Below the pieces are notes generated by a model. That model made no database searches, was not told where the DNA came from, and saw nothing but the letters and a program-made list of their open reading frames with translations. Shown here piece after piece: positions 1 to 64,000 of a stretch of DNA of 64,000 nt (positions within the stretch are counted from its first letter, which is position 1; each line of letters begins with the position of its first letter). Origin of the DNA: Balanoglossus misakiensis. Lineage: Eukaryota > Animalia > Hemichordata. The DNA is taken from positions 10,013,337-10,077,336 of the forward strand of contig CM082586.2 of NCBI GenBank assembly GCA_040954595.2, in the 5' to 3' direction. The position numbers and the translations under genes were made by a program.

Positions 1-373
1 TTGATTAAACACGTTTATCGGAAAATTTTGTCATTTGAAATATCTGTTTTTGCGCCCTCTACCATTTGACCAAATGATTCTCTTATTTTGGTGGCCTTTG
101 TCTGTGTATATGAGAATACTATAGTACTCTCGCATCGATGATAGTAGAAGTTGAAAACGTCTCTTGCCACGTGGCCTAGAAGAAAGGTGATCTTTAGAGT
201 AAAATAAAACAAACTATCCAGATAGGAAGCTAGAAAAGAAGTTGAATCGTTGAAATTTTATTTATTTTTATATTGTTAATATCGTTGGTGATGTTGACTG
301 GCCGACAATCTTTGTCACACCAGTATTTGCAGGTAGATTAAAACATTGCCTATTCCAGCAATAATCACAACAG
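1..373 (+). repeat. Direct-repeat copy 1 (may extend left of the window)
   Basis: Nearly identical to 16796-17165 (a few substitutions; ends ...AATAATCACAACAG). Confidence 0.92.
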
Positions 374-587
374 TCTTACTTTTTCTATCTTTGTAAGCGT
401 TAATCTTTATTGACCTCGCTTGTTGTTTTGTGTTTTTGTGTTGTTTTTGTTTTTGTTTTGTTTTTTTAGTAGTTTCATAATTTTATTTGTATTTTTAAAA
501 TGTTTTCCTGTTTTTTGTTTACTTTTTTATTTTTTTTACTATTTGTTGATTGTAATGCTGTATGGGTCTCGACTGTCGGTCCCAACT

Positions 588-1878
588 TGTCATATAATTA
601 GGTAGTACTGGAGTCAGTGGAAACCCAGGTGCCCGCATAATTTCAGGTGTAGTGACACCGTGTATTGTCATGTTAATGAATAGGGCTTCGTTAGCTAAGT
701 TTCGTGTAGTAAGAGAGCACACTTCAATTTAGGTCTTGAAGGGAGCAACAAGTCGGGTCTCCCTGCTCAGTGAGTAGAAATACTAGGGGAAATATTGCAC
801 CATACCTTGCTGTGTAATGCTGTAGCGCGCATTAGTGCTCTCAGGACCACTGTTTCTGCAATTCGAGTGGAAGTAAATTCAGTACTTCTAGAAAGCAGAA
901 TTGTGCTTATTCAGTGCAAACCGGTGTGGTCGGGCGATTGGCGTGGCTGGCATGGTCGTATGTGGTGTGGCTGGAAATTGCTCCAAGCAGAGTTCTGTGG
1001 AACCATCCTATAGACCCGGTATTGCTGAGCATGAAGTGTGGTGAAGAATTCTCGTGTAAGTAATGTATTTGTTTATTTATTTACTATAACTTAAATTTAT
1101 ATTTTATGGATATTTATGTCAAATTCGACAATTTGTAAGTAATAGGACGGTCATAGTTAAAGCATAATTTTCCATGATATCACATGTAATCATGACGCTT
1201 TAACTAGTCCAAATTTCTGATAATTATTATTGAGAAACGTCAGTATTCATTTGTGAACAGTTGCTAAGGTGGACATTTCAGTCAATGTTTGTTGATTTTT
1301 CATTCAGCCATTTAACCCAAGACTTGCATCTAACAAGTCAGTCTTCAGTGTGTTTACTTGACTACTGGAGGACTACAAGTGGTAGAAAACATGGTGTATC
1401 ACAGATTGTATGTGTAATGTGGATCGTCGCTACATCGTTCATCTATACAGGACTCCATCCCATATTGTGGTTGAATCATGATTGTTTACTATGAATGTTA
1501 TATACAGCTAAGTGACACTTACCATTGTTTAGACAATATGCAATAGACAATAAACTATAGTGATATTGTGAATATATTCATTTATGTAATATATTAAGTA
1601 ACCCATTGTATTGTATGACCAATTGTATCAGCATACCTGTACCTGCTAAATTGGTTAGGACAGAGACATTTGATATTGTGCATATTGTGCACAAAAATTA
1701 TATTCCTAGTATTATCTTTATATTATTTAATTGATTTAAATTAAATCAACTGTATTATTGTATCCGCACTGGTTTGTGTAGTTTCTCCCCATACCTTATC
1801 CACGGATGTTTACTCCTTGGCACTGAGAGCTGGTCAATATTTATCCTGGAATCAGAGGGGTGCCCTCCACCTCTGACA
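588..1878 (+). repeat. 5' LTR (~1.29 kb)
   Basis: Starts TGTCA at 588, exactly where identity to the 25-bp paralogous site at 17476-17500 ends. Ends TGACA at 1878, 2 nt before the PBS. No second LTR in the window to confirm. Confidence 0.8.
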
Positions 1879-1880
1879 TT

Positions 1881-1897
1881 TGGGGGCTCGTCCGGGA
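1881..1897 (+). promoter_or_regulatory. Primer-binding site complementary to the 3' end of tRNA-Pro
   Basis: TGGGGGCTCGTCCGGGA matches 17 nt of the canonical tRNA-Pro PBS (TGGGGGCTCGTCCGGGAT, as in MLV), directly after the LTR-terminal CA. Confidence 0.93.
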
Positions 1898-2216
1898 GTT
1901 TTATCGTTTTGTTGTGCATTTGTTTGTATACTATCATAAATTGTTGCCATATAGTGGAGACCATGGTTTTGATAGGTAGAGATTCTGCAAATTGTGAAGA
2001 CGGTGCTGGGTCTGTAGGCTGGTACTGTTACTGTATGTGCGCTTGTGGTTTCCTGCTATATAATATGGGCCGTGTTGGTTTGCGTCGTGCGTTTGGCTGT
2101 GTTGACTTGTGCTGAATGCCCTGTACTGCTAGGGGTTGTCAAACTGGGGGTTGTAAATCGCGATACAGCAAAGCATATATGCAGAAAGAATATCTAAGAT
2201 AGGGAGAAAATTTGGG

Positions 2217-3989
2217 TTGGAAGGGACTGCTTTAAAAGATTATGTTAGAGAGGAACAAATTAGACAGAGGGATCTTAGGGCTACTGAGAGAGAGGAGCAG
2301 AGAGAAGATAATAGGCGGCGCGAGGAACATGAGAGAGAGATACTGAAAATGCAAATTCACTTACAAGAATTAAAATTGAAAGGGGAAAATACAGAACAGC
2401 AGGTTACTGAAAATAATTTGGCCAAAGCGCGTGCTCCGAGACTACAGGGTTTTCGTGAGGATGTTGATGATATGGATGCGTACCTTCAACGTTTTCAGCG
2501 CTACGCCACTGCTCAGAAGTGGGAAAAAGATGACTGGGGGTGAATCTCAGTGCATATTGTTACAAGGTAAGGATGTATCCACATACAACCAAATGCCTGC
2601 AGCGTCTGCAAATAATTATGATGAATTGAAACCAGAGTTATTGAGGGCTTACCAGTTAAGTGAGGAGAGTTTTCATGACAAGTTCCGTTCGTGTATGCCA
2701 CATTATGATGAAAGTGCTCAAAAGTTTATGGACCGTATTGGTGACTATTTGGGCAGATGGGTAGAACTGGCTGGTACTCCAAAGACGTACAATGGGCTTA
2801 CAGATCTGTTACTTCGAGAGCAGTTTATTGGAGTATGTTCCAGAGACATGGCAATGTTCATTAGAGAGCGACGGCCAGAGAATGTCCAAGAGATGGTATC
2901 TACTGCCTCAAAATACTTAGATGCCCGAGGGTGGTGGAAACTGCCAAGTAATGCCAAGAATAATCCAAGGAGCCAGCCGACAGCAAATACCAAGCCTTCT
3001 GTATATCCAAATCAAGTAAATAAGTTTAATAACAAAACCAATGGTTCCCATGTTTTTAAAGGTACGTGCTTCGTATGTGGTAAAGGTGGTCATATGGCCA
3101 AAGATTGTAGAAGTAAGCCAAAGATGCATAAGACGGCGGTATTGTTAACTGAAGAAGATAGAAACTATCCACCTAAACAAGAATGTACACATTGGGGCAA
3201 CCGTCAACAGCCCAGGGGACTAGACACTGGTTATGCATGTATGGTGGTAGCAATGGAAATAGATAAAACAGATGCAACACTGAATAAGGAGTTCGTGTTA
3301 CCATGTGGTCATAAGCTCCCAGTGATGAGTGCTGCTTGTAGTGCCCATGGAGTGAAGAAGATGCCGGTAATGAAGGGATTGCTCGATGGTAAGCTGGTTA
3401 GCGTTTTGCGTGATAGTGGGTGTAGTAGCGTGGTAGTTCGAAGAAGTCTGGTGTCAAGTAATCAGCTGACTGGTGAGTACAGGACGTGTGTTCTGATAGA
3501 TGGGACTATTAGAAGAGTACCTGTAGCCTCTATAAAAGTTGATACCCCTTACTTTGTTGGTGATGTTACTGCACTGTGCATGATGAACCATGTGTATGAT
3601 TTAATACTGGGCAACATTGATGGTGTATCTGACCCTTCGAATCCTGATACTACATGGCAGGAACCATTGCCGACATGTAGACTGTGTACAACTGTTGGAC
3701 AGGTACCAGGTTTAGCAAATGCTGTGGAGACCAGAGCCCAGAAGATAGCCAACCAAAAACCAATCAGAGAGCTTAAAGTACCTAAAGCTGTTGGTGAAGT
3801 GGTGATGCCAGGGAAGCTTCAACAAGCTCAAGAAGAAGACTCCACTCTTGACAAACTACGTGAGAAGGCAATTTTGGGTGACGAGAAAGTGACTAGGAAT
3901 GGAGGTAGGTTGAAGTTCATCATGAAAGATGGGATCCTGTACAGAGAGTTCAATTCGCCAATGGTCCAATTTGGTGAAAAGCTGTTACA
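2217..3989 (+). pseudogene. gag-protease-(integrase N-terminal linker) of the Gmr1-like element
   Basis: Coiled-coil N-terminus, DAYLQRFQRYA..W gag motif, frameshift near 2540, capsid/SCAN-like region (LLREQF...FIRERRP), CFVCGKGGHMAKDC zinc knuckle, VLRDSGCS aspartic protease, LQQAQEEDSTL...KDGILYR. The last ~33 aa of ORF 2431-4092 are read-through into the inserted transposon. Confidence 0.9.
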
Positions 3990-4029
3990 CACTGCGGGAA
4001 ATACTAGAGCTATGTTGGGCAGTATTCCG
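3990..4029 (+). repeat. Left bipartite terminal inverted repeat
   Basis: CACTGCGG - 18 nt - TGGGCAGTATTCCG; the inner block starts at nt 27 from the end (4016). Confidence 0.85.
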
Positions 4030-4073
4030 CGAAGCGCGAGCTCCCATGTTCACCATAGCAACGCATTGCCAAG

Positions 4074-4724
4074 ATGGCGGCGCCCGTGTTGATCGATGCC
4101 GAGAAAGTTATAAAACGCAAATTGCGAGAGGCAAAATCTGTGCTTAAACGTAAAAAATGCGTGTCGGACAATCTGTATATACACCCACTCTTTGATGAAC
4201 TTGAGGATGTGACAACAAGGGCCATATTTCGAAACGACAAGCTGTCAAAGGACAAGATTCGTTGGCGTGACGTCGCCGTATTTCCCATGTTTCAGCGTGA
4301 TATGACCTACTGGCAGAAGACCTTCTACGCTCGGCTGTCAACATCCCCGTCGTTAAGGTCACCATGGCAAAGCAGCTTTACACGACAAATGCCGAGGGAA
4401 GTATTTGATGTTTTTCATCAGTTTGCTACTCGGACCGGTTTTGGTATCGACGAGAAGACCTCCAGGGCTATCATAACCTTGACCTTCACAAGTTCCTTGA
4501 AGCTATTGTATGTGATACGGAAAGGTTATTGCTACGAGGGCGCTATCGGTCAGCATACAGAGAATATCCTAGAGAAGAAAGTCCGTGGAAAGAGGGTAGC
4601 TGTTATATTCACACCTGAGAAGCCCTGTGTTGTGAAATATTTTATCAACAGGGAGACTGTTGCTGTTAGATTCAGCTTTGGTGCCTGGAACAAACATGGA
4701 ATTCCATTACATCCAGAGAACTGA
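4074..4724 (+). CDS. 216-aa basic protein of unknown function, second gene of the DNA transposon
   Basis: Uninterrupted ORF with a good ATG context (AAGATGGCG), more GC-rich than the AT-rich sequence downstream, AATAAA at ~4853. No domain recognised; no kelch or PHD pattern seen. Confidence 0.7.
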   Translation: MAAPVLIDAEKVIKRKLREAKSVLKRKKCVSDNLYIHPLFDELEDVTTRAIFRNDKLSKDKIRWRDVAVFPMFQRDMTYWQKTFYARLSTSPSLRSPWQSSFTRQMPREVFDVFHQFATRTGFGIDEKTSRAIITLTFTSSLKLLYVIRKGYCYEGAIGQHTENILEKKVRGKRVAVIFTPEKPCVVKYFINRETVAVRFSFGAWNKHGIPLHPEN

Positions 4725-5576
4725 ACCCTATTGATTTTTCACACTGATTCAACCCATCTGAGGAACATTTTTTTCCTGATCTGTGGCACATGTTGTTCAG
4801 TGTAGATGTATCAGTCTGTCAAGACAGTCCTCTCACAATTGACATATATTCAAATAAAAAAAGGAAAATTAGAAGACTCAAAAATTCATCACTTGTCTTT
4901 ATTTATCTACATTCAATACAAATGAACAGATAATGTTTACAAAATTTCCTAAACTGTAAAATTCTTTTTTTCCATCATTATTGTAACATAGATTTTTCAT
5001 TAGTTTCAGAAAAAAATGTATGTTACCTACAATCAACATTGATAAGTCAATCAAAACTGCTCATCTAACAGTTAACCAGGATTTCTGGTCTAAATTTAAT
5101 TAATATTTACAATTAATTCCATGACAAAATTTATAAATATCAAGAATTTGATGAGACTTAATTCTTTATTTTTTCACAAATTCATTAAAATTTCGTGCAG
5201 GTGCAGAATAAACAACTCCTCAAGAAAAATGTAAAACTTTTCTATCAAGCTTATGTATGTCATACATTTTAATTTTGCAAAGCACTGCAATCACTATACG
5301 ATTAAGGGTTTATTCACAATACTTAATAGTGGTAAGATAAGTTTCAATTTCCCTGTCCCCATACATGCACACATATACAAAATCCCATAAGAAACATATC
5401 ATCTCCAGTTCAAAAAGTGTGAATTCATGTGATTTGTGATCTCCATTTTTATTAAATGCAGCTCTCAACTACAGATGAGTCTTTATAATTCTGTAATGTA
5501 ATTAATACTATAGTTATCCTTTAATTCTAAAGTAGCACACAGTGACACAATCCACTGTTTCAAATTCAATCATTGT

Positions 5577-8500
5577 TCACAGCATAAGTTTCTTGAGTTT
5601 ATTTGATATTTTACCAGTGACAGCTGCTTTTTTTATGTCATCCATAATTGGGTCAACACATATTTCACAGGCAGTCATTGTTTCATTTTTTTAAATTGCC
5701 ACACATACAGTAGCCTGCATTCTCATAATATCGACTGGGAATGTATTTTTCTTTTTCTTTAAGCTCAAATTGACCTACATTTGCATTTCTATAGTTGTCA
5801 GCTTTTGGACTTTTGTTCCTCAGCCAAAAAAGCATCACATATTCGTGTCGAAATATGAGGGCCCACCTATTTTGAGGTGTAGAATTTTCACTGAATTCTA
5901 GCAGGCGTAGATGCTTTGCCTCTCTGCCTTCCATTGTGTTTAGGCCTAATCCCAGACTGAATTGCTTATAGATACTAGTGGTGTGTTTTGGGACTACATA
6001 ACCAATGTGCCACACAGTATTATTGACATTCAGAAACAGGGAATGTAGATTAAAGTACCACCGACACTTATGCCTAAGTACAAGCAAATCTCCCTCATTT
6101 ATGTTGAATCGTGAGAATAACAAAGTGATATCTCTAAGCAAGATACCAGTATATGTGTAGAGAGCTAATTGAGCCCGACGCTTTGGTCTGTCTGTATCGC
6201 TTCTCAATGCTAATACCAATCCTATGAAATGCCAAGCAAGTTTGCGAGACTCCTCACCAGTGAAGCGATAAACCACATTAATGTTGGCATTTGACTTGAC
6301 ACTATTTTCATTGAAGTATTTTACAATCTTATTATACAACTTTCCAGCTTTTACTTGATATTTTAGGGCAGACAGGAATTTGTACAGATATGACTCGTTA
6401 GGTAGATTCTCAATTTTAACTCCATTTTCACGACCCTTTTCCGAAGTGTGGGCAACTGCGTCAATCAGTAATCGTTGGAAGTAGTATTGCCATGCATTGT
6501 TCTTTAAATGCAATGGCTCAGCCTTGGCACAATCAATAAATCTACCCAACGGTGGTACAAATTCCTGTCTTGACCTCAGACTGGCTATAAATTGTGTGAT
6601 TTTGGGTCGCACTGTTTTGGGCTTTCCAGTTTTAATTTTCTTAGTTGACTTCAACTTTTCAACAGCTTCTGCATCTTTAATTCTTTTCTGATATTTCCAT
6701 TCATCCCACTTCTGACCTGGGCCAATTTCTGCTCCAATACAATCAATATCATTTTTGGAACGTTAGCAAATGAGCTGAAATACTTTGCTGCATTGCTTAG
6801 TTCTCCAGACACACTGGCCAATCCCTTCTGATCAAAGGGTAAAAGTGACACCTGAAAAGTTACATCAAGACTGCCAACTTTATATTTACGTTTCTCAATA
6901 CACTCAAGGTCTTTTGACAATGCAATTGCAAATTCAATCATTATGGGGTCATCCTCTTTTATGTTTGCCCCTAATAGGAGAAAATTGTGGTCTGGGCTAG
7001 CAACACGGTGGGTCACATTCAAGAAACTAACTAGCCATGCAGTGGCCTGTCCATGTTTGCCAAACGGAGCCCCGTCAGCACCTATACTGATTTGAAATGA
7101 GCCCTCCTGTTTACCGAACCAGTTAAGAATATCAGGCTGTGTTTCCCCCATATTTAAATATAAACTGGCAATCTTAATAAGCAACTCCTCAGGGTTTCTT
7201 TTTAAGCCGACTTGTTTGCCTTCAGATGATATAATTGGCTCAAGATTTCCAATGTCAAGGTTACTTACATACTGTACAACTTTTGTGTATGGGAGCAGTC
7301 TTGGTATTCTACAGCCAGAATGAATTTCTAATGCTTTCCTAGGATGTTTCAAGTTGGAGAACATCTGAAGTTCACTCTGCCTCAGACAGTTATATTTTCG
7401 TTTGGATAGTACTCCGCCCTCATACATAGTTCTGACACTCCTCACCAAATTGTTCTCACTTTTCTCAAATTTACTGATGTATTTATCAAATACTGATGGC
7501 ATTACTTTTTTACTGATTTGGGGAGAGGTTCTGAAGAATGTTTTCATTTGGTCAGGAGTGGCAGAATTAACAAGAGTATACCACAAACCATCAAGTGCTG
7601 CTTTTGGTGGATGTAGTACATTCGGTTTATTTATACCTTTGGCTGGGCTTACATCTGTAGTTGCTACATGAATATTTATGGCTGCTGATAAGGTTTCACA
7701 CCTACGTTCATACTGTTGACGTCGCGACAGCTTCAAAGATTCACTATTATCTGCACATACTTCAGTGTTCTTGTGGACCCATTTAGAGCGTTTCACATTA
7801 ACAACATCAACAGGAATCTGAAAGATTAAGTGTGTGATAAATATATACTAATTAGAATATAATCATTATATATAAAATAAAATCTTCTTACAAGTTAATC
7901 ATTAATTTAAATGTCCTTGATAAGAAATACACACGTGTAGCCTGTATTTTTCTGACAACTTCTGCAATAAAAATCCTAAAAAATATACATAGTTTGTTGG
8001 AAAACCTAGATGTTTTGCATCAAAGCTGAACCCATTTTGTTATCATTGTTTACACAGGATCATGTGACATGAAGTTCAAAAAGCGAATTTGGGCTAAAAT
8101 TTGAAGAGGATTTATACAAATCTGAGATTTTTAAAATTATGACTAAGTCTATTTATCTGATCTAGCTTACCTTTCTCTTATTATTCTTTGTAGCTAAGAT
8201 CTCACAAATCTTACTGTTCTTCTTCTCTAGTCTAGCTAGCTGGGTTGAGGATCTTTTTACTAGTCTCCTAGCTGCACTCAACTTATTCAACTTATCCTGA
8301 ATTATGCTTTCTTCCTCATCTCTCTTTCTCTTTCTCTGTCTACACCACTCTCCTAAGTTAAACCTGTGTTTAGTCTGTCCTCTCTTTGTTCTAACTACCA
8401 ATAGGTTGTTGGCCACGCTCCCAGACAAAGATCTAGTCTTCAATTTCTCCTGATATAGTTGTTGTAAACACTTCTCTTCAGCTACCTGTCTCGCTATCTT

Positions 8501-8614
8501 TTGGTCCTTTGCCCACTGGCCTATGTTGAAGTAACTTTTCCCTTTTCTATTCGGCATAACAATAGACAAACTTTTAAGAAGTGCGCTACTCCTGTTGAAT
8601 AGTTTGCCCCACAT
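5577..8614 (-). pseudogene. Spliced RAG1/Transib/Chapaev-like DDE transposase (~890 aa after repairing two 1-bp frameshifts)
   Basis: Exon 8614-8171 (phase-0 donor AAG|GTAAG), intron 8170-7818, exon 7817-5577 (TTTCAG| acceptor, phase 0). Motifs collinear with the RAG1 core: LSRRQQYERR (NBD-like), ISIGADG (D600-like), PFDQK (D708-like), EPLH (H795-like), RFTGEESRK (MNGNFARK-like), MEGREAKH (E962-like). Frameshifts at ~6760 (FANV/SKNDID) and in the A7 run at ~5690. Confidence 0.8.
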
Positions 8615-9422
8615 GGCTCTAAATCTATACCTGAAAAGGGTGAACAAGAGAAATATCTTTACAATAATTATCTATCCGAGGGAAGCAAAAACAAAACACC
8701 TGCTCATTATACTTCCTCCAGAAATTGAGGTCAAAGGTGACATAGAAAGAATGTGGGTAACCTTACCATAACAATCTCGCCCATTCATTTTTTTCTTATT
8801 TCGTTTTCACCCTCGAATTTCCAGCGAATTATATCAAGAATATATTTTAGCACAAACTATTGGTTTCTGATTTTTCAGTTACGGTCTTATTTTCTGTCAA
8901 TTCTATGAACAATATCACCATGTCGCCGAAAATTCGAAGCGCCGCCATTACAATCAATGTAACCCGTGCTGCTGCCAAGGAACACACAGGGTCGTATATT
9001 TTCGCTTGGTATGATTTCGTCATATTGCTTGTAGCAGCATTTTAAACATGGAATCCTATGTTTACGTATAAAAGACTAAATTCGTATGGTTTTCAAATTG
9101 AAAAAAACAATTCTGTGAAGCTGAATCGTTGTAATTTTTAGTGTTTGTTTATGGTTGCTTAGGACGGCTTCTGCTATAGCAACGGCCAGGGACTGTCAGC
9201 GGGTGATCAAAATGTTCAAGTTATTTGGCTGATACACATAAATAACACAGCAGAATCGCAACTTTATTTCATATTGTCTCTGACATCTTGCTAATTTTAC
9301 TAAACAAAACTTGGAATAAAGCAATATTACTCACCGAATTATGCTGTGCATCGACAGCTGTGTTCGATCGCGAACGCCATTACTGTGTCTAATTAAATAT
9401 TCATGAGCTTCATAGGCTGCCA

Positions 9423-9463
9423 CGGAAATACTGCCCATAGGTGGCGTCGTTCAAGCTGTAGTG
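9423..9463 (-). repeat. Right bipartite terminal inverted repeat
   Basis: Reverse complement reads CACTACAG - 18 nt - TGGGCAGTATTTCCG; the inner block also starts at nt 27 from the end. Confidence 0.85.
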
Positions 9464-10545
9464 ACAGGTGGTGGTTCCCAGAGTGTATCGTAACCAGGTG
9501 ATGAGACTAGCCCATGAATCAGTGCTGGGTGGTCACCACGGAACTCACAAGACCACAGACAAGATCCTCAGCAACTTCGTTTGGCCTGGGCTAACATCAG
9601 ATGTTTCCCGTTACTGTCAGTCCTGTGATTCATGTCAACGGACACAACCAAAGGGACGGGTGACCAAGGTACCACTTGGAAGTATGCCACTAATAGATAT
9701 CCCTTTCCTACGTATTGCAGTAGACCTGGTTGGCCCTATTCATCCATGCACTGAACGCAAGAATAGGTACATACTTACTGTTGTTGATTATGCAACACGC
9801 TATCCGGAGGCTGTTGCATTGACTAACATTGATACCAAGACTGTTGCAGAGGCGCTCCTGGACATCTACTCAAGAGTGGGGTGTCCACGTGAAATTCTGA
9901 CAGATCAAGGAACTCAATTTACATCAGATGTGATGCGTGAGGTCAGCCGGCTTTTGTCTATAAAGCAGATGACTACCACCCCATACCACCCAGCATTCAA
10001 TGGTCTAGTGGAACGGTTCAATGGTACATTGAAACTCATGCTCAGGAAGATGTGTGAGGAACGTCCAACATATTGGGATCGTTATCTGAATGCTTTACTA
10101 TTTGCCTACAGAGAAACGCCTCAATCGAGCACAGGATTCTCTCCGTTTGAGTTACTTTATGGGAGGAGTGTGCGTGGTCCAATGGCTATCTTGAAAGAAC
10201 TATGGACTGGAGAGATCAGTGAACCAGAAACCAAAACGACTTATCAATACATCCTTGATCTTCAAAAGAAATTAAAGAAGGCATGCGATTTAGCAAGACA
10301 AGAACTGAAGATATCACAAGGCAAATACAAGTCCTACTACAATAGAAAGGCCAAATGGAGGAAGTTCAACAAAGGTGACGAGGTGTTATTGCTACTACCT
10401 ACTGACCATAATAAACTACTTATGCACTGGAAGGGTCCTTTTCCAGTGGTGGAGAAAGCGAGCAATATGGATTACAAGATTGACTTTGGTCATAGGGTGA
10501 AAACATTCCATGCCAACCTGTTGAAGAGGTACTATCGAAGAACTG
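9464..10545 (+). pseudogene. Integrase domain of the Gmr1-like element
   Basis: HHCC (LAHESVLGGHHG...CQSCDSC), DDE (AVDLVGP, LTDQGTQF, VERFNGTLK), GPF/Y module (WKGPFPV...FHANLLK). Confidence 0.95.
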
Positions 10546-10759
10546 ATCAGCTAGATGAAGTATCAGCTGGACTTCTTGAGATTGTGTGTGTATCTGTGAT
10601 AGATGAGCAGAGTTATGAATCTTCAGAAGTACAAGAGAACACAGGGGTTAAAGTAAACGATGACTTACTGCGGGTTCCTGCATTCAAGCAGAAAGAATTT
10701 GCTGCAGATGTGAATGTATGTGACAACTTGTCAGACATACAGAAGCAAGTGGTGAGGAG

Positions 10760-11475
10760 GTTGCTGATCAATTACAAAGATATGTTAACTGATATTCGTG
10801 GTAACACCAACCTGGGTTTCCATGACATCAAGTTGATGGATCCAACACCAGTATGCAGTAGGCCATACCCCATCCCTCATGCACTCCGTGAAGCAGTGAA
10901 AGATGAAGTCAAAACGATGATTAAGATGGGAGTAGCTGAACCTTCAGAGAGTCCATATGCTGTTCCACTGGTAATGGTGAAGAAATCTGATGGGTCCAAT
11001 CGTTGTTGTGTTGACATGAGAAAGCTCAATCGCATAACAGTGTTTGATGCAGAGCCTACACCAGACCTGAGTGAGCTTTTTGCTTTTTGCTAAGTTATCC
11101 AAGGATCACTATTTCACTAAAGTAGATCTCAGCAAAGAATATTGGCAAGTCCCGTTGACTGATAATTCTAAACAATTGACGGCATTTATCACGCATGATG
11201 GGCTATACCAATTTATCAAAATGCCTTTCGGACTTGTAAATAGTGCTGCGACTTTTAGCAGAATTATGAGAAGATTGTTAAGAGATATGAAGAACGTAGA
11301 CAACTATATCGATCACATACTGATCCACACTGCATCATGGGAAGAACATATCAAGACAATTACAGATTTGATGAGCAGACTACGAAAGGCAAAGTTAACA
11401 GCGAGACCAACTAAGTGTTATGTGGGTTATGAGCAGATCGATTTCCTGGGTCATGTGGTTGGTCATGGTGAACTA
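10760..11475 (+). pseudogene. Reverse transcriptase domain (frameshifted, catalytic YIDD changed to YIDH, truncated)
   Basis: SPYAVPLVMVKKSDGSNRCCVDMRKLN, frameshift ~11080, DLSKEYWQV, MPFGLVNSAATF, YIDHIL, KC...FLGH. Confidence 0.93.
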
Positions 11476-11623
11476 GTCCTGTTTCAAAATGACCTACATT
11501 ACAGGTCCTATGCACACGTATTACATGTTCTGATTGGTTTATCCACTTCTCTAAGGTCCACTTGCGGCTCGCTGATTGGAGGGACCTTATGTGTTAGGTC
11601 ATATTACTATGTATTATTCACCA

Positions 11624-11829
11624 GACCTTGTAGGTTAGGTCTTATTACAATGCATTATTCACTTTACAGCTCCCTGATTGGTTAATGTGTAGGTCTGGTC
11701 CTCCAGTGTTCACTGCCTCATTATGCAGGACCTTGTAGGTTAGGTCTTATTAATATGTATTTATTCACCATACAGCTCCCTGATTGGTTAACGTGTCAGT
11801 CTGGTCCCCCCAGTGTTCACTGCCTCATT
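11624..11829 (+). repeat. Two ~105-bp tandem units (plus a degenerate upstream partial) in the sequence that replaces the retroelement 3' half
   Basis: GACCTTGTAGGTTAGGTCTTATTA...CAGCTCCCTGATTGGTTAA...CCAGTGTTCACTGCCTCATT starting at 11624 and at 11729. Confidence 0.8.
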
Positions 11830-12821
11830 GTGAAATGTCCCATGTGCTTCCTGGCTAGCGTTGTGGTAACATATTATTCGGGGTGTCCGCAGATCGTTCA
11901 TTGATTTTCTGAGAAATAGCCTAACTGATACTATCTCCAACATAAACCGCACCCTGGAAAGATTAAATGATCTTTTAGGTGGACTTTGAAAATCTGATTA
12001 ACTCATCTAAGCATTTTAGCTAAGTTGTATATTTTTTAATTATAATCATACAAAATACTTAAAAAATAAAAACAATGTTCAGTTTTAATACCCACTGATG
12101 AGGGGAAACATCAGTTTCAAATTCTTTTCATGGGAGCGCTTGAGCAGAGTTATGAGTTTTGCTCTGTGAAAGAAAATGGGGGGATTTCAAAATTTTGGCA
12201 GTTCGGAAGGGGGATTTCAAAATATTTCGGGTTGTGAAAGGGGGGGGGGGCATGTGAAAATTAGCGGTAAAAGATGAATTCCCCCCCCCCCCCTCCAGAG
12301 GTGTTTGTGAATGCAGCCTAAGAAAGAAAAAATGTGAAATGGGTCAAATATGGGCCGGACGTGCCCATTCAACTCAATTTACTTTTGTTTGCTTTAAGTA
12401 GGAATTGATCACAGCTATATTTATTTTGGACACCTGAGCGACAAGAAAACAATCTGATTCTACATTTTAAAAAGCGTCATTGGAAAAGCACTGCAATTTT
12501 GTTTCTTGCTTTAAAAAAGTTTGGGGTGGCATGTAATAATTAAGGTGTGTCTAAATTACTAATTTGGTGCACCTCAAAGCCCTTAGCCAATGTAAATTAT
12601 ATCCTGCATTGTATTCATGAAGGATATCCTCCCGCGAGGTCAATGCCATTCAATGTCAAACAGTCTCAACAAAGACCATTGGACACTCATAGCCGTTTTG
12701 TATGAAAGTGACTGGAGTACGAGATGAGTTTCATGACAACAACAAATCATGCTCAGTCTCGCTGCAGGGTCTATAATTTCAATAACGGCTAGACGCTGGA
12801 CACTATCTTAGGTAACACTTT

Positions 12822-12877
12822 AGGGTCATAGTGCTGGAACGACATGTTTAAACAGGTCGTTCCGGCACTCTGACCCT
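12822..12877. repeat. 56-bp near-perfect palindrome (mini foldback element)
   Basis: AGGGTCATAGTGCTGGAACGACATGTTT|AAACAGGTCGTTCCGGCACTCTGACCCT: 28-bp arms, 3 mismatches, no loop. Confidence 0.85.
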
Positions 12878-13371
12878 TTCGGCCCCAGTCGTTTCAGCCC
12901 CCATTTTCCACGACCCAAGTCGTTACAGCCCGGACAGTAACACCCCAAACATTTCAACACTTATCAGGGAAGACCTTAGCCCAACTATTAAAACTTGGCT
13001 TGAACCTACTTAAGTTCTCCGCATGAAATATGAGCGAGCGTTGTCAGAGGACGACAGCTACGCACACTTTGGGCATGACCGAATCAAACAGAATTGAATA
13101 TTCTATATTCGGAAAAAACACCTTATCTCCGTTTTGCCGTTGACAAACCGATTTCTGTCATGACAGTTACTCCCGGGGACTGTGACAGACCATATACAGA
13201 CAGTAGAGGCCGCGCGCTGGGGGTCTACACAAGTCACTACAGCTGATGTAAGCAAGTACAACATGCTTTGCTTGCAGGAATGTTCCATTTTCAATAGAGG
13301 GGTGTGTATATTCAGAGGGAATGTCAGTCGGGGCCCTGGCTGGCAACATGCGGCGTATATATTGACAATCT

Positions 13372-14299
13372 TAGCCGGGAGACCAGGGCGTCGATCTAAA
13401 ATACAACGCTCGGGGACAGTCGAGCAAGTCCTGCTGAGCTGAAAGATAGTAGTCTTGGCAACGATCGAGGTCGCTTAGTAACAAATGGATAACGAGTGAT
13501 CTATCAAATGTTGACGGGCGCCAGTGGTTGGATGATATAATTAAAGGCACGTAAGCTGTAACTGGATAAAAAATTAAAGTTTTAAATAATCTCATATATG
13601 CTTTTAATTATGTCTATTAAATGCTATTTCATGATAATATATCAAGCTCAACACTTATTTATGACAAAATGGCCAAAAATTAAAGAAAAACGAAAATTCC
13701 TGCAATTTTAAAAAAAGCGCAATATTGCAATGAAAAATGAAAATCTGATGTCTCAGTGGTGTACATTTACTTCCATGAGCTCAAGTGGATGAGATCATGT
13801 TTTGTTTATGAAGTTTCACAACCGGAAATGCAACATTTTCATTGTTTCTTGCATTTTCCCACGGTGGCGGCCATAATCGCTTGCGGCAAAGCTTTATTAT
13901 TTATCTGGTTAAAACTTGCATATGCACTCATACTTAGGGTTTATAATGCTTGTGTATTGTTCACTACCTCCATCTGCATGGACTAATGGTAGTGCAGTTT
14001 GAAACAAAAATTATGAAAATTATCCCAAAAGTTACACCTTACGTGCCTTTAACAAAGCTTGGTTATGAATATTCATACACTTTCAAAACCACTCCCACAT
14101 CCCATCGCGGGAATTTCACACATGACTCCACCTCTATTTCCTTATTTAGAAGGCGACGATGTCATGTGGTTAACATTGAGTGACCAATTAGCTTACACGC
14201 AAGATTTACCACACGTGTCGTTCTACGAACAGAATTCTGTTCGTAAATAGAGACTGTCCCCGGGCGTTTCTTTTCCCCGACGCCCTGGTCTCCAGGCTA
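13372..14299. mobile_element. Non-autonomous DNA transposon with TAG..CTA ends and a 9-bp TSD (AcademH-like; MULE not excluded)
   Basis: ~50-bp interrupted TIRs TAGCC(G/T)GGAGACCAGGGCGTCG...ACGC(T/C)CGGGGACAGTC; perfect TSD TGACAATCT at 13363-13371 and 14300-14308. Confidence 0.85.
13545..14048. mobile_element. Kolobok-type MITE nested in the previous element
   Basis: TTAA TSD on both sides; 19-bp TIR AGGCACGTAAG(C/G)TGTAACT with 1 mismatch; purine-purine terminus, unlike piggyBac CCC. Confidence 0.85.
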
Positions 14300-14610
14300 T
14301 GACAATCTCGCTGATAGGCGCAGCTGGAATTTATGTTTCTGTGGTATGATTATTGTATTTTATCAATGCACAATCACGATGGGCGAGTTTCAAGCAAGCA
14401 ATTGGATTCGCTTCAATCCCTCACTAAAATCTAGACTGCACCACTGTATAATAACACAATACAGTCTTCTAGCCTCATGGTATAAACAGGAACTCTTGTC
14501 TGCTGGACATCCGTGTACTTTGGTCTACTGAGTGAACGCGTTACGTATAGAGGTAGCGCAAAGTGAAAACCTATTTAAGGCAGCCACAACAATCAGTGTT
14601 GACGTACATA

Positions 14611-14715
14611 CAATCTGACTAAAATCGCAGTTGGTATGACGACAGCATACTAATAATACTGTACCACATAAGTAAAAGACGTCGTCGTACTATACATCTG
14701 ATTTTATTCAGATTA
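14611..14715. repeat. Degenerate palindromic mini-element (AATCTGA...TCAGATT family)
   Basis: Ends AATCTGACTAAAATC / GATTTTATTCAGATT; shares CGACAGCATA and TACATCTGATTTTA with the copy at 14976. Confidence 0.65.
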
Positions 14716-14732
14716 CTGCATATTTGCATATA

Positions 14733-14939
14733 CTGTGAAACAAGTTATTTTCGCGAGCAATACATTTTCGCGAGATACGTGAGAGCCAAAATGGTATGAA
14801 AATAAGAGGTCGCATAATTATTTTTGAAGATAACGATGCAGTGAATGAAATAAGAGAACGCGAAAATTAATACTCGCGAAACAGTAGCCTCTCTCGATAT
14901 CGTGAAAATTTCAACTCGCTAAAATAAAGTGTTTTACAG
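14733..14939. mobile_element. TA-target MITE (Tc1/mariner, pogo/Tc2-like ends) with subterminal TTTTCGCGA repeats
   Basis: TA|CTGTGAAACA...TGTTTTACAG|TA; two TTTTCGCGAG motifs on the left and inverted CGCGAAAA-type motifs on the right. Confidence 0.75.
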
Positions 14940-14975
14940 TAGTTTATGTATGTAAAGTGTTCCTGATGTTAACAC

Positions 14976-15084
14976 AATCTGTTTGAAATCAGATGTAGGC
15001 CTAGGGAATGGCGACGTAGTTTTTTGATGCTGCGACAGCATAAAAAACACGTCGCCGTTCCCTACATCTGATTTTAATCAGATT
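14976..15084. repeat. ~108-bp palindromic mini-element
   Basis: AATCTG..AAATCAGATGTAGG...GGGAATGGCGACGT.GTTTTTT.ATGCTG / CAGCATAAAAAACACGTCGCCGTTCCCTACATCTGATTTTAATCAGATT form a long hairpin. Confidence 0.75.
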
Positions 15085-15700
15085 AGCGTTAACATAACTT
15101 TATCAGAATAAGTTAACGCCATAACTTTGACAGAATAAGAGTTGCCTCAAACGGCTCTAACCGAATTTCCATTAATAGCAGAACAAACAAGCTGTAATCA
15201 ATACGCCAACCTTTAAAATATTACTTTAGAAAGTTTGTATTCATACTTTCTTCAAGTTGTCATAACGCTAACCCGAAATGTGTTTTAGTATTGCCTTTGT
15301 ATTAATGGGCTAGATTCATGGCGTTATATGTCATAAATTAAAAAGACAACCCTTATTGTTTTTGATAATATTTATGTCGGAGAATCCACAATGAAAAATA
15401 TGTATTTTCAATTTCATAACTCAAAATAATTTTCAAATCCATGACCTTATTTTCAACTCCAGTGATCGTACATCCTGAACCTTGTTCCAGTAAATGATTG
15501 GTCATTACAGGGTTAATGGGCACTCTCCCGTTCTCTTCCTCCGCAGTTTCATTCATGTTCTTGTTTGACGGAAATGGGTGTGACCAGACGCTTGAATGTT
15601 TTCATGTGGGTTGAGTTGTTCATCGGGAACGGCCTCCTGGTGTGTCTGTACAGGTACGCAAGGAGAAACTGCCCACAAGAAGCTGCGAGTGAAACTATTT

Positions 15701-15760
15701 AAGGTAGTATGTGCCTCGCGGTCCGAGATTCTGACAAATGATAGTCCTCAAAACTTTTTC
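15701..15760 (+). mobile_element. Possible single Kolobok-like terminus
   Basis: TTAA followed by GGTAGTATGTGCCTCG; no matching opposite end found. Confidence 0.3.
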
Positions 15761-16795
15761 AAGTCATTGATTTACTAAAGTGTGTGGTGAGTCTCTTTGA
15801 AAACAACAACAATATTACTCATCATATTGTAATTTTTTGAAACTATAAAATGAAGTTGACAATGCACCAAACAGATTCTATTTATTTCTTCATGACCATG
15901 TTCACCCCAAGGTCATATGGACCTGCAAGTATATGCCAGAGCCAGAGTCGACATTACCGAAGCCAGAGTTTAAAGCTTACAGGTCACCCCTTGCCAGCTC
16001 ATGACTAGCTAAACTGCCATGGATGCCAAGAGATATATGACTACGGTAACCTGTAGATGGTTTCAGTATGTTTGAAGAAAGTGGTGGCGCACTTTTGGCT
16101 ACATTTGAAATGGCTATGGTACCAGTGGTTGAATTTGCAAAGGTGACCTTTGACCTGGCATCTTTAAAGATATTAAAGAACGATTTACCATTCCTTGTTG
16201 TCGTAAAATGACATCTGTAATAACTTATATTTTATCTGTTCATCTTGAAGTACTATATATTTAAACGCCAATTTTCCATTGCCAATCAAGTTTTTACAAA
16301 TAAATTGTAATATGCATGTTGATTTTACAAAAACTCCTTACTTCCAAGTGAATTCTGTTACACATCACGTAACTATTTTCCCCACGAATTCTTCAGTTGC
16401 TAACTCGGAAATTTCATATATTGGGCAGAAATTGGATACATTACCCAGCCATTAAAATTACAGTTTTCTATTTTAATTGATCGTCCATAACTTCAAGTAC
16501 TTTGACTTGACATACATTAAAAACATCATGGTGAATAAATAAAAATTATTTGATTATCTAATTGTGCATGTTTACATGGTTTTATTTTAGTATGCTGGGT
16601 ACTTAATGTCTAATGGCTCGCTGATTTTATACTGTTCAAGATGACAATCTAATTTTAGTTTTCAGCTGATAATTGAAATCAATGATTCAAAAAAATTGAA
16701 TTTTGACATGAATAAACTTCTTGTTCATGGCAGTTGCTGTGTTTTGTTTCATTTGTATTCAATTTTTGCAAGCATACCATTGAGCACAGTTTGAT

Positions 16796-17165
16796 TTGAT
16801 TAAACACGTTTATCGGAAAATTTTGTCATTTGAAATATCTGTTTTTGCGCCCTCTACCATTTGACCAAATGATTCTCTTATTTTGGTGGCCTTTGTCTGT
16901 GTATATGAGAATACTATAGTACTCTCGCATCGATCATAGTAGAAGTTGATAACGTCTCTTGCCACGTGGCCTGGAAGAAAGGCGATCTTTAGAGTAAAAA
17001 AAACAAACTATCCAGATAGGAAGCTAGAAAAGAAGTTGAATCGTTGAAATTTTATTTATTTTATATTGTTAATATCGTTGGTGATGTTGACTGGCCGACA
17101 ATCTTTGTCACACGAGTCTTTGCAGGCAGATTAAAACATTGCCTATTCCAGCAATAATCACAACA
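16796..17165 (+). repeat. Direct-repeat copy 2 of the window start
   Basis: TTGATTAAACACGTTTATCGG...GCAATAATCACAACAG matches 1-373. Confidence 0.92.
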
Positions 17166-18149
17166 GGAGTGTGTCACACAGGAGACAGTTGGGATTATAG
17201 TCATAATCTACCTTAGTTTGTTGTCAACAACCAGATGTGGTCGCATTCCGTGCATCCGTGCATATTTTGGAACAACGACTCTATCGAACAGACGTATTTC
17301 AAACACCTTGGAGAAAAACATCGATGACCAGTGGAATTGACTGTCGCTTGAAATCCGATAGGAATACACCTGTTTACGGTGGACGATACCGACACTCCTC
17401 TGCTAACTTAATCTGCTCTGCTAACTATACCTGCTTTGATTAAGTTGCGTCTAAAACTTTCCTTACAATACAATGTGGGTCTCGACTGTCGGTCCCAACT
17501 ATAGCGACGACAGCCTCGGTATGTTTCGCCGATAGCAATCCGGAGATGAAATTTGCATACAGCAATATCTTTCAAGATAAATAATTTATGTCCTAAAGGT
17601 ATTACTTTTAGTGGTCTGACGGAGACGTTTTCTGCTGTAACATGCAAAACCTGCGGCGGACCTGAGGTCATGTTGCGAACACTGTAGTTTTGTTACGCCC
17701 GCCATCCTTCGGACGTTTACCTCATCGGGGCTTCTTTGGGGAATCAGCCACGTCCGAAGGGTGAGAGTGTAAATTCTCTCCCTCTCCTTCTCCACCCAAC
17801 ATATTCATAGAGTCAGAGAGAGGTACCCGGCATATCGTAAACTTAACGAGAGGCATAACGAGACTTTCAACAAGTTTTCCGAGTAACACAAATAGTTGTG
17901 GTTTATTACTGGTCACACGTAAGAATTACACGACTCTATCCATGCTCGTTGACTCCCGTCACGGATCTCCGGTGATAATAATGTGATATCAAATTTCACC
18001 ACCTCTTATTAATACGTTAGTCAAGTATTATGTCATAAAAGGAACACGTCATCTTAATATTTCTTAAACATGAACTTAGCGCGTGATATCTCTATCTCGT
18101 TCTGACATGTATCAATTACACAATCTTGTTTACTCTGAGTCAAATACCT

Positions 18150-20179
18150 ATTTTTTTTTGGTGATTTTCACCGATGTTTTTTTTTTCAAAAATCGACGAA
18201 CCAATGATTTTTTTCAAAATCGACGAAATTTTGAGATTATGCAAAGTCGAAAATTTTTCATTTTTTGATGATTTTCACCCATGATTTTTTTCAAAAATCT
18301 ACGAAATTTTGAGATTTTGCAAACTCGAAAATTTGTCATTTTTTTATGATTTTCACCCATGATTTTTTTTTAAAAATCGACGAACCCATAATTTTTTTCA
18401 AAATCGACGAAATTTTGAGATTTTGCAGTCTAAAATGTTTCATTTTTTGATGATTTTCACCCATGTTTTTTTTTCAAAAATCGACGAACCCATGTTTTTT
18501 TTCAAAAGTCGACGAAATTTTGAGATTTTGCAGTCTTAAATTTGTCATTTTTTGATGGTTTTCACCCATGTTTTTTTAAAAAATCGACGAACCCGTGATT
18601 TTTTTTCAAAATCGACGAAATTTTGAGATTTTGCAAAATCAAAAATTTGTCATTTTTTGATGATTTTCACCCATGTTTTTTTTTTCAGAAATCGACGAAC
18701 GCATGTTTTTTTTCAAAAATCGACGAAATTTTGAGATTTTGCAGTCGAAAATTTGTCATTTTTTGATGGTTTTCACCCATGTTTTTTTAAAAAATCGACG
18801 AACCCGTGATTTTTTTCAAAATCGACGAAATTTTGAGATTTTGCAAAATCAAAAATTTGTCATTTTTTTGATGATTTTCACCCATGATTTTTTCAAAAAT
18901 CGACGAACCCATATTTTTTTTCAAAATCGACGAAATTTTGAGATTTTGCAAAGTCGAAAATTTGTCGTTTTTTTGAGGATTTTCACCCATGATTTTTTTT
19001 TCAAAAATCGACGAAATTTTGAGATTTTGCAGTCGAAAATTTGTAAATTTTTGATGATTTTCACCCATGTTTTTTTAAAAAATCAACGAACCCATGCTTT
19101 TTTTCAAAAGTCGACGAAATTTTAAGATTTTGCAGTCTTAAATTTGTCATTTTTTGATGGTTTTCACTCATGTTTTTTTAAAAAATCGACGAACCCGTGA
19201 TTTTTTTTCAAAATCGACGAAATTTTGAGATTTTGCAAAATCAAAAATTTGTCATTTTTTTGATGATTTTCACCCATGATTTTTTTTCGAAAATCGACGA
19301 AATTTTGAGATTTTGCAGTCGAAAATTTGTCATTTTTTGAAGATTTTCACCCATGATTTTTTTCAAAAATCGACGAACCCATAATTTTTTTCAAAATCGA
19401 CGAAATTTTGACATTTTGCAAAGTCGAAAATTTGTCATTTTTTGATGATTTTCACCCATGTTTTTTTTCAAAAATCGACGAACCCATGGTTTTTTTTCAA
19501 AAATCGACGATATTTTGAGATTTCGCAAAGTTGAAAATTTGACATTTGTTGATGATTTTCATGAGCTACAGCCAATGATTTTTTTTTCAAAAATCGACGA
19601 AATTTTGAGATTTTGCAGTCGAAAATTTGTCATTTTGTTGATTTTCACCCATGTTTTTTTTAAACAATCGACGAACCCATGATTTTTTTTCAAAATCGGC
19701 GAACTTTTGAGATTTGGAAAATCGAAAATTTGTCATTTTTTGATGATTTTCACCCATGATTTTTTTACAAAAATCGACGAACCCATGATTTTTTTCAAAA
19801 TCGACGAAATTTTGAGGTTTTGCAAAGTCGAAAATTTTTCATTTTTTGATGATTTTCACCCATGTTTTTTTTTAAAAATCAACGAACCCATGATTTTTTT
19901 TCCAAATCGACGAAATTTTGAGATTTTGCAAAGTCGAAAATTCACCCATGTTTTTTTAAAAAATCAACGAACCCATGATTTTTTTCAAAATCGATGAAAT
20001 TTTGAGATTTTGCAAAGTCGAAAATTCACTCATGTTTTTTTTCAAAAATCGACGAACCCATAATTTTTTTCAAAATCGACGAAATTTTGAGATTTTGCAA
20101 AATCAAAAATTTGTCATTTTTTGATGATTTTCACCATGATTTTTTTTCAAAAATCGACCAAATTTTGAGATTTTGCAGT
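18150..20179 (-). repeat. 78-bp satellite, edge block (reverse orientation, diverged, many long-variant monomers)
   Basis: Tandem GATGATTTTCACCCATG...AAAATCGACGAAATTTTGAGATTTTGCA units. Confidence 0.95.
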
Positions 20180-23100
20180 TAGTGCGGTATGGTATGTCAT
20201 GAAAAACAGCTCCCGTAGGATTGTTGTGCTAAAATTGATTTTTTTGCTGTTTTGGCTTCTATTGGGACCCAACTACCCGAAAATGATGGGGTGCAATTTT
20301 AAGGGCCCCTCCATCATATTTTTCTCGGGGGGGGGGGGTACTTCCGTTTTGTGGTATGATGTGTATTCCCGTAGGATTTTTGTGCTAAAATTGATTTTTT
20401 TGCTGTTTTGGCTTCTATGGGGACCCAACTACCCGAAAATGATGGGGTGCAATTTTTAGGGCCCCTCCATCATATTTTTTCGGGGGGGGGGGGTCGTCAC
20501 TCCTGTTTTGGCCTCCCCGAAGATATTTATTCACCTATCTACTCCATTTTCGTAGAATTTTCTGCTAAAGAATTTTTTTTTTGCTGTTTTGACACCTGGT
20601 CACAAAAGATCACATGCAAATTTTAGGGCCCCTCTATTACATTTGTGGGGGGGGGGGCACTTACATTCCGACAATCTTAACGGTATTTGTTCACCTATAC
20701 CGTGTATTCTCGTAGGAGTTTTTGCTAATAGTTATTTGTTTTGTTTGCTGTTTTGGTTTCAATGATGAATAAACATCCCCAAAATGATGGAAATCAATTT
20801 GTTGGACCCCTCCATCACATTTTCTTGCAGGGGGGGGGGGGGTCACTTTAGTTTTAGCAGCCCTGGAGATATTTGTTCATAGTGTGACATGTGTATTTGT
20901 AAAGGATTTCTTCCAATTTCTTTTTTTTTAACTTCTATGGGGACCTAACTGCTCAAAAATGAGGTCAAATTTTAGGGCCTCTCCACATATTGGGAATCTT
21001 AAATATTAGACGGTTTATGGGTAAACATATCAGTTACCTACATTTGTATCAGTTGTCATATATACTACAGCGCTATCTTATTTTTATAAATATACTTAGT
21101 TGAATTTTGACACTAACAAATCAACCACAAATATCTCTCTGGTTTGGACTTAGCATAATATACCTCCCCTCACCTTGGACCGCCACCCAACTCATCACCA
21201 CACTCATGTTTTCTATGGTTTACAAAAATATAGTATACTAGGCTATACCAAATAGTGAACACCTATTGCCTGGCCATGAGGGCCATAGCAGCCGTTTATT
21301 ACACCCGAGGGGCCGTGAGTTACCAGAATCATATGCATATGATTCTGGTAACTTTTTCGTTAAGAGTTGTTTATTCTTTCGTAGCACAATCAATGTCTGA
21401 GATATTTACCATTGTACTAAAATTCTCATCGATATAAGTCTGTGCATAAACTCTGAAGTACGTTTTAATCAACACTTGTTTTTTGGGGTATTAAAACGAT
21501 ATTCAGTTGAACTCATTTCAAAGTTAAATACTGTCGTAAATAAAGCCATATCAGTTGAAGTATTGTCTATTTTAAAGTAGTATTTTCAAAATTTTCATGC
21601 CAATAGCAAAATAGTGCTGTAAAAAGCCCTTGAACTATGTCTTACTTCTAAAACTTGTTTTGGTAAACATTAACAATATCAAATTTGGCTCATTTTGTAG
21701 CTCAATACTACTGAAAATAAAACAAGTCTGTGAACTACATCTCAGTTTTATTACTAAATACATATTGGCTATTTTCTTAGCACCGTAAGCAGCGTTTTAC
21801 GTTCCAGTTCGATAGCTATTAGGACATTTTGCAATAAACTACAGAATTAATATGTAGATAAAAATAAGATTTGCGTGATCTGTGAAAAGGGTGCCACCCC
21901 TTCATCACAATGAGAGATAAATCATACGCAACAAATTGTCCTGAACTTCCCCCAATCAAAAAGAATGGGTGGAAATCGGAGAATGGCGTGTTTTATCCAG
22001 TAAAATGTCTTGCTCTCCCTGCACCAAAGGCAGTACTAGAGCTTATCAAATGTGGCTGCAAAGCAGGTTGTAGGGGACGTTGCAGTTGCTCAAAGAATGA
22101 TTTACTATGTACTCCCCTCTGCAAATGCTATGGTGGAGACTGAAAACCAGGGGGAAATGTTCTTGAAGATAACGACACTGGCGATGAGTAGATCAAACAG
22201 AACTGGGTTTCGTGAAAATGATGATTGAGAATACCAAGATATCAGAAAAGAATCGTTATGCTTCTTGGGTTGTTTATTGCACCGTCCGTGGTAGGGAGGG
22301 TGCCTCAAGGGTCCATTTTATGAGATGGGACTGTAGCTCGGAAAATAAACTAAAATACACATTATGTACTTTATTATATATAAAGGAGTTTTAATTTACC
22401 TTAGTATACTAAATTTAGAATAAACGAAAAAATCTAAGATAAAAAAAAACTACTGTTACAACGGGTTGGCGAAAACAAATATAGAGAACCCCCCCCCCCC
22501 CCCCCCACCAAAAAATGTGGTAAAGGGGTCCAACATTTTGCACACCATCACTTTTCGGCAGTCAGTCTGCATTCAAGCCAAAGGAGCAAACCAAATTGCA
22601 AGAAATACCACGACAATACTAACCGTATAGTAAATAGGTGAATAAGTATCTTCAGGGTGGCCAAAACAGAAATGATTACCCTCCCCCCCCCAAGACATGA
22701 TGGAAGGTTCCAAAAATTTGAACCCCATCATTTTAGTTCTGGTGGAGCCCCATTGAAACCAAAACATCAAAGAAAAATAATATTTTTAGCAAAATATTCT
22801 ATGAGAAGGGAGTAAATAGGCCAACAAACAACTTCGGAGTGGCCAAAATGGAAGTGCCCCCCCCCCAAATAAAAAATGATGGAGGGGCCCTATAATTTGC
22901 ACCCGATTATTTTTGGCCAGGTTGGTCTCCTCCAAAGCAAACACAACAAAAACAAATTAATTGTAGCCCAAATTCCCATGATGATAGAGTAAATAGGTGA
23001 ACAAATATCCTCGAGTGACAAAAACAGAAGAGACCCCCCGAAAAAAAATTGATGGAGGGGCCCTAAAAATTGCACCCCATGATTTTTGGGTAGTTGGGTC

Positions 23101-23328
23101 CCCATTGAAGCCAAACAGCAAAAAAAATCAATTTTAGCAGAAAAATCCTACGGGAATACACATCATACCACAAAACGGAAGTACCCCCCCCCCAGAAAAA
23201 TATGATGGAGGGGCCCTTAAAATTGCACCCCATCATTTTCGGGTAGTTGGGTCCCCGTAGAAGCCAAAACAGCAAAAAAATCAATTTTAGCACAAAAATC
23301 CTACGGGAATACACATCATACCACACTA
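20180..23328 (+). mobile_element. Non-autonomous Academ (AcademX-type) transposon inserted in the satellite
   Basis: TAGTG(C/T)GGTATG termini; 3-bp TSD AGT (20177-20179, 23329-23331) that restores a satellite monomer; ~0.8-kb TIRs built from ~155-bp subrepeats; internal Cys-rich coding remnant. Confidence 0.85.
21910..22143 (+). pseudogene. C-terminal Cys8 (CXC/tesmin-like) zinc-finger remnant of an Academ transposase
   Basis: GW...PAPKAVLELIKCGCKAGCRGRCSCSKNDLLCTPLCKC, followed by an acidic tail in a shifted frame; this pattern is typical of the C-terminus of AcademX proteins. Confidence 0.75.
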
Positions 23329-24259
23329 AGTCGAAAATTTGTAATTTTTTGATGATTTTCACCCATGTTTTTTTTTTCAAAAATCGACGAACCCATGATT
23401 TTTTTCGAAATCGACGAAATTTTGAGATTTTGCAGTCGAAAATTTGTCATTTTTTGATGATTTTCACCCATGATTTTTTTCAAAAATCGACGAACCCATA
23501 ATTTTTTTCAAAATCGACGAAATTTTGAGATTTCGCAAAGTTGAAAATTTGACATTTGTTGATGATTTTCATGAGCTATAGCCCATGATTTTTTTTTCAA
23601 AATCGACGAACCCATGTTTTTTTTTCAAAAATCGACGATATTTTGAGATTTCGCAAAGTTGAAAATTTGACATTTGTTGATGATTTTCATGAGCTATAGC
23701 CCATGATTTTTTATTTCAAAAATCGACGAAATTTTGAGATTTGCAAAGTCGAACATTGGTCATTTTGATGATTTTCACCCATTTTTTTTTTCAAAAATCG
23801 ACGAACCCATAATTTTTTTTCAAAATCGACGAAATTTTGAGATTTTGCAAAGTCGAAAATTTGTCATTTTTTGATGATTTTCATCCATGTTTTTTTTCAC
23901 AATTCAACGAACCCATGATTGTTTTCAAAATCGACGAAATTTTGAGATTTTGCAAGAACCCATGATTTTTTTCAAATTCGACGAAATTTTGAGATTTTGC
24001 AAAGTCGAAAATTTGTCATTTTTTGATGATTTTCACCCATGATTTTTTGCAAAAATCGACGAACCCATGATTTTTTTCCAAAATCGACGAAATTTTGAGA
24101 TTTTGCAAAGTCGAAAATTTGTCATTTTTTGATGATTTTCATCCATGTTTTTTTTTTCAAAATTCAACGAACCCATGATTTTTTTCAAAATCGACGAAAT
24201 TTTGAGATTTTGCAAGAACCCATGATTTTTTTCAAAATCGACGAAATATTGAGATTTTG
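23329..24259 (-). repeat. 78-bp satellite, reverse-orientation block continuing after the Academ insertion
   Basis: Same monomer and orientation as 18150-20179. Confidence 0.95.
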
Positions 24260-27200
24260 CAAAATCTCAAAATTTCGTCGATTTTGAAAAAAAATCATGG
24301 GTTCGTCGATTTTTGAAAAAAAACGGGAGAAAATCTTCAAAAAATGGGAATTTTGTCGATTTTTGAAAAAAAAAATCATGGGTGAAAATCATCAAAAAAT
24401 GACAAATTTTCGACTTTGCAAAATCTCAAAATTTCGTCGATTTTTGAGAAAAATCATGGGTGAAAATCATCAAAAAATGACAAATTTTCGACTTTGCAAA
24501 ATCTCAAAATTTCGTCGATTTTTGAAAAAAAACATGGATGAAAATCATCGAAAAATGACAAATTTTCGACTGCAAAATCTCAAAATTTTGTCGATTTTGA
24601 AAAAAGTATGGGTTCGTCGATTTTTAAAAAAAATCATGGGTGAAAATCATCAAAAAATGACAAATTTTCGACTTTGCAAGAACTTCGAGATTTTCGTCGA
24701 TTTTTGAAAAAAAAAATCGTGGGGGGGGGGGAAATCATAAAAAAATGACAAATTTTCGACTTTGCAAAATCTCAAAATATCGTCGATTTTGGAAAAAAAA
24801 CATGGGTTCGTCGAAAAAAAAACATGGGTGAAAATCATCAAAAAATGACAAATTTTCGACTTTGCAAAATCTCAAAAGTCCGTCGATTTAAAAAAAAAAC
24901 ATGGGTGAAAATCTTCAAAAAATGACAAATTTTCGACTTTGCAAAAACTCAAAATTTCGTCGATTTTTGAAAAAAAATGGGTGAAAATCATCAAAAAATG
25001 ACAAATTTTCGACTGCACAATCTTAAAATTTCGTCAATTTTTGAAAAAAAATCATGGGTAAAAATCATCAATAAATGAAAAATGTTCGACTTTGCAAAAT
25101 CTCAAAATTTCGTCGATTTTTGAAAAAAATCATGGGTGAAAATCATCAAAAAATGACAAATTTTCGACTTTGCAAAATTTTCAAAAATTCGTCGATTTTT
25201 GAAAAAAAAATGGGTTATAGCTGATGAAAATCATCAACAAATGACAAATTTTTGTCTGCAAAATCTCAAAATTTCGTCGATTTTTGAAAAAAAAACATGG
25301 ATGAAAATCATCAAAAAATGACAAATTTTCGACTGCAAAATCTCAAAATTTTGTCGATTTTGAAAAAAGTATGGGTTCGTCGATTTTTAAAAAAAATCAT
25401 GGCTGAAAATCATCAAAAAATGACAAATTTTCGACTTTGCAAGAACTTCGAGATTTTCGTCGATTTTTGAAAAAAAAAATCGTGGGGGGGGGGGGGAAAT
25501 CATAAAAAAATGACAAATTTTCGACTTTGCAAAATCTCAATATATCGTCGATTTTGGAAAAAAAAAAACATGGGTTCGTCGAAAAAAAAACGGGTGAAAA
25601 TCATCAAAAAATGACAAATTTTCGAATTTGCAAAATCTCAAAAGTCCGTCGATTTTGAAAAAAAACATGGGTGAAAATCTTCAAAAAATGATTCTTGAAA
25701 AAAATGGGTGAAAATCATCAAAAATGACAAAGTTTCGACTTTGCAAAATCTCAAAATTTCATCGATTTCTGAAAAAAATCATAGGGGAAAATCATCAAAA
25801 AATGACAAATTTTCGACTGCAAAATCTTAAAATTTCGTCAATTTTTGAAAAAAAATCATGGGTAAAAATCATCAAAAAATGACAAATTTTCGACTTTGCA
25901 AAATCTCAAAATTTCGTCAATTTTTGAAAAAAAAATCGTGGGGGGGGGGGGGGAAATCATCAAAAAAATGACAAATTTTCGACTTTGCAAAATTTTGAAA
26001 AATTCGTCGATTTAAAAAAAAAAACATGGGTTCGTCCATTTTTGAAAAAAAAAACATGGGTGAAAATCATCAACAAATGACAAATGTTCAACTTTGCAAA
26101 ATCTCAAAATTTCGTCGATTTTTGAAAAAAAAAATCGTGGGGGGGGGGGGAAATCATCAAAAAAATTACAAATTTTCGACTTAACAAAATTTTCAAAAAT
26201 TCGTCGATTTTTGAAAAAAAAAAACATGGGTTCGTCCATTTTTGAAAAAAAAAACATGGGTGAAAATCATCAACAAATGACAAATGTTCAACTTTGCAAA
26301 ATCTCAAAATATTGTCGATTTTTGAAAAAAAATCATGGGTTCGTTGATTTTTGAAAAAAAAACGGGTGAAAATCATCAAAAAATTACAAATTTTCGTCTT
26401 TGCAAAATCTCAAAATTTCGTCGATTTTTGAAAAATAAAATCATGGGTAAAAATCATCAAAAAAATACAAATTTTCGACTTTGCAAAATCTAAAAATTTT
26501 GTCGATTTTTGAAAAAAATCATGGGTGAAAATCATCAAAAAATGACAAATTTTCGACTTTGCAAAATCTCAAAATTTCGTAGATTTTTGAAAAAAAATCA
26601 TGGGTTCGTTGATTTTTGAAAAAAAAACATGGGTGAAAATCATCAAAAAATTACAAATTTTCGAATTTGCAAAATCTCAAAATTTCGTCGATTTTTGAAA
26701 AAAAAAATCATGGGTAAAAATCATCAAAAAATTACAAATTTTCGACTTTGCAAAATCTAAAAATTTTGTCGATTTTTGAAAAAAATCATGGGTGAAAATC
26801 ATCAAAAAATGACAAATTTTCGACTTTGCAAAATCTCAAAATTTCGTCGATTTTTGAAAAAAATCATGGGTTCGTTCAATTTTGAAAAAAAAACATGGGT
26901 GAAAATCATCAAAAAATTACAAATTTTCGACTTTGCAAAATCTCAAAATTTTGTCGATTTTTGAAAAAAAATCATGGGTGAAAATCATTAATAAATGACA
27001 AATTTTCGACTTTGCAAAATCTCAAAATTTCGTCGATTTTTGAAAAAAAATCATGGGTGAAAATCATCAAAAAATTACAAATTTTCGACTTTGCAAAATC
27101 TCAAAATTTCGTCGATTTTTGAGAAAAATCATGGGTGAAAATCATCAAAAAATGACAAATTTTCGACTTTGCAAAATCTCAAAATTTTGTCGATTTTTGA

Positions 27201-30200
27201 AAAAAAATCATGGGTTCGTTGATTTTTGAAAAAAAACATGGGTGAAAATCATCAAAAAATTACAAATTTTCGACTTTGCAAAATCTCAAAATTTCGTAGA
27301 TTTTGGAAAAAAAAATCATGGGTTCGTCGATTTTTGAAAAAAATCATGGGTGAAAATCATCAAAAAATGACAAATTTTCGTCTTTGCAAAATCCCAAAAT
27401 TTGGTCGATTTTTGAAAAACAAAATCATGGGAAAAAATCAATAAAAAATGACAAATTTTCGACTTTGCAAAATCTCAAAATTTCGTAAATTTTTGAAAAA
27501 AAGTCATGGGTGAAAATCATCAAAAAATTACAAATTTTCGTCTTTGCAAAATCTCAAAATTTCGTCGATTTTTGAAAAAAAAAATCATGCGTAAAAATCA
27601 TCAAAAAATTACAAATTTTCGACTTTGCAAAATCTAAAAATTTTGTCGATTTTTGAAAAAAACAATCATGGTGAAAATCATCAAAAAATGACAAATTTTC
27701 GACTTTGCAAAATCTCAAAATGTCAATTTTTTAAAAAAATCATGAGTTCGTTGATTTTTAAAAAAAAACATTGGTGTCAATTTTTTAAAAAAATCATGGG
27801 TTCGTTGATTTTAAAAAAAAACATTGGTGAAAATCATCAAAAAATTACAAATTTTCGACTTTGCAAAATCTCAAAATTTCGTACATTTTTGAAAAAAAAT
27901 CATGGGTGAAAATCATCAAAAAATGACAAATTTTCGTCTTTGCAAAATCTCAAAATTTCGTCATTTTTTAAAAAAAAATCATGGTGAAAATCATCAAAAA
28001 ATGACAAATTGTCGACTTTGCAAAATCTAAAAATTTTGTCGATTTTTGAAAAAAATCATGGGTGAAAATAATCAAAAAATGACAAATTTTCGACTTTGCA
28101 AAATCTCAAAATTTCGTCGATTTTTGAAAAAAATCATGGGTGAAAATCATCAAAAAATGACAAATTTTCGACTTTGCAAAATCTCAAAATTTTGTCGATT
28201 TTTGAAAAAAAATCATGGGTTCGTTGATTTTTGAAAAAAAACATGGGTGAAAATCATCAAAAAATTACAAATTTTCGAATTTGCAAAATCTCAAAATTTC
28301 GTCGATTTTTGAAAAAAAAAAACATGGGTGAAAATCATCAAAAAATGACAAATTTTCGACTTTGCAAAATCTCAAAATTTCGTAAATTTTTGAAAAAAAG
28401 TCATGGGTGAAAATCATCAAAAAATTAAAAAGTTTCGTCTTTGCAAAATCTCAAAAAATCGTCGATTTTTGAAAAAAAAAATCATGGGTAAAAATCATCA
28501 AAAAATTACAAATTTTCGACTTTGCAAAATCTAAAAATTTTGTCGATTTTTGAAAAAAATCATGGGTGAAAATCATCAAAAAATGACAAATTTTCGACTT
28601 TGCAAAATCTCAAAATTTCGTCGATTTTTGAAAAAAATCATGGGTGAAAATCATCAAAAAATGACAAATTTTCGACTTTGCAAAATCTCAAAATTTCGTA
28701 AATTTTTGAAAAAAAGTCATGGGTGAAAATCATCAAAAAATTAAAAAGTTTCGTCTTTGCAAAATCTCAAAATTTCGTCGATTTTTGAAAAAAAAATCAT
28801 GGGTAAAAATCATCAAAAAATTACAAATTTTCGACTTTGCAAAATCTAAAAATTTTGTCGATTTTTGAAAAAAATCATGGGTGAAAATCATCAAAAAATG
28901 ACAAATTTTCGACTTTGCAAAATCTCAAAATTTCGTCGATTTTTGAAAAAAATCATGGGTGAAAATCATCAAAAAATGACAAATTTTCGACTTTGCAAAA
29001 TCTTAAATTTCGTCGATTTTTGAAAAAAATCATGGGTGAAAATCATCAAAAAATGACAAATTTTTGACTTTGCAAAATCTCAAAATTTCGTCGATTTTTG
29101 AGAAAAATCATAGGAAAAAATTATCAAAAAATGACAAATTTTCGACTTTGCAAAATCTCAAAATTTCGTCGATTTTTGAAAAAAATCATGGGTGAAAATC
29201 ATCAAAAAATGACAAATTTTCGACTTTGCAAAATCTTAAATTTCGTCGATTTTTGAAAAAAATCATGGGTGAAAATCATCAAAAAATGACAAATTTTTGA
29301 CTTTGCAAAATCTCAAAATTTCGTCGATTTTTGAGAAAAATCATGGGTGAAAATCATCAAAAAATGACAAATTTTCGTCTTTGCAAAATCTCAAAATTTG
29401 GTCGATTTTTGAAAAAAAAATCATGGGTAAAAATCATCAAAAAATGACAAATTTTCGACTTTGCAAAATCTCAAATTTCGTCGATTTTTGAAAAGAATCA
29501 TGGGTGAAAATCATGAAAAAATGACAAATTTTCGACTTTGCAAAATCTCAAAATTTCGTCGATTTTTGAGAAAAATCATGGGTGAAAATCATCAAAAAAC
29601 GACAAATTTTCGTCTTTGCAAAATCTCAAAATTTCGTCGATTTTTGAAAAAAATCATGGGTGAAAATCATCAAAAAATGACAATTTTTTGTCTTTGCAAA
29701 ATCTCAAAATTTGGTCGATTTTTGAAAAACAAAATCATGGGAAAAAATCATCAAAAAATGACAAATTTTCGACTTTGCAAAATCTCAAAATTTCGTCGAT
29801 TTTGGAAAAAAAAACATGGGTGAAAATCATCAAAAAATGACAAATTTTCGAATTTGCAAAATCTCAAAATTTCGTCGATTTTTGAAAAAAATCATGGGTT
29901 CGTTCAATTTTGAAAAAAAACATGGGTGAAAATCATCAAAAAATGACAAATTTTCGTCTTTGCAAAATCCCAAAATTTCGTAAATTTTTGAAAAAAAGTC
30001 ATGGGTGAAAATCATCAAAAAATTACAAATTTTCGTCTTTGCAAAATCTCAAAATTTCGTCGATTTTTGAAAAAAAAAATCATGGGTAAAAATCATCAAA
30101 AAATTACAAATTTTCGACTTTGCAAAATCTAAAAATTTTGTCGATTTTTGAAAAAAACAATCATGGTGAAAATCATCAAAAAATGACAAATTTTCGACTT

Positions 30201-33200
30201 TGCAAAATCTCAAAATGTTGTCAATTTTTTAAAAAATTCATGAGTTCGTTGATTTTTTAAAAAAAACATTGGTGTCAATTTTTGAAAAAAATCATGGGTT
30301 CGTTGATTTTTAAAAAAAAACATTGGTGAAAATCATCAAAAAATTACAAATTTTCGACTTTGCAAAATCTCAAAATTTCGTACATTTTTGAAAAAAAATC
30401 ATGGGTGAAAATCATCAAAAAATGACAAATTTTCGACTTTGCAAAATCTCAAAATTTCGTCGATTTTTGAAAAAAATCACGGGTGAAAATCATCAAAAAA
30501 TGACAAATTTTCGTCTTTGCTAAATCTCAAAATTTCGTCGATTTTTGAAAAAAATCATGGGTGAAAATCATCAAAAAATGACAAATTTTCGACTTTGCAA
30601 AATCTCAAAATTTCGTACATTTTTAAAAAAAAATCATGGGTGAAATTCATCAAAAAATGACAAATTTTCGTCTTTGCAAAATCTCAAAATTTCGCCGATT
30701 TTTGAAAAAAACAATCATGGTGAAAATCATCAAAAAATGACAAATTTTCGACTTTGCAAAATCTCAAAATGTTGTCAATTTTTAAAAAAAATCATGAGTT
30801 CGTTGATTTTTAAAAAAAAACATTGGTGTCAATTTTTGAAAAAAATCATGGGTTCGTTGATTTTTAAAAAAAAACATTGGTGAAAATCATCAAAAAATTA
30901 CAAATTTTCGACTTTGCAAAATCTAAAAATTTCGTACATTTTTGAAAAAAAATCATGGGTGAAAATCATCAAAAAATGACAAATTTTCGTCTTTGCAAAA
31001 TCTCAAAATTTCGTCGTTTTTTAAAAAAAAATCATGGTGAAAATCATCAAAAAATGACAAATTGTCGACTTTGCAAAATCTAAAAATTTTGTCGATTTTT
31101 GAAAAAAATCATGGGTGAAAATAATCAAAAAATGACAAATTTTCGACTTTGCAAAATCTCAAAATTTCGTCGATTTTTGAAAAAAATCATGGGTGAAAAT
31201 CATCAAAAAATGACAAATTTTCGACTTTGCAAAATCTCAAAATTTCGTCGATTTTTGAAAAAAATCATGGGTTCGTTCAATTTTGAAAAAAAACGGGTGA
31301 AAATCATCAAAAAATTACAAATTTTCGACTTTGCAAAATCTCAAAATTTTGTCGATTTTTGAAAAAAAATCATGGGTGAAAATCATTAATAAATGACAAA
31401 TTTTCGACTTTGCAAAATCTCAAAATTTCGTCGATTTTTGAAAAAAAATCATGGGTGAAAATCATCAAAAAATGACAAATTTTCGACTTTGCAAAATCTC
31501 AAAATTTCGTCGATTTTTGAGAAAAATCATGGGTGAAAATCATCAAAAAATGACAAATTTTCGACTTTGCAAAATCTCAAAATTTTGTCGATTTTTGAAA
31601 AAAAATCATGGGTTCGTTGATTTTTGAAAAAAAACATGGGTGAAAATCATCAAAAAAGTACAAATTTTCGAATTTGCATAATCTCAAAATTTCGTCGATT
31701 TTTGAAAAAAAAACATGGGTGAAAATCATCAAAAAATGACAAATTTTCGACTTTGCAAAATCTCAAAATTTCGTAAATTTTTGAAAAAAAGTCATGGGTG
31801 AAAATCATCAAAAAATTACAAATTTTCGTCTTTGCAAAATCTCAAAATTTCGTCGAGTTTTGAAAAAAATCATGGGTGAAAATCATCAAAAAATGACAAA
31901 TTTTCGACTTTGCAAAATCTCAAAATTTTGTCGATTTTTGAAAAAAAATCATGGGTTCGTTGATTTTTTAAAAAAAACATGGGTGAAAATCATCAAAAAA
32001 TTACAAATTTTCGAATTTGCAAAATCTCAAAATTTCGTCGATTTTTGAAAAAAAAACATGGGTGAAAATCATCAAAAAATGTCAAATTTTCGACTTTGCA
32101 AAATCTCAAAATTTCGTAAATTTTTGAAAAAAAGTCATGGGTGAAAATCATCAAAAAATTACAAATTTTCGTCTTTGCAAAATCTCAAAATTTCGTCGAT
32201 TTTTGAAAAAAATCATGGGTGAAAATCATCAAAAAATGACAAATTTTCGATTTGCAAAATCTCAAAATTTTGTCGATTTTTGAAAAAAAATCATGGGTTC
32301 GTTGATTTTTGAAAAAAAACATGGGTGAAAATCATCAAAAAATTACAAATTTTCGAATTTGCAAAATCTCAAAATTTCGTCGATTTTTGAAAAAAAACAT
32401 GGGTGAAAATCATCAAAAAATGACAAATTTTCGACTTTGCAAAATCTCAAAATTTCGTAAATTTTTGAAAAAAAGTCATGGGTGAAAATCATCAAAAAAT
32501 TACAAATTTTCGTCTTTGCAAAATCTCAAAATTTCGTCGATTTTTGAAAAAAAAAATCATGGGTAAAAATCATCAAAAAATAACAAATTTTCGACTTTGC
32601 AAAATCTAAAAATTTTGTCGATTTTTGAAAAAAATCATGGGTGAAAATCATCAAAAAATGACAAATTTTCGACTTTGCAAAATCTCAAAATTTCGTCGAT
32701 TTTTGAAAAAAATCATGGGTTCGTTCGATTTCGAAAAAAAACATGGGTGAAAATCATCAAAAAATTACAAATTTTCGACTTTGCAAAATCTCAAAATTTT
32801 GTCGATTTTTGAAAAAAAATCATGGGTGAAAATCATTAATAAATGACAAATTTTCGACTTTGCAAAATCTCAAAATTTCGTCGATTTTTGAAAAAAAATC
32901 ATGGGTGAAAATCATCAAAAAATTACAAATTTTCGACTTTGCAAAATCTCAAAATTTCGTCGATTTTCGAGAAAAATCATGGGTGAAAATCATCAAAAAA
33001 TGACAAATTTTCGACTTTGCAAAAACTCAAAATTTTGTCGATTTTTGAAAAAAAATCATGGGTTCGTTGATTTTTGAAAAAAAACAAGGGTGAAAATCAT
33101 CAAAAAATTACAAATTTTCGAATTTGCAAAATCTCAAAATTTTGTCGATTTTTGAAAAAAATCATGGGTGAAAATAATCAAAAAATTACAAATTTTCGAC

Positions 33201-36200
33201 TTTGCAAAATCTAAAAATTTTGTCGATTTTTGAAAAAAATCATGGGTGAAAATCATCAAAAAATGACAAATTTTCGACTTTGCAAAATCTCAAAATTTTG
33301 TCGATTTTTGAAAAAAAATCATGGGTTCGTTGATTTTTGAAAAAAAACATGGGTGAAAATCATCAAAAAATTACAAATTTTCGAATTTGCAAAATCTCAA
33401 AATTTTGTCGATTTTTGAAAAAAATCATGGGTGAAAATAATCAAAAAATTACAAATTTTCGACTTTGCAAAATCTAAAAATTTTGTCGATTTTTGAAAAA
33501 AATCATGGGTGAAAATCATCAAAAAATGACAAATTTTCGACTATGCAAAATCTCAAAATTTAGTCGATTTTTGAAAAAAATCATGGGTTCGTTCAATTTT
33601 GAAAAAAAACATGGGTGAAAATCATCAAAAAATTACAAATTTTCGACTTTGCAAAATCTCAAAATTTTGTCGATTTTTGAAAAAAAATCATGGGTGAAAA
33701 TCATTAATAAATGACAAATTTTCGACTTTGCAAAATCTCAAAATTTCGTCGATTTTTGAAAAAAAATCATGGGTGAAAATCATCAAAAAATTACAAATTT
33801 TCGACTTTGCAAAATCTCAAAATTTCGTCGATTTTTGAGAAAAATCATGGGTGAAAATCATCAAAAAATGACAAATTTTCGACTTTGCAAAATCTCAAAA
33901 TTTTGTCGATTTTTGAAAAAAAATCATGGGTTCGTTGATTTTTGAAAAAAAACATGGGTGAAAATCATCAAAAAATTACAAATTTTCGAATTTGCAAAAT
34001 CTCAAAATTTCTTAAATTTTTGAAAAAAAGTCATGGGTGAAAATCATCAAAAAATTACAAATTTTCGTCTTTGCAAAATCTCAAAATTTCGTCGATTTTT
34101 GAAAAAAAAAATCATGGGTAAAAATCATCAAAAAATTACAAATTTTCGACTTTGCAAAATCTAAAAATTTTGTCGATTTTTGAAAAAAATCATGGGTGAA
34201 AATCATCAAAAAATGACAAATTTTCGACTTTGCAAAATCTCAAAATTTCGTAGATTTTTGAAAAAAAAAATCATGGGTAAAAATCATCAAAAAATTACAA
34301 ATTTTCGACTTTGCAAAATCTAAAAATTTTGTCGATTTTTGAAAACAATCATGGGTGAAAATCATCAAAAAATGACAAATTTTCGACTTTGCAAAATCTC
34401 AAAATTTTGTCGGTTTTTGAAAAAAAATCATGGGTGAAAATCATTAATAAATGACAAATTTTCGACTTTGCAAAATCTCAAAATTTCGTCGATTTTTGAA
34501 AAAAAATCATGGGTGAAAATCATCAAAAAATTACAAATTTTCGACTTTGCAAAATCTCAAAATTTCGTCGATTTTTGAGAAAAATCATGGGTGAAAATCA
34601 TCAAAAAATGACAAATTTTCGACTTTGCAAAATCTCAAAATTTTGTCGATTTTTGAAAAAAATCATGGGTTCGTTCAATTTTGAAAAAAAACATGGGTGA
34701 AAATCATCAAAAAATTACAAATTTTCGACTTTGCAAAATCTCAAAATTTCGTCGATTTTTGAAAAAAAATCATGGGTGAAAATCATCAAAAAATTACAAA
34801 TTTTCGACTTTGCAAAATCTCAAAATGTTGTCAATTTTTAAAAAAAATCATGAGTTCGTTGATTTTTAAAAAAAAACATTGGTGTCAATTTTTGAAAAAA
34901 ATCATGGGTTCGTTGATTTTTAAAAAAAAACATTGGTGAAAATCATCAAAAAATTACAAATTTTCGACTTTGCAAAATCTAAAAATTTCGTACATTTTTG
35001 AAAAAAAATCATGGGTGAAAATCATCAAAAAATGACAAATTTTCGTCTTTGCAAAATCTCAAAATTTCGTCGTTTTTTAAAAAAAAATCATGGTGAAAAT
35101 CATCAAAAAATGACAAATTGTCGACTTTGCAAAATCTAAAAATTTTGTCGATTTTTGAAAAAAATCATGGGTGAAAATAATCAAAAAATGACAAATTTTC
35201 GACTTTGCAAAATCTAAAAATTTCGTCGATTTTTGAAAAAAATCATGGGTGAAAATCATCAAAAAATGACAAATTTTCGACTTTGCAAAATCTCAAAATT
35301 TCGTCGATTTTTGAAAAAAATCATGGGTTCGTTCAATTTTGAAAAAAAACGGGTGAAAATCATCAAAAAATTACAAATTTTCGACTTTGCAAAATCTCAA
35401 AATTTTGTCGATTTTTGAAAAAAAATCATGGGTGAAAATCATTAATAAATGACAAATTTTCGACTTTGCAAAATCTCAAAATTTCGTCGATTTTTGAAAA
35501 AAAATCATGGGTGAAAATCATCAAAAAATTACAAATTTTCGACTTTGCAAAATCTCAAAATTTCGTCGATTTTTGAGAAAAATCATGGGTGAAAATCATC
35601 AAAAAATGACAAATTTTCGACTTTGCAAAATCTCAAAATTTTGTCGATTTTTGAAAAAAAATCATGGGTTCGTTGATTTTTGAAAAAAAACATGGGTGAA
35701 AATCATCAAAAAATTACAAATTTTCGAATTTGCAAAATCTCAAAATTTCGTCGATTTTGAAAAAAACCATTGGGGGAAAATCATCAAAAAATGACAAATT
35801 TTCGACTTTGCAAAATCTCAAAATTTCGTCGATTTTTGAAAAAAATCATGGGTTCGTTCAATTTTGAAAAAAAATATGGGTGAAAATCATCAAAAAATTA
35901 CAAATTTTCGTCTTTGCAAAATCTCAAAATTTCGTCGATTTTTGAAAAAAAAAATCATGGGTAAAAATCATCAAAAAATTACAAATTTTCGACTTTGCAA
36001 AATCTCAAAATTTTGTCGATTTTTGAAAAAAATCATGGGTGAAAATCATCAAAAAATGACAAATTTTCGACTTTGCAAAATCTCAAAATTTCGTCGATTT
36101 TTGAAAAAAATCATGGGTTCGTTCAATTTTGAAAAAAAACATGGGTGAAAATCATCAAAAAATTACAAATTTTCGACTTTGCAAAATCTCAAAAATTTGT

Positions 36201-39200
36201 CGATTTTTGAAAAAAAATCATGGGTGAAAATCATTAATAAATGACAAATTTTCGACTTTGCAAAATCTCAAAATTTCGTCGATTTTTGAAAAAAAAAACA
36301 TGGGTGAAAATCATCAAAAAATGACAAATTTTCGACTTTGCAAAATCTCAAAATTTCGTCGATTTTTGAAAAAAATCATGGGTTCGTTCAATTTTGAAAA
36401 AAAACATGGGTGAAAATCATCAAAAAATTACAAATTTTCGACTTTGCAAAATCTCAAAATTTTGTCGATTTTTGAAAAAAAATCATGGGTGAAAATCATT
36501 AATAAATGACAAATTTTCGACTTTGCAAAATCTCAAAATTTCGTCGATTTTTGAAAAAAAATCATGGGTGAAAATCATCAAAAAATTACAAATTTTCGAC
36601 TTTGCAAAATCTCAAAATTTCGTCGATTTTTGAGAAAAATCATGGGTGAAAATCATCAAAAAATGACAAATTTTCGACTTTGCAAAATCTCAAAATTTTG
36701 TCGATTTTTGAAAAAAAATCATGGGTTCGTTGATTTTTGAAAAAAAACATGGGTGAAAATCATCAAAAAATTACAAATTTTCGAATTTGCAAAATCTCAA
36801 AATTTTGTCGATTTTTGAAAAAAATCATGGGTGAAAATCATCAAAAAATGACACATTTTCGACTTTGCAAAATCTCAAAATTTCGTCGATTTTTGAAAAA
36901 AATCATGGGTGAAAATCATCAAAAAATGACAAATTTTCGACTTTGCAAAATCTCAAAATTTCGTCGATTTTTGAAAAAAATCATGGGTTCGTTCAATTTT
37001 GAAAAAAAACATGGGTGAAAATCATCAAAAAATTACAAATTTTCGACTTTGCAAAATCTCAAAAATTTGTCGATTTTTGAAAAAAAATCATGGGTGAAAA
37101 TCATTAATAAATGACAAATTTTCGACATTGCAAAATCTCAAAATTTCGTCGATTTTTGAAAAAAAAATCATGGGTGAAAATCATCAAAAAATTACAAATT
37201 TTCGACTTTGCAAAATCTCAAAATTTCGTCGATTTTTGAGAAAAATCATGGGTGAAAATCATCAAAAAATTACAAATTTTCGACTTTGCAAAATCTCAAA
37301 ATTTTGTCGATTTTTGAAAAAAAATCATGGGTTCGTTGATTTTTGAAAAAAAATCATGGGTGAAAATCATCAAAAAATTACAAATTTTCGACTTTGCAAA
37401 ATCTCAAAATTTCGTCGATTTTTGAGAAAAATCATGGGTGAAAATCATCAAAAAATGACAAATTTTCGACTTTGCAAAATCTCAAAATTTCGTAAATTTT
37501 TGAAAAAAAGTCATGGGTGAAAATCATCAAAAAATTACAAATTTTCGTCTTTGCAAAATCTCAAAATTTCGTCGATTTTTGAAAAAAAAAAATCATGGGT
37601 AAAAATCATCAAAAAATTACAAATTTTCGACTTTGCAAAATCTAAAAATTTTGTCGATTTTTGAAAAAAATCATGGGTGAAAATCATCAAAAAATGACAA
37701 ATTTTCGACTTTGCAAAATCTCAAAATTTCGTCGATTTTTGAAAAAAAAAACATGGGTGAAAATCATCAAAAAATGACAAATTTTCGACTTTGCAAAATC
37801 TCAAAATTTCGTCGATTTTTGAAAAAAATCATGGGTTCTTTCAATTTTGAAAAAAAACATGGGTGAAAATCATCAAAAAATTACAAATTTTCGACTTTGC
37901 AAAATCTCAAAATTTTGTCGATTTTTGAAAAAAAATCATGGGTGAAAATCATTAATAAATGACAAATTTTCGACTTTGCAAAATCTCAAAATTTCGTCGA
38001 TTTTTGAAAAAAAATCATGGGTGAAAATCATCAAAAAATTACAAATTTTCGACTTTGCAAAATCTCAAAATTTCGTCGATTTTTGAGAAAAATCATGGGT
38101 GAAAATCATCAAAAAATGACAAATTTTCGACTTTGCAAAATCTCAAAATTTTGTCGATTTTTGAAAAAAAATCATGGGTTCGTTGATTTTTGAAAAAAAA
38201 CATGGGTGAAAATCATCAAAAAATGACAAATTTTCGACTTTGCAAAATCTCAAAATTTCGTAAATTTTTGAAAAAAAGTCATGGGTGAAAATCATCAAAA
38301 AATTACAAATTTTCGTCTTTGCAAAATCTCAAAATTTCGTCGATTTTTGAAAAAAAAAAATCATGGGTAAAAATCATCAAAAAATTACAAATTTTCGACT
38401 TTGCAAAATCTAAAAATTTTGTCGATTTTTGAAAAAAATCATGGGTGAAAATCATCAAAAAATGACAAATTTTCGACTTTGCAAAATCTCAAAATTTCGT
38501 AGATTTTTGAAAAAAAACATGGGTGAAAATCATCAAAAAATGACAAATTTTCGACTTTGCAAAATCTCAAATTTCGTCGATTTTTGAAAAAAATCATGGG
38601 TGAAAATCATCAAAAAATGACAAATTTTCGTCTTTGCAAAATCCCAAAATTTCGTAAATTTTTGAAAAAAAGTCATGGGTGAAAATCATCAAAAAATTAC
38701 AAATTTTCGTCTTTGCAAAATCTCAAAATTTCGTCGATTTTTGAAAAAAAAAATCATGGGTAAAAATCATCAAAAAATTACAAATTTTCGACTTTGCAAA
38801 ATCTAAAAATTTTGTCGATTTTTGAAAAAAACAATCATGGTGAAAATCATCAAAAAATGACAAATTTTCGACTTTGCAAAATCTCAAAATGTTGTCAATT
38901 TTTTAAAAAATTCATGAGTTCGTTGATTTTTTAAAAAAAAACATTGGTGTCAATTTTTGAAAAAAATCATGGGTTCGTTGATTTTTAAAAAAAAACATTG
39001 GTGAAAATCATCAAAAAATTACAAATTTTCGACTTTGCAAAATCTCAAAATTTCGTACATTTTTGAAAAAAAATCATGGGTGAAAATCATCAAAAAATGA
39101 CAAATTTTCGACTTTGCAAAATCTCAAAATTTCGTCGATTTTTGAAAAAAATCACGGGTGAAAATCATCAAAAAATGACAAATTTTCGTCTTTGCTAAAT

Positions 39201-42200
39201 CTCAAAATTTCGTCGATTTTTGAAAAAAATCATGGGTGAAAATCATCAAAAAATGACAAATTTTCGACTTTGCAAAATCTCAAAATTTCGTACATTTTTA
39301 AAAAAAAATCATGGGTGAAATTCATCAAAAAATGACAAATTTTCGTCTTTGCAAAATCTCAAAATTTCGCCGATTTTTGAAAAAAACAATCATGGTGAAA
39401 ATCATCAAAAAATGACAAATTTTCGACTTTGCAAAATCTCAAAATGTTGTCAATTTTTAAAAAAAATCATGAGTTCGTTGATTTTTAAAAAAAAACATTG
39501 GTGTCAATTTTTGAAAAAAATCATGGGTTCGTTGATTTTTAAAAAAAAACATTGGTGAAAATCATCAAAAAATTACAAATTTTCGACTTTGCAAAATCTA
39601 AAAATTTCGTACATTTTTGAAAAAAAATCATGGGTGAAAATCATCAAAAAATGACAAATTTTCGTCTTTGCAAAATCTCAAAATTTCGTCGTTTTTTAAA
39701 AAAAAATCATGGTGAAAATCATCAAAAAATGACAAATTGTCGACTTTGCAAAATCTAAAAATTTTGTCGATTTTTGAAAAAAATCATGGGTGAAAATAAT
39801 CAAAAAATGACAAATTTTCGACTTTGCAAAATCTCAAAATTTCGTCGATTTTTGAAAAAAATCATGGGTGAAAATCATCAAAAAATGACAAATTTTCGAC
39901 TTTGCAAAATCTCAAAATTTCGTCGATTTTTGAAAAAAATCATGGGTTCGTTCAATTTTGAAAAAAAACGGGTGAAAATCATCAAAAAATTACAAATTTT
40001 CGACTTTGCAAAATCTCAAAATTTTGTCGATTTTTGAAAAAAAATCATGGGTGAAAATCATTAATAAATGACAAATTTTCGACTTTGCAAAATCTCAAAA
40101 TTTCGTCGATTTTTGAAAAAAAATCATGGGTGAAAATCATCAAAAAATGACAAATTTTCGACTTTGCAAAATCTCAAAATTTCGTCGATTTTTGAGAAAA
40201 ATCATGGGTGAAAATCATCAAAAAATGACAAATTTTCGACTTTGCAAAATCTCAAAATTTTGTCGATTTTTGAAAAAAAATCATGGGTTCGTTGATTTTT
40301 GAAAAAAAACATGGGTGAAAATCATCAAAAAAGTACAAATTTTCGAATTTGCAAAATCTCAAAATTTCGTCGATTTTTGAAAAAAAACATGGGTGAAAAT
40401 CATCAAAAAATGACAAATTTTCGACTTTGCAAAATCTCAAAATTTCGTAAATTTTTGAAAAAAAGTCATGGGTGAAAATCATCAAAAAATTACAAATTTT
40501 CGTCTTTGCAAAATCTCAAAATTTCGTCGAGTTTTGAAAAAAATCATGGGTGAAAATCATCAAAAAATGACAAATTTTCGACTTTGCAAAATCTCAAAAT
40601 TTTGTCGATTTTTGAAAAAAAATCATAGGTTCGTTGATTTTTTAAAAAAAACATGGGTGAAAATCATCAAAAAATTACAAATTTTCGAATTTGCAAAATC
40701 TCAAAATTTCGTCGATTTTTGAAAAAAAAACATGGGTGAAAATCATCAAAAAATGACAAATTTTCGACTTTGCAAAATCTCAAAATTTCGTAAATTTTTG
40801 AAAAAAAGTCATGGGTGAAAATCATCAAAAAATTACAAATTTTCGTCTTTGCAAAATCTCAAAATTTCGTCGATTTTTGAAAAAAATCATGGGTGAAAAT
40901 CATCAAAAAATGACAAATTTTCGATTTGCAAAATCTCAAAATTTTGTCGATTTTTGAAAAAAAATCATGGGTTCGTTGATTTTTGAAAAAAAACATGGGT
41001 GAAAATCATCAAAAAATTACAAATTTTCGAATTTGCAAAATCTCAAAATTTCGTCGATTTTTGAAAAAAAACATGGGTGAAAATCATCAAAAAATGACAA
41101 ATTTTCGACTTTGCAAAATCTCAAAATTTCGTAAATTTTTGAAAAAAAGTCATGGGTGAAAATCATCAAAAAATTACAAATTTTCGTCTTTGCAAAATCT
41201 CAAAATTTCGTCGATTTTTGAAAAAAAAAATCATGGGTAAAAATCATCAAAAAATAACAAATTTTCGACTTTGCAAAATCTAAAAATTTTGTCGATTTTT
41301 GAAAAAAATCATGGGTGAAAATCATCAAAAAATGACAAATTTTCGACTTTGCAAAATCTCAAAATTTCGTCGATTTTTGAAAAAAATCATGGGTTCGTTC
41401 GATTTTGAAAAAAAACATGGGTGAAAATCATCAAAAAATTACAAATTTTCGACTTTGCAAAATCTCAAAATTTTGTCGATTTTTGAAAAAAAATCATGGG
41501 TGAAAATCATTAATAAATGACAAATTTTCGACTTTGCAAAATCTCAAAATTTCGTCGATTTTTGAAAAAAAATCATGGGTGAAAATCATCAAAAAATTAC
41601 AAATTTTCGACTTTGCAAAATCTCAAAATTTCGTCGATTTTCGAGAAAAATCATGGGTGAAAATCATCAAAAAATGACAAATTTTCGACTTTGCAAAAAC
41701 TCAAAATTTTGTCGATTTTTGAAAAAAAATCATGGGTTCGTTGATTTTTGAAAAAAAACAAGGGTGAAAATCATCAAAAAATTACAAATTTTCGAATTTG
41801 CAAAATCTCAAAATTTTGTCGATTTTTGAAAAAAATCATGGGTGAAAATAATCAAAAAATTACAAATTTTCGACTTTGCAAAATCTAAAAATTTTGTCGA
41901 TTTTTGAAAAAAATCATGGGTGAAAATCATCAAAAAATGACAAATTTTCGACTTTGCAAAATCTCAAAATTTTGTCGATTTTTGAAAAAAAATCATGGGT
42001 TCGTTGATTTTTGAAAAAAAACATGGGTGAAAATCATCAAAAAATTACAAATTTTCGAATTTGCAAAATCTCAAAATTTTGTCGATTTTTGAAAAAAATC
42101 ATGGGTGAAAATAATCAAAAAATTACAAATTTTCGACTTTGCAAAATCTAAAAATTTTGTCGATTTTTGAAAAAAATCATGGGTGAAAATCATCAAAAAA

Positions 42201-45200
42201 TGACAAATTTTCGACTTTGCAAAATCTCAAAATTTAGTCGATTTTTGAAAAAAATCATGGGTTCGTTCAATTTTGAAAAAAAACATGGGTGAAAATCATC
42301 AAAAAATTACAAATTTTCGACTTTGCAAAATCTCAAAATTTTGTCGATTTTTGAAAAAAAATCATGGGTGAAAATCATTAATAAATGACAAATTTTCGAC
42401 TTTGCAAAATCTCAAAATTTCGTCGATTTTTGAAAAAAAATCATGGGTGAAAATCATCAAAAAATTACAAATTTTCGACTTTGCAAAATCTCAAAATTTC
42501 GTCGATTTTTGAGAAAAATCATGGGTGAAAATCATCAAAAAATGACAAATTTTCGACTTTGCAAAATCTCAAAATTTTGTCGATTTTTGAAAAAAAATCA
42601 TGGGTTCGTTGATTTTTGAAAAAAAACATGGGTGAAAATCATCAAAAAATTACAAATTTTCGAATTTGCAAAATCTCAAAATTTCTTAAATTTTTGAAAA
42701 AAAGTCATGGGTGAAAATCATCAAAAAATTACAAATTTTCGTCTTTGCAAAATCTCAAAATTTCGTCGATTTTTGAAAAAAAAAATCATGGGTAAAAATC
42801 ATCAAAAAATTACAAATTTTCGACTTTGCAAAATCTAAAAATTTTGTCGATTTTTGAAAAAAATCATGGGTGAAAATCATCAAAAAATGACAAATTTTCG
42901 ACTTTGCAAAATCTCAAAATTTCGTAGATTTTTGAAAAAAAAAATCATGGGTAAAAATCATCAAAAAATTACAAATTTTCGACTTTGCAAAATCTAAAAA
43001 TTTTGTCGATTTTTGAAAACAATCATGGGTGAAAATCATCAAAAAATGACAAATTTTCGACTTTGCAAAATCTCAAAATTTTGTCGATTTTTGAAAAAAA
43101 ATCATGGGTGAAAATCATTAATAAATGACAAATTTTCGACTTTGCAAAATCTCAAAATTTCGTCGATTTTTGAAAAAAAATCATGGGTGAAAATCATCAA
43201 AAAATTACAAATTTTCGACTTTGCAAAATCTCAAAATTTCGTCGATTTTTGAGAAAAATCATGGGTGAAAATCATCAAAAAATGACAAATTTTCGACTTT
43301 GCAAAATCTCAAAATTTTGTCGATTTTTGAAAAAAATCATGGGTTCGTTCAATTTTGAAAAAAAACATGGGTGAAAATCATCAAAAAATTACAAATTTTC
43401 GACTTTGCAAAATCTCAAAATTTCGTCGATTTTTGAAAAAAAATCATGGGTGAAAATCATCAAAAAATTACAAATTTTCGACTTTGCAAAATCTCAAAAT
43501 GTTGTCAATTTTTAAAAAAAATCATGAGTTCGTTGATTTTTAAAAAAAAACATTGGTGTCAATTTTTGAAAAAAATCATGGGTTCGTTGATTTTTAAAAA
43601 AAAACATTGGTGAAAATCATCAAAAAATTACAAATTTTCGACTTTGCAAAATCTAAAAATTTCGTACATTTTTGAAAAAAAATCATGGGTGAAAATCATC
43701 AAAAAATGACAAATTTTCGTCTTTGCAAAATCTCAAAATTTCGTCGTTTTTTAAAAAAAAATCATGGTGAAAATCATCAAAAAATGACAAATTGTCGACT
43801 TTGCAAAATCTAAAAATTTTGTCGATTTTTGAAAAAAATCATGAGTGAAAATAATCAAAAAATGACAAATTTTCGACTTTGCAAAATCTAAAAATTTCGT
43901 CGATTTTTGAAAAAAATCATGGGTGAAAATCATCAAAAAATGACAAATTTTCGACTTTGCAAAATCTCAAAATTTCGTCGATTTTTGAAAAAAATCATGG
44001 GTTCGTTCAATTTTGAAAAAAAACGGGTGAAAATCATCAAAAAATTACAAATTTTCGACTTTGCAAAATCTCAAAATTTTGTCGATTTTTGAAAAAAAAT
44101 CATGGGTGAAAATCATTAATAAATGACAAATTTTCGACTTTGCAAAATCTCAAAATTTCGTCGATTTTTGAAAAAAAATCATGGGTGAAAATCATCAAAA
44201 AATGACAAATTTTCGACTTTGCAAAATCTCAAAATTTCGTCGATTTTTGAGAAAAATCATGGGTGAAAATCATCAAAAAATGACAAATTTTCGACTTTGC
44301 AAAATCTCAAAATTTTGTCGATTTTTGAAAAAAAATCATGGGTTCGTTGATTTTTGAAAAAAAACATGGGTGAAAATCATCAAAAAAGTACAAATTTTCG
44401 AATTTGCAAAATCTCAAAATTTCGTCGATTTTTGAAAAAAAAACATGGGTGAAAATCATCAAAAAATGACAAATTTTCGACTTTGCAAAATCTCAAAATT
44501 TCGTAAATTTTTGAAAAAAAGTCATGGGTGAAAATCATCAAAAAATTACAAATTTTCGTCTTTGCAAAATCTCAAAATTTCGTCGAGTTTTGAAAAAAAT
44601 CATGGGTGAAAATCATCAAAAAATGACAAATTTTCGACTTTGCAAAATCTCAAAATTTTGTCGATTTTTGAAAAAAAATCATGGGTTCGTTGATTTTTTA
44701 AAAAAAACATGGGTGAAAATCATCAAAAAATTACAAATTTTCGAATTTGCAAAATCTCAAAATTTCGTCGATTTTTGAAAAAAAAACATGGGTGAAAATC
44801 ATCAAAAAATGACAAATTTTCGACTTTGCAAAATCTCAAAATTTCGTAAATTTTTGAAAAAAAGTCATGGGTGAAAATCATCAAAAAATTACAAATTTTC
44901 GTCTTTGCAAAATCTCAAAATTTCGTCGATTTTTGAAAAAAATCATGGGTGAAAATCATCAAAAAATGACAAATTTTCGACTTTGCAAAATCTCAAAATT
45001 TTGTCGATTTTTGAAAAAAAATCATGGGTTCGTTGATTTTTGAAAAAAAACATGGGTGAAAATCATCAAAAAATTACAAATTTTCGAATTTGCAAAATCT
45101 CAAAATTTCGTCGATTTTTGAAAAAAAACATGGGTGAAAATCATCAAAAAATGACAAATTTTCGACTTTGCAAAATCTCAAAATTTCGTAAATTTTTGAA

Positions 45201-48200
45201 AAAAAGTCATGGGTGAAAATCATCAAAAAATTACAAATTTTCGTCTTTGCAAAATCTCAAAATTTCGTCGATTTTTGAAAAAAAAAATCATGGGTAAAAA
45301 TCATCAAAAAATAACAAATTTTCGACTTTGCAAAATCTAAAAATTTTGTCGATTTTTGAAAAAAATCATGGGTGAAAATCATCAAAAAATGACAAATTTT
45401 CGACTTTGCAAAATCTCAAAATTTCGTCGATTTTTGAAAAAAATCATGGGTTCGTTCAATTTTGAAAAAAAACATGGGTGAAAATCATCAAAAAATTACA
45501 AATTTTCGACTTTGCAAAATCTCAAAATTTTGTCGATTTTTGAAAAAAAATCATGGGTGAAAATCATTAATAAATGACAAATTTTCGACTTTGCAAAATC
45601 TCAAAATTTCGTCGATTTTTGAAAAAAAATCATGGGTGAAAATCATCAAAAAATTACAAATTTTCGACTTTGCAAAATCTCAAAATTTCGTCGATTTTCG
45701 AGAAAAATCATGGGTGAAAATCATCAAAAAATGACAAATTTTCGACTTTGCAAAAACTCAAAATTTTGTCGATTTTTGAAAAAAAATCATGGGTTCGTTG
45801 ATTTTTGAAAAAAAACAAGGGTGAAAATCATCAAAAAATTACAAATTTTCGAATTTGCAAAATCTCAAAATTTTGTCGATTTTTGAAAAAAATCATGGGT
45901 GAAAATAATCAAAAAATTACAAATTTTCGACTTTGCAAAATCTAAAAATTTTGTCGATTTTTGAAAAAAATCATGGGTGAAAATCATCAAAAAATGACAA
46001 ATTTTCGACTTTGCAAAATCTCAAAATTTTGTCGATTTTTGAAAAAAAATCATGGGTTCGTTGATTTTTGAAAAAAAACATGGGTGAAAATCATCAAAAA
46101 ATTACAAATTTTCGAATTTGCAAAATCTCAAAATTTTGTCGATTTTTGAAAAAAATCATGGGTGAAAATAATCAAAAAATTACAAATTTTCGACTTTGCA
46201 AAATCTAAAAATTTTGTCGATTTTTGAAAAAAATCATGGGTGAAAATCATCAAAAAATGACAAATTTTCGACTATGCAAAATCTCAAAATTTAGTCGATT
46301 TTTGAAAAAAATCATGGGTTCGTTCAATTTTGAAAAAAAACATGGGTGAAAATCATCAAAAAATTACAAATTTTCGACTTTGCAAAATCTCAAAATTTTG
46401 TCGATTTTTGAAAAAAAATCATGGGTGAAAATCATTAATAAATGACAAATTTTCGACTTTGCAAAATCTCAAAATTTCGTCGATTTTTGAAAAAAAATCA
46501 TGGGTGAAAATCATCAAAAAATTACAAATTTTCGACTTTGCAAAATCTCAAAATTTCGTCGATTTTTGAGAAAAATCATGGGTGAAAATCATCAAAAAAT
46601 GACAAATTTTCGACTTTGCAAAATCTCAAAATTTTGTCGATTTTTGAAAAAAAATCATGGGTTCGTTGATTTTTGAAAAAAAACATGGGTGAAAATCATC
46701 AAAAAATTACAAATTTTCGAATTTGCAAAATCTCAAAATTTCTTAAATTTTTGAAAAAAAGTCATGGGTGAAAATCATCAAAAAATTACAAATTTTCGTC
46801 TTTGCAAAATCTCAAAATTTCGTCGATTTTTGAAAAAAAAAATCATGGGTAAAAATCATCAAAAAATTACAAATTTTCGACTTTGCAAAATCTAAAAATT
46901 TTGTCGATTTTTGAAAAAAATCATGGGTGAAAATCATCAAAAAATGACAAATTTTCGACTTTGCAAAATCTCAAAATTTCGTAGATTTTTGAAAAAAAAA
47001 AATCATGGGTAAAAATCATCAAAAAATTACAAATTTTCGACTTTGCAAAATCTAAAAATTTTGTCGATTTTTGAAAACAATCATGGGTGAAAATCATCAA
47101 AAAATGACAAATTTTCGACTTTGCAAAATCTCAAAATTTTGTCGATTTTTGAAAAAAAATCATGGGTGAAAATCATTAATAAATGACAAATTTTCGACTT
47201 TGCAAAATCTCAAAATTTCGTCGATTTTTGAAAAAAAATCATGGGTGAAAATCATCAAAAAATTACAAATTTTCGACTTTGCAAAATCTCAAAATTTCGT
47301 CGATTTTTGAGAAAAATCATGGGTGAAAATCATCAAAAAATGACAAATTTTCGACTTTGCAAAATCTCAAAATTTTGTCGATTTTTGAAAAAAATCATGG
47401 GTTCGTTCAATTTTGAAAAAAAACATGGGTGAAAATCATCAAAAAATTACAAATTTTCGACTTTGCAAAATCTCAAAATTTCGTCGATTTTTGAAAAAAA
47501 ATCATGGGTGAAAATCATCAAAAAATTACAAATTTTCGACTTTGCAAAATCTCAAAATTTTGTCGATTTTTGAAAAAAAATCATGGGTTCGTTGATTTTT
47601 GAAAAAAAACATGGGTGAAAATCATCAAAAAATTACAAATTTTCGAATTTGCAAAATCACAAAATTTCGTCGATTTTTGAAAAAAAAAACATGGGTGAAA
47701 ATCATCAAAAAATTACAAATTTTCGTCTTTGCAAAATCACAAAATTTCGTCGATTTTTGAAAAAAAAAATCATGGGTAAAAATCATCAAAAAATTACAAA
47801 TTTTCGACTTTGCAAAATCTAAAAATTTTGTCGATTTTTGAAAAAAATCATGGGTGAAAATCATCAAAAAATGACAAATTTTCGTCTTTGCAAAATCTCA
47901 AAATTTCGTCCATTTTTGAATAAAAATCATGGGTGAAAATCATCAAAAAATGACACATTTTCGACTTTGCAAAATCTAAAAATTTCGTCGATTTTTGAAA
48001 AAAATCATGGTTGAAAATCATCAAAAAATGACAAAATTTTCGACTTTGTAAAATCACAAAATTTCGTCGATTTTGAAAAAAATCATAGGTTCGTCGATTT
48101 CTAAAAAAAAACATGGGTGAAAATCATCAAAAAATGACAAATTTTCGACTTTGCAAAATCTCAAAATTTCGTCGATTTTTGAAAAAAATCATGGGTGAAA

Positions 48201-51200
48201 ATCATCAAAAAATGACAAATTTTCGACTTCGCAAAATCTCAAAATTTCGTCAATTTTTGAAAAAATCAGGGGTAAAAATCATCAAAAAATGACAAATTTT
48301 CGTCTTTGCTAAATCTCAAAATTTCGTCGGTTTTTGAAAAATAATATGGGTGAAAATCATCAAAAAATGACAAATTTTCGACTTTGCAAAATCTCAAAAT
48401 TTCGTCCATTTTTGAAAAAAAATCATGGGTAAAAATCATCAAAAAATGACAAATTTTCGTCTTTGCAAAATCTCAAAATTTCTTCCATTTAAAAAAAAAA
48501 GCATGGGGGAAAATCATCAAAAAATGACAAATTTTCGTCTTTGCAAAATCTCAAAATTTCGTCCATTTAAAAAAAAAAACATGGGTGAAAATCATCAAAA
48601 AATGACAAATTTTTGACTTTTCAAAATCTCACAATTTCGTCGATTTTTGAAAAAAATCATGGGTGAAAATCATCAAAAAATGACAAATTATCGACTTTGC
48701 AAAATCTCAAAATTTCGTCGATTTTGAAAAAAACCATTGGGGGAAAATCATCAAAAAATGACAAATTATCGACTTTGCAAAATCTCAAAATATCGTCCAT
48801 TTTAAAAAAAAAACATGGGGGAAAATCATCAAAAAATGACAAATTTTCGACTTTGCAAAATCTCAAAATTTCGTCGATTTTGAAAAAAAACATTGGGGGA
48901 AAATCATCAAAAAATGACAAATTATCGACTTTGCACAATCTCACAATTTCGTCGATTTTTGAAAAAAATCATGGGTGAAAATCATCAAAAAATTACAAAT
49001 TTTCGACTTTGCAAAATCTCAACATTTCGTCGATTTTTGAAAAAAATCATGGGTGAAAATCATCAAAAAATGACAAATTTTCGACTTTGCAAAATCTCAC
49101 AATTTCGTCGATTTTTGAAAAAAATCATGGGTGAAAATCATCAAAAAATTACAAATTTTCGACTTTGCAAAATCTCAACATTTCGTCGATTTTTGAAAAA
49201 AATCATGGGTGAAAATCATCAAAAAATTACAAATTTTCGACTTTGCAAAATCTCAAAATTTCGTAAATTTTTGAAAAAAAGTCATGGGTGAAAATCATCA
49301 AAAAATTACAAATTTTCGTCTTTGCAAAATCACAAAATTTCGTCGATTTTTGAAAAAAAAAATCATGGGTAAAAATCATCAAAAAATTACAAATTTTCGA
49401 CTTTGCAAAATCTAAAAATTTTGTCGATTTTTGAAAAAAATCATGGGTGAAAATCATCAAAAAATGACAAATTTTCGTCTTTGCAAAATCTCAAAATTTC
49501 GTCCATTTTTGAATAAAAATCATGGGTGAAAATCATCAAAAAATGACACATTTTCGACTTTGCAAAATCTAAAAATTTCGTCGATTTTTGAAAAAAATCA
49601 TGGTTGAAAATCATCAAAAAATGACAAAATTTTCGACTTTGTAAAATCACAAAATTTCGTCGATTTTGAAAAAAATCATAGGTTCGTCGATTTCTAAAAA
49701 AAAACATGGGTGAAAATCATCAAAAAATGACAAATTTTCGACTTTGCAAAATCTCAAAATTTCGTCGATTTTTGAAAAAAATCATGGGTGAAAATCATCA
49801 AAAAATGACAAATTTTCGACTTCGCAAAATCTCAAAATTTCGTCAATTTTTGAAAAAATCAGGGGTAAAAATCATCAAAAAATGACAAATTTTCGTCTTT
49901 GCTAAATCTCAAAATTTCGTCGGTTTTTGAAAAATAATATGGGTGAAAATCATCAAAAAATGACAAATTTTCGACTTTGCAAAATCTCAAAATTTCGTCC
50001 ATTTTTGAAAAAAAATCATGGGTAAAAATCATCAAAAAATGACAAATTTTCGTCTTTGCAAAATCTCAAAATTTCTTCCATTTAAAAAAAAAAGCATGGG
50101 GGAAAATCATCAAAAAATTACAAATTTTCGTCTTTGCAAAATCACAAAATTTCGTCGATTTTTGAAAAAAAAAATCATGGGTAAAAATCATCAAAAAATT
50201 ACAAATTTTCGACTTTGCAAAATCTAAAAATTTTGTCGATTTTTGAAAAAAATCATGGGTGAAAATCATCAAAAAATGACAAATTTTCGTCTTTGCAAAA
50301 TCTCAAAATTTCGTCCATTTTTGAATAAAAATCATGGGTGAAAATCATCAAAAAATGACACATTTTCGACTTTGCAAAATCTAAAAATTTCGTCGATTTT
50401 TGAAAAAAATCATGGTTGAAAATCATCAAAAAATGACAAAATTTTCGACTTTGTAAAATCACAAAATTTCGTCGATTTTGAAAAAAATCATAGGTTCGTC
50501 GATTTCTAAAAAAAAACATGGGTGAAAATCATCAAAAAATGACAAATTTTCGACTTTGCAAAATCTCAAAATTTCGTCGATTTTTGAAAAAAATCATGGG
50601 TGAAAATCATCAAAAAATGACAAATTTTCGACTTCGCAAAATCTCAAAATTTCGTCAATTTTTGAAAAAATCAGGGGTAAAAATCATCAAAAAATGACAA
50701 ATTTTCGTCTTTGCTAAATCTCAAAATTTCGTCGGTTTTTGAAAAATAATATGGGTGAAAATCATCAAAAAATGACAAATTTTCGACTTTGCAAAATCTC
50801 AAAATTTCGTCCATTTTTGAAAAAAAATCATGGGTAAAAATCATCAAAAAATGACAAATTTTCGTCTTTGCAAAATCTCAAAATTTCTTCCATTTAAAAA
50901 AAAAAGCATGGGGGAAAATCATCAAAAAATGACAAATTTTCGTCTTTGCAAAATCTCAAAATTTCGTCCATTTAAAAAAAAAAACATGGGTGAAAATCAT
51001 CAAAAAATGACAAATTTTTGACTTTTCAAAATCTCACAATTTCGTCGATTTTTGAAAAAAATCATGGGTGAAAATCATCAAAAAATGACAAATTATCGAC
51101 TTTGCAAAATCTCAAAATTTCGTCGATTTTGAAAAAAACCATTGGGGGAAAATCATCAAAAAATGACAAATTATCGACTTTGCAAAATCTCAAAATATCG

Positions 51201-54200
51201 TCCATTTTAAAAAAAAAACATGGGGGAAAATCATCAAAAAATGACAAATTTTCGACTTTGCAAAATCTCAAAATTTCGTCGATTTTGAAAAAAAACATTG
51301 GGGGAAAATCATCAAAAAATGACAAATTATCGACTTTGCACAATCTCACAATTTCGTCGATTTTTGAAAAAAATCATGGGTGAAAATCATCAAAAAATTA
51401 CAAATTTTCGACTTTGCAAAATCTCAACATTTCGTCGATTTTTGAAAAAAATCATGGGTGAAAATCATCAAAAAATGACAAATTTTCGACTTTGCAAAAT
51501 CTCACAATTTCGTCGATTTTTGAAAAAAATCATGGGTGAAAATCATCAAAAAATTACAAATTTTCGACTTTGCAAAATCTCAACATTTCGTCGATTTTTG
51601 AAAAAAATCATGGGTGAAAATCATCAAAAAATTACAAATTTTCGACTTTGCAAAATCTCAAAATTTCGTAAATTTTTGAAAAAAAGTCATGGGTGAAAAT
51701 CATCAAAAAATTACAAATTTTCGTCTTTGCAAAATCACAAAATTTCGTCGATTTTTGAAAAAAAAAATCATGGGTAAAAATCATCAAAAAATTACAAATT
51801 TTCGACTTTGCAAAATCTAAAAATTTTGTCGATTTTTGAAAAAAATCATGGGTGAAAATCATCAAAAAATGACAAATTTTCGTCTTTGCAAAATCTCAAA
51901 ATTTCGTCCATTTTTGAATAAAAATCATGGGTGAAAATCATCAAAAAATGACACATTTTCGACTTTGCAAAATCTAAAAATTTCGTCGATTTTTGAAAAA
52001 AATCATGGTTGAAAATCATCAAAAAATGACAAAATTTTCGACTTTGTAAAATCACAAAATTTCGTCGATTTTGAAAAAAATCATAGGTTCGTCGATTTCT
52101 AAAAAAAAACATGGGTGAAAATCATCAAAAAATGACAAATTTTCGACTTTGCAAAATCTCAAAATTTCGTCGATTTTTGAAAAAAATCATGGGTGAAAAT
52201 CATCAAAAAATGACAAATTTTCGACTTCGCAAAATCTCAAAATTTCGTCAATTTTTGAAAAAATCAGGGGTAAAAATCATCAAAAAATGACAAATTTTCG
52301 TCTTTGCTAAATCTCAAAATTTCGTCGGTTTTTGAAAAATAATATGGGTGAAAATCATCAAAAAATGACAAATTTTCGACTTTGCAAAATCTCAAAATTT
52401 CGTCCATTTTTGAAAAAAAATCATGGGTAAAAATCATCAAAAAATGACAAATTTTCGTCTTTGCAAAATCTCAAAATTTCTTCCATTTAAAAAAAAAAGC
52501 ATGGGGGAAAATCATCAAAAAATGACAAATTTTCGTCTTTGCAAAATCTCAAAATTTCGTCCATTTAAAAAAAAAAACATGGGTGAAAATCATCAAAAAA
52601 TGACAAATTTTTGACTTTTCAAAATCTCACAATTTCGTCGATTTTTGAAAAAAATCATGGGTGAAAATCATCAAAAAATGACAAATTATCGACTTTGCAA
52701 AATCTCAAAATTTCGTCGATTTTGAAAAAAACCATTGGGGGAAAATCATCAAAAAATGACAAATTATCGACTTTGCAAAATCTCAAAATATCGTCCATTT
52801 TAAAAAAAAAACATGGGGGAAAATCATCAAAAAATGACAAATTTTCGACTTTGCAAAATCTCAAAATTTCGTCGATTTTGAAAAAAAACATTGGGGGAAA
52901 ATCATCAAAAAATGACAAATTATCGACTTTGCACAATCTCACAATTTCGTCGATTTTTGAAAAAAATCATGGGTGAAAATCATCAAAAAATTACAAATTT
53001 TCGACTTTGCAAAATCTCAACATTTCGTCGATTTTTGAAAAAAATCATGGGTGAAAATCATCAAAAAATGACAAATTTTCGACTTTGCAAAATCTCACAA
53101 TTTCGTCGATTTTTGAAAAAAATCATGGGTGAAAATCATCAAAAAATTACAAATTTTCGACTTTGCAAAATCTCAACATTTCGTCGATTTTTGAAAAAAA
53201 TCATGGGTGAAAATCATCAAAAAATGACAAATTTTTGACTTTGCAAAATCTAAAAATTTTGTCGATTTTTGAAAAAAATCATGGGTGAAAATCATCAAAA
53301 AATTACAAATTTTCGAATTTGCAAAATCTCAAAATTTCGTCGATTTTTGAAAAAAAACATGGGTGAAAATCATCAAAAAATGACAAATTTTCGACTTTGC
53401 AAAATCTCAAAATTTCGTCGATTTTTGAAAAAAAATCATGGGTGAAAATCATCAAAAAATTACAAATTTTCGACTTTGCAAAATCTCAAAATTTTGTCGA
53501 TTTTTGAAAAAAAATCATGGGTTCGTTGATTTTTGAAAAAAAACATGGGTGAAAATCATGAAAAAATTACAAATTTTCGAATTTGCAAAATCACAAAATT
53601 TCGTCGATTTTTGAAAAAAAAAACATGGGTGAAAATCATCAAAAAATTACAAATTTTCGACTTTGCAAAATCTCAAAATTTCGTAAATTTTTGAAAAAAA
53701 GTCATGGGTGAAAATCATCAAAAAATTACAAATTTTCGTCTTTGCAAAATCTCAAAATTTCGTCGATTTTTGAAAAAATCAGGGGTAAAAATCATCAAAA
53801 AATGACAAATTTTCGTCTTTGCTAAATCTCAAAATTTCGTCGGTTTTTGAAAAATAATATGGGTGAAAATCATCAAAAAATGACAAATTTTCGACTTTGC
53901 AAAATCTCAAAATTTCGTCCATTTTTGAAAAAAAATCATGGGTAAAAATCATCAAAAAATGACAAATTTTCGTCTTTGCAAAATCTCAAAATTTCTTCCA
54001 TTTAAAAAAAAAAGCATGGGGGAAAATCATCAAAAAATGACAAATTTTCGTCTTTGCAAAATCTCAAAATTTCGTCCATTTAAAAAAAAAAACATGGGTG
54101 AAAATCATCAAAAAATGACAAATTTTTGACTTTTCAAAATCTCACAATTTCGTCGATTTTTGAAAAAAATCATGGGTGAAAATCATCAAAAAATGACAAA

Positions 54201-57200
54201 TTATCGACTTTGCAAAATCTCAAAATTTCGTCGATTTTGAAAAAAACCATTGGGGGAAAATCATCAAAAAATGACAAATTATCGACTTTGCAAAATCTCA
54301 AAATATCGTCCATTTTAAAAAAAAAACATGGGGGAAAATCATCAAAAAATGACAAATTTTCGACTTTGCAAAATCTCAAAATTTCGTCGATTTTGAAAAA
54401 AAACATTGGGGGAAAATCATCAAAAAATGACAAATTATCGACTTTGCACAATCTCACAATTTCGTCGATTTTTGAAAAAAATCATGGGTGAAAATCATCA
54501 AAAAATTACAAATTTTCGACTTTGCAAAATCTCAACATTTCGTCGATTTTTGAAAAAAATCATGGGTGAAAATCATCAAAAAATGACAAATTTTCGACTT
54601 TGCAAAATCTCACAATTTCGTCGATTTTTGAAAAAAATCATGGGTGAAAATCATCAAAAAATTACAAATTTTCGACTTTGCAAAATCTCAACATTTCGTC
54701 GATTTTTGAAAAAAATCATGGGTGAAAATCATCAAAAAATTACAAATTTTCGACTTTGCAAAATCTCAAAATTTCGTCGATTTTTGAAAAAAAATCATGG
54801 GTGAAAATCATCAAAAAATTACAAATTTTCGACTTTGCAAAATCTCAAAATTTTGTCGATTTTTGAAAAAAAATCATGGGTTCGTTGATTTTTGAAAAAA
54901 AACATGGGTGAAAATCATGAAAAAATTACAAATTTTCGAATTTGCAAAATCACAAAATTTCGTCGATTTTTGAAAAAAAAAAACATGGGTGAAAATCATC
55001 AAAAAATTACAAATTTTCGACTTTGCAAAATCTCAAAATTTCGTAAATTTTTGAAAAAAAAATCATGGGTGAAAATCATCAAAAAATTACAAATTTTCGT
55101 CTTTGCAAAATCTCAAAATTTCGTCGATTTTTGAAAAAAAAAATCATGGGTAAAAATCATCAAAAAATTACAAATTTTCGACTTTGCAAAATCTAAAAAT
55201 TTTGTCGATTTTTGAAAAAAATCATGGGTGAAAATCATCAAAAAATGACAAATTTTCGACTTTGCAAAATCTCAAAATTTCGTCGATTTTGAAAAAAAAC
55301 ATTGGGGGAAAATCATCAAAAAATGACAAATTATCGACTTTGCACAATCTCACAATTTCGTCGATTTTTGAAAAAAATCATGGGTGAAAATCATCAAAAA
55401 ATTACAAATTTTCGACTTTGCAAAATCTCAACATTTCGTCGATTTTTGAAAAAAATCATGGGTGAAAATCATCAAAAAATGACAAATTTTCGACTTTGCA
55501 AAATCTCACAATTTCGTCGATTTTTGAAAAAAATCATGGGTGAAAATCATCAAAAAATTACAAATTTTCGACTTTGCAAAATCTCAACATTTCGTCGATT
55601 TTTGAAAAAAATCATGGGTGAAAATCATCAAAAAATTACAAATTTTCGACTTTGCAAAATCTCAAAATTTCGTCGATTTTTGAAAAAAAATCATGGGTGA
55701 AAATCATCAAAAAATTACAAATTTTCGACTTTGCAAAATCTCAAAATTTTGTCGATTTTTGAAAAAAAATCATGGGTTCGTTGATTTTTGAAAAAAAACA
55801 TGGGTGAAAATCATGAAAAAATTACAAATTTTCGAATTTGCAAAATCACAAAATTTCGTCGATTTTTGAAAAAAAAAAACATGGGTGAAAATCATCAAAA
55901 AATTACAAATTTTCGACTTTGCAAAATCTCAAAATTTCGTAAATTTTTGAAAAAAAAATCATGGGTGAAAATCATCAAAAAATTACAAATTTTCGTCTTT
56001 GCAAAATCTCAAAATTTCGTCGATTTTTGAAAAAAAAAATCATGGGTAAAAATCATCAAAAAATTACAAATTTTCGACTTTGCAAAATCTAAAAATTTTG
56101 TCGATTTTTGAAAAAAATCATGGGTGAAAATCATCAAAAAATGACAAATTTTCGTCTTTGCAAAATCTCAAAATTTCGTCCATTTTTGAATAAAAATCAT
56201 GGGTGAAAATCATCAAAAAATGACACATTTTCGACTTTGCAAAATCTAAAAATTTCGTCGATTTTTGAAAAAAATCATGGTTAAAAATCATCAAAAAATG
56301 ACAAAATTTTCGACTTTGTAAAATCACAAAATTTCGTCGGTTTTTGAAAAATAATATGGGTGAAAATCATCAAAAAATGACAAATTTTCGACTTTGCAAA
56401 ATCTCACAATTTCGTCGATTTTTGAAAAAAATCATGGGTGAAAATCATCAAAAAATGACAAATTATCGACTTTGCAAAATCTCAAAATTTCGTCGATTTT
56501 GAAAAAAACCATTGGGGGAAAATCATCAAAAAATGACAAATTATCGACTTTGCAAAATCTCAAAATTTCGTCCATTTTAAAAAAAAAACATGGGGGAAAA
56601 TCATCAAAAAATGACAAATTTTCGACTTTGCAAAATCTCAAAATTTCGTCGATTTTGAAAAAAAACATTGGGGGAAAATCATCAAAAAATGACAAATTAT
56701 CGACTTTGCACAATCTCACAATTTCGTCGATTTTTGAAAAAAATCATGGGTGAAAATCATCAAAAAATTACAAATTTTCGACTTTGCAAAATCTCAAAAT
56801 TTCGTCGATTTTTGAAAAAAATCATGGGTTCGTTCAATTTTGAAAAAAAACATGGGTGAAAATCATCAAAAAATTACAAATTTTCGACTTTGCAAAATCT
56901 CAAAAATTTGTCGATTTTTGAAAAAAATCATGGGTGAAAATCATCAAAAAATGACAAATTTTCGACTTTGCAAAATCTCACAATTTCGTCGATTTTTGAA
57001 AAAAATCATGGGTGAAAATCATCAAAAAATTACAAATTTTCGACTTTGCAAAATCTCAACATTTCGTCGATTTTTGAAAAAAATCATGGGTGAAAATCAT
57101 CAAAAAATGACAAATTTTCGACTTTGCAAAATCTCAAAATTTCGTCGATTTTGAAAAAAATCATAGGTTCGTCGATTTAAAAAAAAAACATGGGTGAAAA

Positions 57201-60200
57201 TCATCAAAAAATGACAAATTTTCGACTTTGCAAAATCTCACAATTTCGTCGATTTTTGAAAAAAATCATGGGAGAAAATCATCAAAAAATGACAAATTTT
57301 CGACTTTGCAAAATCTCAACATTTCGTCGATTTTTGAAAAAAATCATGGGTGAAAATCATCAAAAAATGACAAATTTTCGACTTTGCAAAATCTCAAAAT
57401 TTCGTCCATTTTAAAAAAAAAACATGGGGGAAAATCATCAAAAAATGAGAATATTTTCGACTTTGCAAAATCTCAAAATTTCGTCGATTTTGAAAAAAAT
57501 CATAGGTTCGTCGATTTAAAAAAAAAACATGGGTGAAAATCATCAAAAAATGACAAATTTTCGACTTTGCAAAATCTCACAATTTCGTCGATTTTTGAAA
57601 AAAATCATGGGAGAAAATCATCAAAAAATGACAAATTTTCGACTTTGCAAAATCTCAACATTTCGTCGATTTTTGAAAAAAATCATGGGTGAAAATCATC
57701 AAAAAATGACAAATTTTCGACTTTGCAAAATCTCAAAATTTCGTCGATTTTTGAAAAAAAATCATGGGTGTAAATCATCAAAAAATGACAAATTTTCGTC
57801 TTTGCAAAATCTCAAAATTTCGTCCATTTTTGAATAAAAATCATGGGTGAAAATCATCAAAAAATGACACATTTTCGACTTTGCAAAATCTAAAAATTTC
57901 GTCGATTTTTGAAAAAAATCATGGTTGAAAATCATCAAAAAATGACAAAATTTTCGACTTTGTAAAATCACAAAATTTCGTCGATTTTGAAAAAAATCAT
58001 AGGTTCGTCGATTTCTAAAAAAAAACATTGGTGAAAATCATCAAAAAATGACAAATTTTCGACTTTGCAAAATCTCACAATTTCGTCGATTTTTGAAAAA
58101 AATCATGGGAGAAAATCATCAAAAAATGACAAATTTTCGACTTTGCAAAATCTCAACATTTCGTCGATTTTTGAAAAAAATCATGGGTGAAAATCATCAA
58201 AAAATGACAAATTTTCGACTTTGCAAAATCTCAAAATTTCGTCGATTTTTGAAAAAAAATCATGGGTGAAAATCATCAAAAAATGACAAATTTTCGTCTT
58301 TGCAAAATCTCAAAATTTCGTCCATTTTTGAATAAAAATCATGGGTGAAAATCATCAAAAAATGACACATTTTCGACTTTGCAAAATCTAAAAATTTCGT
58401 CGATTTTTGAAAAAAATCATGGTTGAAAATCATCAAAAAATGACAAAATTTTCGACTTTGTAAAATCACAAAATTTCGTCGATTTTGAAAAAAATCATAG
58501 GTTCGTCGATTTCTAAAAAAAAACATTGGTGAAAATCATCAAAAAATGACAAATTTTCGACTTTGCAAAATCTCAAAATTTCGTCGATTTTTGAAAAAAA
58601 TCATGGGTGAAAATCATCAAAAAATGACAAATTTTCGACTTCGCAAAATCTCAAAATTTCGTCAATTTTTGAAAAAATCAGGGGTAAAAATCATCAAAAA
58701 ATGACAAATTTTCGTCTTTGCTAAATCTCAAAATTTCGTCGGTTTTTGAAAAATAATATGGGTGAAAATCATCAAAAAATGAAAAATTTTCGACTTTGCA
58801 AAATCTCACAATTTCGTCGATTTTTGAAAAAAATCATGGGTGAAAATCATCAAAAAATTACAAATTTTCGACTTTGCAAAATCTCAACATTTCGTCGATT
58901 TTTGAAAAAAATCATGGGTGAAAATCATCAAAAAATGACAAATTTTCGACTTTGCAAAATCTCAAAATTTCGTCGATTTTGAAAAAAATCATAGGTTCGT
59001 CGATTTAAAAAAAAAACATGGGTGAAAATCATCAAAAAATGACAAATTTTCGACTTTGCAAAATCTCACAATTTCGTCGATTTTTGAAAAAAATCATGGG
59101 AGAAAATCATCAAAAAATGACAAATTTTCGACTTTGCAAAATCTCAAAATTTCGTCGATTTTTGAAAAAAATCATGGGTGAAAATCATCAAAAAATGACA
59201 AATTTTCGACTTTGCAAAATCTCAAAATTTCGTCCATTTTAAAAAAAAAACATGGGGGAAAATCATCAAAAAATGAGAAAATTTTCGACTTTGCAAAATC
59301 TCAAAATTTCGTCGATTTTGAAAAAAATCATAGGTTCGTCGATTTAAAAAAAAAAACATGGGTGAAAATCATCAAAAAATGACAAATTTTCGACTTTGCA
59401 AAATCTCACAATTTCGTCGATTTTTGAAAAAAATCATGGGAGAAAATCATCAAAAAATGACAAATTTTCGACTTTGCAAAATCTCAACATTTCGTCGATT
59501 TTTGAAAAAAATCATGGGTGAAAATCATCAAAAAATGACAAATTTTCGACTTTGCAAAATCTCACAATTTCGTCGATTTGTGAAAAAAATCATGGGTGAA
59601 AATCATCAAAAAATTACAAATTTTCGACTTTGCAAAATCTCAACATTTCGTCAATTTTTGAAAAAAATCATGGGTGAAAATCATCAAAAAATGACAAATT
59701 TTCGTCTTTGCAAAATCTCAAAATTTCGTCAGTTTTTGAAAATTAATATGGTTGAAAATCATCAAAAAATGACAAAATTATCGACTTTGCAAAATCTCAC
59801 AATTTCGTCGATTTTTGAAAAAAAATCATGGGTGAAAATCATCAAAAAATGACAAATTTTCGTCTTTGCAAAATCTCAAAATTTCGTCGATTTTTGAAAA
59901 AAATCATGGGTGAAAATCATCAAAAAATGACAAATTTTCGACTTTGCAAAATCTCAAAATTTCGTCCATTTTAAAAAAAAAACATGGGGGAAAATCATCA
60001 AAAAATGAGAATATTTTCGACTTTGTAAAATCACAAAATTTCGTCGATTTTGAAAAAAATCATAGGTTCGTCGATTTCTAAAAAAAAACATTGGTGAAAA
60101 TCATCAAAAAATGACAAATTTTCGACTTTGCAAAATCTCAAAATTTCGTCGATTTTTGAAAAAAATCATGGGTGAAAATCATCAAAAAATGACAAATTTT

Positions 60201-63200
60201 CGACTTCGCAAAATCTCAAAATTTCGTCAATTTTTGAAAAAATCAGGGGTAAAAATCATCAAAAAATGACAAATTTTCGTCTTTGCTAAATCTCAAAATT
60301 TCGTCGGTTTTTGAAAAATAATATGGGTGAAAATCATCAAAAAATGAAAAATTTTCGACTTTGCAAAATCTCACAATTTCGTCGATTTTTGAAAAAAATC
60401 ATGGGTGAAAATCATCAAAAAATTACAAATTTTCGACTTTGCAAAATCTCAACATTTCGTCGATTTTTGAAAAAAATCATGGGTGAAAATCATCAAAAAA
60501 TGACAAATTTTCGACTTTGCAAAATCTCAAAATTTCGTCGATTTTGAAAAAAATCATAGGTTCGTCGATTTAAAAAAAAAACATGGGTGAAAATCATCAA
60601 AAAATGACAAATTTTCGACTTTGCAAAATCTCACAATTTCGTCGATTTTTGAAAAAAATCATGGGAGAAAATCATCAAAAAATGACAAATTTTCGACTTT
60701 GCAAAATCTCAAAATTTCGTCGATTTTTGAAAAAAATCATGGGTGAAAATCATCAAAAAATGACAAATTTTCGACTTTGCAAAATCTCAAAATTTCGTCC
60801 ATTTTAAAAAAAAAACATGGGGGAAAATCATCAAAAAATGAGAAAATTTTCGACTTTGCAAAATCTCAAAATTTCGTCGATTTTGAAAAAAATCATAGGT
60901 TCGTCGATTTAAAAAAAAAAACATGGGTGAAAATCATCAAAAAATGACAAATTTTCGACTTTGCAAAATCTCACAATTTCGTCGATTTTTGAAAAAAATC
61001 ATGGGAGAAAATCATCAAAAAATGACAAATTTTCGACTTTGCAAAATCTCAACATTTCGTCGATTTTTGAAAAAAATCATGGGTGAAAATCATCAAAAAA
61101 TGACAAATTTTCGACTTTGCAAAATCTCACAATTTCGTCGATTTGTGAAAAAAATCATGGGTGAAAATCATCAAAAAATTACAAATTTTCGACTTTGCAA
61201 AATCTCAACATTTCGTCAATTTTTGAAAAAAATCATGGGTGAAAATCATCAAAAAATGACAAATTTTCGTCTTTGCAAAATCTCAAAATTTCGTCAGTTT
61301 TTGAAAATTAATATGGTTGAAAATCATCAAAAAATGACAAAATTATCGACTTTGCAAAATCTCACAATTTCGTCGATTTTTGAAAAAAAATCATGGGTGA
61401 AAATCATCAAAAAATTACAAATTTTCGACTTTGCAAAATCTCAACATTTCGTCGATTTTTGAAAAAAATCATGGGTGAAAATCATCAAAAAATGACAAAT
61501 TTTCGACTTTGCAAAATCTCAAAATTTCGTCCATTTTAAAAAAAAAACATGGGGGAAAATCATCAAAAAATGAGAATATTTTCGACTTTGCAAAATCTCA
61601 AAATTTCGTCGATTTTGAAAAAAATCATAGGTTCGTCGATTTAAAAAAAAAACATGGGTGAAAATCATCAAAAAATGACAAATTTTCGACTTTGCAAAAT
61701 CTCACAATTTCGTCGATTTTTGAAAAAAATCATGGGAGAAAATCATCAAAAAATGACAAATTTTCGACTTTGCAAAATCTCAACATTTCGTCGATTTTTG
61801 AAAAAAATCATGGGTGAAAATCATCAAAAAATGACAAATTTTCGACTTTGCAAAATCTCAAAATTTCGTCGATTTTTGAAAAAAAATCATGGGTGTAAAT
61901 CATCAAAAAATGACAAATTTTCGTCTTTGCAAAATCTCAAAATTTCGTCCATTTTTGAATAAAAATCATGGGTGAAAATCATCAAAAAATGACACATTTT
62001 CGACTTTGCAAAATCTAAAAATTTCGTCGATTTTTGAAAAAAATCATGGTTGAAAATCATCAAAAAATGACAAAATTTTCGACTTTGTAAAATCACAAAA
62101 TTTCGTCGATTTTGAAAAAAATCATAGGTTCGTCGATTTCTAAAAAAAAACATTGGTGAAAATCATCAAAAAATGACAAATTTTCGACTTTGCAAAATCT
62201 CAAAATTTCGTCGATTTTTGAAAAAAATCATGGGTGAAAATCATCAAAAAATGACAAATTTTCGACTTCGCAAAATCTCAAAATTTCGTCAATTTTTGAA
62301 AAAATCAGGGGTAAAAATCATCAAAAAATGACAAATTTTCGTCTTTGCTAAATCTCAATATTTCGTCGGTTTTTGAAAAATAATATGGGTGAAAATCATC
62401 AAAAAATGACAAATTTTCGACTTTGCAAAATCTCAACATTTCGTCGATTTTTGAAAAAAATCATGGGTGAAAATCATCAAAAAATGACAAATTTTCGACT
62501 TTGCAAAATCTCAAAATTTCGTCCATTTTAAAAAAAAAACATGGGGGAAAATCATCAAAAAATGAGAAAATTTTCGACTTTGCAAAATCTCAAAATTTCG
62601 TCGATTTTGAAAAAAATCATAGGTTCGTCGATTTAAAAAAAAAAACATGGGTGAAAATCATCAAAAAATGACAAATTTTCGACTTTGCAAAATCTCACAA
62701 TTTCGTCGATTTTTGAAAAAAATCATGGGAGAAAATCATCAAAAAATGACAAATTTTCGACTTTGCAAAATCTCAACATTTCGTCGATTTTTGAAAAAAA
62801 TCATGGGTGAAAATCATCAAAAAATGACAAATTTTCGACTTTGCAAAATCTCACAATTTCGTCGATTTGTGAAAAAAATCATGGGTGAAAATCATCAAAA
62901 AATTACAAATTTTCGACTTTGCAAAATCTCAACATTTCGTCAATTTTTGAAAAAATCATGGGTGAAAATCATCAAAAAATGACAAATTTTCGTCTTTGCA
63001 AAATCTCAAAATTTCGTCGGTTTTTGAAAAATAATATGGTTGAAAATCATCAAAAAATGACAAAATTATCGACTTTGCAAAATCTCACAATTTCGTCGAT
63101 TTTTGAAAAAAAATCATGGGTGAAAATCATCAAAAAATGACAAATTTTCGACTTTGCAAAATCTCAAAATTTCGTCCATTTTAAAAAAAAAACATGGGGG

Positions 63201-64000
63201 AAAATCATCAAAAAATGAGAAAATTTTCGACTTTGCAAAATCTCAACATTTCGTCGATTTTTGAAAAAAATCATGGGTGAAAATCATCAAAAAATTACAA
63301 ATTTTCGACTTTGCAAAATCTCAACATTTCGTCGATTTTTGAAAAAAATCATGGGTGAAAATCATCAAAAAATGACAAATTTTCGACTTTGCAAAATCTC
63401 AAAATTTCGTCAATTTTTGAAAAAATCATGGGTGAAAATCATCAAAAAATGACAAATTTTCGTCTTTGCAAAATCTCAAAATTTCGTCAGTTTTTGAAAA
63501 ATAATATGGTTGAAAATCATCAAAAAATGACAAAATTATCGACTTTGCAAAATCTCACAATTTCGTCGATTTTTGAAAAAAAATCATGGGTGAAAATCAT
63601 CAAAAAATTACAAATTTTCGACTTTGCAAAATCTCAACATTTCGTCGATTTTTGAAAAAAATCATGGGTGAAAATCATCAAAAAATGACAAATTTTCGAC
63701 TTTGCAAAATCTCAAAATTTCGTCCATTTTAAAAAAAAAACATGGGGGAAAATCATCAAAAAATGAGAATATTTTCGACTTTGCAAAATCTCAAAATTTC
63801 GTCGATTTTGAAAAAAATCATAGGTTCGTCGATTTAAAAAAAAAACATGGGTGAAAATCATCAAAAAATGACAAATTTTCGACTTTGCAAAATCTAAAAA
63901 TTTCGTCGATTTTTGAAAAAAATCATGGTTGAAAATCATCAAAAAATGACAAAATTTTCGACTTTGTAAAATCACAAAATTTCGTCGATTTTGAAAAAAA
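24260..64000 (+). repeat. Main 78-bp satellite array (>39.7 kb, roughly 450-500 monomers) with higher-order repeats; candidate (peri)centromeric DNA
   Basis: Consensus TCATGGGTGAAAATCATCAAAAAATGACAAATTTTCGACTTTGCAAAATCTCAAAATTTCGTCGATTTTTGAAAAAAA (78 nt), with an optional ~28-bp TCATGGGTTCGTTGATTTTTGAAAAAAAA subunit; runs off the window end. Confidence 0.97.

Follow-up and report, generated by a model that had tools for sequence, protein, structure and literature searches.

A hemichordate two-gene transposon pairing a transposase of predicted RAG1/Transib-type fold with a convergent second gene

The window analysed here, a 64,000-nucleotide stretch of Balanoglossus misakiensis (assembly GCA_040954595.2, contig CM082586.2, positions 10,013,337 to 10,077,336), contains a DNA transposon with two tail-to-tail genes, inserted into the pol frame of a Gypsy element. 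Its features, in window coordinates, are the following:

2157..3989, plus strand: host Gypsy, upstream part, outside the transposon; gag with SCAN and a CCHC knuckle (zf-CCHC), then a protease-like region (weak protease match)
3987..3989, plus strand: left copy of the target-site duplication (TSD), ACA
3990..9463, no strand: whole two-gene DNA transposon, 5,474 bp
3990..4034, plus strand: ORF2-side end, CACTGCGGG, with inner box TGGGCAGTATT at 4016-4026
4074..4724, plus strand: ORF2, 216 aa, intact
5577..7817, minus strand: transposase exon 2, stop near 5577; catalytic residues D 7076-7074, D 6833-6831 and E 5922-5920, an LH motif and a C-terminal tail CxC-x10-CxxC
7818..8170, minus strand: phase-0 GT-AG intron, inferred from GT/AG and the reading frame
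8171..8557, minus strand: transposase exon 1, 129 aa; ATG at 8557, alternative ATG at 8614
9419..9463, minus strand: transposase-side end, CACTACAGC, with the identical inner box at 9437-9427, equally distant from the tip
9464..9466, plus strand: right TSD copy, ACA
9464..11490, plus strand: host Gypsy, downstream part, outside the transposon; integrase before a truncated RT

The transposon tips read CACT (3990) and AGTG (9463), and the exact boundaries, CACT ends and 3-bp TSD proposed by a first-pass annotation of this DNA were confirmed. An alternative register, starting at 3988 with a 1-bp duplication, is allowed by the window alone; the 3990 register was preferred because it puts the 11-bp box TGGGCAGTATT at positions 27-37 counted from either end and because relatives have 3-bp TSDs. 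The two flanks belong to a single Gypsy pol frame, in collinear order and with identical codon phase at 3987 and 9464, in agreement with the earlier claim that excision restores this frame. In the one sample containing the DNA, single contigs cross both junctions and the read depth inside the transposon equals that outside (region 2200-11700), and thus that sample gave no sign of a near-identical copy elsewhere; the idea of a young copy with active relatives stands only in part. The intron and the bipartite ends, like the motif loss described below, had been absent from the first-pass annotation.

The transposase reading frame is interrupted by two frameshifts, near 6760 and near 5690, as had been noticed before. 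Rebuilt with X at the breaks, the protein has 876 aa, or 895 from the upstream ATG at 8614; as assembled, the window copy cannot encode a full transposase, while ORF2 and the ends are intact. Exon 1 has a basic N-terminal motif common to coral, nemertean and annelid homologues, and by eye no N-terminal Cys/His cluster was seen in it or in the relatives' N-termini examined. Among 71 family sequences, D181 (71/71), D262 (70/71), E566 (71/71) and LH (71/71) are conserved, the C-terminal tail is kept in 67-69 members, and an E-x-x-H follows the catalytic glutamate. The C(2)C zinc motif, a CxxC after the second D, is found in none of the 71, and H(3-4)H ahead of the catalytic E in 30, the second His being present in 69. 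The D-to-E spacing is about 300 aa, longer than in RAG1 and Transib. Of the RAG1-collinear motifs claimed earlier, the D-D-E and LH are thus upheld and the zinc pair is not. The four-cysteine tail would serve to bind the transposon ends.

The fold was modelled on a Ptychodera flava relative, P0001, which is 70-75% identical to the window transposase (pLDDT 90). Its best Foldseek matches were RAG1 (E 2e-11), HzTransib (2.4e-7) and BbRAG1L (2.5e-6), and VIA-align gave Z 21.9 against RAG1 (rmsd 3.9, 466 aligned), followed by BbRAG1L (19.7), HzTransib (14.1), the P element (12.1) and Hermes (6.2), with 9-13% structural-alignment identity to the RAG1-type structures. The model therefore predicts a RAG1/Transib-type fold for the transposase, as the earlier annotation had supposed. 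No query or profile gave a sequence-level match to RAG1 or Transib, and the residue equivalences therefore lean on the motif spacing of RAG1. Pfam and PDB sequence searches returned nothing meaningful for either the transposase or ORF2.

The second gene accompanies the transposase throughout the family. As a single query, the window ORF2 retrieved no homologue from the protein database, where homologues were found only by a profile derived from the loci, but it matched 29 of 80 related loci (E <= 2e-4), in all of which the homologue lies downstream of the transposase and is encoded on the other strand. With the profile, 33 of 81 loci gave a strong and 3 a weak match, 2 were long enough and gave none, and 43 were too short; a convergent ORF2 homologue is thus present in 36 of the 38 assessable loci, although the 81 represent some 17 families and not 81 independent cases. 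The ProtoRAG-like layout described for the window copy accordingly extends to other copies. One locus, L042, has 6.1 kb of downstream sequence without ORF2, yet it is a 5'-truncated copy lacking the end motif. The proteins are 205-255 aa long, alpha/beta, with conserved motifs PW..R.LP.E.F and, C-terminally, G.WN..G.P.H, and 20 of 22 ORF2-profile matches carry Pfam PF26709.

ORF2 is under purifying selection, dN/dS being 0.15-0.54 in 12 of 13 pairs with computable dS; the exception is the close pair L066/L068 (97% identical; dN/dS 1.36), and in another 13 pairs, with 45-57% identity, dS had reached saturation. The ORF2 and transposase distance matrices are correlated (18 elements; Spearman 0.59, 0/5000 permutations), and their trees have four clades in common; for linked genes, such agreement is a sign of co-inheritance, not of interaction. 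Convergent conservation, purifying selection and a tree following that of the transposase rule out a passenger, and an hhalign probability of 0.1 rules out a copied transposase segment. The ORF2 model (pLDDT 80) has three long helices in the N-half and a mixed alpha/beta domain of seven strands in the C-half; it contains no six-bladed kelch propeller and is not RAG2-like, in line with the earlier view of a second gene unrelated to RAG2. Foldseek gave the model no PDB match at E 0.001 or better, the matches of a wide fold search were mostly to the N-terminal helices (Z 7.5 at best), a structural second look at the C-terminal domain reached Z <= 4.9 (YwmB, RnlA and BamC type), and the best viral match had TM 0.16. 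The lack of a clear structural match for this predicted structure does not prove a new fold.

The DDE transposase family is widespread among marine animals, with members in hemichordate, corals, anemone, nemertean and annelid, and its end consensus is CACG(C/G)(C/T)GGG, the window element's own ends reading CACTG and CACTA. Among 11 complete elements, 5 have a TSD of exactly 3 bp (ACA, GAT, ATT, AGC and ATA) and none of 4, 5 or 6 bp, the chance expectation being 0.019 each, which bears out the 3-bp TSD as a family trait. The flanks do not match in the other 6; L054 and L058 have a common left flank and different right flanks, indicating at least one chimeric assembly. The satellite units that surround L081 reveal an empty site, and L081, like L006, is an intact copy with both genes, ends and TSD. 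No family relatives were found in viral contigs, where the motif patterns of Chapaev3, Transib and RAG1 gave chance matches only. The one relative in prokaryote genomes sits inside an array of 294-bp satellite repeats where no further long ORF occurs, and it was therefore taken as mis-binned animal DNA and rejected as a bacterial copy. A dissimilar fold, copies without ORF2 and copies without a 3-bp TSD would each speak against the first-pass account, and it held up when all three were looked for.

These results are best explained, with a probability of about 0.6, by a cut-and-paste family in which a DDE transposase of predicted RAG1/Transib fold works with a convergent ORF2 protein, a likely accessory factor unrelated to RAG2. 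The transposase probably cuts at the CAC-tipped bipartite ends, by a nick-hairpin chemistry if the predicted fold is a guide, and likely inserts the element with a 3-bp stagger. The ORF2 protein would act on the transposase or on the ends, as a likely accessory factor of the cut and insertion reactions that occupies the place of RAG2 in ProtoRAG.

Comparable systems include the CMC-type transposons. Chapaev also has an E-x-x-H after its catalytic glutamate, and CACTA elements also rely on a second protein. Chapaev and Chapaev3 further resemble the family in their LH motif, 3-bp TSD and CAC...GTG ends, such ends with TSDs of 3-4 bp being Chapaev hallmarks (PMC4079192). They differ from it in the C(2)C motif and the conserved second gene, and the TSD of Chapaev3 is TWA, unlike those listed above; H(3-4)H occurs in 30 of the 71 family members, and by eye a Cys/His-rich N-terminal Chapa region was not seen in window exon 1 or in the relatives' N-termini examined. 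EnSpm/CACTA and the CMCT lineages (Mirage, Plavaka, ESTA, Lanisha) have CA...TG ends and TSDs in the 2-5 bp range in common with the family, and differ in its end consensus, convergent genes and missing C(2)C, a motif stated to be common to all CMCT lineages (PMC12730594). Against the CMCT criteria (Kojima 2025), the family has CA...TG termini, a 2-5 bp TSD and a DDE core, but C(2)C in 0/71 and H(3-4)H in 30/71; it works like a CMCT element and falls outside the CMCT motif definition. For 52 members, no Pfam EnSpm or Plavaka transposase appeared at E <= 1 among the best 25 of 49 matches, where the best E of any Pfam match was 0.015, and the window's core pieces gave no Pfam EnSpm transposase match.

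The Chapaev-like ends and TSDs, the abundance in corals (one cluster has 531 members) and the existing Pfam entry for ORF2 would also suit a family already catalogued in Repbase or Dfam, as Chapaev, EnSpm, Transib or unclassified, with the window as a new member. We consider this rather unlikely: C(2)C is missing in 71/71, the TSDs are not those of Chapaev3, the named homologues among the matches listed are all "uncharacterized" or "hypothetical", no Pfam transposase family was assigned to the 52 members among the best 25 of 49 matches, and no description was found in the literature searched, Repbase Reports lying outside that search. The same literature gave no description of a RAG1-fold transposase paired with a non-RAG2 convergent gene, and the family motifs were not among the full-text matches listed, which were mostly primer matches.

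The co-inheritance and selection data are all compatible also with a regulator or an anti-silencing factor that promotes persistence of the element from outside the transpososome, as accessory proteins of some plant elements do. The faster divergence of ORF2 (24% mean identity versus 42% for the transposase) would fit such a role, and a language-model search of ORF2 gave Argonaute N/L1/PAZ clusters at 0.93, alongside weak Foldseek rows that included SPARTA chains and RNA-binding KA1 and RnlA domains (E 0.1-0.3). The Argonaute signal, however, was under the tool's reliability marks (recognition 1361 versus 2300; shared features 140 versus 170), a search with an ORF2 homologue gave no usable match and no Argonaute chain appeared in the top 50 of the structural second look, so that an Argonaute-like ORF2 was not upheld and we judge a purely regulatory ORF2 improbable.

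Compared with ProtoRAG/RAGL (BbeRAG1L-RAG2L; families A-D), the two-gene family has a predicted RAG1-type fold, two convergent genes inside CAC-tipped bipartite ends, a Cys-rich C-terminal tail and a host range that likewise includes hemichordates, nemerteans and cnidarians. The second gene of RAGL elements is, in contrast, the six-bladed kelch propeller RAG2L, their transposase has the RAG1L-type ZnC2 cysteine pair (0/71 here), and they are defined with a 5-bp TSD (PMC7204232); sequence similarity to the family was not detectable. Transib (HzTransib; subgroups I and II; Nozomi lineage) resembles the family in fold, CAC ends and DDE with LH, and differs in C(2)C, D-to-E spacing and the conserved partner gene; it has no RAG2-like gene (PMC10629977), and no second gene is described for it in the literature consulted. 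Some Transibs have 3-bp TSDs (bioRxiv 10.64898/2026.08.26.747230), and thus a TSD of 3 bp is by itself no diagnostic trait. A derived RAGL/ProtoRAG branch that exchanged RAG2L for an unrelated gene, as opposed to an independent two-gene invention, would account for the identical layout, bipartite ends, Cys-rich tail and higher Z against RAG1 and BbRAG1L than HzTransib, yet is very improbable given that Z grows with domain size too, the 3-bp TSD, the absence of a RING or N-terminal zinc-finger region, a tail of CxC-x10-CxxC instead of Cx2Cx3GHx4C, and a structural-alignment identity to RAG1 of just 9-13%, compared with an average of 26% for the cores of RAG1L and Transib (PMC9435367).

We place the family as a probable new lineage of CMC/Transib-type transposons. 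RAG1 R848 is the anti-transposition gatekeeper, and an invariant arginine of the family, R451 in P0001 numbering, may lie at its position. Tentatively, the lineage could form a superfamily-level RAG1-fold branch, with the zinc site lost, an R848-like arginine, a 3-bp stagger and an independently recruited, obligatory partner subunit of unmatched fold. With similar reserve, a RAG-like machine of two subunits in the convergent RAG1-RAG2 layout might have arisen a second time, in parallel, in that branch.

How V(D)J recombination arose depends on how an enzyme encoded by one Transib-like gene became dependent on RAG2, and on the changes that held its transposition in check. An extant family that combines a predicted RAG1 fold with an identical gene layout and another partner would be a natural parallel experiment, in which one can ask what a partner does for the RAG1 fold, whether the enzyme requires the zinc site and what separates a 3-bp from a 5-bp stagger. 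The intact copies L006 and L081 make such tests practical and could give a new gene-transfer tool, and the family would assign a role to the anonymous Pfam family PF26709 and to hundreds of "uncharacterized" coral proteins.

The element occupies positions 3990–9463 of the window (5,474 bp), starting with CACTGCGGG and ending with the reverse complement of CACTACAGC, and ACA flanks it on either side. Only six of nine bases are identical between the left and right tips, and an 11-bp box lies at positions 27–37 from each. As the box is equidistant from both tips, it fixes the start at 3990 against the alternative of 3988 with a 1-bp duplication. The two flanks are parts of a single Gypsy element, and codon phase is identical at positions 3987 and 9464. 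The flanks, the codon phase and the box bear out the exact boundaries, CACT ends and ACA target-site duplication (TSD) of the first-pass annotation, which also described two inward-reading genes, an intact second gene (ORF2) and two transposase frameshifts, all of which we recovered.

Features of the element and its Gypsy flanks in the window
Upstream flank: a SCAN domain and zinc knuckle, with a weak match to protease
4074–4724, plus strand: ORF2, an intact 216-aa frame beginning 84 bp inside the left end
Near 6760 and 5690, minus strand: transposase frameshifts
8170–7818, minus strand: inferred phase-0 GT–AG transposase intron
8557, minus strand: transposase ATG, with an N-terminal motif present in five long homologues
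Downstream flank: integrase, then reverse transcriptase

The window transposase has 876 aa, with X placed at the breaks. Both frameshifts were repeated in contigs of the sequenced sample containing the element; at 6758 one contig of run X2 carries an additional base, possibly an allelic difference and possibly an error. Since individual contigs span both junctions and read depth is flat over them, neither a near-identical copy at another site nor an empty allele was seen in this sample among 13 of 56 loose ends. The sample may be the one from which the window derives. In run X1, long contigs cover the element and both Gypsy flanks (window 2200–11474) at a word depth of ~1500–2000, which is no copy number, against 114–262 in three related but diverged contigs; this entire stretch may belong to an amplified unit. 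The same sample contains diverged relatives of the element, ~80–85% alike, at 4015–4128, 6303–6388 and 6797–6863, among them a contig of 1,123 bp matching the start of ORF2 and again near its end.

The host Gypsy (2157–11490) has a SCAN domain in gag, integrase ahead of a truncated reverse transcriptase, an order that we take to be Gmr1-type, and no established LTR pair. The reverse transcriptase is cut short by a high-copy repeat at 11480–11830, with internal units of 41 and 106 bp and very high depth in both sequencing runs. Elsewhere, 1–373 and 16796–17166 form a 373-bp direct repeat with 97.6% identity and a spacing of 16.8 kb, possibly an LTR or dispersed repeat, and 18150–64000 is ~46 kb of AT-rich satellite with units of 27–29, 78 and 105–107 bp in both orientations and a repeat-bounded spacer of 153–156 bp at ~20.2–23.3 kb.

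The C-terminal piece of the transposase matched 76 proteins of at least 630 aa, the closest from Ptychodera flava (75%) and others at 32–44% from Acropora, Porites, Desmophyllum, Actinia, Lineus and Owenia; all homologues with a source name are annotated as uncharacterized, hypothetical or unnamed. The closest match suggests a hemichordate, or some nearby group, as the origin of the window. The core piece matched 635 representatives at E ≤ 0.001, and sequence and profile searches reached neither RAG1, Transib nor any Pfam transposase. The AlphaFold model of the P. flava relative P0001 (pLDDT 90) matched RAG1 (Foldseek E 2e-11), HzTransib (2.4e-7), BbRAG1L (2.5e-6) and P-element transposase (2.6e-3). 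VIA-align gave Z 21.9 to RAG1 (rmsd 3.9, 466 aligned), 19.7 to BbRAG1L, 14.1 to HzTransib, 12.1 to P and 6.2 to Hermes, at 8–13% identity. These matches of the predicted structure agree with the RAG1-type transposase proposed earlier. To our knowledge Chapaev and EnSpm have no solved structure. As neither is in the match lists, the modelled fold assigns the family to the RAG1/Transib/CMC radiation and gives no placement within it.

In an alignment of 71 sequences (P0001 numbering), the catalytic residues D181 (71/71), D262 (70/71) and E566 (71/71) are retained, as are the LH motif (71/71) and a C-terminal CxC-x10-CxxC (67–69/71). H(3-4)H precedes the glutamate in 30 of the 71, and CxxC is missing from the 40-residue stretch following the second aspartate in all 71; PMC12730594 describes this C(2)C pair as common to every CMCT lineage. 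An arginine, R451, is conserved without exception and lies three positions ahead of an equally invariant glycine; judged by RAG1 spacing it may, in a candidate register, be at the R848 site. R848 suppresses transposition and is methionine in invertebrate enzymes (PMC10629977).

Similarity within multi-copy families ends sharply at CACG(C/G)(C/T)GGG, 70–124 bp upstream of the ORF2 start, and the motif recurs at the opposite end; later end searches demanded it, which makes any frequency taken from their results circular. The left end matches the right over ~15 bp, with further agreement near positions 29–33. Both ends were located in 14 elements, of which 11 entered the TSD count after exclusion of L075 (one flanking base) and of L056 and L057 (decayed right ends), none of which matched. 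An exact 3-bp duplication (ACA, GAT, ATT, AGC, ATA) was found in 5 of the 11 (chance 0.019 per element; P ~1e-6), a 2-bp match in one and a 4–6 bp duplication in none; at least one of the six mismatches is a chimeric assembly. The L081 element lies inside a 294-bp satellite whose other units carry a single ATA or its variant at the target, and these unduplicated targets are direct empty-site evidence. The 3-bp TSD claimed for the window copy recurs in the family. In L006 and L081 the transposase frame is uninterrupted, and ORF2, a TSD and both ends are present. L081, a complete 8.5-kb element (6241–14782), comes from a contig assigned to an Anaerolineae MAG; this is most likely animal sequence that was wrongly binned with a bacterial genome. 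In some families the region near the transposase-side end contains the ORF2 end again, inverted, decayed and with some of its coding sequence, as if terminal repeats were formerly long:

L075, 285–470
L081, 6781–7116
L054, 3128–3240

The window ORF2 as sole query matched 29 of 80 related loci (E ≤ 2e-4), the best of 224 confirmed metagenome stretches, always downstream of the transposase on the opposite strand. A profile built from the matched loci, with L081 added, gave strong matches in 33 of 81 loci and weak matches in three, where the conserved C-terminal motif is visible after an apparent splice site. A divergent branch, in which only the last exon is recognisable (L033, 4117–4359; L037, 3250–3534; L049, 3555–3839), seems to have an intron-containing ORF2. 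Two loci gave no profile match despite at least 1.5 kb of sequence, L018, a relative of L081 with a 4-kb gap, and the truncated copy L042; 43 of the 81 were too short to judge. Together the loci represent about 17 families, with no locus from the well-supported subgroup of ~800-aa transposases P0064–P0075 among those checked. Among ORF2 pairs at 45–97% identity (26 in all), dS reached saturation in 13; dN/dS was 0.15–0.54 in 12 of the others and 1.36 for a single near-identical pair. Across 18 elements, one per family, ORF2 and transposase distances correlate (Spearman 0.59; 0/5000 permutations), and four clades are common to both trees. The two genes have been co-inherited for long, binding not being implied by matching distances or trees, and the two-gene interpretation extends from a single copy to the family.

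The ORF2 model (pLDDT 80, 21 sequences) predicts three long helices and, after them, an alpha/beta domain, and has no propeller, in keeping with the suggested non-RAG2 partner. Fold searches with it gave no clear match; a weak Argonaute N/PAZ lead was not upheld by homologue search or a structural second look. The main rival to an accessory subunit is that ORF2 encodes a regulatory or anti-silencing protein. As Pfam PF26709 lies on 20 of 22 database homologues, the protein family is already catalogued in some form. That Repbase already contains the element family is rather unlikely; no description was found in the literature searched, and one could still exist in Repbase Reports, Dfam, bioRxiv supplements or the bulk of subscription papers. 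The family is no RAGL element: it lacks RAG2L, a 5-bp TSD and the ZnC2 cysteine pair and has a different tail. Chapaev3 is ruled out as the TSD is not TWA and C(2)C is absent (features from PMC4079192), and single-gene Transib is likewise ruled out. TSD length weighs little in this classification because it varies within Transib, as bioRxiv 10.64898/2026.08.26.747230 reports.

Most likely, the transposase would pair both element ends and, judging from the modelled fold, cut them by the RAG/Transib nick-hairpin route, a chemistry described in PMC10629977. The ends would then be joined to the target, staggered by 3 bp as the TSDs show. The four-cysteine tail would probably bind the ends, by analogy with the CTT of BbRAG1L, for which PMC7204232 describes such binding. 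ORF2 is likely an accessory subunit, a putative role in which it would perhaps compensate for the lost zinc site or help in target capture.

Follow-up and report, generated by a model that had tools for sequence, protein, structure and literature searches.

A two-gene transposon family with two-part inverted ends, 3-bp target duplications and a transposase of predicted RAG1-like fold, represented in Balanoglossus misakiensis

The ends of a 5,474-bp DNA transposon of Balanoglossus misakiensis are best described as a terminal inverted repeat (TIR) of approximately 33-37 bp with two constrained zones, between which lies a stretch that tolerates sequence change and hardly varies in length. A comparison with the ends of related elements confirms that this two-part end is a real feature, which reflects a constraint across the whole family.

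The element occupies positions 3990-9463 of the window, by which we mean the whole 64,000-nucleotide stretch of DNA analysed, and it is flanked on both sides by ACA as a 3-bp target site duplication (TSD). When duplication lengths of 1-6 nt are tried, 1 or 3 nt alone are compatible with the flanks. Its gene content is a frameshifted transposase and a convergent gene of 216 aa, ORF A (Table 1), and the ORF list contains no other long ORF inside the element. In run X1, both element junctions are bridged by single contigs, and no empty-site joint is present among the X1 contigs listed. The insertion host is a Gypsy-like retrotransposon, as the neighbouring ORFs carry Gypsy-type gag/protease and integrase domains. 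This LTR retrotransposon is split by the element into 2380-3989 and 9464-11685, with SCAN-like, zinc knuckle, protease and integrase parts, and its integrase is located ahead of the RT-like start. Farther along, positions 18200-64000 form a large AT-rich satellite with units of 27-28, 78 and 105 bp, the orientation of which before about 24,270 is the reverse of that after 24,349, and which includes an inverted pair of 153-156-bp repeats at 20211-20494 and 23044-23325.

Table 1. Features of the element and its borders, in window coordinates.
Feature	Position	Strand	Remark
Left TSD ACA	3987..3989	+	flank comparison
Left terminal block CACTGCGGG	3990..3998	+	family motif CACGCYGGG
Left spacer, division of the preliminary description	3998..4015	+	4/18 identical to right spacer
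Left inner block, nt 27-40	4016..4029	+	G29 G30 C31 in register with family block nt 23-33
ORF A, 216 aa, intact	4074..4724	+	convergent with transposase
Transposase, C-terminal frame	5683..6762	-	LH motif, third acidic residue, Cys-rich tail
Transposase main exon, N-terminal frame	6762..7817	-	frameshift near 6760
Candidate upstream transposase exon	8171..8671	-	
Right inner block, nt 27-41	9423..9437	-	
Right spacer, 18 nt	9438..9455	-	
Right terminal block CACTACAG	9456..9463	-	
Right TSD ACA	9464..9466	+	

The letters and coordinates of both ends are all as a preliminary description of this DNA had given them. In the ungapped alignment, the left and right ends agree at 6/8 terminal positions, at 4/18 spacer positions and at 11/11 positions of nt 27-37, beyond which they differ in length by 1 nt; this bears out the earlier claim that the spacers are equal, at 18 nt, and that the inner block lies at nt 27 of both ends. 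An in-register run of at least 11 is found in 4 of 200,000 random 52-nt pairs drawn from window positions 1-18000. With at most two mismatches, the 14-nt inner block has one copy per strand in the 64 kb, and these copies are the two ends, while GGGCAGTATT with at most one mismatch gives three matches against 0.57 expected. The absence of this TIR from the 25 longest of 93 inverted pairs is consistent with the earlier expectation that standard TIR finders miss it.

The family comparison is based on 81 loci, comprising the best 80 of 235 confirmed metagenome stretches and one locus from genome contigs, among which the arrangement of two genes is found again together with CACGCYGGG ends and TSDs of 3 bp. 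These ends were first revealed by a scan for CAC..GTG pairs, the score of which rewarded inner matches; the ends were then chosen by nt 1-9 and position only. The best pairs in L008, L009, L013, L018, L019, L025, L027 and L046 are internal inverted repeats rather than ends and were dropped. Long internal inverted repeats are seen in L005-L013, L018/L019/L025/L046 and L027, where they overlap both ORF A and the sequence that lies upstream of the transposase, and they could yield hairpin RNA.

Among the 14 two-ended loci, an exact 3-bp TSD is present in seven, a matching one is missing in six and one locus is untestable, and a 4- or 5-bp TSD occurs in none of the 14. The six loci without a TSD are likely chimeric contigs because left flanks are shared while right flanks differ; the left flank is common to L006, L007 and L009, and another is common to L011 and L014. 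Identical ends are preceded by differing flanks in L018/L025/L043, L021/L022 and L039/L052, which fixes the boundary of the element independently. The eight TSDs are ACA, TAG, ATT, AGC, GAT, ATT, ATA and one TTA. The distance from tip to gene is 70-309 nt on the ORF A side and 740-3100 nt on the other side. In L015, a member of 4,152 bp, the TSD is present and both ORFs are open. A complete 8.5-kb member with a 3-bp TSD (L081, 4310-12851) is the sole match in genome contigs and stands in a bin labelled Anaerolineae, and it is most likely DNA of an animal host in that bin. ORF A fragments or a second family-type end lie upstream in L011 (1168-1260), L006 (2395), L008 (56), L009 (668) and L013 (914), which suggests nested or clustered insertions.

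For the positional analysis, 44 ends were entered, one per visibly identical set of copies, and the removal of four near-duplicates left 40; two matches of score 7 were left out, second-choice ones were kept and the window element was excluded. The information content per position in these 40 ends is 0.24 bit at nt 10-21, 0.43 bit at nt 22-34 and 0.10 bit at nt 35-60, compared with 0.05 bit in shifted controls. G29 is present in 28/40 ends, accompanied by A/T at nt 24-26 and by G/C at nt 30-31. A leave-one-locus-out matrix covering nt 23-33, the limits of which were set after viewing the information profile, was scored at 39 offsets; the best offset is 0 in 23/40 ends and within 1 nt in 28/40. 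The other 12 ends have their best offset more than 1 nt away, and four of them are second-choice matches that are probably false ends.

Kinship was controlled by comparing 17 x 15 ends across the two halves of a quick transposase tree, the loci being either placed in that tree or evidently close to ones that are. The cross-clade identity is 0.83 at nt 1-9, 0.29 at nt 10-22, 0.42 at nt 23-33, 0.27 at nt 34-46 and 0.25 at nt 47-60, and it peaks at shift 0. The spacer is thus at background, and the block at nt 23-33 is above it. The alignment of termini from many relatives, as called for by the preliminary description, therefore gives a spacer that keeps its length and is free in sequence. The heptamer-spacer-nonamer logic read into the ends stands in so far as a free spacer of fixed length is found across clades; in its detail it gives way to a family pattern in which a 9-nt tip is followed by approximately 13 free nt and then by the block at nt 23-33. 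At the relatives' ends, GGGCAGTATT is absent at the right distance in 80 loci, and its letters and the 8/18/13 split are local to the window element. Both window ends have G29 G30 C31, which line up with the block of the family. With a matrix of nt 27-33, offset 0 ranks first of 44 for both window ends by a thin margin (3.9 versus 3.7 and 2.9), and with the matrix of nt 23-33 it ranks just second and third of 39.

A second element in X1/X2 aligns with the window element from 4015 on, and its CAC start lies exactly 25 nt earlier, with a different 18-nt spacer and no gap ahead of the inner block. This element has a much lower depth, comes from one sample, which may be the one that the window DNA derives from, and may belong to another genome; its inner block is known as an aligned stretch rather than letter by letter. 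Its spacer holds a reversed near-copy of its own tip. The matches of X1/X2 to related elements cover window positions 4015-4128, 4675-4722, 6303-6388, 6767-6863 and 7564-7607, and at least one further related element, probably two, is present in the sample.

The left spacer had also been described as holding an inverted copy of the inner block that could make the two ends functionally asymmetric. Such a copy exists in part: left nt 8-16 (3997-4005) are a reversed 9/9 match to right nt 32-40, the distal half of the right inner block, and 23 of 20,000 spacer shuffles reach this value in a post hoc test. Within the left end itself, the inverted match extends over 6 nt only and misses the GGC core. 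It is not a family trait, as inverted matches of at least 6 nt within one end are found in 4/40 ends of relatives. Because the reversed 9-mer is coreless, missing in the second element of X1/X2 and rare in relatives, a functional asymmetry is unsupported. A family-wide hairpin in the ends was considered and rejected (mean z -0.45, with 3/40 below -2).

The transposase is read in two minus-strand frames, 6651-7847 and 5683-6762. At the frameshift, X1 has the sequence of the window and a variant contig of X2 has one extra base (window 6758), which is due either to another allele or to an error on one side. The candidate upstream exon is joined by a phase-0 GT-AG intron (8170-7818) that was read from the sequence, and it matches the N-terminus of the relative P0018 weakly (E 3e-4). 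A search restricted to long proteins gives 23 relatives at 35-43% identity. The first D lies at about 7074-7076, the second D at about 6831-6833 and the third acidic residue, within GREAKH, at about 5920-5922; the D, D and E motifs, as well as the LH motif, are present in all 22 full-length relatives and in the window. Downstream of the second D, 0/22 relatives have the C(2)C zinc motif, and the window lacks it as well. The H(3-4)H before the E is present in 7/22 relatives and not in the window, with the second H kept in all, and a Cys-rich CxCG..CxxC tail is present in 18/22 relatives. A basic helical segment near 7520-7820, ahead of the catalytic core, is conserved (alignment A5). In Pfam, no family is common to the 24 members at E values up to 5, which divergence may explain, and PDB searches by sequence with the profiles A2, A4 and A5 yield nothing meaningful and no RAG1 match. 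A search of viral contigs for relatives found none. A quick tree holds family members only, and the window element sits on a long branch, the placement of which is unsure.

The transposase family is predicted to have a RAG1/Transib fold. The modelled protein is the relative P0001 (pLDDT 87), which is 45% and 42% identical to the two frames of the window. Foldseek places RAG1 first for this model (E 5.5e-13), and VIA-align against 48,161 chains also gives RAG1 (Z 20.7, rmsd 4.4, 474 residues aligned), followed by ProtoRAG RAG1L (19.1), HzTransib (12.2), the P element (11.4) and the next structure at 7.3; the statement that the model is nearest to RAG1 is valid among solved folds only, because these lists hold no CACTA or Chapaev structure. 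The Atlas features lie with unnamed, mostly cnidarian clusters (0.98) and then with RAG1 RNase-H clusters (0.92-0.95). In the alignment with 6oem_A (Z 17.0, rmsd 6.9), model residues 17-639 are paired with RAG1 401-1007, and most other RAG1 alignments begin no earlier than model residue 62-68. RAG1 401-458, which we take to be within the nonamer-binding domain (NBD), is covered by this single structural alignment, and a sequence profile of the N-terminal segment finds no PDB match.

The start of ORF A lies 84 nt inward of the left tip, and the encoded product is basic. A word-index search found no relatives of it, and a full HMMER search then gave 81, mostly of about 210 aa. The tail-to-tail arrangement of ORF A with the transposase is found in 31/81 loci, and in 27/30 of those with at least 1.5 kb of downstream sequence. 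The predicted structure of the 216-aa protein (pLDDT 92) consists of a helical hairpin and an alpha/beta domain and is not kelch-like. Pfam gives nothing for the ORF A family, Foldseek gives no fold match at E 0.001, and the VIA-align lists are dominated by helical-hairpin matches (best Z 7.7 and 6.7). Language-model features lie closest to Argonaute N/L1-domain clusters (0.93, at a low recognition of 1361), and two weak Foldseek matches are short prokaryotic Argonautes (E 0.13-0.14); no Argonaute is present in the best 50 of either VIA-align list. The likeness to an Argonaute N domain is a lead only. The likeliest guess for the role of ORF A is that of an accessory subunit.

Taken together, we consider it fairly probable that this is a two-gene element with 3-bp TSDs, likely mobilized by cut-and-paste, in which a DDE enzyme of predicted RAG1 fold reads the CAC tip together with a block about 23-37 bp in. 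The catalytic core would bind nt 1-9, and, by analogy to RAG and Transib, the cut would fall next to the CAC and leave a hairpin on the flank, with insertion at a 3-bp stagger. The inner block may be held by a DNA-binding part that is tethered within the proteins of the element itself. The likeliest candidate is the basic helical segment that directly precedes the core, a position taken in RAG1 by the nonamer-binding domain. In this proposal, the distance is constrained and the intervening letters are free because a tethered part holds the inner block. Both ends have the same distance, within 1 nt, and therefore no rule of the 12/23 kind is expected.

It is unlikely that the inner block is bound instead by ORF A, as a helper in the manner of TnpA, or by the Cys-rich tail at the C-terminus of the transposase. 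ORF A, with its basic product, does accompany the transposase in 27/30 informative loci, and the tail is kept in 18/22 relatives. However, the inner block is single at each end and at a fixed distance, unlike the repeated subterminal motifs of CACTA elements. The C-terminal tail of ProtoRAG is a clamp for the TIR, but, according to PMC10629977, it touches the 9-10 bp beside the heptamer, and that zone is the least conserved in the present family.

An ordinary continuous TIR of approximately 35 bp with a drifted middle, the spacing of which is kept by the rarity of indels alone, is more improbable still. Five of the 11 left-right pairs (L007, L015, L019, L026 and L079) are near-continuous to nt 33, which agrees with such a TIR, as do the 1-nt shifts between the ends of L070 and of L081, the 1-nt shift listed likewise for L075, and an end of L014 that is 8 nt short and yet has its TSD. 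Summed within elements, the identity is 90/143 at nt 10-22 versus 83/121 at nt 23-33, which shows that the spacer, too, is frequently homogenised within one element. Against drift alone, the window element, whose TSD is perfect and whose ORF A is intact, has 14/18 mismatches beside 11/11 matches. A dip of this kind in the spacer recurs in L002 (with 10/11 matches in the inner block), L011 and L023, which together with the window are the clearly bipartite pairs, and across clades both the spacer and the positions past nt 34 fall to background identity, which nt 23-33 do not. Because 5/11 pairs are near-continuous to nt 33, the "spacer" is to be read as the tolerant middle of the TIR. Two outcomes had been named in advance as contrary to a two-part end, namely continuous TIR identity across the spacer and a freely varying position of the inner block; neither is found for the family as a whole, since the spacer length is kept, its sequence is free and the second element agrees.

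It is very improbable that the inner block serves the inward-facing genes as a promoter or as a site for a host factor and is kept near the end for reasons unrelated to transposition: the short distance from the left tip to ORF A and GCCATY at nt 30-35 of 5/40 ends (L011, L021, L023, L061 and L072), which resembles a YY1-type site, are in its favour, but the block keeps its distance to the tip at both ends while its distance to the genes varies, its letters are family-specific and agree between the ends of one element (11/11 in the window, 10/11 in L002), and GCCATY is as frequent elsewhere in nt 10-55 (six times).

Transib termini of 38 bp contain a heptamer, a 23-bp spacer and a nonamer and are mostly alike at both ends (PMC1131882), and spaced TIRs, both symmetric and asymmetric, occur in both Transib subgroups (PMC9435367). 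Symmetric spaced TIRs were therefore already described, and the logic of the present ends is not new. The family resembles Transib in its CAC tip, spacer and second block, in being mostly symmetric and in its predicted fold (Z 12.2). It differs in its tip, CACGCYGGG as opposed to CACAATG, in its inner block, WWW-x-x-GSC as opposed to an A-rich nonamer, in its conserved second gene, in a zinc motif that is mostly lost and in a TSD of 3 bp, whereas that of Transib is typically 5 bp. The 3-bp TSD does not exclude descent from Transib, because 3-bp TSDs are reported in two Transib families (bioRxiv 2026.08.26.747230).

TSDs of 5 bp and a RAG2-like partner characterise RAGL elements (PMC7204232, PMC10629977), and ProtoRAG ends have blocks of 7 bp and 9 bp with spacers of 27/31 bp, the shortening of which lowers activity (PMC8289069). 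The likeness to RAGL/ProtoRAG consists in the best predicted fold match (P0001), CAC tips, two blocks with a spacer and two convergent genes. In contrast, the TSD here is 3 bp (in the window and 7/14 two-ended loci), the spacers are equal and the inner block is nearer to the tip, the partner is an alpha/beta protein of about 210 aa rather than a kelch propeller, C(2)C is found in 0/22 relatives, and RAG1 is not matched by sequence in Pfam or PDB. The GCCATY inner block of 5/40 ends is like the start of the ProtoRAG TR5 block, GCCATCTTG (PMC8289069).

Chapaev and Chapaev3 share CAC..GTG ends, a 3-4-bp TSD, the DDE residues and the LH motif with the family (PMC4079192), which differs from them in lacking C(2)C, in having H(3-4)H in 7/22 relatives and in its second gene; the target duplication of Chapaev3 is TWA (PMC4079192), as in 1/8 TSDs here. 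Elements with CAC ends and a 3-bp TSD are filed as EnSpm (PMC12730594), and the likeness to EnSpm/CACTA lies in the CAC(T) ends, the 3-bp TSD and the two genes. The CA..TG termini, the TSD within 2-5 bp and the DDE triad of the CMCT groups are all present, and these groups have C(2)C and H(3-4)H in common (PMC12730594). The lack of C(2)C distinguishes the family from EnSpm/CACTA and CMCT (Mirage, Plavaka, ESTA, Lanisha), as may the lack of any Pfam family in 24 members, and one fixed inner block distinguishes it from EnSpm/CACTA; the separation from CACTA and Chapaev is drawn from their descriptions rather than from sequences or structures.

No description of the family was found in the openly searchable literature, and the accessible part of bioRxiv 2021.09.26.461848 contains nothing specific to it; the family may be catalogued in Repbase, Repbase Reports or subscription journals, for example as EnSpm or Chapaev. 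It looks to be an undescribed lineage with a predicted RAG1 fold, a 3-bp TSD, a decayed zinc site without C(2)C and a partner other than RAG2. A more far-reaching reading, which we regard as possible but doubtful, is that of an unnamed RAG1-fold lineage nearer to RAG1 than Transib is, in which the zinc site disappeared, the TSD became 3 bp long and a tail-to-tail non-RAG2 partner (perhaps Argonaute N-domain-like) was acquired independently, and the symmetric spaced ends of which are read by an NBD-like arm.

End-finders that require a continuous TIR, and classifiers based on Pfam or C(2)C, can overlook this family, which was found in 81 loci. Compact intact members with symmetric spaced ends and a different partner gene, such as L015, allow tests, outside RAG and Transib, of the spacer rules, of the second contact with DNA and of whether a partner is required. 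Such tests bear on two questions about the origin of V(D)J recombination, namely how RAG acquired its recognition of a tip and a distant block with a free spacer between them, and how a partner subunit was added to it. If the more far-reaching reading is true, the family would represent another case, besides RAG itself, in which nature built a two-protein enzyme of the RAG type.

Follow-up and report, generated by a model that had tools for sequence, protein, structure and literature searches.

Harbinger and Kolobok transposons carry a conserved second open reading frame alongside the gene for their DDE transposase, a Myb/SANT partner in the former and KolX in the latter, and DNA transposons with two genes are an already known kind. 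A closer comparison for the locus described here is offered by the RAGL/ProtoRAG transposons, for which the available text of PMC7204232 describes two convergent genes, ends that start with CAC, and a transposase of DDE type whose C-terminal tail is rich in Cys and has the form Cx2Cx3GHx4C. Insertion of RAGL elements gives a 5-bp target-site duplication, and the second gene, RAG2L, encodes a kelch propeller and a PHD finger. Accounts of how V(D)J recombination arose have still to explain how and why a RAG1-like transposase became dependent on a second subunit, and a separate lineage in which the convergent layout goes with another partner would lend itself to comparison with RAG. The broader CMCT clade comprises EnSpm/CACTA, Mirage, Chapaev, Chapaev3, Transib, Plavaka, ESTA, and Lanisha; in the sections of PMC12730594 available, CA..TG termini, a duplication of 2-5 bp and a C(2)C motif are given for the whole clade, and EnSpm elements are called by CAC..GTG termini together with a 3-bp duplication.

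The window analysed here is a stretch of 64,000 nucleotides from the hemichordate Balanoglossus misakiensis. It contains a DNA transposon of 5,474 bp (3990-9463) that starts with CACTGC, finishes with GTAGTG, and has ACA on both flanks (Table 1). A left end at 3988, an 8-letter loose end, was rejected in favour of 3990, because the latter yields the 3-bp duplication and matches the terminus of a relative. The second gene of the transposon is ORF2. From the letters alone, the original prediction had described an intact frame of 216 amino acids that begins 84 bp inside the left end, runs toward the transposase gene, and is followed by AATAAA near 4853, and these features stand: the frame is open, its ATG lies where expected relative to the end at 3990, it is convergent with the transposase gene, and the hexamer is present. 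No ATG-initiated frame as long as ORF2 arose in 2000 shuffles of 3990-5560. The TISU/YY1 consensus is described, in the text of PMC3177215 available, as the start element of genes with very short 5' UTRs; the ORF2 start context, CAAGATGGCGGC, is probably used as a start of this type. The sample from which the window derives also holds one contig with a diverged element, in which CACTACGGG lies at the matching offset and the length of the ORF is kept (546 versus 549 nt between the aligned ends).

Table 1. Positions of the transposon, its two genes, and the interrupted host element in the window.
Feature	Position	Strand	Remarks
Host Gypsy-type element, 5' part	2157..3989	+	Pfam: SCAN-like gag, zinc knuckle, weak protease match; ORFs
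Target-site duplication, left copy (ACA, 3-bp)	3987..3989	+	Same 3 bases after the right end
Left terminus (CACTGCGGG...)	3990..4031	+	Short subterminal motif at 3995 (+), inverted at 4029 (-)
ORF2 start context CAAGATGGCGGC	4070..4081	+	Exact match to TISU/YY1 consensus
ORF2, 216 aa, conserved second transposon gene	4074..4724	+	Family members carry PF26709
AATAAA, candidate polyadenylation signal of ORF2	4853..4858	+	
Transposase main exon	5610..7823	-	Read in three frames; broken near 6755 and near 5690
Transposase invariant E (GREAKH)	5940-5911	-	
Transposase invariant H (EPLH)	6519-6496	-	
Transposase invariant D, second	6839-6825	-	
Transposase invariant D (ADGAPFGK)	7079-7056	-	
Transposase N-terminal exon, predicted, basic	8171..8624	-	Bounded by splice sites AG and GT; tblastn match to P0019 weak (E 0.006)
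Right terminus (CACTACAGC... on minus strand)	9423..9463	-	Third subterminal motif copy at 9423
Target-site duplication, right copy (ACA, 3-bp)	9464..9466	+	
Host Gypsy-type element, 3' part	9464..11685	+	Pfam: integrase, then reverse transcriptase

A Pfam scan of the ORFs of the window indicated that the transposon disrupts a Gypsy-type element. This host element (2157-11685) has a SCAN-domain match in its gag and carries the integrase 5' of the reverse transcriptase, an order that we take to be Gmr1-like. At 11583-11829, where the reverse transcriptase frame breaks up, the sequence is repeated in short tandem units of 41 and 106 bp. From 18200 there is a large AT-rich satellite, which extends to at least 42782 among the matches listed, with base composition unchanged to 64000. 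It consists of units of 78 bp and units of 27-29 bp, with higher-order repeats, and its orientation switches around an insert near 20200-23300.

The transposase gene of this copy is broken, and tblastn of intact relatives (700-820 aa) shifts frame near 6755 and near 5690, in agreement with the two frameshifts read from the sequence originally. At 6758, the site of the first frameshift, one contig of run X2 has a one-base insertion, which hints at other copies of the element in the same sample. The predicted N-terminal exon is probably joined to the main exon by splicing. In the alignment of relatives (A3), D236 and D319 are present in 49/49 sequences and E617 in 48/49, and H429 was also called invariant; such invariance suggests that the D-D-E triad is catalytic. 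The order of these motifs (D, D, H, E) is reminiscent of RAG1, Transib, and Chapaev. The main exon ends in a Cys cluster, and the tail reads CxCG...CxxC in 41-43 of 49 rows. A C(2)C motif at the expected place between the second D and E occurs in 0/48 sequences (anywhere between D and E, in 2/49), and the consensus at that site is Y-F-S-S-F. Within the interval from the second D to E, H(3-4)H is found in 17/48, with the last His kept in 47/49. Searches with the transposase against Pfam (23 members) and against PDB chains at E<=10 gave no match, RAG1, Transib, and CMCT families included, and PDB sequence searches with both pieces of the protein and with profiles A1, A2, and A3 returned chance-level rows only; judged by its sequence, the lineage appears to escape Pfam recognition. 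A partial relative, P0024, comes from a sea anemone. Among 48 pattern matches in viral contigs there were no transposase relatives, and among 30 in GTDB genomes there was one locus (L081).

With RAGL/ProtoRAG the element shares the convergent genes, the CAC-starting ends, and a transposase that is of DDE type and has many Cys in its C-terminal tail. However, its duplication is 3 bp rather than 5 bp, ORF2 has neither kelch propeller nor PHD finger, the tail is CxC...CxxC in place of the RAGL motif (PMC7204232, available text), and the transposase has no CxxC after the second D and was not matched by sequence to any chain of RAG1 or Transib. Identity as a RAGL transposon was rejected because the duplication, the second gene, and the tail motif are wrong. 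The original prediction had placed the ORF in a 'RAG2 position', which holds for the convergent geometry only, given the 3-bp duplication and the transposase without a RAG1 or Transib match to profile or chain. With the CMCT group the element shares CA..TG termini, a duplication in the range of 2-5 bp, a DDE triad, and the D-D-H-E order, and the CAC..GTG ends with a 3-bp duplication are those of EnSpm/CACTA. Yet C(2)C is absent in 48/48 sequences, H(3-4)H occurs in 17/48, there is no CMCT Pfam match, and the second gene does not look TnpA-like, with no Pfam match and no transposase ancestry seen. By its ends and motif order only, the element resembles the CMCT group; it seems to behave in a CMCT-like manner and may be a member. 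Tentatively, it could belong to a new and widespread lineage related to RAG1 and Transib that lost the CxxC zinc site and independently recruited an obligate partner of new fold in the RAG2 position, so that the two-subunit RAG-type transposase would have arisen a second time by convergence, although we regard this as less likely than not. Harbinger and Kolobok have termini and duplications that differ from those of this element, and ORF2 has no Myb/SANT Pfam match.

ORF2 had been called an orphan, which was wrong. That appearance is explained by a homologue search through a word index, with ORF2 alone as query, in which none of 84 candidates matched. A phmmer search of 1.84 billion representatives (50%-identity clustering) gave 81 relatives at E<=0.001, of which 12 reach E<=1e-10. 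Their lengths are mostly 100-260 aa and their identities mostly 20-39%, and most end at a common C-terminal motif. Several belong to groups of near-identical sequences, with 6-47 to a cluster, that are spread over different contigs (10 checked), a pattern that a repeat would give. Of the 20 proteins retrieved by a profile of the ORF2 family, 19 have PF26709 as their precomputed Pfam accession; the family already has a Pfam number, and the present analysis ties this catalogued family to a transposon. Neither ORF2 nor the transposase gave a meaningful family in Pfam or NCBIfam, and a Pfam scan of ORF2 with the 78 family members found none that looks catalytic and no kelch, PHD, Myb, SANT, or chromatin-reader domain. 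ORF2 and the transposase show no homology (hhalign probability 0.3%), and at the level of sequence ORF2 does not appear to be derived from the transposase. A search of the openly available literature found no description of an ORF2-transposase pairing and no paper naming PF26709 or GADGAPFGK; the element may already be filed in Repbase or Dfam, and relatives of it may be included in the supplements to PMC12730594 and to PMC9435367.

The original prediction proposed asking whether homologues lie tail-to-tail with such transposases. Loci were collected by the transposase alone, and the best 80 of 171 confirmed ones were used. In 28 of these 80, an ORF2 homologue in convergent orientation lies 277-2131 bp past the transposase, and the 28 form 14 clusters at 85% nucleotide identity. 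Most other loci are too short to tell; where at least 1.5 kb is available downstream, ORF2 is present in 22/26, so the tail-to-tail arrangement is the usual one. The pair is also found in a different collection, at L081. The reverse test, for a transposase beside each ORF2 homologue, covered one genome. Four of the 26 long loci have no ORF2 (L037, L061, L073, and L077). The match of L037 to its relative L021 ends shortly past the transposase, and it looks like a truncated copy. In the other three, which have 1.8-2.9 kb downstream, relaxing the threshold still gave no ORF2 match, and these lineages may lack the gene.

The layout within the element is also fixed. In 16/16 loci examined the ATG of ORF2 lies 70-131 bp inside a terminus of the form CAC[AG]C[CT]G, in the context ATGGC[GC]. 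Complete elements measure 4.7-7.4 kb and have perfect terminal inverted repeats of 11-16 bp. In nine loci with both ends, the duplication is 3 bp in three, 2 bp in one, 1 bp in one, and absent in four, and none has 5 bp; mismatched duplications may be assembly chimeras of multi-copy elements, because L008 and L009 share a left flank. The conditions under which the original prediction would have fallen, namely a lack of homologues, a lack of purifying selection, or an ORF belonging to a separate nested insertion or captured host fragment confined to this copy, do not hold. Passenger status, with no role for the protein, has its lack of a named family and nothing more in its favour, and is refuted by the linkage (22/26), by position and orientation kept in 14 diverged clusters, by dN/dS and by the congruent trees described below; the idea that ORF2 is integral to the element is supported.

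Comparison of dN/dS among copies, a further suggestion of the original prediction, covered three pairs, which are drawn among L001, L035, and L072 and so are not independent, include one pair of only 88 codons, and have the window's copy outside them. ORF2 has values of 0.27, 0.23, and 0.29, and the transposase has values of 0.28, 0.25, and 0.20. The ORF2 range of 0.23-0.29 indicates purifying selection, similar to that on the transposase. Between L001 and L035 the differences number 23 at first, 16 at second, and 35 at third codon positions (p 0.024). The near-identical pair L024/L062, with very few changes, has a dN/dS of 1.40, and more distant pairs have pS of 0.75-0.94 (silent sites saturated) versus pN of 0.30-0.47. 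Distances in ORF2 and in the transposase correlate (Mantel rho 0.63, p 0.0002, 15 loci, with three close duplicates dropped and the longest unbroken transposase segment only), and trees of 16 rows each have their well-supported groups in common. ORF2 diverges faster, with a mean identity of 24% versus 40% for the transposase. Congruent trees are also expected from linkage alone and therefore show long co-residence, not physical binding.

In its biophysical character the protein is as it was originally described, basic and of mixed alpha/beta pattern without resemblance to RAG2L. It has a pI of 9.97, with 39 K/R against 22 D/E, and the pI exceeds 8.5 in 62/73 long family members. A model predicted from an alignment of 77 relatives and the window's ORF (78 sequences; pLDDT 91, pTM 0.82) has 6 helices and 7 strands, arranged as a long N-terminal helix pair, a long helix at 69-87, a beta-alpha-beta-beta-alpha unit, and four further strands, with the strands in a mixed sheet. 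It contains no beta-propeller or PHD finger, and ORF2 has only 3 Cys; as in the model, no kelch or PHD match is found by Pfam in the 78 members. A model from the single sequence was discarded (pLDDT 37). Foldseek against the PDB gave no clear fold match (best E 0.024), nor did comparison with a viral structure library (best E 0.0013). In a VIA-wide fold search there was no clear match for the whole model (best Z 7.3, with every match confined to the N-terminal helix pair) or for its alpha/beta part (best Z 4.9). It is possible that the C-terminal domain, seen only as part of the larger model, has a known fold. Conserved among 105 sequences are W80, RR 86-87, P97-W98, R104, P107, E109, F111, K168, K183, and Y189, together with a C-terminal YGxWNxxGxPQH stretch.

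We conclude that this divergent lineage of DNA transposons with CAC ends has two genes, and that the second, ORF2, is a real and conserved partner gene distinct from RAG2. It probably benefits its own element. Any gene that does so, a suppressor of silencing included, would be expected to show linkage, selection, and co-divergence. We give about an even chance to the proposal that ORF2 is a dedicated cofactor of its cognate transposase, binding the transposase or the ends, on the grounds of linkage, fixed position, selection, co-divergence, a basic family, the absence of a catalytic family, and the absence of homology to the transposase. Under this proposal, a promoter in each end would fire inward, and ORF2 would be translated from a very short 5' UTR by its TISU/YY1-like start. 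The conserved basic residues RR 86-87, R104, K168, and K183 might touch DNA or the transposase, and the C-terminal stretch might provide an interaction surface. ORF2 would aid the transposase in binding or pairing the ends of the element, where the D-D-E triad would cut at CAC and leave the 3-bp duplication. It would in this way fill for its transposase the role that RAG2L has for RAG1L, though as an unrelated protein. Intact, multi-copy natural elements are available (L009 and L016 among them), and the role of ORF2 is therefore directly testable. An intact cognate pair is also present at L014, with the transposase at 3692-5872 (+) and ORF2 at 6603-7217 (-).

The main rival to a cofactor is a transcriptional regulator or anti-silencer that acts on the subterminal motifs and keeps the end promoters active, outside the cutting complex, like TnpA of Spm. 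Its basic nature would suit such a protein, as would the short motif found three times near both ends of the window's element, and the copy adjoins the large satellite array, likely a silenced region. The second genes of EnSpm elements act in this way, according to the available text of bioRxiv 10.64898/2026.08.24.746577. The same text describes TnpA as transposase-derived, however, whereas ORF2 has no transposase homology, and neither family scans nor fold searches linked it to a known DNA-binding protein; overall we judge a purely regulatory role rather unlikely. If ORF2 were only a regulator, it would be one more accessory gene of known type.

An adaptor for target selection, directing insertion to host repeats or chromatin states, seems improbable. 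The window's copy does lie inside a Gypsy element near a satellite, and at L081:1-18097 a complete ORF2-transposase pair lies within a tandem array of 294-bp units (56% GC) on a contig of a bacterial MAG. Against this, the flanks of the copies vary, as do the duplicated triplets (ACA, TAG, AGC, and ATT), and no chromatin-reader family was detected. The 294-bp repeat matched no Rfam family, and the contig is likely to be host DNA mis-binned into the bacterial MAG.

Little weight falls likewise on an RNA-binding or small enzymatic protein that would act against the host's small-RNA defence or on transposition intermediates. Language-model features of ORF2 are nearest to the Argonaute N/L1/PAZ clusters (0.93), and the conserved polar residues N206, Q212, H213, E76, and E109 could build a site. 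However, the score is flagged as weak (recognition 1361, 140/256 features shared), the likeness was not reproduced with a second family member, P0172, which gave no usable match, and the fold matches listed include no eukaryotic Argonaute chain, only SPARTA short prokaryotic Argonautes at E >=0.065.

In P0089, an unrelated nemertean gene model whose repeats we take to be Tau/MAP-like terminates in a fused ORF2 domain (residues 465-609, E 1e-27), possibly by exon capture or as an artefact of the gene model. Inverted partial copies of the ORF2 end occur in some lineages on the transposase side of the element, at L039:3705-3857, L014:1168-1263, and L081:6949-7290.
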